Source of the DNA: Rhynchobatus australiae
Lineage: Eukaryota
Length of the DNA stretch: 64,000 nucleotides
Assembly: GCA_034780895.1 (NCBI GenBank)
Contig: JAUZTB010000076.1
Location: 33,467,675 to 33,531,674 of the forward strand
Direction of reading: 5' to 3'
Of the stretch, positions 1-64,000 are shown one piece after another. The stretch's first letter is position 1. Each line of letters begins with the position of its first letter. A program made the position numbers and the translations under genes. Below the pieces are notes generated by a model, which saw only the letters and a program-made list of their open reading frames with translations, was not told where the DNA came from and did not search any database.

Positions 1-1143
1 TTATATTCCCTTGCTACATTTCACAGTAAATTTCTATCTCAGGGCTCTCTAATTCAGTGTGGCGCATTGGTAATGACCTGAACGGTAGCTGTTTCACACA
101 TACATATTTAATTACAGCAGCTGAACAAATTACATATTTATGCTTTATAAAGAAGATTGTCATTCTAATTCATTTGCTATGCATGCAGGTACAAGACTCC
201 CATCTGTGACTGCATCTGCGCAACAAGAGGGTTTGATGGGATAACATGCTGTCAGCAGAAGCATTGAAACTTGTACTAAATGGTCATTCCCCAGTCTGAT
301 GAAACTTTTGGTATCTTAAAAGGAATTCTTCTTAATTCTGAGTACTATTTCTCAGTTTCATATAGATAAGGTGGAATCAGTATCTGGCTGGACTATACCC
401 TCTGCAATGATAATAACACATAACATAAATTTCTCCATTATTATTTGCTGATAATGTCAAGAAATATTTAATATTGGTCTTTATATCTTTGTATCAATAA
501 TCTCACTAAATATAATTGACAACTACCACATACACAGACAAGTAAATAAATACAAATCCATCTTGTAAACAATAATACAGACCAATTAATCATTTATGCT
601 GTGTAAATTAACCTTGGAATTTCAAATAGTTACTCTAAACTGCAAACTTTTCTCCAGCAGCTTGGTATAAAATTACTGTGTTTAATTACTTATTGTTATA
701 CCTTAACTTTTTTTTCTTATGTGTCCCCTCTTCTCTCTCATGTCCACACTATACCCATTCCTACACATTCCTTTTCTTCTCAAGATGCAGACATATTGGG
801 CAATGATTGTAGTATCACTGCCAAGTGTCCTGTCTGTGAAATAATTCCCTGATGGCTATTATATTAATCATCCCAGGCTTTCCATTATCCATTGAAGAAG
901 CAATGCCAGTGGTTGATGACTATTGTGCATACCACCTCTCTCAAGAGCCAATCATGTCATACATTTCAATGAACAACAAAAAGAGTTAAGACCGGGGATT
1001 TCGCCAATGATGAAGAATTACACTAATGCACAAGTACCAAGTAGCTTTCTTGTTTAGTGAAAGACATTGCGGACTCTGTGAAATATTTAAATAATTAGCA
1101 ACACCTAAAGTCTACTCAGGTTAAATAGAGATAAACAATAATG

Positions 1144-1381
1144 AACATAAGAAAGCAAAACTAGACTATTCTGCTCCTCATGCCTGTTCCCCCATTGAAT
1201 AAGATGGTTGTTAATTGTTTACCTCAGCACCACTTTTCAATACTAATCCCAAGTTCCTTGCTTCACTCAATATCCAAAAAAATCTATTGATCTTTGCCTT
1301 GAATATATTCAGCAACTGAACCTCCACAGTTCTCTTGGATGCAGAATTCAAAAGATTCACTATCCTCTGGGTGAAAAAATT
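1144..1381 (-). mobile_element. CR1 (HER1-like) LINE 3' end, degraded
   Basis: Antisense to the elasmobranch CR1 3' terminus: AACATAAGAA...CCTGTTCCCCCATTGAATAAGATGG...CAGAATTCAAAAGATTCACTATCCTCTGGGTGAAAAAATT. Visibly similar to the copies at 10.7 kb and 30.2 kb. Confidence 0.8.
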
Positions 1382-2689
1382 AAATGAACAGCAATTTGAT
1401 GAAAAATAAACATTGACACAACAGGGAGATGAATAAATAGGAAATCAATAAAGCAGAGGAAAATTTCAAATTAACATTACAAAGATGATTAATACATCTT
1501 TTGCTATGTCTGTTGAAACTGGCATATACAGCAGCCACTCTTACAGAAAAAGTAACTGCATTTATACCACCACTATATTGCATCTTCCGATGTTAGATTG
1601 CATCATTATCTGAAAGTGAACTCTCCTTATTTAAGTGTTGCTCACCTGATTGTTATTCTTAAATTCTGATTCCACAAACAAATTTACACAACTATAAAGA
1701 CATTTTTTCTCTTGTATAATAAATACCAATTTATCCTCCACTGATAGACTGTATATTCACTTGCCTGGTTGCAAATTTTTATCCTGTTAGGAAAATGTAA
1801 ACAGAGAATGGTTGATTTGCCTCTTGTTGAATTCACTCCTCCCTGAGGGTTAAATGATGCAGATCTTCAACGGAAGCACAAAGTCAAAACCCAAAGTTAA
1901 TTCAGCTATAATTGGGTCTATAATTTAACTTTACTGCATATTTAAGATTTGCTAGGTAAATTGGTTTACATGCAAGCTTTTAATCTCACTGAATGCCACC
2001 TATGCCAATAGCAAAAAAAAATCTATTATCTTGTGCTTCCCAAAGTTTACGCAGTGAAACAAACAAATTAGTTCAGGCTATTGCAGTGGCAAGAATCAAT
2101 GTAATTAGGGTTTAATTAGAGCTATCAACAGCTCCCATAATCTGTTGGGCTACTGCTAAAACAGACAGACAAGCAATACAAGAGCTGATACGTAAATGAT
2201 CAGGAGAACAGCTGGCCTTGCTTGTAAAGTACTTAAAACCTAAGGTTGTACATGTTTTTATGAGATAACAATCTTAACTGGTTAAATTTGGCTCATCTTA
2301 AATTATTCAATTTGGTAGCTGGCATGGAAGCTGCTGTGCCATCAAAGAAAGATTGTCGCTCTGGTTCTCTCTGTTGCTCCTTCACAAAGTGACGTTTTCT
2401 AATAGGAATTTCTGTAATTGTGACTAGCACCGTAAATTAGATATGGCTCAAACTGTTAAGGGTAGCACCAACTTTCTTGTCACTTTCTCCAGATTGCTCT
2501 GGTGCAATTACAGGTATATTCTTGTGCGATGGTACCATTAAATAATCTTCATCTAAAACTATCTGGTGCATACCTTTATTTGAAGGAATTCTACACCTCA
2601 AAATGAACAACCATAAGGACCAAGCAAATTAAAAGTAGTTCTTAAATATTAGCAGCATTTCATTGTATCTAAAATAATTTTAGTCATTA

Positions 2690-3110
2690 AATTCATGATC
2701 TTAGGACATCTTAAACTGCTCTCCAGCAGATGAAGCACTTTTTTTTTGAAGTGTTGCCATTGTTTTAAGAATCACAGCAACCAATTTGTCCACAACAAGG
2801 ACACACACATAGCAAGGTCATAACAACCAGGTAATCAGATTTTTAAAGACATTATAGTCATGCAGAGCTAAACATTGGGTAGTGCAAGTGTTAGTACACT
2901 CAGTCTTTTCTTCAAAATGGTGCATACGGGGCATTTGTATTCATCAGAGAGGATAGATGGGTTTTCTGTGCAATATCTCATTTTAGGGTCAACACTTCAT
3001 TTCATACAACTGTCCCCCGGCCTAAATATCAGCTTCAATTCATGATCAAGTTTCTAGAATAGACTTGAATACTTAATTTTGTGATTCATGGACAGCCAAG
3101 TTATCCGCCA
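2690..3110 (-). mobile_element. DeuSINE (SacSINE1-like) SINE, old copy
   Basis: CATGATCTTAGGACATCTTAAACTGCT...GAAGCACTTTT...GAAGTGT...CAGCAACCAATTTGTCCACAACAAGG...ACCAGGTAATCAG matches the recalled antisense Deu domain. The antisense tRNA-like head AGACTTGAA is near 3060. Shares motifs with the copy at 7760. Confidence 0.65.
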
Positions 3111-3368
3111 AGAAATAGCAAAATGACACAATCAAACTTTGAAAAGAAACTAGAGTGGCAGAATGCAGACCAATAATTGAAGAGCCTTCCCCAATGCCCG
3201 TGTTTGTGTCATAAAAACGAATGGAGACATATTTTTCAGAAATTTAGGCTACATTTTGAAGGAATGCAGTCTGTCATTCCAGAGTGTGCTAGATGAAAAA
3301 TGACATTATCCCTGCATCTCCTCCCAACTGCTCTACCCCTCCGTAATGGATCTGCCAAAGTTACACAA

Positions 3369-3412
3369 TAGAGGGAGAGAGGGAGAGAGGGGGAGAGGGA
3401 GAGGGAGAGAGA
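3369..3412. repeat. GA-rich microsatellite
   Basis: AGAGGGAGAGAGGGAGAGAGGGGGAGAGGGAGAGGGAGAGAGA read directly. Confidence 0.9.
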
Positions 3413-4209
3413 ATATTTTCATTGACCTCCTGTGCTATTATGAACACATTTCCCGCTACATTCACTCCCGCACCAAGCACAGGGAAATTCTAGCAGCAAT
3501 CCGCTCTTCTTAGGCAGCAGAAAACATCATGGTGACCCTCTTCAACTCATCTCTCACTTCCAGATAATTATTAAGCTCTGACCCATTCACCTCCCCTGCT
3601 TTCCTCAAGACTGCCACATACCATCTTACTCAGCGTACAATAATGCATCAGATGAGACCAAGCTGGAGGTGTATCATCAGATGAGACTCAGTGTAAGGCG
3701 TCATCATCCTGATATCATTGGGTTTTCATAGGCAGCAACATGTTGCAGAAATTCCACAAGATCCATTCTATTCAGGCCTTAATTTTCTCCCACCTAATTT
3801 TATTGGACTTCAAGGAAATTCACAGACATGTAATTTACAAAGGGTTAATACCAGTTCACTCACTGCAAACCTCAACAGAAGGGTAATCATGGTGTACCGT
3901 TAAAGGAAAAAAAAATCAACACTAATAATATCTAAATTTTTCAATTGGTATTAGCTTAGATGCTGCCAGTAAGGCATTTATTATGAATGAGTTACCACAA
4001 GTGCTAAGATAACATTGTACTACACTATCTTGCTCTTAGAGTCAGTTCAGGCTCAGTTAACAGTATTTTCACCTGCTTCAAAGGATTGGGCAACATTTCA
4101 GATTCGAGCACTCAGTATAGATTGCAGTACCATGTAAATGCTGTGTTATCTACACATTCCAATAACTTGAGTGATTATGAACCAAAATAAAATGGGGTTT
4201 TCTCCTAAT

Positions 4210-4420
4210 TTCCTGGTCAACAGTGCTCCCTGAGTCAACACCACCATAAAAACAGATTAATTGAAGAACCACATAATCACTATTTGTGAGATACTATTGT
4301 AGACAAAACAAATGCTGTGTTTAATGATATAATAATAGGAAATGCATTTCAAAGTAACTTACTGCATAGGGAAACACTTCATGATATTGCTGGGAGATGC
4401 AATAAATACAACTTTTTTCT
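4210..4420 (+). mobile_element. DeuSINE 3' half, degraded
   Basis: TCCTGGTCAACA...CAACACCACCATAAAAACAGATTA...CACATAATCACTATTTGTGAGATACTATTGT...GCATTTCAAAGTAACTT...GATGCAATAAATACAACTTTTT is the reverse complement of motifs in the 2.7 and 7.8 kb copies. Confidence 0.55.
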
Positions 4421-4842
4421 ATCTTGTAACAATGTCCTGTTCAATGAAAGCTAATTTTGCCAACCAAGGTGATGGACACATACAGTAGAGCTGACCCCAG
4501 AATTTCTGTTCACATAAACCTCAAGTGGAGTAATGCCGGGATGCTGAAGTAATAAGAGTTGACTAAAAGCAGATTCCATGATATTCCAATTCTAATTTTG
4601 CAAATGAGTTCCCCTGGTCAAATTAACTGCAGAATGTGGCTTGCAAATAATGCCAGGTTGTTGGGAAAAAACAAAGCCCCCAAGTTTTCTGACACATTAG
4701 TGCACAATAATGGGGAATAATTTCAAGAGTTGTGAGCACCAGCTGAATGTAATTGATGCTGATTGAAACGAAGCCAACACCTCTTTGAGGAAAGTCAATC
4801 CCTGACTGCAGCCACAGGTGGATGTCATTGCACAGTAAAGAT

Positions 4843-4892
4843 TCATACAGCATAGAAACAGTCCATTCAGCCCAATGAATCCACATTGACCA
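4843..4892 (-). mobile_element. CR1/HE1 3' tail fragment
   Basis: CATACAGCATAGAAACAGTCCATTCAGCCCAATGAATCC is antisense to the tail at 37085-37120 (GTGGGCAAGAGCCTGTTCCTGTGCTGTATG). Confidence 0.65.
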
Positions 4893-7759
4893 GTTTAGGG
4901 AACATTCAGGTTTACAATGCTGAGGCAGGTGTCAGAGGAGGCACCCACTTTCACACAAACCACTGGAAATCAATACTGCAGCATGGGAGCCAGGAATGGT
5001 CTGGAGGTTAGATGCCACTGCAGCTGACTCCCGCTCCACCACTGAATTCAGCAACAAATCCAGGCAAGGAGCATACATATCCTGAGTTGAGGAACCAGAT
5101 ACATTTCATCTGGGGCCCCTCAACTTTCTTAGTGTGAACCCACTAATTCGAATGGGGTTGCTGAATGGATCAAAATGATTATGGCTGTTTTTTTTTGAAA
5201 AATGATTTCTATTAATGCTTTTAATCGAGTTGTATTAGTTGATTTACTTTTCAAATTTTAAAATGTTTTAGTGTATTTCAACTATTTGGAACTTTTCTGA
5301 TTACCAGAGACACACAAAAATAGTTGAAAAGCTCTCTGCCACCACAAACTGTCAGAAGAATAAGAGGCCAGTTATGGATCACCCTGCTTCATAGAATGAC
5401 GGTGGTAGTGAGATATGGAGCTCAATTTCTCCCACAGACCCACAAAGTGGTAATGTGGTCACAGAGGTTGCACAGGGGACACATATAGGATGTGGGCTGG
5501 GTGAAGCATGGTCTGGCCCAACGTAATAAATGGATCTGCTCAGGTCTTGTAAAATTCTGAATCAGAATGGAACCTTGAAATCTTTGCAAAATCTACCCCC
5601 TCCCCATCCCCCAATTTAATTTCCTTACAGTAGTTTTGAGCCAAGTTTCATGTTTCAACCAATCAAGCATTTAGCCTTCTTACAGGGCAATTAGCTACTG
5701 CATGGCAGTAATTATAGTATCCTTAATTGCTTGTGGTGGGCAGCTCTACAATGTCCTCCTTTAAGAAAGGCAAGGATCCCGACATTAAAACTCAGTTGTT
5801 AGACAAGATTGTATCAACAGGACTTTTCAGTAGCTAGGATCATCGATTTGAGGGGTGGGGAATGTTAGTTGGGGATGCAATTGAGATATAATTCATGTAT
5901 TGAATTTTTTTGGTTAATATTTGCAAATTATTACCTGCAAATACAAACAAATACATAAGACTTGATGTTACCCATCAGCAAAGTGAAATTTTGTACTTTA
6001 AAACTCCTGCAGGAGGTAGTCTCTGCTGTCTTGAAAGTTATGTGGGGAAAATGTCTTGTCCTTGGATAATGATTTCTCTTCGGGAATACAAGACACTAGA
6101 ACTAGAGAAAAATTATAAGTTTTTTCTTTGTAGATCATTAATGCAGCCTCTCAATTATACACCAGCCCTTTGGTCTTCAAAGTCACTCAGAACATTTTAC
6201 CGAAGTCATTTTTGTGTCAAACGTGACAGTACAAAAGATGAAGAGCATTATAGGTTGAAAAAAAATATATACAAGACAGCGATCAATGGATTTAATTATT
6301 TACAATGTAGTTTTTGAAAAATGAATAAGACGAAGAAATGCAAGTCGTCAGATTGAACTGTGAGAGATGTCAACAGTGATATGAGACACATGCTAATTAC
6401 AAATTGCCTGTCTCTTTCTCTTTGCGTTTCAACGAAGTCCGTCTAACAGCTGAGTGAACTCAGTTCACTAGTCTGGCTGCTCTGGGGACCCTGTAATGCA
6501 GGCATTGATCTTTACTAATTCAGAGTGTACTGTACTAAGCTTTCCTCAAAAAGGTACAATGAGAGCTTTCAATTTTTAACCTGGTGACGTCTTTCATAGA
6601 CTAATGCAGAGACTGCAATTTTTTTTCACTCTGCATATTAAGAAATCATATAATGACAGCTCTTTCAGCCTGGCTGGAAGCCTTGTGTGATATATATTAT
6701 CTCTTGGCACTTATTTCAATCACCTTGATTTTTAAGTACAAGTGAAAAGAGACTGTCAGTCACCTCTTATGAGCAAAATACTTAATAATTCTACAGCATT
6801 TGCACTCATGACCAAAACATCTGGTCAAGCAAACCCACAAGCTATTTATTTCCTAAGAGTATAACAAAAACCAACACTTAAAACCACACCCTCTCTTGGC
6901 CCAAACCTATTAAGGGAACATATACTTGTCCATAACTTGAGGTTGATCTCAGATAATTATCTCACGACCTTTTGTGCTAAAATACAGCAAATATATTTTA
7001 ACTTGGTAAATTACATTTTACTACAAGAACACCTAATACCCAAAACAATTTTGAAACCAATTATACAGTTAAAAAATGATTTTAAAGTTTTCTACCAAGC
7101 CAACAAAACATTGAATTTTAATTGGACAAAAATATATTTTGCTCTCCCTCTAAAAAACATAACTAAATCACCACAAAAACATTGGATTTTATGTCATAGG
7201 CCTCAAGGTTCTCTTGAAAATTGGGGAAAGGTGAATCCAGAAATAAACCAATAGCTGTACTATTCTATGAATGTTGAATACCCAAGCTTGTGACATTAGT
7301 TCAACTGCACACTCTACTCAATCCAGAGTGTTGCTGTCATCCCACCTGTAATCTAGTCATAAATCATTGCCAAATGTCAGAAATGAATTGCAGTTTGATT
7401 ATTGGTTACTGTGAACCAACCCCCACATTGTCCTCCCCCTGCCCTTTTGATTTTCCCTCAAGAATTTTTTTAAAGGCAAAATTGCTTAAATTCATAGCTT
7501 ACTTTCTGTTCTCTAAAGTTATGACAAGGCTCCATACAAAGCAGACGGTTAACACCACAAGACTTTGAATAATTTTATTAAGACTTAGAAAATGCAAAAA
7601 AAAATTGACATTATTTATTTACACCAATTACTGCTGGTGAAATGGATTTGTACACATTTATCTCTTGGCCATTATCAATACAAACATTCAAAGACATCAT
7701 CAAATGGCATGTACAATTAGCAACTCATGTTTTAACTGCTAACATATGTAATGTTAAGG

Positions 7760-8102
7760 AAGAAACAACTGGCATTTATAACATGTTTTTTTTTCCATTT
7801 GTCCCAAGGTGCCTTGCAATGAATACAGTAATTTTCAAAAGTAATTACTGTTGTAATGCAAGAAAAATGGCGGCCAATTTGTACGCAGCAAGGTTTCACG
7901 AAGTAGTGAAATAAATGACTGGATTATCTGTTTTCAGTGTGGGCCAAAGGATAAATGTTGGCCAAAATGTCAGGAAAACTCCATTCTTCTTTGAATAGCA
8001 CTACAAGCTTTTAGGTCACCTGTTTAATGTGTCATCAGAGGGATATCTGATAATGCAGCACATGTTTGTGACTTAAGAGGTGAAGTTTTATCACTGGGCT
8101 CA
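7760..8102 (-). mobile_element. DeuSINE (SacSINE1-like) SINE with internal deletion
   Basis: ACTGGCATTTATAACATG...GTCCCAAGGTGCCTT...ACTGTTGTAATGCAAGAAAAATGGCGGCCAATTTGTACGCAGCAAGG...AAATGACTGGATTATCTGTTTT...GGATAAATGTTGGCCA closely resembles the antisense Deu domain. Confidence 0.8.
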
Positions 8103-8559
8103 GACCCAAAAGTGCTGAGAAAGGAAGATATCACAGAGATAAAGGAATTGTAACAGACTGATTGCTCATCATGCATAATCACTATTAAACCAGAACCAAC
8201 AAAGCAAACAGAGGAGAGAACTATAAATCCAAAATAATAGATGTGAACTGGAGAAAGCCATACTCAAACTAACTAGTGATTGTGAAAAATATCAGTGGAG
8301 TCAGGCACAGATTGTCATGTATTGGTGTATACTAACTCTGAACATTCTTGTATATGGTTTCATTCCATTTCTCTCATATTCAGTTTTGTGCAGTTCCAGA
8401 GTATGTGGTAAAGCCTCATAATATCTGCAATTCCAATGTAATTATGATGACTGGAACATGTCAGAAATATCTGTTTTTACATCTACCCAGCATACTATTA
8501 TGATCATGATCTGTTATCCCTCTTCATGATTTTTCACCCTTCTACAGTCCACCTCTGAG

Positions 8560-9250
8560 GTCTCTCTTCTGTTGTCCAGCTTAATGTGAATGTTGCTCAG
8601 TTCCATTCTTAACAAATATTTGCAGACTGAAGATCTCTAGCAATGGTTTCCTTTTTCACCTCCTCAATTACCTCCAGAGTCTTCCACTGACTCAGCCTTG
8701 AACTCCTTTTCTTTATCTATATGCAGTGCTTTGGTAGTGCCATCTGCAAGCATGACGTCAGCTGATGATAATCACCCTACCTCTTTATTACTAATGTTAA
8801 CTCCATCACTATCTCCATGCTTTCAAAATGCTTGTCTGATATCTAGTATCGTCTACTTAAAGACTTGATAAGATTAAAGTTATCATCTTTAATTCTTGCC
8901 ACAAGCACTGTACATTTATCACTGATTCCAACCCTCTGTTCATGTATTAAGTTAGCTGGGCAAAATTATTTGGAACTGTGTCTTATTCTGTCTGAAGCAG
9001 ACCTTCGAACACCATACTCTCTTCAAACCAAACTGCCCTCTACCAATTATTTATCTCCTCTGCCTATTAATCTCTCCATTGTTCTTTAAATTCCTTCCTG
9101 AAGCTCATATTTTAATCTAACGTTTTCTTCTTCAGCTATATTTCACCTCCATGTTGTGTTAATTGCTATCTTCTATATAATCACTACTAAAACTTTTTTT
9201 TTGATTACACCAACATTAAAGGTGCTGCATAATTGCAAGTTATTATTGCA
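8560..9250 (+). mobile_element. L2-clade LINE remnant (RT fragment plus 3' tail)
   Basis: CTCAGCCTTGAACTCCTTTTCTTTATCTATATGC...GCCATCTGCAAGCATGACGTCAGCTGATGAT resembles a decayed 'LGPLLFLIYM...IRKHGV...ADD' RT segment. It ends AAAGGTGCTGCATAATTGCAAGTTATTATTG, like an L2 tail. Confidence 0.6.
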
Positions 9251-10732
9251 ATGATCACCTCAGATAGAATCAGTCTCTTCAAGGAGTCTCAAGAGACCGC
9301 CACCTTTAGCAAACTGTGGCGTACCAGAAATGATAATCATTCTGTTTTCCACACCAAAAAATAAATTAGACAAGATACTTTACTAACCTATTATAAGTCT
9401 ATGATTTGTGGAAAATACACAAGCAGGAGCAGTTCAAGTTTGCTTGCGGGTATGCCGAGTTGCAGCAATGTTCCAAATAATTAGTTGGTGCAAAAAAGAA
9501 AGTTACTCAAAGTACTAAGTATTGTAATTATAAGTCTGAATTTCAATTACCATATTGTGTGTTTTGTGGTGTCAATAGGAGTGCTGAACGGTCAACTAGT
9601 AGCAGCACATGTTCTGTTAAGTAAGGGAAAATTGGTCGGTTTTTCAAAAATAAGGAAAGTGGTTTGTTTTTTTTATTTCAAAGAAACTGTGCAGAGACCA
9701 CAGTTTGCAGTTGTCTTTCCCTATTGTGGCTTAGGAGTCATAATTCAAACCATACTGAGCTGTAAACTGCCACGTTTCCAAGCTCAGCATTCCTGTCTAA
9801 TCTCCACACTGCCATATACTGTTCCATATGCAGTGTTAGGTGTAAGGTCTTCATTTAGGGAAATCATTCCCTGTGGGCAGTACTCAGATACAATGCAGAA
9901 AGCAGACTTTGTGGCAGCTGAGATGATTAGACCTGACCCTGCTTGAAAATGCTCTGTACAGTACTTCCATCTCAAAAGAAATTTGATCACTTACTACACT
10001 ATATACTGCTTAAGCCTGACTACTGGCAGTCACGCAACCACTTATATACTACTCACATCACATGCAAAAGGAAATCCATATTCATTTTGAAATCTAGTGT
10101 GTTAATTGTCCATTTCTATGTATCTCTCTATTAACCCAAGCTCACCAGATTGCTCCAAGATACATGGTAAGTTGAATATTAACTCTTTAATTAGCATAAG
10201 CCCTGAAACTCTTCAAGGTAAATCTAGAATCATATTCAAGAACTCCTGTTTTTGTTTAAAAAGNNNNNNNNNNNNNNNNNNNNNNNNNNNNNNNNNNNNN
10301 NNNNNNNNNNATTAGTCTTAAGATAGTGAATACCTGAATTTACCATCATAAAGGAACAACATGCTCGTAGCAAATGAATTTTAGATTTCGATGGCATTTA
10401 GTTCCAATTATTAATGGCTTTTTATGACCCCATTTTGAGAGGTGTAACTGTATAATTCCATCATATTATGCTCTAAACTTGGAATGTGAAACTGCTTGGT
10501 TACGTATTCACTACAAAGACCCTATGTGCAAATGTTCAAGATTAACTCTTCATGTTTAATCTATTCAACAAATAGCTTCAACCTGACAGCATATTTGTAG
10601 ATCCACAGCTTCATGGGCCTCAGATACAGTCAATCCCATAAAAGTCAAATCATTTACACTTTGGAGTGCAGATGAACGAGGGAGACCTGCATATCTGATA
10701 TTGTCTATATATATCAGTAGAATTTACTGAGC

Positions 10733-10950
10733 ATAACAACACAATAAATGGGAGCAGTTGTAGGCCAAATCACCCCTCGAGTCTGATCGGTGGTCTTAAC
10801 TCCACTGTCCTGCTCAATCCCTATAAACCTGGATTCCCTGTAATTGAAAAAAATCTATTTCAGTTTTGCATATTGGAAAACGATTCAGCATCCACTGCTG
10901 TCTGAGCAGAGAATTCAAAAGATTCACAAACCCATGAGAGAAAGAGTATC
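10733..10950 (-). mobile_element. CR1 LINE 3' end, degraded
   Basis: GGGAGCAGTTGTAGGCCAAATCACCCCTCGAGTCTG...CAGCATCCACTGCTGTCTGAGCAGAGAATTCAAAAGATTCACAAACC; homologous to 1144-1381. Confidence 0.8.
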
Positions 10951-12204
10951 TTTTGCCTGTCTAGGTAAAAAGTTGTAGCCCCCAAACCAAACTTTACACT
11001 GGGGTTCATGAAGGCGATAGCTGCTTCTGTCCAAAGTAATCCAAACCTCACTGAAATCAAGGGAATTGTAATCATTGATTATATTACTCATTTAATGAAG
11101 TAAAATTTGATGAATGTAAAAACACCTGAAGGGAGCTAGGATAGAATCGAAAGTGGAAACAGTCATGGATCCAATAATTTACTTTAGCCTCTCTTAAGTA
11201 TGCCAGTCACCCTCCCTAACAATATTAGTCCCTTCATTCTATATTTCTTATCTCTTTCTTGTGCCACAATCTTCTATACTGGAGTTAACTCAGATTTTCA
11301 GTGATTTATTTTGTATAAGCACATGAAAATGCCCAACCAATGTAATCCAGGTGCAGATATCCTGTGAGTGGATAACATGAGAAGCGGCAACTGACAGGAA
11401 ACAATCTATTCTGCAGCAGTATTTGCATTGTAGTCTTGCTTCAATGCTGTCTATCCATAGAATTAGCTAGCAAAGAGCAAATACAAGAAACACATGCTAT
11501 TCTATGGTAACCATCCCAAATATAAATTTCTCTGAATTCAAAAACTTTTATTGATCTGGAGTAAGTGATAAAATAATAACCAGATAACTGCTGGGTAAAG
11601 AATTAGAACTGTGTACCTCATGCACTCTCCAGCTACTCTGGGTTCTAAACAGAACCCATGAAGTTCAGCTGTGCAATGATTTCTGATTATCTTCTTGGCT
11701 ATTCTTAAATCACCTACTAATGTATTTAAATCATCTTTGTGTGGACATGGTATCAGTTTAAACCAGCTGTATTTAATGTGTGTTTGGTAAAACACTGTGG
11801 CTATCTAAGCTAACTTTACTTTTGGAATCTCTGCTGCTCCTCTCCACCGTAATCTAGGTGCATCAAGAGAATTGCATGTTCTGCCTATAGTAAACATTAA
11901 ATAAAGGTAAAACTTTAATGAACATTTTACACATCATATTAAAGATTTTGCAAGTTTGTTAAATTGACAGTGAATGAAAACTAATGATTGCAATGTTCTT
12001 TAATCCAATCAGATCCTAGGACAAGAAGCCATTGCCCTTCAATCGTATTCTCACATAATCTCCGCACTGGATCTTTGACAAAAGCAAAAGGATCGAATTC
12101 AACCAAAGCAAATTATGTGATGCAGATAGAATGTGCCAGTTTCCAGCTGAAATAACCAATTTGAATATTTTATATGAATAATTGCCTCTTTTTGTCATTC
12201 TACA

Positions 12205-12460
12205 CATCTCCAGACTCTATCCCCATCACTTTCCATGTATGACACTTAACAACTAAAGACACTTCCGTCAGTCCCCAAAGCTCTGGACACACCCATCACT
12301 CTTCACAGTTCCATGTGCTTTCTGTCATTCTCCACTGCTCCTGTCACTCCTCAAGTCACTCCCTACAGTAATAAAAATGCCAATCAGTCACTAAAGCTCC
12401 CTACTTTACATGTCACTCTTCACAGCTCCATATTTTTCATGTCACTCTTCAGGCTCTGTT
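12205..12460. repeat. Degenerate minisatellite-like array (core TGTCACTCTTCACAGCTCC)
   Basis: Recurrent CATCACT/GTCACT units: CCATCACTCTTCACAGTTCC, CTGTCACTCCTC, ATGTCACTCTTCACAGCTCC, ATGTCACTCTTCAGGCTC. Confidence 0.55.
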
Positions 12461-12509
12461 CCTAAAATTGGTAAATTTACCCTAAAGTCCTTACACCCTA
12501 AAGTCTTTC

Positions 12510-13025
12510 CACTATTTACAAAGTACAAGTCAAATACGCTCTGTTTGCTTAAGTGAGTGCAGCTCTACCAACATGTGAAACATTTGATGCCATCCAGGAC
12601 CAAGCAGCCTGCTTGACTGATAACCCATCCACCACCTAAACATTCATTTTCTCCATCACGGATGCACTGTGTACCATTTATAAATTGTACAGCCATCACT
12701 CACCTTGACTGCTCCAAAGATACCTGTCAAATCCACAAACCCTTTCACAAAGAAATGCAAATGCTTCAGGTGCATTGGTACATCACCACCTGCATAATTC
12801 CCCTCTAAGGCACATACAATCCTGATTTGGAAATATATCACCATGTTCTCATCACTGGCTATAAATCCTGGAATTCCCTATCCAACAGCACTGTGGGAGC
12901 ACCTTCGCCAAAAGGACTCCCGTGGTTCAAAGTGGTTTCTCACCACCACCTTCTCAAAGGCATTTAGGGATGGGCATTAAATATTCACTTTACCAGTAAT
13001 GACTACATCTCAAAAAATGAATAAA
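12510..13025 (+). mobile_element. CR1-group LINE 3' end (second family, distinct from HER1)
   Basis: Decayed ORF2 C-terminus GAGTGCAGCTCT...CATCCAGGACCAAGCAGCCTGCTTG ('SAA...IQDQAACL'). The 3' tail is CACCACCACCTTCTCAAAGGCATTTAGGGATGGGCATTAAAT...AATGAATAAA. Aligns by eye with 53957-54120. Confidence 0.75.
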
Positions 13026-14407
13026 TATTTAAAAATATATACAAGGAGAAGGGGGATTTGTGATTCTAGAGTACCCAGAAAGGGAGCCCTCCCATGAAAT
13101 TGTGAATTTACAGCCCATGATTTTCTGAAAATTAACACCAAATGACAGAAGATCTTGTGGCGAATTCAGATTATACTGTTCTTCTCTGGAATCAATTGCA
13201 TGGTATTAGTGAGAGAAAGAGAGATAAAGTGAGAATCAGTTTACAAAAGATGCAAAGAGTTGGAAAAAAATCAAAAAAAAGAGGAGAATCAATGAAAACA
13301 GAGCTCAGGGATCTATAAAAGTAAATGTACACATTTGGTTATGGGAAGTCAAGGATAAAAGTTCTAAAATCAGAAATGGAATATGAGAACACAGATTTAG
13401 AATGCAAATTTCTGTCAATTTTAAGAAAAAGGAAACTACTTCTTTGAAAAAGTTTTCCCTTGCTCCAGAACATCAATTTGTATTTAAACATTCTTGAGGC
13501 ACTGCTGCGCTACACCTAATGTCAGTGGAGCCATCCATGTAAAAACAATGAAAAGAAAAGATAATGCAAACAGTAGTAGCAAAGAAATTAACTCTAATTG
13601 CTTGAGCCATCTGGAGTTGCAAGAACACAAGCACTTAAGTATGAATAACTAAAGAATGCACTTTACACAGCATTTTTAAAATGGCAACAGAAAGTTTTCC
13701 TGTCACAGCAGTGCTAAATTTAATGTCTTCCTAAAGCAGAAGTAAATGTTGCCATAAAGAAATGCAAAATTTTCTGGCAAATAACCTTCAGGCACTGTCC
13801 CAATATAAATCCTCATATTTGAGGTGAAATGGCAGCAGACAAGATGCCATTCAAGATAAACCACTTCTTTCTCTTCATTCTTTCATTTATCCAAATCACT
13901 GTTATTACCTTTGGATGTGATGCTACATTACAGTTACCATCAGTTTATTTTGAGGTTTTGTGTGGTAAGTGATTAGGTAGCCACAAATGCAATGTTTAAT
14001 GTGGACTTAATTTGATGTACAACCACTCAGTATCTTTCAATGCTCACACACATCTATATGAAATATAAGTGGTTAGCTCACACCCAAGTGCAATTTTTTT
14101 CCTGACATAAAAGTTTCCAGCATAAAGTTAAACAAATCTCTGAGAAGATTCAAGCTAGCAATTTGAGATAAAGTGAAGGTGGAATTTTCTATCTTAAACC
14201 CTGATACAGTCCTCCTGGAGGAATCAGCTCTTGCAGATGTTTACTGTGCTCCTTACACTTCACAAAGTATTGCAACGATTGAGCCAATGTCCTCCTGAAA
14301 TATCTAGTCTAAATCTTAAATTTTGCCACCAGTGCTCAGTGCTGCCCTTTGTTAGAACTTAAATTGAATGAAAATCTGAGCTGGATTCTGTGAAGCTATA
14401 CTGAGCA

Positions 14408-14520
14408 AATGTGAAATACAGCAACTGCAGGAAATCAGAAACAAAAACAGCAGATCAGGCTGCTTCTGTGGAAAGAGAAGCAGAGTTGATATTTCAAGCT
14501 CATGATCTTTCTGCAAAACA
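14408..14520 (-). mobile_element. Penelope-like element terminal repeat fragment
   Basis: CTGCAGGAAATCAGAAACAAAAACAG...TCAGGCTGCTTCTGTGGAAAGAGAAGCAGAGTTGATATTTCA; same repeat as 19856 and 33378. Confidence 0.7.
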
Positions 14521-17280
14521 GAGGCTAAATATCCATAGAAAATTATCTGCAATTGACAGTGTGGCAGCGGGTTGCACTCTGCCTTCAAAATTTATTCCAT
14601 TGACTTCAATGGAATGAATTTCAGAAGCAAAGTACGTTGCACTGNNNNNNNNNNCTAGACAATACACTATGTTTAGCTCTCTCATTGGGGGATGAACTTC
14701 TGGGCAATAATATTTTCATTGCTCTGTTAAAAGCAGCAATGTTTGAACTCAGCTCTTGGTGCTTCCCAAGTGTATTTACAGTCATTTCACTTACTTGACA
14801 AAGTAAGGAACATAAATAGTACACCCAATAAAATTTGGTCTTTTTCTTGCTCCTGATGCCTAGTTCACCTTCTCATATACAGGTAGGTAGACATAAGTTC
14901 AGAGAATGCCTGCTAATGTCACCTGTTAGATTCTGGCTTTGGCAAAGACACGGGCAAAATATACTCTATATGTTTTGTGTAAGTATTTGTAAAGTGAATA
15001 TGAGCATTGTAAATCAGAACACAATTCTCAATCTGAAGTGTTTAACGTTTCGTGCTCTATTGAAGAGGGAAACTGATTGAAACTCTAACCAACTTTAAAG
15101 ATTTTCACACTGGAATGATCAACTTTATCTTGGGCTATCATATATCCACCGGTTTGCCAACACTGTTATTTCACAAAATGGACAACAACTAATTCTTTGC
15201 AAACTAATTCCTTTGTAACTTTTAATCCCTTTTTAATTACAAGATTTAGCAATCTGATTACCTGTCTTGGCTTTTACACAAACAAATGTCAGATTTATTT
15301 TGTCTATCAATACAATTTAATTTTAGAGAAACCATCCCTTTAACTACAGTGCATATTAATGCTTGGAATTATTTAAGAAACTCAGGATATTTTTACCCAG
15401 TCCATTATGTATGAAACCAACCATTCTGGATCCCTATCCTCTTTGCACTTTGCTCAGTGAATGAAACAGATCACAAAGTGAATGTCTTTATATTTTGTAT
15501 TATTTTTACTCAAATAACTTTTAGGTATCTTGTCATCTTTGTTCATTTGGGAATCCTATCAAATTTGAGCAAGGTATGGGTTCCTTTTCCAGGATTTCAG
15601 TACATATTCTGGACTGTCACTACCACAGTAACCAGGAATCTTAATACCCTCAAACAGCAGTGCCCTTCAAATTCTACTGCATAGCCGAATGATTTTTTGT
15701 GCTACTCACTAGAATTTCCCTGAAAAAAATTGACCATGTCCTTCCTTCTCAGCCCTCTATTTATTTCAAATATGAAAGGCAAGAAACATCTGGATGCAGG
15801 CAAAGGTACACAGCAGCCTGTAATGCACAGGCCTACACATAATACAGGAAATATACTTTTCACTTAAGTAATTTTCAGTCATGAATATGGAACTTGCTGA
15901 TGAGCTTCTCAGCCATAAACAAATCTTCACAAGCACTGGAAGGCCTGTTTTTCCTAAGTTCAAGGGAATCTTCCTGACTTCGGCCAGACCATGGAGATTG
16001 ACATTGGGAACCAGCTGGAGGTAAACTCACTTTAAATGAAAAGCTTATTCTCCCCTCAGAAGTTTTTTCTTGGGCAAACTATATATCAACACCTTACTTC
16101 CAAATCCGATCATCCCCAATCTGAACATTATTCTGATTAACCACCGAAGAATTTCCAGGCCAGTTTTTTAAAGTTCTCCAGCCATTAACCTGGAGCTGTG
16201 TAACAGATCATGCTTAAGACAAGGATTTCTGTTGGAGCCAATATTATACCCTCAATCAACATTCTCCCCAATAGGGTTACTTGGTTATTTAGTCAAGCTC
16301 AACATTTACCAATAGATCAATCTATTACATTCGCCAAACATGGCTCAGAACCCTTCCAATGAATGGCAAGATTTATGAAGGCAGCTTTTTGTAACATGGG
16401 CACCTCTAGAATCATCCTCTCATAACTACCTTCATGTGTCAACTCAGAAAGTGAATGTAGGTCAGCTGAATGAAGGTGAAAGGCACCCACAACTGAGCTA
16501 AAGCAGCCTTTACATGATATATATGTGCTATATTTGTCTAAGTGGATCATCATCCGACACCCTGATGAGGAATTCCCGCCACACCCCCACCCAGGGCAGT
16601 GAAGCCAGTTGAAACTAAATTACTATCCAGGCTGAAATGAGCTTGAGAAACATTGATAACTTGTGAAGCAATAATATTGTTACACTAATAGAGGTTGCTC
16701 TTTGTGGTTTGATTAACCAAAGAAACCTAATGTAAATCTTTAGATATAATGGGAATGTTTTAGTTAAGCTCACTTAAATATAGGTCTTAATTTATAAGGC
16801 TGAATGGAATTTGTTGTGGTTTAGCAACACACAGTTTGATTTTACTGCAAAGACAGAGAGAGAAAAAGTTAACTCTAGTGGAATTTTGGAGTTATAACTG
16901 TGTTAACATAAGAGCTTGAGTGAGTAAGCCAAAAAGGTGTTTGGTGAGGTGCAATTTTGCATTTCACCATATGCCCTGGTGTTCAGATACAAAGTGGGTG
17001 ACTTGGATGTACATGACTTTGTAAAGACATCAACAAGATAAAGTCAGCTGTCAAAGGTTTCCAGAAGAGTTTCACAGACAGTGCTTCTACTGGACTGCCC
17101 ACGTATCTCAGTTACTTTGTTCCACCTGCACAGGTCTCACTGTTCGGCAGCAGGATGGCCTCAGCCAGCAAGATTATCTCCATGGACCTAGCCGAGTAAG
17201 TTCAGGGCAATGGGGACTGTGGGTCATTAGTGAGGTTAACAGCCAAATATTACCAAATGAAGAAAATTTCATGATATAAA

Positions 17281-17823
17281 TCTTGGAGTATCATGTTCAG
17301 TTCTGGTTACCTCATTATAAGAAGGATGTAGAAGCTTCAGAGAGGGTGCAAAGGAGATTTACCAGGGTGCTACATAGATCAGAGAAAATGTCTTATGAGG
17401 AAAGGTTGAGCAAGCTAGGACTTTTCTCTTTGGAGTGATGCAGGATGAGGGGCGACTTGATAGAAGTGTATACAATTATGAGGGACATAGATAGAGTGGA
17501 CAGCCAGCACCTTTTCCCCAGGGCAGCAATGGCTAATACCAGAGGACATCAGTTTAAGGTCAGAAGAGGAAAAATTTAGGTGATACATAGGGGCTAGGTT
17601 TTTTGTTACACAGAGCACGGTGGGTGCCTGGAACACACTGCCAGGGGTGGTGGTAGAGGCTGATACAATAGGGACATTTAAAAGACTTAGATAAGCACAT
17701 GGAAGTAAGAAAAATGGAGGGTTATGGGCTGTGTAAGAAGGAAGGGTTAGATTGATCAGGGAGTAGGTGTTTATATAGGTCAGCACGAAGGGTCTGTACA
17801 GTGCTGTACCATTCTTTGTTCTA
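17281..17823 (+). mobile_element. CR1 (HER1-like) LINE, 5'-truncated 3' end
   Basis: Translates to LEYHVQFWLPHYKKDVEASERVQRRFTRVL...RLSKLGLFSLE*CRMRGDLIEVYTIMRDIDRVD, the CR1 ORF2 C-terminus. Ends with the tail GAAGGGTCTGTACAGTGCTGTACCATTCTTTGTTCTA. Confidence 0.92.
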
Positions 17824-17869
17824 AATATTGTCCATGAAATATTTACATCATGAAAATATTGTGATGGGA

Positions 17870-18975
17870 ATTAGTGGCTGTCATCTTCCAAAATTCTACT
17901 GATTCTAAAACAGACCACACAGATTAATAGATAGCAAATGGAACCCCACTATTTGAGAAAGGAGGGAGAGGGAAAACAATGTACCAAAGGCCAGTTAACA
18001 TGATGTCAATATGAGAAAAATGCAAGGATCTGTCATTCTCAAAGTGGTAGCAGGAGACACAGAAAATAATAGGACTGGGAAGAATCAAAGTGGATTTATG
18101 AAAGGGAAAATCATGTTTGACAAATCTATCAGAGATTCTTCTTTGAAGGTGAAACTACCAGATTAGATACAGTGGAACTAGTGAATGTAAATGTATTGGA
18201 CTCCCAAATGGCTTTGATTAGGTGTTACGTAAAAGTTATCATACAAGTGCAGAAAGCAATCAGGAAGGCAAATTGTGTTTACTGCAAGAAGACTGGAGTA
18301 CAAGAGTAAAGCTATCTTAATGCAATTATATACTGCCATAATGTGACAGCATCTAAAATAGTTAAAATAGCGTACAAGGCTGTTTTCCCCACCTAAGGAA
18401 TGATATACTGCAAGGAGTGCGATGAAGGTTCATCAAATCAATCCTTGGGGTCAACTGGGGGGGGGGGGGGGGGGGGCGNNNNNNNNNNNNNNNNNAGACT
18501 GGGCCTATTCTCTCCTAAGTATATAAGAATGAGATGTGACAGTATTGAAGCAAGCAAAATACTATAGGTCTTGACAGGATAGACACCAAGATGATGTTTC
18601 CTCTGGGTCACGTCAGCCATTTAGGACTAAAATGAAAAGAAATTTCCTGTCCCAGATGGCAGTAGGTTCTTGAAACTCTCCTACCCAAAAGGATTGTGAA
18701 GGCTCAATTGCTGAGCTTATTCAAGACAAAGATCAATAGATTTTCCAAGTCAAGTTTATTGTCACATGCACAAGTATAGTGAGGTACAGATACAATAGAG
18801 AACTCGCTTCAATAATATCCTTATTTTTGAGAAGTAACAGATACTAAGTGAATTAATCCAGAAATATGGTCCTGAGGCAAAAAGTCAGCCATGATTTTAT
18901 TGAATGATGTAGCAGATGCTGGGGTGGGGTGGGGGTGGGGCAAACAGCCTACTGCTTCTCTCTCTTATGATGTTG
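17870..18975 (+). mobile_element. Older CR1 LINE with multiple internal deletions
   Basis: Decayed 'ANxTPLFEKGGR...RPV' and 'GFMKGKSCLTNL' motifs, then C-terminal fragments and the tail AGTCAGCCATGATTTTATTGAATG...CCTACTGCTTCT. Contains an N-gap and a poly-G run. Confidence 0.8.
18746..18812 (-). mobile_element. Short non-LTR 3' tail (Rex1/Babar-like) inserted into CR1
   Basis: CAAGTCAAGTTTATTGTCACATGCACAAGTATAGTGAGGTACAGATACAA is an antisense AATAAA plus short tandem tail. It interrupts the CR1 phrase GATCAATAGATTTT... Confidence 0.55.
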
Positions 18976-19304
18976 CACATTTTGATAACACAAAATAATT
19001 TACCTTTCCAAATCCCAGCACCTCCACAATCAAGAAATGGAGCAGAGCTGACAGTCTTCAGCTATCAAAAGATATTTCAGTTGTCTGTGTAAGCCAGTGT
19101 TACCTTACCGTGTGCACATCGGGCAAGAAACAGTCACTGGGAGGGTCTACAATTCCAATGCTTCAATGCGACGGGAAGTCAGTTATATGGGCAAATGTAC
19201 TTTGGAGAGAAGCCAGTGCTGCAGCCCGGAATAGGTGACTCATGCACTACCCAGGCACTGCACCATCATCATAAATAACAGAGTACCTTTAGATAATAAG
19301 CAGA

Positions 19305-19430
19305 AATATTCTGATGAATGATATATCATAAATGTTAACCTATCTTTCCATTTCAGATGCTAATTGGTCTTCTGCACATTTCCAGTATTTTCTTTTTGTT
19401 TTACATACCATAGATGCAGATATTTTTTTT
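19305..19430 (+). mobile_element. Penelope-like element terminal repeat (sense)
   Basis: TTCTGATGAA...AAATGTTAAC...CAGATGCT...TTTCCAGTATTTTCTTTTTGTTTT is the reverse complement of the 19856 repeat. Confidence 0.65.
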
Positions 19431-19855
19431 CAACTCTAAAGTTTTCACAGACTCCTTCATAAAAGTCTCAATTTAGTTTCACTAAAATATATTAAAAAAG
19501 GATTTACTACTTTGAGCTCAATATAAATCCAAATGACTTAACCACTGAATGATTATAAAGTGACTAGAGAGAAACAATGGGCAAAAAGAAATTAAATTTT
19601 GAGGTATTGTGAAAAAATATTTGAACTAAAACCATTCAAGTTGTGATCAAGTAGTTGTGAGTAAAATACTGAACTCTAAGAAAAAGAGTAAACAGGTTTA
19701 ATACAAGTCAGCAAGTTTCAAGCAACTTTATCTGAAGAATGATTTGCTGTACAAAATGTATCTGGGTGATCCTCACATTAGGTTTTACTGAAGGAACTTG
19801 GGCACTTTATGGCCTATTGCAAAATCTGGAAGAATTTTACTTCATAAGGCTAATC

Positions 19856-20865
19856 CGGATGTTGGAAATCTGAAATAAAAACAGAAAATGCTTAAAATAT
19901 GCAACATGTCAGACAGCTTCTATGGAGAGAGAAATAGAATTAACATCTCAGGTCAATAACATTTTATTAGAATTAGGAAAGTTAGAAAGTAAACATATTT
20001 GAAGTTGCATAAAGAATAAAGGGAGTGTCTGTACTCAGGTGGTAAAAGTTTATTCGTCATAGCTGATCCATTTGGAGAAAGTATGAATATAGGGACATGA
20101 ATAAGACAAGAAAGAAAAATGCTGGACTTGTGAGATGCAGAACATAGTGTTTGCCAGAAATCTGAAGTAAAACAGAATACTTAAGTACTTAGCATGTCGG
20201 GTGGCATCTGTGGTGAGAGAATAACTGCGTTAATGTTATAGGCTGGTGAGTTACATCATAACTGGTCAGTTCTGATACAAGCTGAAAAGGTTGATTATCT
20301 GAAATTGCTGAATTTAATTTTGAATCCTGAGAGCTACAACGTGCCTAGAAGGAAGATGAAGTGTTCTTTAACCTGCATTGGGCTTCATTGGAACTGTGGA
20401 AGAGGCCAAAAACTCAGAAGTCAAGGTGCGAGTGGGATGGAGAAGTGAAGCTCTGAGTAAACTTACAGACTGAACAAAGCTGTTCTGCTAAGTGGTCACC
20501 CAATTTGAATTTGGGTTGTCCAACATGGAAGAGGCCATGTCATGAGCACCAAATACAATATTCTAAATTGGAGTAAGTGAAAAGTGAATAACTACTTCAC
20601 TGGAAGGAGTGTTTGGGTCCCTGCATGGTGAGAAAGGAAGAGGTAAAGGGATGTGGGCAAGTGTGGCGAGGAAAGTGATTGTTGATGGTCTACACTCTGT
20701 CAATGACAATACCTCCACTCTTCCCTCTTCTCTGCAACCGAAAATATGTTTTTTTTCTACTTATCGCCATTCTGATGAAATGCTATTGATCCAAAACTTT
20801 GTTTCTCTCTCCACATTTGCAGTTTGACCCACTGAGTATTTCCAGTGTTTTCTGTATTTGCTTCT
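19856..20865 (-). mobile_element. Penelope-like retroelement remnant: two tandem termini, GIY-YIG C-terminal region and one inverted terminus
   Basis: Antisense termini at 19856-19980 and 20150-20270. Minus-strand 20300-20630 gives decayed 'FTSPSHSHLDF*VFGLFHSSNEAQCRLK..HFIFLLGTL*LSGFKIKFSNF', the typical C-terminus of a PLE GIY-YIG endonuclease. A sense terminus lies at about 20720-20865. Confidence 0.85.
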
Positions 20866-21750
20866 TCAATGCATCCAGCATCACCTCTGCAACCAGTGAC
20901 CTTGGCAAGCCCTCAGTTCTGGTTTTTGGTTCTTTTAAATTACCTGCAAATGAAGGGAATTAATCAAAAAGGAAAAAATATAGTTGTCATAGCTGCAGCG
21001 CCCACTGCCAGCTGATTGTCATTAAAAGATGAAAAACAATCTCCCTGAAAGGGGAATGTTACTGTGTGGTCCTCATTCCAAAATGACTCTGGCAATATAA
21101 GAGGTAAATAATTGAAAGCATCTTTGTGCCAAAGACCACTAACTGTCAAGCACTTCAATCTTATTGTGCAGTTGTGACAGTTATTCCTGTTGCTATATTA
21201 ATTTATGCAAATATGCTTACATTGTTCATTTATATCAGTGCAACAGTTCACTTGCTAACACAATCTTTGCTATGAAATGACCCCAGATGTGAAAATACAA
21301 CCATGAGTCCTTCATTAAAACCAATATCAAAAAGGTGAAGTTTTATTTGGCTCCTGGTACTAAAATGGTTAATGTTCTAACAGACATTTTTTAAATGTTC
21401 AAATAATAAAATAAAGTGTGTGCAATTTTTAAACAGAATAATTCTGAACAAAATTGATGCCAAAAAAAAAATCAGCCAGTAATGATGCTCTTGAATTAAT
21501 GAACACTTTTTCAACAGCTAATAAGCCACTTAACCAGTATGAATGACAGAAAGTCTTTGAATGCAGTGTGCAATACTTTTGGAAAATGGTCTAGTGGCAA
21601 ATTTGTAAATCCTGCTCACTGGCCACCCCTATCTTAGAAAGGGAAATGTGCTGAATATTTTGTAGGGCTGGCAGATTCCAAACAAGAAAACTATGTGCAA
21701 ACATACAAGAACGTATAAGTTTTCATGCTCACATTTTTACAGTTAACAGA

Positions 21751-22000
21751 TACATGCACAACTCCTTGATTTACGAATGTTCAATTTATGAATTTTCGCT
21801 ATAGTGCTATTGATTCGCAGGGATGCATGTCTTCCATTTATGAGGCTATTTTTTGCTATAATAAATAGCACACCACTCTCCATGCATAGGAATACACTAC
21901 AGCGTTGCAAATCATCCAGTCTTTTTGAGTTACACGCTATTGCTTAACAGAATGTTTTCCAGAGACTCGTGCTTTTTTTAAATTGAGGAATGGCTATTTA
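21751..22000. mobile_element. Degraded Tigger/pogo-like MITE
   Basis: Imperfect terminal inverted repeats: TACA..ACTCCTTGATTTACGAATGTTCAATTTATGAA at the left and TTTTAAATTGAGGAATGGCTATTTA at the right. Subterminal GCTTAACAGAATGTTTTCCAG parallels the 25.8 kb element. Confidence 0.4.
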
Positions 22001-24391
22001 TATGAACTAAAAATGTGTTTAATGTATTTTCACCTTATAACTGATGAACTTGCATTGATATATATTAACATAAAATAAGGAAGATATTGAAAGTTGTTAG
22101 GATGATTATTTGCATTATGCATGTCAAGAAAGGTTATATTATAGGACAAAATTCCCATTAGTCAAACTGTCATCTGTAAAACCAAAAGTTTAAAGCTGAA
22201 ATCTGAACAAAACAGAAGACTGAATTAAGTCATTAATATAGCAATGTAAAAATGTGAGGAAAATAAACAGAACTCAGAAAATGACAAAAGTTCATAATAC
22301 AATCATTTAGCATCTAAAAAATGTCCAGACTTCTGTTAGAACGCGAGAGAGCTGATATGTTCAAGGGTAGCCTGTCGAAAGATATTGGGAGAGAAATTAG
22401 TCTTTGATGGCTTGCACTTAATTGTGAGAGTATAGGCTCTCAGCAGTATTCACCTCTGCACATTTGGTTCCATTGATCATTACAGTTATGTGCATGTATG
22501 AAGGGAGATGGGGGTAGTGGGTAAATCAGCCAATGAACTTGTGAATCCTTCCTGCTTACTGTCCATATTATTTGAAGAAACAGATCTTAGCATATTGTTT
22601 AAAAGGAAAGAACACATGCCCTATCATGAGCTATTTTCTGTTTCCATCCATATATGCTTAAACTAGTTGAAGAATTGGTTGTCCAAACTGCAGTCATAGT
22701 TTTTCTTCATCCCTCAGAACAAAGTATAAAGTATTTCAGTTCTTTCCGTTGCAACACTTTAAGAACTATGGAGCCATTCAACTTAACCAATTTGCCTCTT
22801 CACCTATGACTCATCATTTTAGAGAAACATTAAAACATTTCATGAATTATAACTTTAATGGAATCAAGTAAATTGCAATTAGCTCCCTAAATTTAGATCA
22901 TAATTTATAGCCTGTTAAATTCTACAGCAATGCAAAAGTAGCTCAGTTAATCTTTTGCTGCATTGCATATGTAGAGGGTGGACATAAATATGCAGGTAGA
23001 CATTTATTGCTGTACCACACAAAATTAATAATTACATCACCTTTAGTTTTTCCTTTAGTTAATGCAAGTGATTTAAAGAATTCCTATCATACATATGTGT
23101 AACAGACAGTAAACTATTCAAATAAAACTAGTATTTTGACATCATGCATATGATGTTTGCACCATTTCAGCTCAGTAATAACTGTGTTAAAGTATAGTAG
23201 ATCACATTTATCATCTACTAAAGATTCTAGCTGTAATGTTACTTAGCCAACATTCAGGATTAAAGGCTTCATGTTCTGTTATAGTTCATCAATTTCAACA
23301 AGACTACAGAAAATGTTTTCTTTCAGGAAAATGAAATCTGAAAACCAGATTTATACTGTTGAAAAGTGGAATATTTAGTCATTTGTATAGCTATTTCATA
23401 ATGCAAGGAAACAATAAGACTGATTTCCACACGTTGATAATTTTTCTATGAAAAAATACTTAGGGATTGGTTGGGAAGTGAACACAACTACAAAGAAAAA
23501 CAAAAGCTATGGAAAAGAAGGGTTTGACTGCTGGTACATTATTTAATCACTACTTCAGCTTACAAATGCACTCAGAAAAAAAACTTTCAGTGTTTCCCTC
23601 ACAAGCCAGTAACCAATCTGCATGAATAATTTATCACTTGTCTCAATGATCTGATCATTCATTAGAGGAAATAAATTATCGTTGAGTCTTCATTCCATGT
23701 AAGAAGCTTTTCTTGAGCCATTAAAGAAATGAATAAAATAATTTTTGCACTTTGAGCTGATGTTTGGATCTATGACCATGTAAAGCAAAACTCCATGTCA
23801 CGCCTTGCAAGATTTAGGTCCCATACTGGAAACAGCCTTAACTAAGTACCAATTCTGATACAATTCAACTTTTTTAAAAATTTAGCAAGGCTTTGTGCCA
23901 AGAACACACAACATCATGCCACAGTCTTCCAAAATGCAAAAGAATCACCTCCAGTTATTTTGATACCAACACTGGTTTCCTCCCTGGCCTACCATGATGT
24001 GTTGTAGGTATTAAATTTATAATCAGTTTGCCTCATCCCTCCCTCCATATCTTGTAGACCAGATAATTGAAGTCAACTTCAATGAGCTATTCAAAACACT
24101 TGCAGCACAGGCAGTAAAAGGAGAGCCCAAGAAATACAACAATATTGACTAGTCTTGTTTCAATATTAACTTTCATTAACCTGGGCATGTACATCAATTT
24201 GTAAGCTATTTAAGGATCATTTTCAAGGTTTATGTTATCAAGCAACTGCAATATACAATTCACAAAAAAAACAAGGAAGCTCCTGATTCACTGAAGCAAA
24301 TTGTTATGATCTGCAATTCCAAAAAATCCTTCTTCTAAATTTATATTCCAGAATAAATGTTGCTGTTCATTCAGGCAACCTACTGCTTTTG

Positions 24392-24455
24392 AAAAGCAAA
24401 AAACCTACTGATACTGAAAATCTGAAAAAAAATAGACAATGCTGAGGATACTCTG
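24392..24455 (-). mobile_element. Penelope-like terminal repeat, short fragment
   Basis: AAAAGCAAAAAACCTACTGATACTGAAAATCTGAAAAAAAATAGACAATGCTGAGGATACTC matches the start of the 19856 repeat. Confidence 0.6.
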
Positions 24456-25800
24456 CTGCTTGTTCCAGTTCCTGAGTGCTTTCACTGGTTGACAGTGACT
24501 ACTGTTTAAATATAGGTACCTTGTTTCGAGAGCAGGATTAGATCACAGCTCCTTTTGTGTAAGGACTCCTGAAGCTTCAACAGATACCAGTACACCTGGG
24601 AATCAGCTCCTCTCCCAGGTGGGTCTCATTTACTCTTCAGTAGTTTTGTGTTGTATAAACATGCTAGTTCCAACTGGGACTCTGCATCAGTGATTAGTAC
24701 AAATTGCTTCAAGTGCCAGACCACCCACACCCACCCGATTTCCCCATCTCCAACCCACACAGTCTACTTTTAACAGCATTTTTTGTTACTTTTCTGTTTT
24801 TTTAAGAACAATAAATAGTACCACATCATCTGATGAAGGAAAACAAAGTTACTTTAGGCAATTCAATGCTTCCATCTTCTGCAACTGAAATACTGTATTT
24901 TGTTTATATGACTAAGACTTTGGCCAAGAATATCCCATCAACACCAAAGTAACTATGCTCACAGATGATTGTGGAATTCTCAGAGATAGCATACCATAAC
25001 CAAAAAAAAGAAATGTTAAAATATTTTTATACATATGCAGAGTGTTAAATATCGAACAGAATACATGCATATACTTAAGGTATCTTCTTAATTTATTCCT
25101 TATGTTTTTTCTAATATATATTTTTAACAAACTTTTAAATTCCCTTTATTTTCAAACATTGATGTGATTTATTTAATGCTTACATACACAAGATCAATTT
25201 CCTCAGAGCTAAATATTTTCTTAAATTATAGCTAAAGGCTTTGTACTTAATTTAAAATTATCTGGTCTTCAAAGTTTGTATTTTGGGGGTATTTTACAAT
25301 GGGACTAGCTTGCAAATATCATAAATACTAGTAAATGTAAGTAACCTCCCCTGATTGCAGTGGGTAATGCTGCAAACATGACAGCCTGACAGGATAAATT
25401 ACTGTATAGAAGTTAACTTAAGGATTTTCACTTACCATGCAAAGAAATCCTTAAAGGTCCCACATTTTTGTAACCGACATTGTACTGGCCCATGCACAAG
25501 TCCCATTTACTTTGTGGGAATCCCTGGTGCCAAGCAAAGCCTCACCAATTGTATCTGGGGCACAACTTTACAAGAACTGCCTATGTAAACTTATCACTAT
25601 GAAATCACCATTTCTGACATTTCAATATGTGAAAGGGAAGATTTAGTGGAATTCCACACATGATGTCCAGACCAAATGATGAAGGTGATTTAAAATCATA
25701 CATGCTGTTCTAATTTTTATACATCCATCTAATTACATTTTATTGCTAGCAGTTAAATAACAAAAATTAACATAATTTGAGAAGCAATCTGACACAGTTA

Positions 25801-26121
25801 CAGGGGCTTCCCAGATTTAGGATGACCTGACTTATGGAAATCCAACTTTATGCAAATNNNNNNNNNNNNNNNNNNNNNNNNNNNNNNNNNNNNNNNNNNN
25901 NNNNNNNNNNNNNNNNNNNNNNNNNNNNNNNNNNNNNNNNNNNNNNNNNNNNNNNNNNNNNNNNNNNNGTTAGGGTGAATATTCAATGAAATAGAAAATA
26001 TATGTACAGTAATACCATAGAAAACTATATTACTATAGAAAACTGACATTTGTGTCATGGAAAAATTGGCTTACGGACAGTTCTTAGGAACAGAATCCTT
26101 ATGTACCCCAAGGACTGCTTG
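25801..26121. mobile_element. Tigger/pogo-like (Tc1/mariner superfamily) MITE with TA flanks; contains an assembly gap
   Basis: TA|CAGGGGCTTCCCAGATTTA... at the left and ...TGTACCCCAAGGACTGCTTG|TA at the right are imperfect TIRs with TA on both sides. Subterminal GACTTATGGA / GGCTTACGGA. Confidence 0.6.
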
Positions 26122-26733
26122 TAACTGAACAATCAAAGTTATTCTGTAGTAGTGGCAGAAGAGTTAAAAGCCTGGTTTACAAACTTGGTGAAAGGCGCCC
26201 CCACCCTACCAACTTCTAGCCTCCCCTCATCCATCTCCCCCTGTGGAAATGTGATAAAGTTAGAACTGGGGTGTAGTTATATAAAAAAATCATTAAACAT
26301 TTATAATTTGTGGGGACAGGTGGGTGGTGAAACAAATCTGAATGAAGTGGGACAGAGCAAAAATAGTTTGGGAACCTCTGTGTTGGTAGATGTCAAAGAA
26401 AAAGCCTGGAGCTCTAAAGTGTCAGAAGATTGAAAAGGCAGCATATGTTTACATGAGCAGTTCCCCTTTCTAACTCTGAGCAGAGGAATTTATAATGGCA
26501 CATGGGCAGCATAAAAGTTTGATCAAAACTTGTGGAAGGAAATCCACAGGAGTACACATTTTTAATAACATTATGGAAATATGCCTGATATTTGGGTAGA
26601 TTCTACTCTGAAGATTTTTTAACAGCTTGTCCAATAAGTAAAAAGGCAATGCTGTTGTCATACTCATAGGGGGCAGAAGATAAAAGAATCAACTTTCTGT
26701 CTGCGTTGAGGTAGATGATAGTTAACAATTGCA

Positions 26734-26759
26734 GTGTGTGTGTGTGTGTGTGTGTGTGT
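26734..26759. repeat. (GT)n microsatellite
   Basis: Perfect GT run read directly. Confidence 0.95.
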
Positions 26760-27552
26760 TCGTGTTCAATATATACATGTGCTTTATGGAGGAACTCAGC
26801 CAGGATTTCTGCAAAATATCAGTTTCCCAATACTGGCTTAGAATGAAGAAGAGACACAGGCAAATTTGAGAATTCTATTTGCAGGTAAAATATGGCACCT
26901 TCAAAAGGGAAAATTGAAGAAACATTTTTAAAAAGATAATGTGAACCATTTTGCTTTCTCCTGCCCTTCTACTGCTTGGTTTAGACCAAGTGTTAGGATT
27001 GGATTGTGTCCACAATAGCTCCTCCAGTAGCCCAGATCAACAATGTCTTTTGGAAAACACCTGATCAATACAATATCTCAACTTTGGCAGAAGTATTTAG
27101 AACTAGGAATCTTCCCAATTCATGCACAAGTGACCCTTTATGAGCCTCTCCTGGTATTCTTTCTCAAACGTACATTTTTGAAATAAAAAGATCTCTCTAC
27201 TATAGTGGACAGTGAATACCATTAGATAGGACCACACTGGCCGCTTGGAGCCATGAGTAAGGATATGAAAATCCAAGTGTTTATTCAGATAGGAAATATT
27301 TTTGTCCCAACTCTAAAAAAAATTTAAGTTAAAATATAAGGATGTATTATAAAAGTCCCATCTTGTTGGTGTGACCACAATACTGTAACAGTAATCATTT
27401 AATAAGCATCAGTGGATAGACTATTGAAATTACACAACATGATGGGAGGCTGAGTAAGCATCTATTAAAATAGCCATTTTAATCTGACATCCTTGAGTAT
27501 GTAATTTGAATGGGAAAGGCAGTATCACATAGCCTTTAAGAGAACTGTGCAC

Positions 27553-27870
27553 TGCCCTGTTCAACTTACTTGAACTAATAAGGATACTTACTTCAGCATT
27601 ATTAATAATTAAAAGCAATATCATGCTTTTTAAACTCTCTATTCAAATTCCATGATGCTTTCTTATTATTTTGGCCTTACTACCCTGGAGACTTGATTTT
27701 TAAAGCTATATGTGCTCTTGTTAAAGAAACTATGTGATTAATTGTCATCTTTAGTTCAATTCTGTATCTACAAAAGGAATGATATCTGAGGTTCAAGCAG
27801 AACTGAAGCAAGGATCTTGGAAATACCCTGTTCAATTTACTTGAACTAACAAAGGTACTTAGTTTAGTAT
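27553..27870. repeat. Pair of ~46-bp direct repeats about 270 bp apart
   Basis: CCCTGTTCAACTTACTTGAACTAATAAGGATACTTACTTCAGCATT (~27555-27600) versus CCCTGTTCAATTTACTTGAACTAACAAAGGTACTTAGTTTAGTATT (~27826-27871). Confidence 0.8.
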
Positions 27871-30145
27871 TCAGTTTGGCTGGCACTGCTTCCTTGTGGC
27901 AAGATATTTGAACTTGCTTCCACTGCATACATCTTACAGCTCCTCTTGTAATCTCATCTAGATAAGCAGAGTTCCAAGTTCTGTCCAGGCCTTCTGCACT
28001 AAGGCTACCAAAAATATATACCTGGTATCATCCTTTTTTTGAAAAATAAATTGTTTGTCTAAAAAAGTTACTGAACATATTGCAACTTTCAAGGCCAAGG
28101 AAACTGTCAATCTCCAATAGGAACAGTCATCTTGGATGAATCAACTTACCAGGAAGTCGCACTAAGCTCTATACTGAGGGATAGAATTGAAAATAACTGT
28201 GGGGGACAGAAGCAGTCTGCTTCTCATATACTGATTAAGCCTAACATACGTTGAGAATGTTTTTAAAACCTTCACATATGTTACAGGTTCTCCTGTCTTA
28301 TAAATAGTTGCAGTCAACTGATACCAATACGGCATTGAGTTGTACAATTTCCATTAAAATATCACTATTGCCTATCCAGAGTCAAAATATAAAACAAGAC
28401 TGAGAAATACATTAAATATGTGAAACACAGTGAATAAAGAACATGTCAATTACAATAAAGGACAACCTAAAATGTACCAATCAAAGAAATCTCCTCAAGC
28501 ACTTAAAACTGTGGAGAGTTGGTCCTCTGAATGCAGTAGTTAATAGAGATCAACCAACAATCAGTTGTGAATATGAGTTTGTAGAGCCATTACTTTAAAA
28601 GGCAGGCTGACTCTCATCCTGCTGGTTTCAGTTTAGCTATTTACTGGTCTTTTCCCATCATAACAAAAGCTTATTAAACAGTAATATAATATCTCTATGT
28701 ATCAGTGGATCACTGGATAATCAATTATAAGTTATTGCATTTGCTGCCACTGAAGACATCAAAATATGGTCAGCAGTCCTGTTTTAATGATGAATATGCA
28801 GATAGGTATTATTTATATAATTTGACAAGAATCATCAAGTAGTCCTGCAAGAAACCACAGTCAACCAGTCGTACACTGGCAACACAAGAATATAGTCCAA
28901 CTTTGGGCATTTAAAAAAAATTCTAGTTTTGCTCTCTTATTGAGCTTATTTTGGTGGTCTGGTTGCCATGCCTCTCCACTTATCTAATTTGTGCAAATAA
29001 TTTCTGTGAAGGGATCTTTGGCAATGTTTGGATTAAAGCCATAATTTTCATATTTTTTGATGATTCCTGACATCACAACATGAAATTATTGCAATAAAGT
29101 ATTTTAAACTTCCAACAAAAATATTGTATTGACTTGTAGGGACACTAAAGGAACATGTTTAGCTCCTAACTTTATACCATGCATAATAGCCCCAAATTTC
29201 AATTTAAAGAAAATCGACTTTTCATTACTTTAACCAATTTCCTAAAATGCTGATTTTTTTTTATTTTCACTTGACATACTCCTTCATTTCATTGTCAGCT
29301 GTAATTGATAATGCAATATTTATCAGGGAATTACACTGGACAATATTATCTAACCAACACTTCTCAGAAATGTTGAGCATTCCTCACTTTTTTATTTTCA
29401 CAGAAAATTTTATTTGTTCAATTTGAGCACTTATTCACCAATACCAGCAACAGCCACTTACTGATTTAAAATTTCCTCATTATCTGTTAATAGCAGGCCT
29501 CTGGATTCTTCACTCCTCTACTAGAATTCTGCAAATCAACACAACCTCCATTTTATAAACATCTCTACGTTCTCTCTCTTTAGGTTGTTTGGCATCAGCT
29601 TTACGTCTTTTGTTGCTCCACTGCCTATTCTAAGTCAAAAAGTATACCTGACTGGTAGTCCAAAAACCCTTCAGAATTCTATCAAGCTCCTCAGCTGATA
29701 GTCCAGTGGAACCCACAAGAAAATAACAGGACTTCAATTGTGCTGTATTTCACTGTTTTGAAATTTTCCAACCAACCTCGATAGGATATGCTATCACCCA
29801 GTCCTAGCCTACCAAATAAGCAGCAAAACAAAAAGGGCAGGTCCACAATGAGAACTACCTACACCAATAAGGATCCAAGTCTGGACTGGACTTAAGCATG
29901 CAAAGGAACACGAGACTAGTTTCAAGATGGATTGAGGCGAGAGGTCTTTGCAGGCACCTCCGTCCCCATGCACTGGCTATTCTGACTGTTGGAACCAGCT
30001 TGTTGATGCCAAAAACCCTGCTCTCCAAATCAAACACCATAGATTATCACAGCTGTAAGTGTAATTTAGTTCTGCACAGTTTTATACGATTGTTATTTTA
30101 AATCAAATTAAATATATTGGAAAAACAGTATTAAAAAAACAATAA

Positions 30146-30470
30146 CATAGAACTTTCTTCTCTCAGAGGATAGTGAAAGACACATAGAAATTTCTTCTTC
30201 TCTCAGAGGGTAGTGAATCTCTGGAATTTTATGCCACTGAGGTTGGTAGAGTCCAGACCATTAGATATTTAAGATTGAGAAAGATAAATATTTGAAAAAT
30301 CGAGGAATTCAGGGTTATGGGGAACTGGCACAGAAGAGGAGATGAGGTCAACATAGATCAGCCATGATCATTTTGAATGGTGGAGCAGGTTGGAGAAGTC
30401 TGGTCCTACAGTCCTGCTCAATGCTCCTGCTCCTATTTCCTTGTGTTTTCAATGTGTTCTTGTGTTCTTA
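30146..30470 (+). mobile_element. CR1 LINE 3' end with duplicated 5' junction
   Basis: TTCTTCTCTCAGAGGGTAGTGAATCTCTGGAAT ('FFSQRVVNLWN')...AGATCAGCCATGATCATTTTGAATGGTGGAGCAGG...CTCCTGCTCCTATTTCCTTGTG plus a TTCTTGTG tail. Confidence 0.9.
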
Positions 30471-30694
30471 AGTTCTTTCAAAATTTTTGATGAGCTTTAT
30501 TAATAATTTTCCTTAACAATTTTAGGCAAGTTTTTCATTCTATTAGTATTGAATGTGATGCAAACAGGCATTGTTTTACCTCATTGGTAAATTCTGCTCT
30601 CTGTGGGTTAGGGTGCTACCCCAGGATCTGACTAACATGTTATAAGTGCATTGGAAGCCTATGACCTATGGAGTGCCACAGCAATCAGTGCTCG

Positions 30695-30902
30695 CACCCT
30701 CACTGTTTTTTATATACATTAATGATTTGGCTACAAATATATGAGATATGATTACTAAGTTTGCAGATGACACAAAAACTGGTAGTGTTATTGATAAGGG
30801 CATAATTGTAGACTGCAGGATAACAATAATAGTTGGCAAGATGGGTAGAGCATAGGCAGATGGAATTTAATCTGAACAAGTGTGAGGTGAAGCACTTGGG
30901 AG
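30695..30902 (+). mobile_element. CR1 RT-domain fragment
   Basis: 'LFFIYINDL...ITKFADDTK' and 'QMEFNLNKCEVKHLG' are readable on the + strand. Confidence 0.85.
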
Positions 30903-33377
30903 AACTACGTCCTACCAAACAAATAACCAGTGCTATAAGTTCGTGGGCAAGAGGATTCTTAATGGTGGGGAAACTTAATGAACTAAGAAGAAAGGATAAG
31001 GTGATGATTTAGGTTAATGAAATGAGTAAAACTAGTCACAGTATATCAGGAAGAAATAGAACACACAAACTGCTCCGACTTCTGTTCAGGAAAATATCTA
31101 AATATGAGATACTCAATTACTCTTAAAGAGATTGATGAAGATCACCATGCCACAGCTACACTGATTTAAAAAAAGTCCTTATCTTAGTGTGGAGGCCACA
31201 GATGCAGGACTAAATTGCCAAACCACTTCTTCTGATAACCTATCTCCTCAATTACCTTTTCCTTCTTCAAGTGTCCCTACTTCCCATGTGTTTCTTGAAG
31301 CAAAATTTCAATGCAGGGATTAATCCCTGAACCCAATTTTTTCTCACATTACTTTCAAGTTTGTAAAGTATACATTAAGATAACAATAGCTCATGGAAAA
31401 GTTATCTGTCAATGACTTGTAATCCCAATTAATGCCAATTATCTTATTATGCTTTGGAATTAGGTTAAAAAGAACTACTTGTAAATTGTTCAAATGACTT
31501 AATTGACATAGGCAAACAAAATCACCTGGTGCATGCCAGACACCCTTTCATTACTTCTAACACAATATAAAAGTTGCTTTCTGAGTGCAGTGCAGAATGT
31601 TGGCCTTGTTTCAATAGTTCCAAGCCATGGTATACGTCTCTGACACTTATATTTCATTAAAATTCATTCCCCTCCCTTATTGGTTAATTTAGAAAATTGT
31701 CTAAATTTTCAGACTTATTTACTGTGTCAGAAAAAAAGTTGGATTGAGGTTGGCCTGGGCAATCTTCATTGTCTGGGCAGCCTGACAAAAACTTGAAGTG
31801 TGTTGACAATTCAGTCAGGAATGCCAATTTGAAACAAGCACAACGAAGCCCACAAAGCCAAGTAAGTTAGTGGGAATATACAATATTCTGGTGTCAAAAG
31901 CTGAAGGTATACTAATATGGCAAGAAGTAACACCAGCCCACAGTCAAACAGAATGCAGATTCACTATTTATACATACATTGGCATCAAATCCATAACAGT
32001 TTTTGGCTTTAATCCATAATTTGTTAATCACATGTTGTCTAACATTCAATTGTTCCCATTATAGCATTTCTTTAAGACAGTTGTTGCTGCAATTCTATAT
32101 CCTGTGACTGAAGTTTTTCAAATCAAACCCTGAACCATTTTCTCCAGTGAAACGAATGTAACCATGTATTATAATTATTTAACCATATTTTGTTATTGAT
32201 TATGGAAAGTTGAACAGTTACTTGTTTAATAGTTTGAAATTCGATGCAAAGACTATTAAATCATTATTCCGTCTTTATGATAATCTCAAAATTTTAAAGG
32301 AACACATTACTTATTCATAAATATCAATTCAAAAATTAGCTTTTTCAAATTTATAACAATATTTTAAGATTTGTGTTTTAGGGTATTAAGAGGTGTCCAA
32401 ATGCAAATGATCAAATCTCCACTTTAACCAAATTGAGATTAAGCATTAATATTGCTTAATGCTCAACTGAGTGAGAACAAATTTATCCTAATCAAAATGA
32501 AGGGCCTGTCTGTGAAGGATTTGAGCCATGGGTTGTGTCCTTGAGAAATGGTAGGAAAGCAATCGGCTTTCCAAATTATTGATAAAAATGATACACATTA
32601 CCTAGCAGCAATAGGATTTAAACTGCATCCCAAAGAAAAGTAAAAGCCTGATAAAATATTTTCTTCATCCAAAAGACAATTTACTCCCATGTTTTCACTG
32701 ACCACAGATTGTAAATTTTACCTTTTCAATCCTTGGATCCTGACAGATAGTTTAATTTTATTATAACTGAGGAACAAATGGGCCTCACAGCTCAGAAGTG
32801 AATTAGGGAACATAAACATGGGCAGAAAATTAAAATAATTAAATATTGAACAATAAATAATAATTTACTTGAAAGTTAAATCTACTTAAAAGTTGTTTAA
32901 CTAAATAAACAATAAAAACTATGTTGGAAAATTGCAATCTAATCGGGAAGATCAGGCACTTTAATTTACTCTGATCTCACATTCACTCTAACAAGAGTAA
33001 TGTGTACTGTGTGTTCTAAGTTTAATTTTTATTTCAACTATAAAGTTTCAAAGTCTCAGTAAAATTTCCATTGAATTCAGTTGCTCAGAAAACAAGTAAA
33101 CCCAGTACAAATGTGAAATACGCCAGAATCTAACATTGTGCGACTCGTTTCTGAAGTGTGAAGTCTCATCATCTTCCTAAAGTTTAGTGCTCACTCCAGT
33201 TAAACCTTGCAAGTATTCAAATTGCCTTATAGAAGCACCTCAATGATATTTTTTTAATTAAACAGTTGCACCATAATCACTTTATATGTAAGTTTGCTTT
33301 CCATACATACTGAAAAATGAAGAATTTAATCAACAACAGTTTTGTCAACATGAGCTGAACTATCTTAAAAGGTAATA

Positions 33378-34605
33378 CATGCTGGAGACACTTAGCAAGT
33401 CAGGCAGCATCTGTGGAAAGAGAAACAATTAATGTTTCAATGCCAGAACCCTTCATCAGAACTGGAGAGAAAAATAAAAGTTAGTTTCAGCAGAAGAGGA
33501 TGAGAGAGAGAAATGGATAGAACAAAGAGAATATCTGTGAATCACTATAGTGAGACCAAATAGTTTAATGGGAGCAGTTAAAGTAGCAGTAAGAAGCAAA
33601 TCCGTCTCTGCAATGTGTAAGAGGAAGGCTGTGGGACATGCGCAGCAAGCCAGACTATACTGACTTTCTTTTCCAATCTTTTTATTAATTTTCAAATTAA
33701 TAAATATAACAGTAGTAATTATAGGCATAATACAAAGAGATCAGGATTATAATAACAGTTAACGTATACAGACACAAAGAGTGAAATGTGTAATCTGAAC
33801 CTCCCAATTTCTGGAAAACTGAGCATGAAAAAGATTTAAAAAGAAATTTGATTATATGAAAAATACCCAAACCAAAAAAAAGAACAATAACAAACCTAAT
33901 AGTAATATTAAACAAAAACTAACCAAAAACTAAACAAAAGCTGGGCTGTCATATTTCATCGGTTAAAAGCATTATTATGTCATTAACTCCGCTCCTCTAT
34001 ATTCAAATAGAAAGTTATTGAAAAGGATTCAGAAAAGGTCAGCTTACATCATATGAAAATGCTGAATGAATAGGCTCCAAATTTCTTCAAATTTAACCGA
34101 AGGCTCAATAGTACCACTCCTAATTTTTTCTAACTTTAAATATGTTATAGTTTGGGAAAACCATTGGAATATGGTAGGGGGTTTAGGATCTTTCCATTTC
34201 AGTAGAATGGATCTCCTGGCTATTAATGTAACAAATGCAATCATATGACAAGCTGAGGCAGATAAATGGCCAGAACCCATCATTGGTATCCCAAAAATTG
34301 CAGTAATAGGATGAGGAGGCCAGACTATACTAATAGAAAAATAAAAACTGAGTCAAAATGATGACATGGAATGGACAGTTCTAATACAGAAAGAAAGAAA
34401 GAATGGGTAACTCAAAGTCTGAGAATTTAATATCGAGTCCAGAAGGCTGCAACATGCTCAGAGAGAAGATTGGGTGTTGTTCATCAAGCATTGGGCCTTG
34501 TAGATACACTGCAAGAAGGTACAGACAGGACGGTCAGAGTGGGCATGGGATAGTGAATTAAAGCAGCAGGCAACCGGAAGCTCAGGATCACTCCTGCAGA
34601 CTCCT
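33378..34605 (-). mobile_element. Penelope-like retroelement 3' portion interrupted by an L1
   Basis: Antisense terminus at 33378-33490. Minus-strand 34410-34605 translates to 'VCRSDPELPVACCFNSLSHAHSDRPVCTFLQC..KAQC/LDEQHPIFSLSMLQPSGLDIKFSDF' (GIY-YIG C-terminus), homologous to 20300-20450. Confidence 0.85.
33662..34318 (-). mobile_element. 5'-truncated L1 (fish/chondrichthyan type) with 13-bp TSD
   Basis: ORF 34044-34283(-) 'IARRSILLKWKDPKPPTIFQWFSQTITYLKLEKIR...KFEEIWSLFIQHF*' is an L1 ORF2 C-terminus. It is followed by a T-rich 3'UTR and AATAAAAAGATTGGAAAAGAAAG. TSD GCCAGACTATACT at 33649-33661 and 34319-34331. Confidence 0.92.
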
Positions 34606-36766
34606 TCCCTTAAAAGCTCAGATTAAAAGGATTCTGGAGCAGTCCGTTAATTTCAATAACAAGCTTAAAAATGGGCAATCCTCAAAAAGAAAAGCTATGA
34701 GCATTCTATCATGGGTGCCAGGAAATCTTTAAAGTTTACAATTAAACTGATTAATCAAAATGATTCAAAGACAAAAAGAGGCATTTTGTATTTTAGCAAA
34801 AGCTGCACTGATGTATGTAAATCTGATCCTGTCTAGTTGAGAAATAAACTTCCTCAGATAAAAACTAAGTACTTGTAGCAATTCTAAGGAGAATTTTAAA
34901 AATTCCAACTCTCCTTGGTAGAAGAAGGTTGGTTAAAAAGCAGCATTATTGAATAAAGCACATTCTTCCAATCATGAAAGAAAAAAAACATTTCAAGTAT
35001 TCCCAAGNNNNNNNNNNNNNNNNNNNNNNNNNNNNNNNNNNNNNNNNNNNNNNNNNNNNNNNNNNNNNNNNNNNNNNNNNNNNNNNNNNNNNNNNNNNNN
35101 NNNNNNNTCCCAAGATAATACTGGAGAAGAATGAGGAAAGAAGCATTATCCTGATGCAGCCATAGTTTGTCAGTTAAATGACTGCTGTCAGAACATAACA
35201 ACTATACAGCAATATTCATGTCTTGAGACTAGGTAGGAACATTTTGCATTTATTTTACCAATGAAGACCATTAGCAATGCATTTTTAGAGGAAAATATCA
35301 TGAAAGTGAACCGTATCAAAGAGGGTAAACTCATATCAATCCAAGATNNNNNNNNNNTGAGTAAACACAATGATTTTATAGAATTATGTTTAACTTTCTT
35401 AGTAATAATAGCAGATGGTAATATAATCATAGACCAAGGATTTCAATGTTTCTCTTGAATATCTTTATTCTGGAAAGTTGGTAGCACATACTGCTAAATT
35501 GTTTCAAAGTTCTACAGTACTGTGTTTTACAGCTTACTTTGTTTTCTCACCTTTAACAGAATGGAGTCCAAAATAATGGAAACAATCTATTTACTACAAA
35601 CAGTAACAAAAAGTAAAAGGAAATTCAAGCACTGGGTATGCCATCATATCATGTACTTATATGTCTAGTGGTTTCTATCTGCTTGTCTTGCATATGATTA
35701 ATCTGGAACATTGTTCTAGTAGCTAACTAATAATCAGCCCTGTCCCTTTTAGGCTGTTTATCAGGTTCTCTTTCTGTGAGCACATGGTTTAAATATGAGA
35801 AAGTTCCATAGAGGTTAACAATTGACTTACAATGTTTGCCTTGAGTGATAGCTGGTTGGCTCTTCTTCTGCCTGTCTTCAGAGCAGAACAAAAATCAGTA
35901 CAAAATGAGTGNNNNNNNNNNNNNNNNNNNNNNNATTAAGGATTGTTCAGTGTCATTCATGGGCGTATTATACAAACAGCAATTCCAATCACATAACCTC
36001 TGGAGAAAGATGCACGGTCTCTAAACCTTCATCTAGTTGCTTCCCCACTTTACTAATGAACCCTTGCCTTATATAAGACCTTAAAGATTGTTTCACCATT
36101 CTATCAGATTCCAGGTGATCATCTGCATCAATAATTCTTGGTTGAACAAATATTTCAGGCTCAAGATTCATTCTTTCAGAAGTGCTTCAGGAAAATTCAT
36201 CTCTTTTAGTACTGTCGTGCCTTATATACATAAACCATACTGTTCGGCCTCTGCCAAATTCACATCTAAACCATCCATAACCTTGGTTCTGCCCATGGTT
36301 TGAGGACGATTCTCTTGCCAATCTCATCTCCCCTCCCAAAATGGCATGATAGAACTCTGGTATACAAGAGAGTCACAAGTTGGTATCAAACACATGCACT
36401 ACAACACAAAGTGTCTGAATGCCTATAGAAAAAGTGTGCCTCTATTTTATCCCTCACCTCCATCAATGATTTGATACAACATCAAAATTATGAATGATAG
36501 AGTGTGATCTGTGTCCAGGTGCCAGAAAATATCTGAATTATTGCTTTCATGCATTTAAAGAAAGCATGAGAGCAACAAATTAACAACTCACTCTGCATCT
36601 ACGTGATGCTAATAGATCTTGTTTGGTATTCATTTCTGAATCAGGGTAATATTCAAGTGGTAATAGTTATAAAAGTGTTGAATCTGATAAGAGCTCAGCT
36701 CTATGTTTAACTATGGTACACGTAAGTAATTGCCAACAAGACAGTTTATCCCATTTGGTAGATTAC

Positions 36767-37127
36767 AGGGCATCAGTGTGAGCAGCTAGTAAGAGTTGCT
36801 ACCTCACAGCTCCAGCAATATGAGTTCAGTCCTGATGTCCTGTGTTGGCTGTATGAAGTTTACACGTTCTCCGTGTGACCCTCTAGGTTTCCTCCAGGTG
36901 CTCCGATTTTCCCCTGTATCCCAAAGACTTGTCGGCTGCAGTAGGCAACTGACCACTGTAAATTGTACCTCGTGCATTAGTGAGTTGAAAAATCTGGGTG
37001 TGGGGGAGGTGGAGGAGGAGTTTAGGAAAACATGGGAAGAATTAACAAGGGATTAATATAAATAGATATTTGATGTTTAGCACAGACTTGGTGGGCAAGA
37101 GCCTGTTCCTGTGCTGTATGACCCTGT
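36767..37127 (+). mobile_element. HE1-like V-SINE (tRNA head, V domain, CR1-derived tail)
   Basis: Head GCTACCTCACAGCTCCAGC..GAGTTCAGTCCTG; V-domain GAAGTTTACACGTTCTCCGTGTGACC..GGTTTCCTCCAGGTGCTCCGATTT..CCCAAAGAC; tail GCCTGTTCCTGTGCTGTATGAC shared with CR1 (40580-40600). Confidence 0.88.
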
Positions 37128-38078
37128 TATTAAACCTCATCTTTTCTTCTTTGGTCAAATGACCATTTGTGGGCTACAGGAATTAAAAAGTTGTGGGGAT
37201 CAGACAGGAGAATGCTGTTGAAGCAAACAACAAGAACACCCATGTACTGACTGAATGGTGGAGCAGGCTAAACTCTCAGGAGCAGCCTTACAGGGAGTAT
37301 GGACTATTCCTGCTCTTATTTCTAATTTATCTCCAAATTATACATTCAATGAACATGGATGGGATATTAATTTTCATTACACTATTACAGGCTTTTGGCC
37401 TTTACGACCTGACCTCCATTTCTGTCTCAGCAACACACAAGTTGTATTCCTTTCTCGACTTGCACTATCCAAAATATTTGTGCTCAGTGTCAGTTTTGTA
37501 CAGATCTTCCTGTAGCTACACAGCGCATTCTAGAATGTCATCACCTAATTTTACTCCGTACATTCATCAGGTCAGAGAGTTACCATTATATTTTTGTGTA
37601 TACATTTTGGAGTGCGCATTATGTGGTCTGAGAAAGCTCTCATTTCCCACTTAGAGGTCGCATTAACCTTTAAAATTGTGTGTGTGTTTTTTTTTATAAA
37701 CAGGCCAATCTCAAAATCTGCATTTTCAACAAAACATCTGTGTTTTTCCAATGCAGTCTGTTATTTCAAATTAATAAAATGAACATGCTCAACAGAACAC
37801 ATTGTAAACTGTTTTCTCACAATTAAAATGAATAGTTGGAATATTATAATAAACATGTGCAAAGACCCTCTGCTAAAATTTCTACCATATTCTTGAGAAC
37901 TAATCAGCTTACCACAAAAGAATGGTACTATTCCACAGAGAATCACACCCTGCGTTCGTTCTGAATAAGGGCCTCTTTTTATTCCCCAGAACTTCCAGAA
38001 TCCTTCTCTTGCTGCTGCCTCCTCCAAGAACCCCACTCCTCTAAATAATGGGACCCCACTACGGATGCTGCAGCTGAC

Positions 38079-38163
38079 CTCCAGGACCTGCTTGAGCCAC
38101 TCCTGCCCTTGTTGCTTCCTCCAGAGAGTCACCGGAGAGAAGTGACCTTCAGGGCTGAGGGCA
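38079..38163 (-). CDS. Candidate coding exon C (phase 2 to 0), product unrecognised
   Basis: GC-rich island with acceptor TTGGCATTATCCACAG and donor GAG|GTCAGC; reads ALSPEGHFSPVTLWRKQQGQEWLKQVLE. No homology recognised. Confidence 0.15.
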
Positions 38164-38498
38164 CTGTGGATAATGCCAAATTTTACAGTGTTTAAGCAAA
38201 ACTTTGTGCATGTAATACAATGCCTTCCATAAGAGCAACTTTTGTACCTGGCAGACCAATAAAATTTGCTTGTACTTATGGGACTCAAAGAGATAAGCTT
38301 GTCTAGCTTACAATTACCTCTGTTTTTACAGAACCTAAAATGCAAAAGAACTCTTTTTTTTCCCTAAACAGTAGCATAAATTAATAACTTGTTGAACTGA
38401 TACATTTTATTGAATCTACCTGTGCAAGAATCATTTAATTGCTATTGATTTTTGTACCATATTGAGGGAATGGATTTCCCATTGATTTGACTGCGAAT

Positions 38499-39213
38499 GA
38501 GAATCCCAAGGGGTTCTATAGCTACATTAAGAGCCAAAGGATAGCAAGAGACAAAATTGGTCCTCTTGAAGATCATTGTGGTCATCTGTGCATGGAGCCG
38601 AAAGAGATGGGGCAAATCTAAAATGAATTTTTCACATCTGTTTTGACTCTGGAGACAGATAGAGAGACTATAGAACTGAAGCAAAAGATTAGTGAGGTCA
38701 TGACTGTATCCAGATTATGGAAGAGGAGATGCTGTTTGTCTTGAGATGAATTAAGGTGGATAAATCTCCAGGGCCTGACAAGATGTCCCCTCAGACCATG
38801 TGGGAGGCTAGTGCAGAAATTTCAGGGGCCCTGGCAGAGATATTTAAAACATCCTTTGCCTGGAGGATAGCTAATATTGTTCCATTGTTCAAGAAAGGCT
38901 CTAAGAATAAGCCAGGAAATTATAGGCCAGTGAGCCTGACATCAGTCATGGGTAAATTATTGGAAGGTATTCTAAGAGACAGGATATAATAAGTATTTGG
39001 ATAGACAGGGTCTGATGAGGGATAGTCAACATGGCTTTGTGCGTGGCAGGTCACGTCTAACCAATCTTATAGAGTTTTTCCGAGCCGGTTATGTTACGGA
39101 TGAAATTACTATTGGTAAATGTCCCTTTAAGATAGAGCACTGTGTGTGTGGGTGGCGTGGTTATGACTACAGAAGATAACGGACATAATGACGTTTTTGA
39201 AGCAGTCAGTCGG

Positions 39214-39244
<31 letters not shown>

Positions 39245-40613
39245 TCAGCCTGCTAGTCTCTATCAATGGATGAAAAACAGTAACTGTGTCTGTCACCACA
39301 ATCCACATATGGATTTTTGGAATAATCTGGTGGAGTCCACTTTGTTGTTAACCTGTAGAGGGAAACATGTATTTATGTGGACGGCCACATCTCTGATGCC
39401 TTTCAGGGTGCCAGATACTTGGGAACAAAGCAGTGAAGTTCACTTTGTTGTTGACCTGTAGAAGGAAACAGGTATTTGTGTGGACAGCCACGATTTGAAT
39501 GACTTTTGGGGTGAGGCAGATGCAGTGGAGTAGTCACTGCTGAGTAGACACTGAGGTGTCGTTTGGGTTCTAAAGTGGAACATTTGGATTTTGTAATTAC
39601 TCTCTATTTGCTCTCTACGTTTTGTCTTCAGTCAACAGTGATTGTTGAAGAAGCCTTTGCTCACGTTTCACCTTACAGCTTGCTGAACTGAACTTTAAGA
39701 ACCATTCCGGGACTTGGAGTTTAGAAATTTGCCAAATTAACACTACGAGTTTAGTTTTTGGGGTTAATGTTTAAGATCTAACATTTTTACTTTTATTTTT
39801 CTTATTATCATAAGCAGTTATTAATAAAGTAGTTTTTCACACTTATACATGACTCAGTGTGTTTCTTTTGTTACTGGTTCGTAACAGTTACCAAGAAGGT
39901 CGATGAGGAAAAGACAGTGGATGTTGTACACATGGACTTTAGACAAAGTCCCACATGGGAGGCTCGTCCAGAAGGTTAAGTTGCTTGGCATTCAGGATGA
40001 AGTAGTCAATTGGATTCAACACTGGCTTATCAGGAGAAGCCAGAGAGTGGCAGTAGATGGTTGTCTCTCTGACTGGAGGCCGGTGTCTACTGGTCTGCTG
40101 TAGGGATCAGTGCTGGGTCCATTGTTATCATCTATACTAATGATTTAGACAATAACGTGGTAAACTGGATCAGCAAATTTGACACTGACACCAAGATTGG
40201 GGGCGTAGTGAACAGTGAGGAAGGCTATCAAAGCTTGCAGCATAATCTTGACCAGCTAAATAAATGGGCCGAAAAATGGCAGATGAAATTTATTACAGAC
40301 AAATGTGAGATGCTGCACTTGAGGACACACCAGGGTAAGACTTACAAAGTGAATGGTAGGGCTCTGAGGTGTAAAGTAGAACAAAGGGACCTGGGATCAG
40401 AGGGCGGTGAATGTGTGGAACAAACTACCATCAGAAGTGGTAGGTGTGAGTTCAATTGTAACATTTAAGAGAGGTTTGGATAGGTACATGGATGGGAGCG
40501 GTTTGGAGGGATATAGTCCGGATGCAGGTAGATGGGACTAGACAGAAGATCAGGTGGCATGGACTAGATGGGCCGAAGGGCCTTTTCCTGTGCTGTAGTG
40601 CTCTATGGCTCTA
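38499..40613 (+). mobile_element. CR1 (HER1-like) LINE ORF2 pseudogene, about 1.3 kb, split by a solo LTR
   Basis: ENPKGFYSYIKS...DKSPGPD...WRIANIVPLFKKGSKNKPGNYRPVSLTSVMGKLLE...SQHGFVRGRSRLTNLIEFF | ...DKVPHGRL...LSDWRPV...ISKFDTDTKIGG...WAEKWQMKF. Tail GGGCCGAAGGGCCTTTTCCTGTGCTGTAGTGCTCTATG. Stops and frameshifts are present. Confidence 0.96.
39092..39886 (+). mobile_element. Solo LTR (Gypsy/ERV-like) with 4-bp TSD
   Basis: Starts TGTTACG and ends CGTAACA (perfect 7-bp inverted termini). GTTA lies at 39088-39091 and 39887-39890. Contains a (GA)n tract and AATAAA at about 39823. The CR1 sequence resumes after excision. Confidence 0.93.
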
Positions 40614-41249
40614 ATACTGGAAAATCTAACCTAAATCAGGAGTTGGGGTCTAATGCTACATGACCTTTCCAAGAGAAAGGACTTTAATCCTTAATGCAAG
40701 TTATATCATTAGATCACAAGAATATAAAGCAGAATAGTATGGACATCAAAAAAAAATGAGAAATTTGTCAATGAGGTGCACAGAATTTCATTCTGCACTA
40801 TTCAATAAGCTTTGTCATGAACATTATTGTGTCATTTTGGGACAAATCAAAATGTCTAAACACAAATTAATGACACTATGATGATTATCCTTTTTCCAAC
40901 TGATAGGCAGCAAGATAAGGTGTCAAGGAAAGTATGAGTAGCAGCTAGTTTGGCCATTTATCTAAAGTCTTTATTGGATTCAGAGTTGGCATTTTGTTAT
41001 TAAAATTTGCCACACAACCAGTAACAAGGTAGAAAATTTGAGTTTGTTTTGAATACTGAAGAGCCTTTCTGCTTGGATTTGTTCATTTTAAAACTTACCA
41101 TAACTTTATAGGTTTCATTGCATGAAAAACAGTTCTACATCTAACTGCTCTTGGAAGCACTGTGACAGCATATTTTGGAGCCCAAAATGTGAAAATTTCT
41201 CTTTGTCTTAAGCAGCTATTTTTATGGACCGCTGCATGGTTTTTTTCTG

Positions 41250-41320
41250 TTATCTCAGTTTCTCTCTCCATAGATGCTATCTGGTCTGCTGAGTGTTTCC
41301 AGCAGTTTTTGTTTTTTCAC
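41250..41320 (+). mobile_element. Penelope-like terminal repeat fragment (sense)
   Basis: GTTTCTCTCTCCATAGATGCTATCTGGTCTGCTGAGTGTTTCCAGCAGTTTTTGTTTT matches 20800-20860. Confidence 0.75.
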
Positions 41321-41991
41321 TTTCTTCTCAAGGTCCATTGGTTAGCTTCTTGTAATCTTATGTCATAGGTGCAGCATTCTCAGCGAAGCTCTCCTACTCA
41401 ATGCATCTGAATTTTTCATTTTAAGCCCAATAATCTTCAAAAGATTCTGATTTGAATATTTAAGACCTTTTGCTTATTTCAGATGTCACTGTGGATGATT
41501 GAAATTCACTAAAGATAACATGGCATTAGCAATCTCTGATCCAGAATGGGCACAATTTACAATAGCATAATATTTAAAATCCTAAAACCCTTTTCCAATT
41601 CTAAGATGAACTTCTTCCCCAGGAAATCAAGTCCCTAACAAGTTTAGTTGTTTTGATCTGCAAGTTAATGATTTATGTTTACTTACTTCACCAGACCTAT
41701 TCAAAAATGACTAGTTTTAATAATTATATGAGCCACTAAGCGACAAACTAGTTTGCAGGGTATTCTTTGGTGGCTTTAATGGAGTACACATAAGAGATAA
41801 ACTTTGGCTTTTGACCCCAAACACAGGCTTGCCGGCAGAATTATCTTAAACTGTTAATTAATCTGTTTAAGATGGTGTAGACAAGAGTGCTCATGTCAGG
41901 CTTATTACTTGGTCAGATTGACTAAAATGTACAGTGACTACATCTAGATTACATAACAAATCACTTTGTAGGTTCAAATCCTTGACATCAA

Positions 41992-42031
41992 TATCTGGGA
42001 CATATGCTTATCTGGGACATATGCTTATCTG
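41992..42031. repeat. 17-bp tandem duplication (TATCTGGGACATATGCT x ~2.3)
   Basis: TATCTGGGACATATGCT TATCTGGGACATATGCT TATCTG read directly. Confidence 0.9.
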
Positions 42032-44519
42032 AAAGCTCCCAATTCACTTTGTAAGGATTGAGTTGAAAAGCACACTAAATAAATTTACCTTCAGCAACTG
42101 CCCAAAATTCAAATAAGCTTAGGAACATTTAACAATAAATATAGCCAAAAGTTATAATTGCTGGTTATCATTTCAATAAAAATGTTAATTGAAGATGACA
42201 AATCCTGATATATTTCTAAGTCTCCCCTTAATAAAGTATACACAAGGATAATCAACAGTGGACCAAGAAGTTATCTTGTAAGTAATGTTTGGAATAACTA
42301 GACATTTCACAACATTGTCAGTTTTCTTTATAACTAACATGTTTTTGTTTGACTATTTGCTCAAATTATTATGGTCTCTAGGTTGCCAACAATAACTCTC
42401 CCCTTCATCCCCTCAGGAAGTGGGCAGGATGGACTGGCTGAAGAAGTTATTCATGGTGACCATCAACTGAGCTTCATAATTATTTTGACTAATACAAGGC
42501 CAGCTGGACAAAATCAATTTCATGTTTGATTATAAGGTTGACATGGCATTGCAAAGGACAGATTAAATTTGTACTGATCAAGATGTAGGATTTTTTGATT
42601 GGTTGGGGTGGGTGTGGTGCCAAGGAGAGTAATGGAAATGGATTCCCCAGTTGCACATTTCCCATTTCAGTATATGAAAGAGATTTTCCAACCAGTCACC
42701 CAAATTATAAATTATAAATTCAATTACATCTGATTAAATGGTTAAATTGAAAGTAGAAAAGCCACTGCAACCAAGTATGTGAAGTTAAGAGAGATGGTAC
42801 TCTCTTACCCTGGCTGGCGAAATGTGCTACTAAGACAAATATACATAATTACTTGCCATCTTATGCCCTTTGTCAGAAACTAGTTTTTAGACAGCATACA
42901 TAATAAGGATAAGAAGAACTCTCCAAAACACTGCTGTCTCTGTTCATGAAAATGGAGTAATACTGAGGGCAGTGAACCAAGGAAACTTTAACTCAGAGGT
43001 AATTTTGGCTTATTGTTAAAATTTAAAAACAACATCATCATATTCAAGATGTGCAGGACAGCTTGGCTTTGATGATGCTTTCATAAGTTTGTGTTGGTTG
43101 AAGGAAGCTTTAAAGTTAGGAGGATGAATAACAAGTCTACATGAATTTTGAGTCCCAATAAGTAAAGTGAGAACAAATAAAAGGACTGTAATACTAAAAA
43201 CTTTGATGGACTTGAACAGAAACAATGGAGTTGTCGAATTAATATTAGGTTGGTTTAATTGTATATCATTATTGTTAGATTTAGTTTTTAATCTTCTTCA
43301 TTCAAAAAGGTCCATTTCTCATTCCCAATCCTTTTCTTGGATGAATATGCTCCCACACAATCAGTCTGGGTCATACACAAGGACACCATCTATCTTTAAT
43401 AAATCAAATTGTGATATAATTTGTTGACCCTGTCTTCTTTAATTTATCTTAGTTGATTATAAAATGCATCTAATAATTCTACCACTAATGTCGTGATATT
43501 TAATACCCATTATTCACAGGGTGTTTTGTTGTATATTAACACAGCAACTTAACTAATTTCACACATTGTTCCATTGTGGTCTAATTTATTAATACCCACA
43601 TAAACTCTATATAAGGGCACCCTTTCAGAGACCAAGGTCGGCAAGGGTGAATTAAAATGAGAGCATTTCTGCTTGACAGTGAGAAAATAAAACTTCCCAA
43701 CTTGAAAGAAGCAATCCACAAATAATCTACGCTACTATGTCATAACAAGCAGCTGGGTATGCTTATACTCCTTGAAAAAATATTTACATAGTTCTCAGTT
43801 AATTTTACCAAATTGGTATTATCACAAGGAAACACACTGAAAGTACATTGATTAAAATCATAACATTGATATTAATGAAAAGTTTTGTTGTAAATATATC
43901 ACAATGATGCTTCAGAAACCTATTCTATTTTTGTTTTTGATTTTGTTAGGACTCGGGCACAAATATTGACAATAATTTGTCTCATACTCCCAGGCCTTAT
44001 AATTGTTGATCAGATGGCAATCTGCAATAAAACTTAGCAAATCTTCTATTTGTGTTAAATAATCCTAAATTTACAATGTAACTAAGGCTGCCAGAGCCAT
44101 CCCACAGAATGTCCTTGGAGAGAAAATGCAGGTCCGATGGCGCATCCCACGGCTGACAAAAGCAACACATCTTCAGGCAAACAAAAAATGAGAAGAATTA
44201 GATTACAGGCCTGCTTGCTGTGGTACCATCCAAAAGAAACAGCAAAACCACAGATTATGCTTTTTGGTTTTTCAGTTGATAAGCCAAGTAACACACTATA
44301 TTCATAAATTGTGACGGACATTCTCCACTCTGGGTGGCTTTGACCACACTTGATCTGCAGGCAGCTGATTCCTGAGCAATTTGCCAAGGCAGTGACATCA
44401 TTCACAGACAAGGCTGATTTAGTCTTTCTCCACAGTCTCTAAACGTGGAAGAAGCAGCACTAATATCTGGCGTGGTGTGAGAGAGCTGAGTGCAGAGATA
44501 CTTCTCACATTAACTGTTT

Positions 44520-44635
44520 GAAAGAATCAATTAGTGCCCTCAAAAGGGAATTGGGCAGGTACACGAGAGAGTAAAACCATAAGCTGGCATAGACTTGTTG
44601 AGCTGAATGCCTTCTTTCTATGCCATAAAAATCCT
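44520..44635 (+). mobile_element. CR1 3' tail fragment
   Basis: GCCCTCAAAAGGGAATTGGGCAGGTAC...AGCTGGCATAGACTTGTTGAGCTGAATGCCTTCTTTCTATGCCATAA resembles a CR1 terminus. Confidence 0.55.
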
Positions 44636-45151
44636 TTGAAAGAATATTTGAACTTGGTTGCTATGATGTAACAACGAGTTGAAGGAAACAAGAAATACTT
44701 GAAGTAAAAAAAGAGTATTTAATCCTATATAAGAAATTTGCAGCAGTTATGTTCATTATTTTATATGCCACGTTTTCTTCTCTGATTCCAGAATCATATA
44801 ACAGTGACACTGGCATCACATTCTGCTCCTACATTGCATGTATTACAAGTCAGTGTTGAGTTGTTTCTTTTCCCAAGCTCAACAACTTCATCATTATGCC
44901 TGAACGCTACAAATCTCATGTAACCTGTTGCATGATTATCTGTAACGATCTTTATTTGTTGTGTTGCCACTGATTTCTGCTGATGGGTGGTCAAAAACAA
45001 AATCCGGGGTTTGATGATGATAATAACATAAAGGCTCTCTTTTCCAACCAGGAAGACATACATAAATCTAGTTAGGTACATCTTTAGATGTTAACAATGG
45101 AAAAGATACACTGTCATGACTAAAAATTTCAAATATTCTTTCAAAGATTTG

Positions 45152-45560
45152 TTATAGTGCAGGAGGCCATTCAGCTATTCAAGTCTATGCAAGCTCATGG
45201 TAGACCCAACATATTCTACTCTCTCAAGTGTCTGTCCAAATCCTTCTTGAGGCACTGATCAATTTTGCTCTTTCACACAATTAATTCTGGATAATGATGC
45301 TCTAAATTTATTGTCATATCTTCTTGAAAATCATGACAAAATATTAAATCTGTTTCCCTTTGATCCATTCATTACTCTGAACAATAGGACAGTCTCTCCT
45401 CAGAAGAGACATAAAAAACCTGAATACAACACATCCAATTGTCTTTTCCACCGTCTTCAAAGAGAAAAAACAACAATGAAGTTTCTGACGTCCAAAAATT
45501 TAGAGTGCAGTGTGTAGCGTTTACTAATGACTTACATAATATGTTTCAATGAACAGTTCT
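45152..45560 (-). mobile_element. Old CR1 3' region, degraded
   Basis: CAGGAGGCCATTCAGCTATTCAAGTCTATGCAAGCTC...GTGTCTGTCCAAATCCTTCTTGA is antisense to a CR1 terminus; the downstream part is only patchily similar. Confidence 0.5.
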
Positions 45561-47044
45561 TCAGCTTTATAGCAACATTGAATAAGGCTCTATATTTATA
45601 GAACCTCAGACACAAGAAGTAGGTTGCCCATCTCTGGGCCCTGTGCCCGATCCATAACCAAATAGTTACATTCACAGAAGGAGTGGATGCTAAACTAAAA
45701 TGAGAAAGTTGGAGAAGAAATGACTAACATTTTGTCAGAAAAGCTCAGGTAGAACCAAAAGTTTACACGTCAGTAGATTCCACAATCTCCCCTATAATCC
45801 TTAGATAACTTCATTTTCTCCCTTCTAATTTTGAATAGAGCGAACGTGGCCTCATTACAGCCACAGTCTTCCCAAAGATTTCACTCAGTATACCGTCAGA
45901 TTAGTCAACAAGAAGGATAATCAAGTGGTGACCTGGTTTACAAATATCCATGAGGTCATAGAAGGCAACAGGAATGCCCTGCCCCCGGGTCATCTAGATC
46001 AAACAGCCAATACCCACAAAAACTCTCCCAAAAGGATCAGCTGAAGGAAAATGACATTTATTTGTCTATTAATTAGTTTTAGGGGCCCATTCATATTAAA
46101 CTTAAACAAATAAGATTAGACACATAAAAGAAACACAACATCATCACACTACTTTGCTCATAATTGAACAAATATGCTTGAATAATCCTGACAAATCAGC
46201 CGGAGGGACATAATTTTAAAATCACCAAATACCTGAGCTTCAGCATTTAATGTTATCCAATGCCTTTCCATATGTACTCGATATAGTCATTGCAGGCAAC
46301 GGGCCTTCATGTAAATTAGAGCTGTCTTCTTCTTTCACATTCCCCTCCCCCTCCATCTGACTGTTCTTTTAGGTCCTTTTGAACCCCTTTCATCTACTGA
46401 GTTTAAGCCATTCCCAGGGTAGCTACTGGGTTGCGTATAATTTGTCTAATTAAATTTAAAGAAGGGCTATTTTTACAGAGCACTGTTTCATCATCCCCCC
46501 TCCTTGGACTTCATGCTGCGGCCTTTAATGAGGCTTCAAACATCACTTTACCTCAGCTTTGGTTTGGTTAAGATGGGCCAGCCTTGTTAAGACAGTCTTC
46601 ATTTGTCAGGAAAAATTGCTTTATTGGGGTCATGGAATGCATGCGCTTTGATGAAAGTTAATCAAGAAAAAGAACCTGAACCCAAACCATGTACAATTGA
46701 CCTTCAGTAAAATCTATCATTAGAACCCTCCTGCAGAATCTCCTAGTTAAACATAGTCATAAATAATATCAGGTTTCTTTCCAGAGAATTACAATTTACT
46801 GCATCGAGAAGCAGTCACCTTCAGCTGCACCCCTATCCTTTGGAACTAATGGATACTGATAAGCTTATTCTTAAAATATTATGGGTGCATTTTTATTCAT
46901 GGAAAAGCAAACAACCTGTTAAAGTTTTCAGGTCCACCAGAAACTACAAGTCCATTTCCACTTCAGGGGATCAATATACCCACGTCACCTTGAATGTCCC
47001 CCCTTAAAACCAAGTTTCAATTAAAAATTTAATAAGGGATTTAC

Positions 47045-47390
47045 CCAACTGTTCTTTGTGAAAGAGTTCAATATTTCCCANNNNNNNNNNNNNNNNNNNN
47101 NNNNNNNNNNNNNNNNNNNNNNNNNNNNNNNNNNNNNNNNNNNNNNNNNNNNNNNNNNNNNNNNNNNNNNNNNNNNNNNNTATTTCCCATTCTCATGTGT
47201 TTCCTAATTTTCCTGAAAGTCTGGCTCTAATTCTTATTTTAATGAAATGCCAACCAGTCCTAAACACCCCATCTAGCAACATTATTTTCTCAGTCCACCC
47301 AACCAGTTTCCCTTAATATCTAGTTTCAATGAAATCATTTCTCATCCTTCTAACTTTCTCTATTTGTAATATAAATTTTGCAACATTCTT
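47045..47390 (-). mobile_element. Old CR1 C-terminal fragment interrupted by a gap
   Basis: AAGAGTTC...TGTTTCCTAATTTTCCTGAAAGTCTGGCTCTAATT...TTTCCCTTAATATCT..TTTCAATGAAATCATTTCTCATCCTTCTAACT is antisense to a decayed 'LE.RR.R.DLIE..KI' segment. Confidence 0.55.
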
Positions 47391-47668
47391 GTAAATCTAG
47401 CACCATTTCAAATTAGTTACAATGTCAATATTTCAAAACCTCCTCTCCTCCATTGATGAGGAAGGGCAGAAAGAGCTGCCTTCCATTCACCTGCCAGCTC
47501 TCACTCCACACCATTATTACACCCATTCATGATGGAAGGTAAACCTTCAAGAATTTAAGAGAGACCATGTTGTTTGAAATAAACATTGCCATTGGTAGGA
47601 AATCAACATGAAAGTGCAGTTTGCCACTGGAAGCCCATCTTAATGTAAAATCAACATCTTCTCATGCT

Positions 47669-47880
47669 AGAGACAAAAGAGACTGCAGATGCTGGAATAT
47701 GGAACAACACACAAAACACTGGAGGAACTCAGCAGGACAGGCAGCATCTATGGAGTGAAATAGTTCAGATGAAGGGTTTCTACCTGAACCACCATCTGTA
47801 TATTTACCTTCTAATGCTAAATTGTCCATCTGAATTTTCTCTTTTTTTAAAATACTTCCTGCATTCAACTTTTTCTTTAC
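47669..47880. mobile_element. Palindromic (head-to-head) Penelope-terminus element
   Basis: The left arm GACTGCAGATGCTGGAATATGG...CTGGAGGAACTCAGCAGGACAGGCAGCATCTATGGAG is followed directly by an opposite-orientation arm AGTTCAGATGAAGGGTTTCTACCTGAACC...ATGCT...CTGAATTTTCTC...TTCCTGCATTC. Confidence 0.7.
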
Positions 47881-50800
47881 CTTAATGCTGGGAAGGTATT
47901 TCATTTGAAACTGAGCTTTTCAGATTGAAATAAAATATTAAAAAGGTAACAAGTACAAAGATGATGCTGTTGGATAGGGATATAACCCCACCTTAGATGA
48001 ATGTGTATTTCAATGGATATACTCTTAAAATGGCTGCCAATATTTGAAAAAGTTTAGGATAAAAATTCTAATACCAAAATATTAATAAAGGTCAATTTAA
48101 AATGTCAAAGGGGTTTCATAGAAATAGTAACATCAGATTACTGCAGTTATTTCTAAAAACACATAGATACACCAGATCAGAACTTGGAAATACACCAGGA
48201 TTTTCAGAAATGAACAATTCTGTATTCAACAAGTAACTGACTTTGCAAGAAAGCTGTTTGCCAACTGCAAGATCTAATAAAAGGAGATGATTATTGTGAA
48301 GTATATCAAAGCTAAAGAAGACCCCAGAATTAATTACTTTTCATCTTCAAATGAGGAAATTTGCATAATTTACATGAAACTATAAAGTACAATCCTTTGT
48401 ACTTTATAAAAAACTTCGTACTTTCACAAACTCAAAAGGGCTGAGTTTCCTCTGTCAGAGAGCACTTGCCCAGGTGTGAGTGCACAGAGGTTCAAAGAGG
48501 AGCCCTCGTCTTCTCTTCCCTAAATTACACTTCATTCAAATTTCCTCCATGGATTTTCTTGCCTGCAAAGGGTATATAGCAGTGTTTTCAATTTTATACC
48601 AACATGACACAGATTTCTTCCATAGGGCCTGAATTGTGCTGTAGGTTTTCTGTTTCTAAGCACTGGACACAGTTTAAGGCCAACGTATTCCCTCAAAAGG
48701 AAAACAGACCTGCTGATTGCACAACTATTGTTTGTCTGTTTTATAGGTGCTGTTCTGTTAAACCTTTATTTTTACCTTATTGAATATGTAAACATTGATT
48801 TAGTTTTAAAAAATGGCATTGTTATTTAGAACCTGTAACAGAACATTGTTAGTCTGTATAGTTAGTGATCAAACATGTATATAGGTACTTTGCCAATTCT
48901 GCTTACAGGAAGCAGATTAGGACAAGCAACCACAAACCTACCTCACAAGTCCTCTTACCCAAGCCACTAATAACTGTTTCCTTACCACAAAGCAAACTTC
49001 CTCCTCAACTCTCCATGTCAATGCTCTATTCATACCACTCCATCCCATCCCACAACTGCACTCCTCCTCACCAACTAGATTAAAAAGTGACATCTCAGTC
49101 AACACCCTGCGTCATCTGCGCACATTGTTTCTCTATTTCTTGGCACCACCTTATCAGCTGATAAGAGGGAAATACGGAGTGATAAACATGAGTACCACCA
49201 ATGTATGATTCTAAATGTCTGGCATGAATTAATTTGGAATTTATTTCTCTTCACGACAAAGTATTCAGTTCAACATTCTTCCCCTTTGCCTTCAAAAATC
49301 CAAAATCCTTCCAGCTCTCCCATAGGTATTATCTGCTCCTACCCTTTAATGGTGATGGCCCTTTTGGGTTCACGGCTTATGCCCATGCTATGTGGCCCTC
49401 CTTCATTTCAAGTATGCCACAAAATAAGTTCAGCCACTGGGGTCCCCACATTAATTGTCCTGAAATGAAGAATTGTTTCTCAGACTTTGCCATTTTTCAA
49501 AGCAGAATCAACCATACTCTGCTGCAATATGTAAGATTTTACTGAAGGGGCGGTAAGGTAATATAAAATTGGAGGAAATTTAATGCACCATTGGTTGTCA
49601 GAACAAGATGCAAACCAAGACTAAACTACATAATTTTCATATCCAGACTAGTCCAAATTATTATACAGTATCACATGTTCTGTTTTGGACCAGTGTGTAC
49701 CCTTGCCTCCTAATCCTGAACAATGTTTCTGGCTTCCCTGGAAACACCAAGCCACGGTAAAAGGAGGAAACAAATTTGCTCATTTGTAAAGAAAAACTTA
49801 TCTTCAATTTTATTTAATTTAATTTCAAGCTGTGGAATCAACATTTTCAGTCTGACATGAAGAAGACTGAAGGAAGTAGCTTGCTTACAGATCGTTTGAT
49901 TTTGATTAGTAAAAAAAATACATTATGAGAAATGACCAAATCATTCAGTGCAGCAGATGGAGTAAAGATTTTGATGCACTGTTCGAATATTTTGCCAATA
50001 CCAGCAGACCTGAAAAAAAGTTAATTTTCAAAAGGACTAGACAGTGAATTGATTTAAGACATGAATTATGATACCAGTTCTTCTACTCCCGAGGACTGAG
50101 TGTAAATCCAGTCTGGGAATGAGGGATGGACGTCCACNNNNNNNNNNNNNNNNNNNNNNNNNNNNNNNNNNNNNNNNNNNNNNNNNNNNNNNNNNNNNNN
50201 NNNNNNNNNNNNNNNNNNNNNNNNNNNNNNNNNNNNNGTCCACTGTTCCTGACAGCTTTATAGCTATAACGTTAATGAATTGCTGGCTGCCACAAAACTA
50301 CCTCAATTTAGAAATATTTGCATTGAGAGTTCTAGAGTGACAAGAGAATGAAAATTATCAGCCTGTGATAGATAAACCAAACAAAGCAGTTCACCCTCCC
50401 TTTTCTTTAGAACTAAAGTCAGAAGGTTATTTCTGCTAATTAATCCTTCACATCGGAGATCTATAATTAAAGCATCTTGCAGTCCTTGGGAATACTCACT
50501 GGGCACACTTATCAAAATCATCAAACTTGTAACAAAAGGCACTTTTCATTCCAAATGCTAACAACTGGCAACTGTTACAAATAGCTAATTATTTCCAGTG
50601 TGCATCCAGGGTCAAGTGATGATGAAATAAATACTTGCCTATTCGCTCAACAACAGTTTGTGCAGTCCTGTTTGGATATTACAGTTTGAGTCTTGCAACT
50701 GTTGGATGTTTGTCATATTAATACCCAAATGCACTTAAATCCAGACCCCGGCTCTGGCCATACTCCAGATCAGTAACTCTGCCCCCATATTCTACTTGCA

Positions 50801-52474
50801 CTCTAGACCCCTGATGACATTCTGGGCTAATGAATGAGTCAGATGCCAAACCATCAGGATTCCCAAACAAATGGATGCCAGATTATCAGAGTTTTATTGA
50901 ACAGCATTAGGCCCAGAAGTTTCAGTTCATGGGTCTCTCACTGCTAATTTCAATTGTGTCCCAGCTCCAGCTGAACTCACAAGCATACTGCTTGGAACCA
51001 AGACCAGATTTGTTGGGAGAGATGGGGAGGTCAGATTACTGGGAAGGAAAATGGCTGGGTAAAGGGACAGGGAGGTCTGAGGGGGGAGGGGAGGGGAGGG
51101 CAGTCGTCAGGAGGGATTAGTGCTGGGGGCGGGGGAGGGGGAAACAGGTGGCTGCCAAAAACAAAATCAGGGTTGTTCACTAGGTAATTGACCATGGGCT
51201 AAGGTGGGGGCAGGTGACAAAAAGAAATAAATAAATTGCACATTTGGAGGCATGGGCCAATTGGATAGATATTGGAGGACAGGAGTTGGTACTGGAGGTA
51301 GTGAGAAACTGTTGATGGAAAGAGAGCCTAGCCTGAAGGGATTGCATTCTTGCAGGATTGGGTTTATGGTAATAAATAGGGCCAAGGATGACTGGGATAT
51401 CCAAGGAATCTCAGGGCATTGGGACATTAAAGTCTTGAGTGATGTACAGTATGGGCCTTGTGATGAGGTCAGGAGTGAAATCACGTAGATTGGAGTGGGG
51501 GTGGTGGGGGGGAAGATGCCTGAAGGATTAAAATATTAGGAGGAGTGCTGGAACATGCAGTGTTAGGCATCTGAATTTCTAGGTCTTCCTTTCAGCGATT
51601 TCAATTTTTTTGGTCAGTAAAATTATCAAGTACCTCTAAAAAGTCGTGAATAAAAATGAAAACATTTGTGCCAACCATTCTTGTCCACTTCGTAATGACC
51701 ACACGGCTGACTGACAGGATCCTTTCTTTAATGGCTATCATTAAGCTCTTGATTAATCATAACTAAACTAACAATATTTGCCAGTCTACTAAAAATTAAT
51801 ACATTGCAATTTTAGCATTCTAGGAGGGGGTTAATTCAAAGTACCTTCCCAACATTTCAGGGCTGCCATTTAGAAGGAGTGGAAACAAAATTGTAGTTTC
51901 CCTGCCACAGCAGAAAGTAAATAATATACTTCAGGCATTTGAATAGAACTGAGTGAACTGAGGGGATGAAGGCCAGCTCACAGAAGTATTGGCTCTGTCA
52001 AGTTTGCTGGGAAGGTTCCAGGACCCTACATCTGCTTGGCAACAACTCAGAAAGAGATAGAGTTACTCCTTCGCTGGTGCAGAGCTTTCCCAGGCTACAA
52101 TATATGAAAAACAGCTTTCTGTGCATCAGGGAAGAGCTCAGCAGTACTGCATCATACATATTAATCTCCCCACTCTTAAATGGGGCTTACTGTCACGTGA
52201 TCCACCAAGTTTACAAGCACATACCACTGCTATGTCACATACATCCCCCAACCACATGAGTTCTCTAAACTTTATAATATAAACACTTTACCATCTTAGA
52301 CTTAAATACTGAAAGCTTTTGAACTAAATATGCTTTAGAACAATTAGGAAAATAGTACTCATGTTAATGTTCATAATGTGACCCTGTTTAACAATATGAG
52401 TTATACAGTTATCCGTATGTTACATTATTGTTTAAAAAATGTTTTTAAAAATGTATGAGTATGATAGCATAAAC

Positions 52475-54165
52475 AGTTATTTTACTGGACTAATAATCTA
52501 AAGGCCTAGACTAATGATTTGGAGAATTAGTTCAAATCTCACCATAGTAGCTGATAAAATAAATTTAATTAATTTAATAAATCTAGAGTTAACAACATTA
52601 ATAATGGCTACTGAATTGTCATGAACAACACCTCCAGTTCACTACTATCCTCAGGAAAAGGAAACATGCTATCCTTATCTAGTCTGGCACAGATGTAATT
52701 CAGACAAATAACATTGTAGCCGACCCTTAAATGCCCTTTAAAATGGCTCAATAACCCATACGTATCATGACATTATGAAAAAAATAATTTTAAAAAATCA
52801 ACCTAGGCATTGGATCTGAACATGATAAAGGTACACTCAAACCAATTAACCCTGCCAAATCCTGTCACTAACATCTGGGAGCTCATTGTAAAACTGGGAG
52901 AGCTTTAGACAAGTCAAACAATAGGCTGACCAAGACAGATTCAGATTATTACTATTCAGCCAATGTTTAAAACTCCTCCAGCACCATCCCTGGGTGTGAA
53001 TTATCCCAGCTGCAGGACAGGCCCAACAAAGTTACAATGATGGCCCTGGAAACTGTCGACATTGAATCCACACCTCATGAAGATATCAGGTCAAGGACAG
53101 GCATGCAAACCTCCTGATGATTACTGCCCTCCCTTAGGTGATGGATCAGCACTACTCCATGATGAACACAATGTGGAAGAAGAACTATGGACTTCACACT
53201 TCCTATACAAATGCTGCACCAACACTAACAGAGTTGGCCAAGTGCTGAAGAGCATGGTTACCACAGTCAGTGTGTAGTACAAGATCAAAGAATCATTACA
53301 AGGGAAAAGCCTACTTAACTCTGTCCTCTCCAATCTATCTGCCACAGATATATGTCTCTGTTAAAATTAATACTTTATGGAGGCCTGGCATCAACAGAAG
53401 GGACCCTGCATTGTGTGATGTAGTACCATCATGAAAGATAAATATTAAACAAATATTGTAGCTTAAAAACAGGAGTTCCTCAAGAGCAACGCCCTGGGCC
53501 AAACAACCTTAAACTGCTTCACCAAAAATCTCCATCCAATAAAGGCCTGGATGTACTGATTTTGCTGGTTATTGAACAATGTTATGATCCATTGTAATTC
53601 CTCAAATAAAGTATCCATACCTAGTTGAAACTAGATCTGAACAATATTCAGAAGTGGGCTGATTAAGATAAATACACTCATGCAAACAAGTACCAGGTAA
53701 AGACGATCACAAAAATGAGAGCCCATCCAACGCCCTTTAAAACTCAACAGCATTACTGCTGACGAATCCCTTGCCATCAACATCCTGGATCTCACCATAG
53801 ATCAAAAATTTCACTGGACTAGCCAAATAAATAATGTTACCGTAAGCGTAAGTCAAATGTTGATTATTCCCCAATGAATAGCTCACCTTCTGTTTTCCCA
53901 AAGCCTTTCCACCATCAGTGAGCTGCCCTTCAGGAATATGACAAAATATTTTTCACTTGCCTGGAGGAGTGCAGCTCCAATGAAAAAACTAGAAACGTGC
54001 ACCATCAAGTCAAAGCAGGCCGTGTGATTAGCACTCTATCCACTACCCTGAAATCGACTCCCTGTGCCACGAGTGAACCATGGCTGCAGTGGGTGCCATT
54101 TACAGGGTGCACTGCCTCAATTTGATGAGGTTCTTCAATAGCACCTTCCCTCTGCCTTTCTGACA
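52475..54165 (+). mobile_element. Heavily deleted CR1-group LINE: SINE-like 5' region, endonuclease, RT and C-terminal remnants
   Basis: 5' region with B-box-like AGTTCAAATCT (~52529). APE endonuclease remnants 'TNIWEL..KLGEL', 'TIPGCELSQLQDRP' and 'YCPP..DGSALLH.EH'. RT remnants 'GVPQ', 'LG..' and 'DL.NIQKWAD'. The C-terminus matches 12510-12700. Confidence 0.75.
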
Positions 54166-57100
54166 GAAAAATGATGTGGGCTTGAATTTTCCTTGCTTTC
54201 TGCCTCCCATGCTCATTGTTTTCCACAGGTGTTCCTTGCCAATGACTCAGAATAAAGTGTGGTGCAAACTATTCAGCAAGGGGGAGCCAGCGCAACAGCA
54301 CCCAGTTCTGACAATGCTAGACAGTAATGAGCAGAAGGAGCTAATTTATATTTTAACAAATTATGCCGTCTATACTGGTTCAAGCTATTTTGTCCCCAGT
54401 GCTATTGCGGCTGAGCTGGCTGAATTTACTGCAGATCGAGGATCATCCTAGAAGCATCTAGCCTTGGTTTGCTTACTGTTTCACAGAGCTATGAATTTAA
54501 TTATTAAACTGACAGTGGAACCCGAGCTGGACTTTTTAACAGAGGTGAAGCTTTATTTTTAAGAAGGGACCAAATAGACAAAAAATACAATATTTTAAAT
54601 TAATTCCAGTGGGGTATTTGAAGGATTTTATCCACAGTTTATACTACTTCAAACAGTAAATTCACTGTAGTCATTGTTTAAATAGCTGGCAGCATGCTGC
54701 AATTACATAATTATGCCATGTTGCACCTCATACATGGCTTGATATTTCCTTTTCACACTGTGATATAAAAATTCTGAAGTTTACTCCTTAAGAATAAGGA
54801 AAAAAGACATTGTAAACAGTTCAAAACAATGAGACCACACNNNNNNNNNNCTGCATTCACAAACTGACGGAATAACCACGGAGAGTTTCAGACCTGGATA
54901 GTAATAAACTTGCAATTCTCACTGGTTGTAAGCTAATTGAGACTACACTAAGGACTGCTCCTATTACCAGTCTTCAGCACAACTGAGGCCTAAAACCAGA
55001 ACCAGTTGGATTAAAACTAAATCTAAGACCAGGCAGGATTGAAGATGAAGATAATTGGATGGGGAGAAGGAAATTCTAATGGAAAGCATTAAGATTTATT
55101 ATTTTAAGAATCTATTTACCTCTCTAGTTAACTCATGAAATGGCAAAATCTATTTGATCTTAACCCCCATTCCCAATCTTCAAATGCAAAATGGTAATTC
55201 CTGCAGTTACAAGAGACTCAAAATTTTCAACTATGGATGATACTTTTTGAATAGCAGAAAGACAGTTTCATTACAGCATGGAAATGAAAAGTTTGGGAAA
55301 GTTTAGCAACAAAGGTTTAAGATTAAAACAAAATTGCCTTCATTCCAGCAGCAGTATAAATGTCACATAAGAGCTCGATTTATTAAACTGCGACAGAATG
55401 CCATTCACGAGGCTTTAAATGACACATTTTGATGGTTTTGGAACTGAACTATGGAATCAGGCAAAGGAAGATAATACAGCTTTAAATTCTTTAAAATGAG
55501 CCTTGTAAAAGTCCGATCAGTGGTCATTAGAATGACTTCTTAAAATGTCTTCTTCCTGCCTTTTAGGTATTTTCATTTTGTTTAGAAGCCAATCAAAACA
55601 ACGATTCCACTATTCTTCCAGCTAGCCAATGTAAAATAATAATCCACAGTAATATAACTCTTTGCAAGATCTCAAATGCTTTAATCACAGCAGATTATAT
55701 CAGTTTAACACCACACTATTGACTATGTTGGTGTCAGTACTCTTAACTATATTCAGTTCAGAATACTTTTTTAATTAACGTGTAGAACTTCAAAATGTTT
55801 TTTGATAGCAGCCAATCCATTTTGTTATGTGGTTATAAATTTAAGTTTATATCTACTGAGGTGATTTTGTAAAAATTTGGATGCAGCATGAATGGGGATG
55901 GGTTCAGTGGTGGATCACTAACACAGAGCCAAGGCAGGCATAAGTAGCATTGCTTCATTTGTTTGAATGTAGTCACTGCCCTTGACTCAGCCTGCGATTT
56001 ATTTACTCCTCTTTATCTCAAATGTCTTCAATTATTTTCCATAATATTTTAATTAAGTTTAGTTATTTTTTACAATTATTTAATTCTATTTGATCTCTGT
56101 TTAAACTTTCTATTATTAGTGGCATTTACATATTGTTCAAAGGTCTTTCACAGCTGCAAGTGTCAAAAGGCCATCCGTGCTTTCTGGAGATGGGGCATTC
56201 ACAGCTGATCCTGCTTTATTGGAGGAATCCAGGTACGGAGACGCCACTCAGTCAGCCCCTCCTATCTGGATCAGCTTAGTGTGGACCAAGAGGCACCATG
56301 GGCAGCAAATTTGGGCAGGGCCAAACACAGGACAATCCAGCTCATTACATAAAAGAAAAACAATGGCTCAAGTTGTTATAATAGTAAGTTGTATTGACTT
56401 TCAGGGTTAATCTTTTTTACATCAATATGCCAATATAACACAATAGCTTTGTTTCTTCACTGTTATGAAAAATATTTTCCATTAGCATGTAGTTTTCCAT
56501 TCCATTATGTTGCCAAAAATACACATATACTTCAAGGGTGCTTTTTCTATCCCCCTGTATGGGAACTTCTAGTATTCATTATATTTTCAGAATAGAGTAT
56601 GACTATTTGTATTAAAAGATAACACTTATCGTACCACAGTGACAGGAGAGATCATTTTTGGTAAGCAAAAAAGTCCTTTGAACTAATGGACTGGGTTTCT
56701 GCTGAGTGAATGTGTCATTATACAAGTTTTAAACAGATTTGATTTAAAATAGTATTAAACAGAATCAAATGCTGTGCACTACATTCTCCATTGTGTTTTT
56801 GCAAACCGGCTGATAAACACTTATTTTCAGGAACTAAACCAGTAACAACAACAAAGCAAGCAAGTCTCATGATGATTCCTAAAAATATTTTATTAACAGG
56901 TCAGGTACAGTAGAACCCACCATGAAAAGGTCAGGCCAGAAAAATCTGTTTTAGAAGCATTGTGATATCAGCACTCCCAGTTACATGTAAAACTATTCAG
57001 ATATTTCCCCCAAAATCGGACCCTACACTCAAGGAAAAAGGCATTGTTGGGGTTCTTCTTCAGCCATGGCAGTTGAATTAGGAACACTGAGTTACAAAGG

Positions 57101-57960
57101 GCCAAAATAGTAATTATAGGACACTCGTATAATCAAAATGGTGTGGTGGGTGGGGGATTTCCTTTGGTCACTATGCATAATGCATAGTGATGAAGAAGAT
57201 TTCAGGCAAAATCACAAGCATTTTCTTTTAGAGTGGTTTCCAATTTTGCACCAAAATAATACTTCATTAACACAGAGCAACATTATGAAAGTCATCCTTG
57301 TCCCCATATTAATTTGTTCTTTATTTCCTCCCAATGGCTACTCATTTATAAAATAAAACTGATTGAAAGCTGGGAAAAAATAAGTGCTGTTCCAGCATGT
57401 GCTAAACAAGGGACATGGTCTTTCGACGAAAAGTCAGTCAATTCCAATTTACTTTCTTCAAGCCTTTTTTACCCATCTGAAGTTGTTTGCATGATAGCAG
57501 AAATTCCTCAGCAAATTAATTTCATTTATTCAGAGTCATTAAAATATCTTAGAATTGTGATATAAACTTGTATACATCATCAGAATGAAAGCTTTCCAGA
57601 TCTGGCACTGAGTGAGCATGTTTATGCGGCTACAATGCTGAATAAGTCATAATTATGTACAATTAATCTGTTAATAATTGATACGCTTTGTGGTAATTAA
57701 ACATTTATTAATCATTTTTAAATCATGCTAGATTCAACTTCTGGCAAAGAAGATGAAATCTGTTCATACCCTTTGGGCAGCCCAGTAGCTTTGAGAGTTC
57801 AGAACTAGCTTTTTAACCAGATGGCCACAGGTTGGAGTCCCTAGGCCATCGATTTGTACTTATCACAGGACCAGCAGTGACTTGGGTTCATGAGATTGAA
57901 AATTCCTCTGGGCCTCCACCTTTTACAAACTGTATAAGGACTACATGAAATATTTATGCT

Positions 57961-58230
57961 CTTCTAATGGCTCAGCTGGCTTCAGCAGTCGAATAGTACA
58001 AGCAAGAAGGTCCTGGGTTCATTACCTGCTCTATGCTGAGTTAGCCCATCTCAGCTAGGATAGTAACAGAGACACCAAAATTGGTGTCTATGTATCTAGT
58101 GGTAGAATCAGAAATTTGACACAGTTCGACTCCGAATGGAAGTGTGACATGGGAGCGGATGATCAGATTTGACTACAACTTACAGATAACATGCCAACAC
58201 TCATTCCAGAGTTGGTAGAGAGGAAATCTG
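57961..58230 (+). mobile_element. Ancient tRNA-derived SINE
   Basis: A-box-like TGGCTCAGCTGG, B-box-like GGTCCTGGGTTCATTACC, then CTATGCTGAGTTAGCCCATCTCAGC. A possible antisense relative lies at about 54385-54500. Confidence 0.5.
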
Positions 58231-59026
58231 ATTGAGGTATAGAAAGACATTAAAAAGCAGATGTACTCATGGGAAAAATTAATGTCTTTGGGTTAAGGAG
58301 AAAAAATAATGACCTTTAATTCTGTTGAGCCTGGTTTTCAGTTTTAAGTGGAGTGCAAGGTCAGTGAAATTCCTGGAGAAATGGGGTAAAGGAGGGTAGA
58401 TGGAGAATGAACACAGAGCCTCCCTTAAACTGAAAGTAAATTTTAAAAATCTTAATTGGATTTTAAAAAAGATACACAAACAAAAATGAGAAAATACCAT
58501 ACATGTTACATGCATTCGAAAAACTTTTTAAAACCATGCACAAATGTTGCAATGTGTAAATATGTTCTCCATCACACAAGATGGAATAAATTTTAAAAAT
58601 AACAAAAAACCATAGTCAAGCAGCAAAAGTAATCTTTTGAGCCATAATATTCTAAACATTACTATGTATGTTCCCCTTAGGGCAGAAATTTCTGATATTC
58701 AATAATTTTAGTAAAGGGAAAGCAAAATCAGCATGCTAACTCTTCTTTAACATTAACATAGACAGAAACTTTGTGAAATAGATTGTTCCTGAAGTGTCCA
58801 AAGGGCCTTGCATTCAAAAAGATTGCAAGGATTTGCTTTCTGATTTAGTAATTCTCTTCCTCTATTTCATCACAGTTTGATGAGCAAACGATTGCCTTTT
58901 AAAAAGTAACATTTCCTGCCAACCCTTAGTATTTGAACTTCTTCCTTGAATGACATCAAACACAAAGAAAATAAATAAAATAAACAAACAGAAACTACAG
59001 TCAATTTAAAGAAAAGTTCTAAATAA

Positions 59027-59440
59027 CGGGATCTGGTAAGTGCAGTGATATAGAAATATATCTTCCACCTAAGGGAACTGAGATTCAGTGCAGCCCAGGC
59101 TGAGAAGAATAAAGGAAAGACTCACATTTTATAATGCCTTTTATGACCTCAGGACTTCTCAAAGTGATTTACAGTCATTTGATTATTTTTTGAGCTGTAG
59201 TCACTTTTGCAATGTGTAAAAATGAAAATCACCCACTCTGATAGGTATTAGGATTTTTACATGAAATACGTCTTGGGCCATTTACAATATACTTCCTCAA
59301 GAGTGAGGCATCCCAGCACTAACGGAGTTGAAAAGGCAGATTAGCTGGATCAAGACACAAAGATCACTAACATGGAAACTAGAAACAGAGTTAAGGCACA
59401 TAGGTGAGGCACCACAGAGGGGCTATGGTGCTAGCAATGA
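59027..59440 (+). mobile_element. LF-SINE-like element, interrupted
   Basis: CTTCCACCTAAGGGAACTGAGATTCAGTGCAGCCCAGG, TACATGAAAT and CAGAGTTAAGGCACATAGG occur in the same order as motifs I recall from the LF-SINE consensus. Confidence 0.5.
59107..59220 (-). mobile_element. DeuSINE 3' fragment nested in the LF-SINE-like element
   Basis: GAAAGACTCACATTTTATAATGCCTTTTATGACCTCAGGACTTCTCAAAGTGATTTACAG...TGTAGTCACTTTTGCAATGT is homologous to 2690-2765 and 7760-7860. Confidence 0.8.
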
Positions 59441-60817
59441 GTAAAAGAACATCACAAATTATTCCAGTCCTAAAACTGACAATCTACAACAAATTCAAAA
59501 ATAGTATTCAATCACTACTGATTTTTTTTCTTTTCAGTGGATCTTGCTAGCCTTACCAAATTGATCATTTTCCATTTTAACCCATTTAAAGTGGCACTAT
59601 TACCTCGAGGGCAAACTTTGATGTATTCCAAGCTGAAGGGACAGCTCCCTCGAATACAATGGTGTTGGTCAACAGGGTTAGTTCATGCTACATGCAAGAT
59701 CAGCAACAGCAGCACCAGGCTTTGCAACGAGATCTCCCTTCCACAATTTTTAATTAAATTTAAAAAATCTCAAGGACCAGGCACCATGATGTCAACGCAC
59801 ACACCTCCATTTATAAATCTGCTAACATGTCTTGGAAGACGCATTAGCAAGTATCAATGGGTTCTTTGAAGACAAACAGAGGTTGGCTAGGTTCCCAGAT
59901 CCACTGAAAGGGATGAGAGCTTTGGCATAGTTGCTGGCCAAGACAGGATGAAAAGGGTTAAGAAACAATTCATCAGTCTTGATAATGAAATATAAACATA
60001 CTATTCGGCACAGCTTGTTTATGAATAACAACTACGTGCAAAACTGGACCCGTTCACTTCCATTTCAAATAGGCCTTGCAGAAACTTAGGCTTACATTTT
60101 ACAACCAAAGACTGACTGCACGTTGTCAAAAAAAAATGAACAGAGCAGTAACAGTTAATCCCATGCTAAGGTAGATCAAAGTAGTTCATTTAATATATTT
60201 TGGCTTTTATTCCATGGTATTATTCTGCAACTGCATCTTCAGTGGGAATTATTGTTTTACTGTTAAATAAAATTGCTAAATTTAGCCTATTGTTAGCACT
60301 ATTGTCAAACATATTTACAACTTTAAAAAAATCTCAATGTGCTTGTAAAATATATGATATTGTATTAGAATCAACTGTGAATTGTTAGAAAAAAAATAGA
60401 AACAGCAAAAATGCGGTCTCTCAAAATGTTTTTCTGAAATCCTTGTCCCTTAAGCTGTTTCCCATTTTAGAGCCACATTTTTATCCTGAAACATGATTGT
60501 CCTCTAGGTTAATTTTTCAATTTTTGAGGCATGGTTTTAATTTTATATTCAAAACTATAAATCAGGGTTGGTTGTGGATGTCAACACAGAATGTTCTGTT
60601 TAAGGATTTAAATGTGCATTCTACTGTGCTGAAGGAGCTTTTTATTCCACTACCTAAAACATTGGTGTTATCATTAAAGGAAATAAAGCTGCTTTTCCCA
60701 AAACCTGGTGAACAATGCTTATTTTAAATTTAAAGACGGCAAATAAGTCTCCAATTTTTAATGAAGCAGAAGTTTGCAACATCAAATATCATGTTGGCAG
60801 CCAGACTGTGACAGTAC

Positions 60818-60953
60818 CGCAGGGTCTTCCGACAGCTGAGTGTTATCTGTCCTTCCACGCACACCCTCTTCATCTCTCTTTCTTCCTGGCCCACATTCAC
60901 GCTATCCAGATGGACCATCAGTTTCAAACCCATGCCAACATCATCAAGAACAG
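60818..60953 (-). CDS. Candidate coding exon B (phase 1 to 2, or terminal to 60730), product unrecognised
   Basis: Pyrimidine tract CATCTTTGTTTTCCCC..GCAAG acceptor; only one open minus frame, (A)VLDDVGMGLKLMVHLDSVNVGQEEREMKRVCVEGQITLSCRKTLR; raised GC/CpG; weak donor CG|GTACTG. Confidence 0.25.
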
Positions 60954-61007
60954 CTTGCACGATGTTTGGGGAAAACAAAGATGATGGATTAAGTATCAGA
61001 TGTGATG

Positions 61008-61064
61008 TGGGGGTGGCTGGTGGGGAGGGGGTGGGGTGGGTATGGGTGTGTGTGTGTGTGTGTG
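61008..61064 (+). repeat. G-tract cluster followed by (GT)n microsatellite
   Basis: GGGGAGGGGGTGGGGTGGG (four G-runs with 1-nt loops), then a GT run at 61046-61064. Confidence 0.85.
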
Positions 61065-62462
61065 AGACTATGAGCTTAAATGCAACTTTGAATCATTGCT
61101 TTTGAAGCCTGTTTTACTGGAAAAATAAGTGCTTAAATTGGAGCAGGAAAGCTGGAATAGATGCCCAGTGTAAATTATTACATTGGAGCCATTAGTCCAA
61201 CCCAATTTCTAATAAAGTTCAGCCAAACTTATTACAATGATAGCATTTTAAACACTTACAAAACTAAGAAGTCAAAACTACCTTGGAGCAACATGATAGC
61301 ATTTAGAATACTTACATACCATTATGTATTCTGCTCAAGTTAATTAAGAAGTCAACTTTTACTATATAATCTTGGATTAATAACAGAAACATAAAAGTAA
61401 ATAATTCATATTATTGTATTACCTTTTCCCCCCTTCATCTTCAGGTTGCATTTTGTGACATAACATGTAGACCTGACAACTAGCAGCCTCAAACATGGTC
61501 TGACAGCTTATATAACACTCAGGAATCTCTGAATATTTTGCTGGCCATTACATTCTGAAGATATTTCACATCAAGAAACAACGTTTGTCCAGCATACTTT
61601 CTTTCCTTGCTAAACAAAGTTGAACATTATGAATTAAAGTCAAAATGAATTTTGTTGTAAACTAAGTTCTGAGAATTGTAAGAATGGGCAATTGCTGTAA
61701 GGGTTTAATTCTAATCTTATTGTGGGGGATAAAGGATTACAGGAAACTAACAAAACAGTTTGGAATGTTAACTTTATTCAGAGAACATGACAGTTTAGAG
61801 TAATACGAAGACCTCATCCCAATATTTTGCTAACACTGATGAGCTAAATTTAAGGTATTCAGGAAACAGTCAGAGAGAGAGTAATTTGGGAAATTAAAAC
61901 ATTCCAGAATTAAAAGACTTTACCACTTCTTCCCCAATTCAGAAAATTACTGCAACATTTTTACATTGGCAACTGCAGACTAAAAGGCAAAGGAAAAACT
62001 TTGCCCAAGAGGGCTGTATGCACTGTACACATCAATTGTTTATGCAAGATTTCCGACATTGGCTCAGTGTTAAGATCTAAACATTAGCTTTTTTGAAATC
62101 CCATTTTGTTTTTACTTTCTCCAGTACAGAAACTCAGTTATAAATGTGCCATACAAAAAGGACTGTAGTCAAAACTGTAACATATAAATTTATTTCTATT
62201 TAACTACACTTAAAACACATTTGCTATTTATCTGAATTACAGCATATTCCAGACATTTCATATATGAGGCTGACACACAATAGCAAAGAATCTTATTACT
62301 AAATGTGTGTTATGGCTTGAAATAGAAACACACTAATGATACCAATCATGGATGATTTATAACAGCACTCCTGATAAAAATCTTAACTTGAAGAAATGCA
62401 ATGTATGAATCTCACATTTAAAAAAAAGGCATTAGAAAATATTTCCCTACTGCCTTGCGTAC

Positions 62463-62549
62463 CCATTCCAGGGTTACTCTCGCACAGCTGGATTATGTCT
62501 GAGGTCTGCTCTTTCTTCTGCTTAAGCCACAGAATACAGTACAGGGAAG
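62463..62549 (-). CDS. Candidate coding exon A (87 nt, phase 1 to 1), product unrecognised
   Basis: Acceptor TTGCTGTTTGTTTCGTACAG, donor TGG|GTACGC; single open frame SLYCILWLKQKKEQTSDIIQLCESNPGM; CpG-retaining island in very AT-rich flanks. Confidence 0.3.
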
Positions 62550-64000
62550 CTGTACGAAACAAACAGCAATAGCGTGGCCCATGCAAGAGAGTTTCTTTTA
62601 AAAAATTTAACTTTAAATAAAAGATCGACATCAAACTGAAAAGTAACTCAGCCCAGGANNNNNNNNNNNNNNNNNNNNNNNNNNNNNNNNNNNNNNNNNN
62701 NNAAGGTACTGCTGCACTAGTTCGTTTTATTTAACTGAGAATTTCATGAATAAATCCCTCATTATTTTTCCACGAAATAATACCCTGCATTCCATAGATT
62801 GAAAACCTAAAACTTCATAAATGCATGCAGCAATTATCCAAGTTTTTATTTTTGGATATAAAGTGCTAACAACGTGGCTCAAAGCATTCAGAAGCAGCTC
62901 GATGCAATGAGTGAACAATTAAACTGCACACATCAATTCAAATAAAGAACCTATTCAGTTTTTACCACAGATTTTAAAATAAATGCAAGAAAGCAATTAC
63001 ACAAAGCTATCTTAGCTCCAAGTCAACTAACAAGGAATCATTGTCAATAAAAAAATATTTAGATAAGGAGATTAATATATAAATGTACTATTAAAACAGT
63101 CTATTTAAGATAAGTGATTGTGAAAAGTTATGTTTCCGTAATCTATGGAATGCCTTGGCACATACATAAATCATATTACACTACCCACTTATTATTAAAT
63201 ATTCTAACATAGTGTGGATGTTTGCATGAAAATAAATAAAATAAGTGCAAAAATAAGAAATCAAATGCAGTTGGTTGAACAATTTAAGTCCTTTTCTGTG
63301 AAAAATACTTAACATCACACACCCATATCAATGGGAATTGTGATCCACAGAGCAGCTTTTACCAGCAGATAATTTCTAGAAAAAGTACAATCCAAATGCA
63401 AGTCACATTTACTCATAAAATTAATAATTAAATTCAGTTTAAATTGTCTTCTGGAGCCACTTCAAACACCTGCTTTTTATTAAATGTGCTGCAGAATTAT
63501 TTGATTTGCTCTTTTGTTCTAAAACTAATATCAGGCCACAAAAGTAAAAGCCTCTTTGATGTAAAAGATATTTTTCACACTTGATCATCATCAATTTTAA
63601 TATCTTCTTAAACACAATAAGTTATTGTAAACTACAAAATATTGAAATTAGCTGATATATTTAATAGAGAATGACTATTATGTAACAATATTCATTCAAA
63701 TAAATGCAAACGGCCCCTTAAAAACACAAAATTTAAATTTTAAATAAAAGGCATTTTATCTCCTTGTGATTCAAGTTAATTTCCTTAGCCAATCTTTTAA
63801 AACCATCATCAGAAATTTCTAGAAAGTAAATCAAATCTTCAGTATGTTTGAACATAGTTTGAACAGCAAATACCTGCTGATTAGTTAGGGGAAGAAATCA
63901 GATTAGTCTTTCTCTGAAGGTGAACAATGCATTCAATGGAAAAGACAACTCATTGCTTCAATTAAACAAATTAATAAAATTACTTTGTACTTGTAACTAC

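Follow-up and report, generated by a model that had tools for sequence, protein, structure and literature searches.

Minimal hammerhead ribozymes in the ends of Penelope-like elements (PLEs) have already been published (PMC4209133; Cervera and De la Pena, 2014). Among fish PLEs, that paper places them in Xena, Poseidon and Neptune, and it lists as their features an extra nucleotide, a palindromic 15.2-16.2 and a G10.1-C11.1 pair. In vitro they are described there as weakly active, with activity seen only in multimers or once a helix III had been added. The Poseidon element PAc of Anolis carolinensis carries a hammerhead that, according to the portion of PMC11167929 used here, cuts only with the element's protein and is dispensable for in vitro insertion; no RNA-seq reads end at its cut site. 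For Neptune (and Nematis), a Cys-rich linker is named as a mark of the clade in the relevant parts of PMC3846280 and bioRxiv 10.1101/2021.04.23.441226, and palindromes at inverted joints are linked to self-priming in the former.

We analysed a stretch of 64,000 nucleotides of the Rhynchobatus australiae genome (contig JAUZTB010000076.1), called the window below, in whose coordinates all positions without a locus name are given. A first-pass annotation had proposed a minimal hammerhead in a PLE terminus on its minus strand at 33426..33464. Our analysis leaves little doubt that this is a decayed minimal hammerhead, and that the PLE copy whose 3' end it occupies is old and truncated at the 5' end. 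With both helix II and the palindrome of helix III broken, the motif is probably no longer able to cut.

A decayed hammerhead at 33426..33464

When the sequence was reread, the minus-strand letters at 33464-33426 were found exactly as the first-pass annotation had quoted them. In order along this strand, the motif can be laid out as a minimal type I hammerhead with the 5' strand of helix I (33464-33460), an intact core C3-A9, CUGAUGA (33459-33453), an extra A between positions 9 and 10.1 (33452), which is a feature listed in PMC4209133 among those of the minimal hammerheads it describes, helix II and its loop, now destroyed (33451-33439), G12-A13-A14, GAA (33438-33436), a loopless helix III, ACAU, whose palindrome was lost through CpG decay (33435-33432), U17 (33431), and the 3' strand of helix I (33430-33426). 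The predicted cut site lies between 33431 and 33430. All core positions of the proposed CUGAUGA and GAAA are present, as C3-U4-G5-A6-N7-G8-A9, G12-A13-A14, A15.1-U16.1 and H17. Helix I, too, forms five pairs, one of them G-U, within the 4-5 bp of a minimal hammerhead. The pairing thus stands as it had been described, but the G-U is a C-to-U decay on the 3' strand and not a feature of the family, in which AAC was counted 53 times and AAT 6 times among 59 copies.

A match this complete is rare in random sequence. When the window was resampled 300 times with a first-order Markov model, the core together with all five helix I pairs turned up in a single resample; the real window has it once. By itself the core is frequent (mean 0.35 per resample, two in the window), which is one of two points in favour of a resemblance by chance. 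The other is that an Rfam search of the window returned no hammerhead match; this blank is uninformative, because seven loci with intact or near-intact hammerheads gave no hammerhead match either. Since the motif is complete in all its elements in hundreds of family copies, and core plus helix I was so rare in the resamples, chance can hardly be credited as the explanation. Judged by its letters, the motif is non-random.

Two of the three stems are damaged, helix II and helix III. The helix II positions at which the first-pass annotation saw a decayed helix read G-U, G-U, GxA, UxC and U-G, with no Watson-Crick pair and without G10.1-C11.1. Relative to the majority of its subfamily (subfamily A, below), the window copy has four substitutions in the helix II stem and one in helix I. 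In folding computations, a forced helix II came to +9.1 kcal/mol, whereas values from -2.5 to -5.8 were obtained for six A copies in which this helix has five pairs. The self-duplex of ACAU came to +3.4, against -1.7 for ACGU, and position 15.2-16.2 is no longer palindromic.

That ACAT had decayed from ACGT at its CpG was borne out by related copies. Among the 59 closest copies, which are those matching the window copy's own sub-subfamily pattern, letters counted by eye gave ACGT 11, ACAT 19, ATGT 17, ATAT 4 and other 8; the first 100 of 2421 looser matches, also read by eye, gave 10, 34, 32, 10 and 14 in the same order. A pooled, profile-based A sample was skewed (ACAT 31 vs ATGT 12, p = 0.005), which counts against simple CpG decay, because simple decay predicts no such skew. 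The profile behind this pool was seeded with window-like copies. A master element with ACAU, suggested by the pool, was rejected, as it found no support in the 59-copy and first-100-of-2421 counts, both of which are symmetric.

With helix II and the palindrome both lost, the copy is probably inactive, as had been supposed. A profile search of the window found no potential partner close by: the nearest other family copy lies about 7.8 kb off, on the opposite strand, and begins 3' of the core, and the nearest same-strand copy covering the motif lies about 13 kb away. A second organism has the same locus, with 33200-33693 matched at 12 differing letters and 4 gaps. A search for expression listed no RNA source. 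We further followed decay in 100 anchored copies (L217-L314), the first 100 of 8070 exact genome matches to a 24-nt motif just 3' of the hammerhead, all on one contig and chosen by this downstream motif only. In this set 48 copies cover the hammerhead, 9 retain its core and 1 satisfies the full descriptor. In copies sorted by subfamily, retention of core and flanks was 0.87 vs 0.84 in subfamily A and 0.89 vs 0.92 in subfamily B, so that the core is not clearly better kept. These results bear on the idea that the window copy still works as a ribozyme, or was co-opted as one, and processes a host transcript, perhaps together with another family copy to which it pairs. The survival of all core residues and of helix I, and the presence of the same locus in a second organism, would fit this idea. 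However, neither helix II nor the self-duplex can form any more, the nearest copies lie at the distances just given, an intact core is kept in 9 of 100 copies through survival alone, and sharing of a locus with a close relative is expected for any old fixed insertion. We therefore regard an active or co-opted ribozyme as very improbable.

The PLE copy and its family

The decayed hammerhead sits within a PLE copy on the minus strand. On its 3' side lies the PLE 3' terminal segment (33379..33425), the abundant repeat of the first-pass annotation, here without the optional 3' extension. On its 5' side lies the distal 3' untranslated part (33465..33661), which ends in a branch-point-like CTAAC, a pyrimidine tract and a CAG overlapping helix I. 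Further upstream, a later insertion interrupts the copy (33662..34318, minus strand). It is the 3' fragment of a LINE-type element, whose homologs carry RVT_1 and zf-RVT, and a 13-bp duplication borders it on either side (34331-34319 and 33661-33649). Beyond it, the 5' part of the PLE copy (34319..34603) holds a frameshifted remnant of the GIY-YIG C-terminus (about 34600-34414) and the start of the 3' untranslated region. The outer ends carry an 8-bp match on the minus strand (5' copy 34609..34616, 3' copy 33364..33371), suggestive of the PLE's own target-site duplication; two random 30-nt windows would share such a match by chance at about 1.5%. An inverted 5'-truncated partner is absent from the window copy.

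The protein signal within this copy is weak when taken alone (profile E 0.26-0.41; best tblastn to PLE homologs E 1.6e-4). Its link to PLEs rests on DNA alignment to longer copies. Against the longer locus L085, 33561-33379 aligned at 73% identity and 34603-34304 at 70.5% (312 columns, E 3e-32). The PLE terminus that had been claimed was thereby upheld: upstream the copy runs on into what is left of a GIY-YIG, and it can be aligned with longer copies containing reverse transcriptase (RT), linker and endonuclease.

Several other features of the copy and the window were observed. The LINE-type 3' fragment at 33662-34318 (minus strand) is high-copy in four public runs, and sequence like it sits in two protein models from rays (P0091, P0092), which may be an annotation error. 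CTAAC (33484-33480), the pyrimidine tract and CAG (33464-33462), which ends in the helix I 5' strand, resemble a splice acceptor on the minus strand and are retained across subfamily A; a second pyrimidine tract with CAG and ATG follows the hammerhead at 33425-33410 (minus strand). In Drosophila virilis Penelope, as described in a passage of PMC4209133, an intron ends at helix I. A pyrimidine-rich strand could be all that lies behind the acceptor-like sites at the hammerhead. None of the 147 window frames of 62 aa or more gave a Pfam match at curated cut-offs, so that this search pointed to no host gene; short exons would escape it. The frame at 40073-40468 (plus strand), likewise without a Pfam match at these cut-offs, resembles a CR1/L2-type reverse transcriptase remnant. 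Outside the PLE family matches, two nested inverted-repeat arms of 39 and 42 nt, about 80% complementary, occur at 44576-44666 and 45114-45201 around 450 nt. Stretches of 95, 59 and 39 nt are locally duplicated in direct orientation, with 77-79% identity, at 39316-39513, 27542-27871 and 12296-12451.

The repeat is abundant, as had been stated. A search of this 2.23-Gb genome at the DNA level gave 1663 candidates, of which 40 were scored, and a profile was built from these and further copies. The profile found 7 copies in the window and 49 matches in 407,536 unselected bases, taken from the window, the adjoining 200 kb and 20 scattered stretches of 10 kb each. This is a density of about one match per 8 kb or, by extrapolation from the 49 matches, roughly 2x10^5 copies genome-wide. 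Within the window, a second truncated copy with a GIY-YIG remnant lies at 19855..20665 on the minus strand (profile E 2.4e-10; terminus matches 20008-19855 and 20280-20152), head-to-head with a copy at 20727..20865 on the plus strand. This complex, 19855-20865, has a clearer GIY-YIG remnant than the copy studied here and three terminus matches. Further copies are a decayed one at 14409..14519 (minus strand) and two that begin 3' of the hammerhead core, at 41255..41316 (plus strand) and 47682..47765 (minus strand).

Family copies reach upstream to varying lengths. L085 and L086 extend more than 1 kb upstream into broken coding sequence, and in these two as well as in L131, L134 and L138 the RT together with a GIY-YIG at the C-terminus are colinear, though broken, as parts of one frame. 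In L131, L134 and L138 the hammerhead lies 3' of the frame, with a Cys-rich linker between RVT_1 and GIY-YIG. Proteins homologous to the long copies carry PF00078 (RVT_1) and PF01541 (GIY-YIG), and the closest named protein relatives of the family come from sharks and a ray. The Cys-rich linker between RT and endonuclease was present in L134 and in 60 of 64 homolog C-termini. By this layout of RT, Cys-rich linker and GIY-YIG, the family appears to be Neptune-like.

Searches for a complete element were negative within their scope. The sampled loci contained no element with two direct terminal repeats around one frame, and no intact frame was found in 16 long loci or in 35 loci around intact B copies. 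In L138, post-hammerhead sequence was not seen to continue into a frame start. Eight broken family frames gave no Pfam match at curated cut-offs, and PDB sequence searches returned nothing useful. Two loci hold same-strand pairs of intact hammerheads (L345 3478-5826 and L346 2016-2550); each abuts an assembly gap, and the pairs may be tandem elements or assembly duplicates. A Stegostoma protein model, P0005, ends in 15 residues that are the expected translation of read-through into a hammerhead of the same kind, and this protein end hints that the motif is common to sharks. Near a PLE remnant in L145, an open frame (7345-8049, minus strand) resembles the PRY/SPRY (B30.2) domain of a TRIM-like host gene.

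The arrangement of copies also bears on whether the repeat could be a non-autonomous retrozyme or SINE-like unit and not the end of an autonomous PLE. Most family copies are short, and tandem hammerhead repeats derived from PLE ends are described for one chondrichthyan in bioRxiv 10.64898/2026.07.22.740005. On the other hand, the window copy and others of its subfamily extend variably into endonuclease and RT sequence, and copies are dispersed, with same-strand neighbours within 600 nt at 12/100 and 8/100 anchored copies. The window copy is single and joined to a coding remnant, not a tandem non-coding unit. This remnant largely refutes a retrozyme or SINE-like origin for the window copy, and we find such an origin highly unlikely for the repeat. 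Neighbours on the opposite strand were distributed differently: a copy within 600 nt was found upstream of 37/100 anchored copies vs downstream of 10/100 (p = 9e-6). Both arms belong to the same subfamily in 17 of 18 head-to-head pairs. The optional 3' extension was present in 36 of 88 copies with a body end, among 97 gap-free anchored copies examined. Inverted upstream partners and an optional tail are both characteristic of PLEs.

Two subfamilies and the ends of insertions

Copies covering the motif, other than the search targets, were sorted by their 3' flank into 59 A, 33 B and 12 unsorted. Subfamily B has helix I closed by C-G, a G10.1-C11.1 pair, ACGU and a GUC site, and shows all features of minimal hammerheads that were looked for; its intact pattern has 340 exact copies. 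Subfamily A, which includes the window copy, has U-A at that helix I pair; its loop II is 3 nt long, and it reads G10.1-U11.1 with GUU as its site. Its intact pattern, with core, helices I and II, extra nucleotide and palindrome, has 37 exact copies. A G-U pair at 10.1-11.1 and a U17 slow hammerhead cleavage. Reversed-pattern controls for the A and B patterns gave no matches. Copies of both subfamilies thus show a complete minimal hammerhead. Seven of the 33 B-like copies (L118, L216, L141, L139, L144, L117 and L029) share by descent a C at core position 9 or a C inserted before A9.

Helix I pair 2.1-1.1 reads U-A in 49/76 A copies and C-G in 30/59 B copies, and positions 2.1 and 1.1 each separate A from B on their own (p <= 8e-10). 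Covariation, which the first-pass annotation had proposed to test in both helices, is thin: helix I shows one compensatory pair, a single event between the two subfamilies, and none was seen in helix II. At 10.1-11.1, subfamily A departs from the G-C of minimal hammerheads, with G-U in 33/76 copies and G-C in 6/76, and U11.1 in 34 of its 37 exact copies.

These letters raise the possibility that the master element of subfamily A was already a poor or dead ribozyme, with G10.1-U11.1, GUU and a monomer folding as a long hairpin, and that the motif was kept for its structure or for protein binding. U11.1 does look like the master state: the site reads TG 51 vs CA 6 in 76 A copies, and 79 vs 6, by eye, in the first 100 of 2421, whereas the same site in B decays evenly from CG (18 vs 18). 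U17 stands in 52/59 A copies, the strand at the cut site is paired to core residues when monomers are folded, and 5' ends do not cluster at the cut site. The anole results cited at the outset, with hammerhead mutants unimpaired for in vitro insertion and no reads ending at the cut site in the data described in PMC11167929, point the same way. However, core, extra A, helix II and palindrome have all survived in the A majority, and a compensatory change has restored helix I; therefore continued selection on the fold is indicated. GUU is, moreover, among the active NUH sites (PMC3138052). On balance we lean against a poor or dead master while giving it some weight. It is compatible with a decayed hammerhead at the end of an old PLE copy, our preferred explanation of the window copy, and alters only the ancestral step.

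The insertion ends were mapped in the anchored copies, of which seven were dropped for gaps. Only 4/93 5' ends fell within 3 nt of the predicted cut site, while 42/93 lay 12-36 nt upstream of it, inside the hammerhead, and 10/93 in the next 25 nt. In most of 60 trials, truncations simulated at the cut site were recovered to within 3 nt. When 18 head-to-head pairs were fitted jointly, 2/36 arm ends fell at the cut site and 21/36 inside the hammerhead. Cut RNA as the usual template was hence rejected, since 5' ends do not pile up at the cut site (4/93, and 2/36 arm ends). Our literature search found no paper that places head-to-head joints inside the hammerhead.

By folding computation, monomers can form one long hairpin in which core residues pair with the cut-site strand, and such a hairpin could stall or self-prime reverse transcription. 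A broader proposal is that the hammerhead shapes insertions as a hairpin and not as a knife: reverse transcription would stall and fold back inside it, which would explain both the position of 5' ends and joints, 12-36 nt upstream of the cut site instead of at it, and the wide spread of A with its G10.1-U11.1 and GUU. We offer this as speculation, rather doubtful as it stands. The clustering of 5' ends inside the hammerhead is only a lead, because a plain length distribution, or unsorted subfamilies diverging just upstream of helix I, could partly produce the same pattern.

The history of the window copy may be pictured as follows. The motif of the master element would have formed a weak type I ribozyme. 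Its helix III would have been completed by ACGU:ACGU pairing to another copy in a tandem transcript, by assistance from the element's protein, or by both, and cleavage would have taken place after GUU. Reverse transcription would have started about 60-90 nt 3' of the hammerhead and halted early, leaving a 0.6-kb stub. This stub would then have received the LINE insertion and decayed without selection.

Comparison with described elements

The window copy itself matters little, as one of very many decayed stubs. Its family is a dense further example of the published link between PLEs and minimal hammerheads, and supplies hundreds of naturally intact copies from two subfamilies, between which three sites relevant to catalysis differ. 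Compared with the metazoan minimal hammerheads in the sections of PMC4209133 used here, the family is alike in its type I fold, short helix I, extra nucleotide 9/10.1 and loopless palindromic 15.2-16.2, and also in its position at a PLE terminus, its thousands of dispersed single copies and its several subfamilies. In contrast, the window copy is decayed, subfamily A has G10.1-U11.1 and GUU, and helix II is 4-5 bp, whereas that given for Schistosoma is 7-8 bp. A term search of supplement file 2 of that paper returned no shark or skate terms.

With the Neptune-type PLEs in the parts of PMC3846280 and bioRxiv 10.1101/2021.04.23.441226 consulted, the family shares RT, Cys-rich linker and C-terminal GIY-YIG, as well as 5' truncation, an inverted 5' partner and an optional 30-40 nt tail. 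It differs in that no intact frame was found among the sampled loci of the studied genome, the likeness being one of domain layout. Animal non-LTR retrozymes, as far as the portion of bioRxiv 10.64898/2026.07.22.740005 used here describes them, also carry a type I hammerhead related to PLE ends, in one case in a chondrichthyan. However, retrozymes are tandem and non-coding, whereas the window copy is single and attached to coding remnants.

The anole element PAc, in the material drawn from PMC11167929, resembles the family in its terminal hammerhead, in insertion 3' ends shortly downstream of it and in an optional tail. It belongs to another clade and its hammerhead behaviour was assayed, whereas the family described here was studied by sequence analysis. 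If reverse transcription does stall at the hairpin, paired natural A and B copies would make it possible to test whether cleavage is of importance for PLEs in vivo. Taken together, the fossil record of insertion ends argues against cut RNA as the usual template, in agreement with the in vitro work on the anole element.
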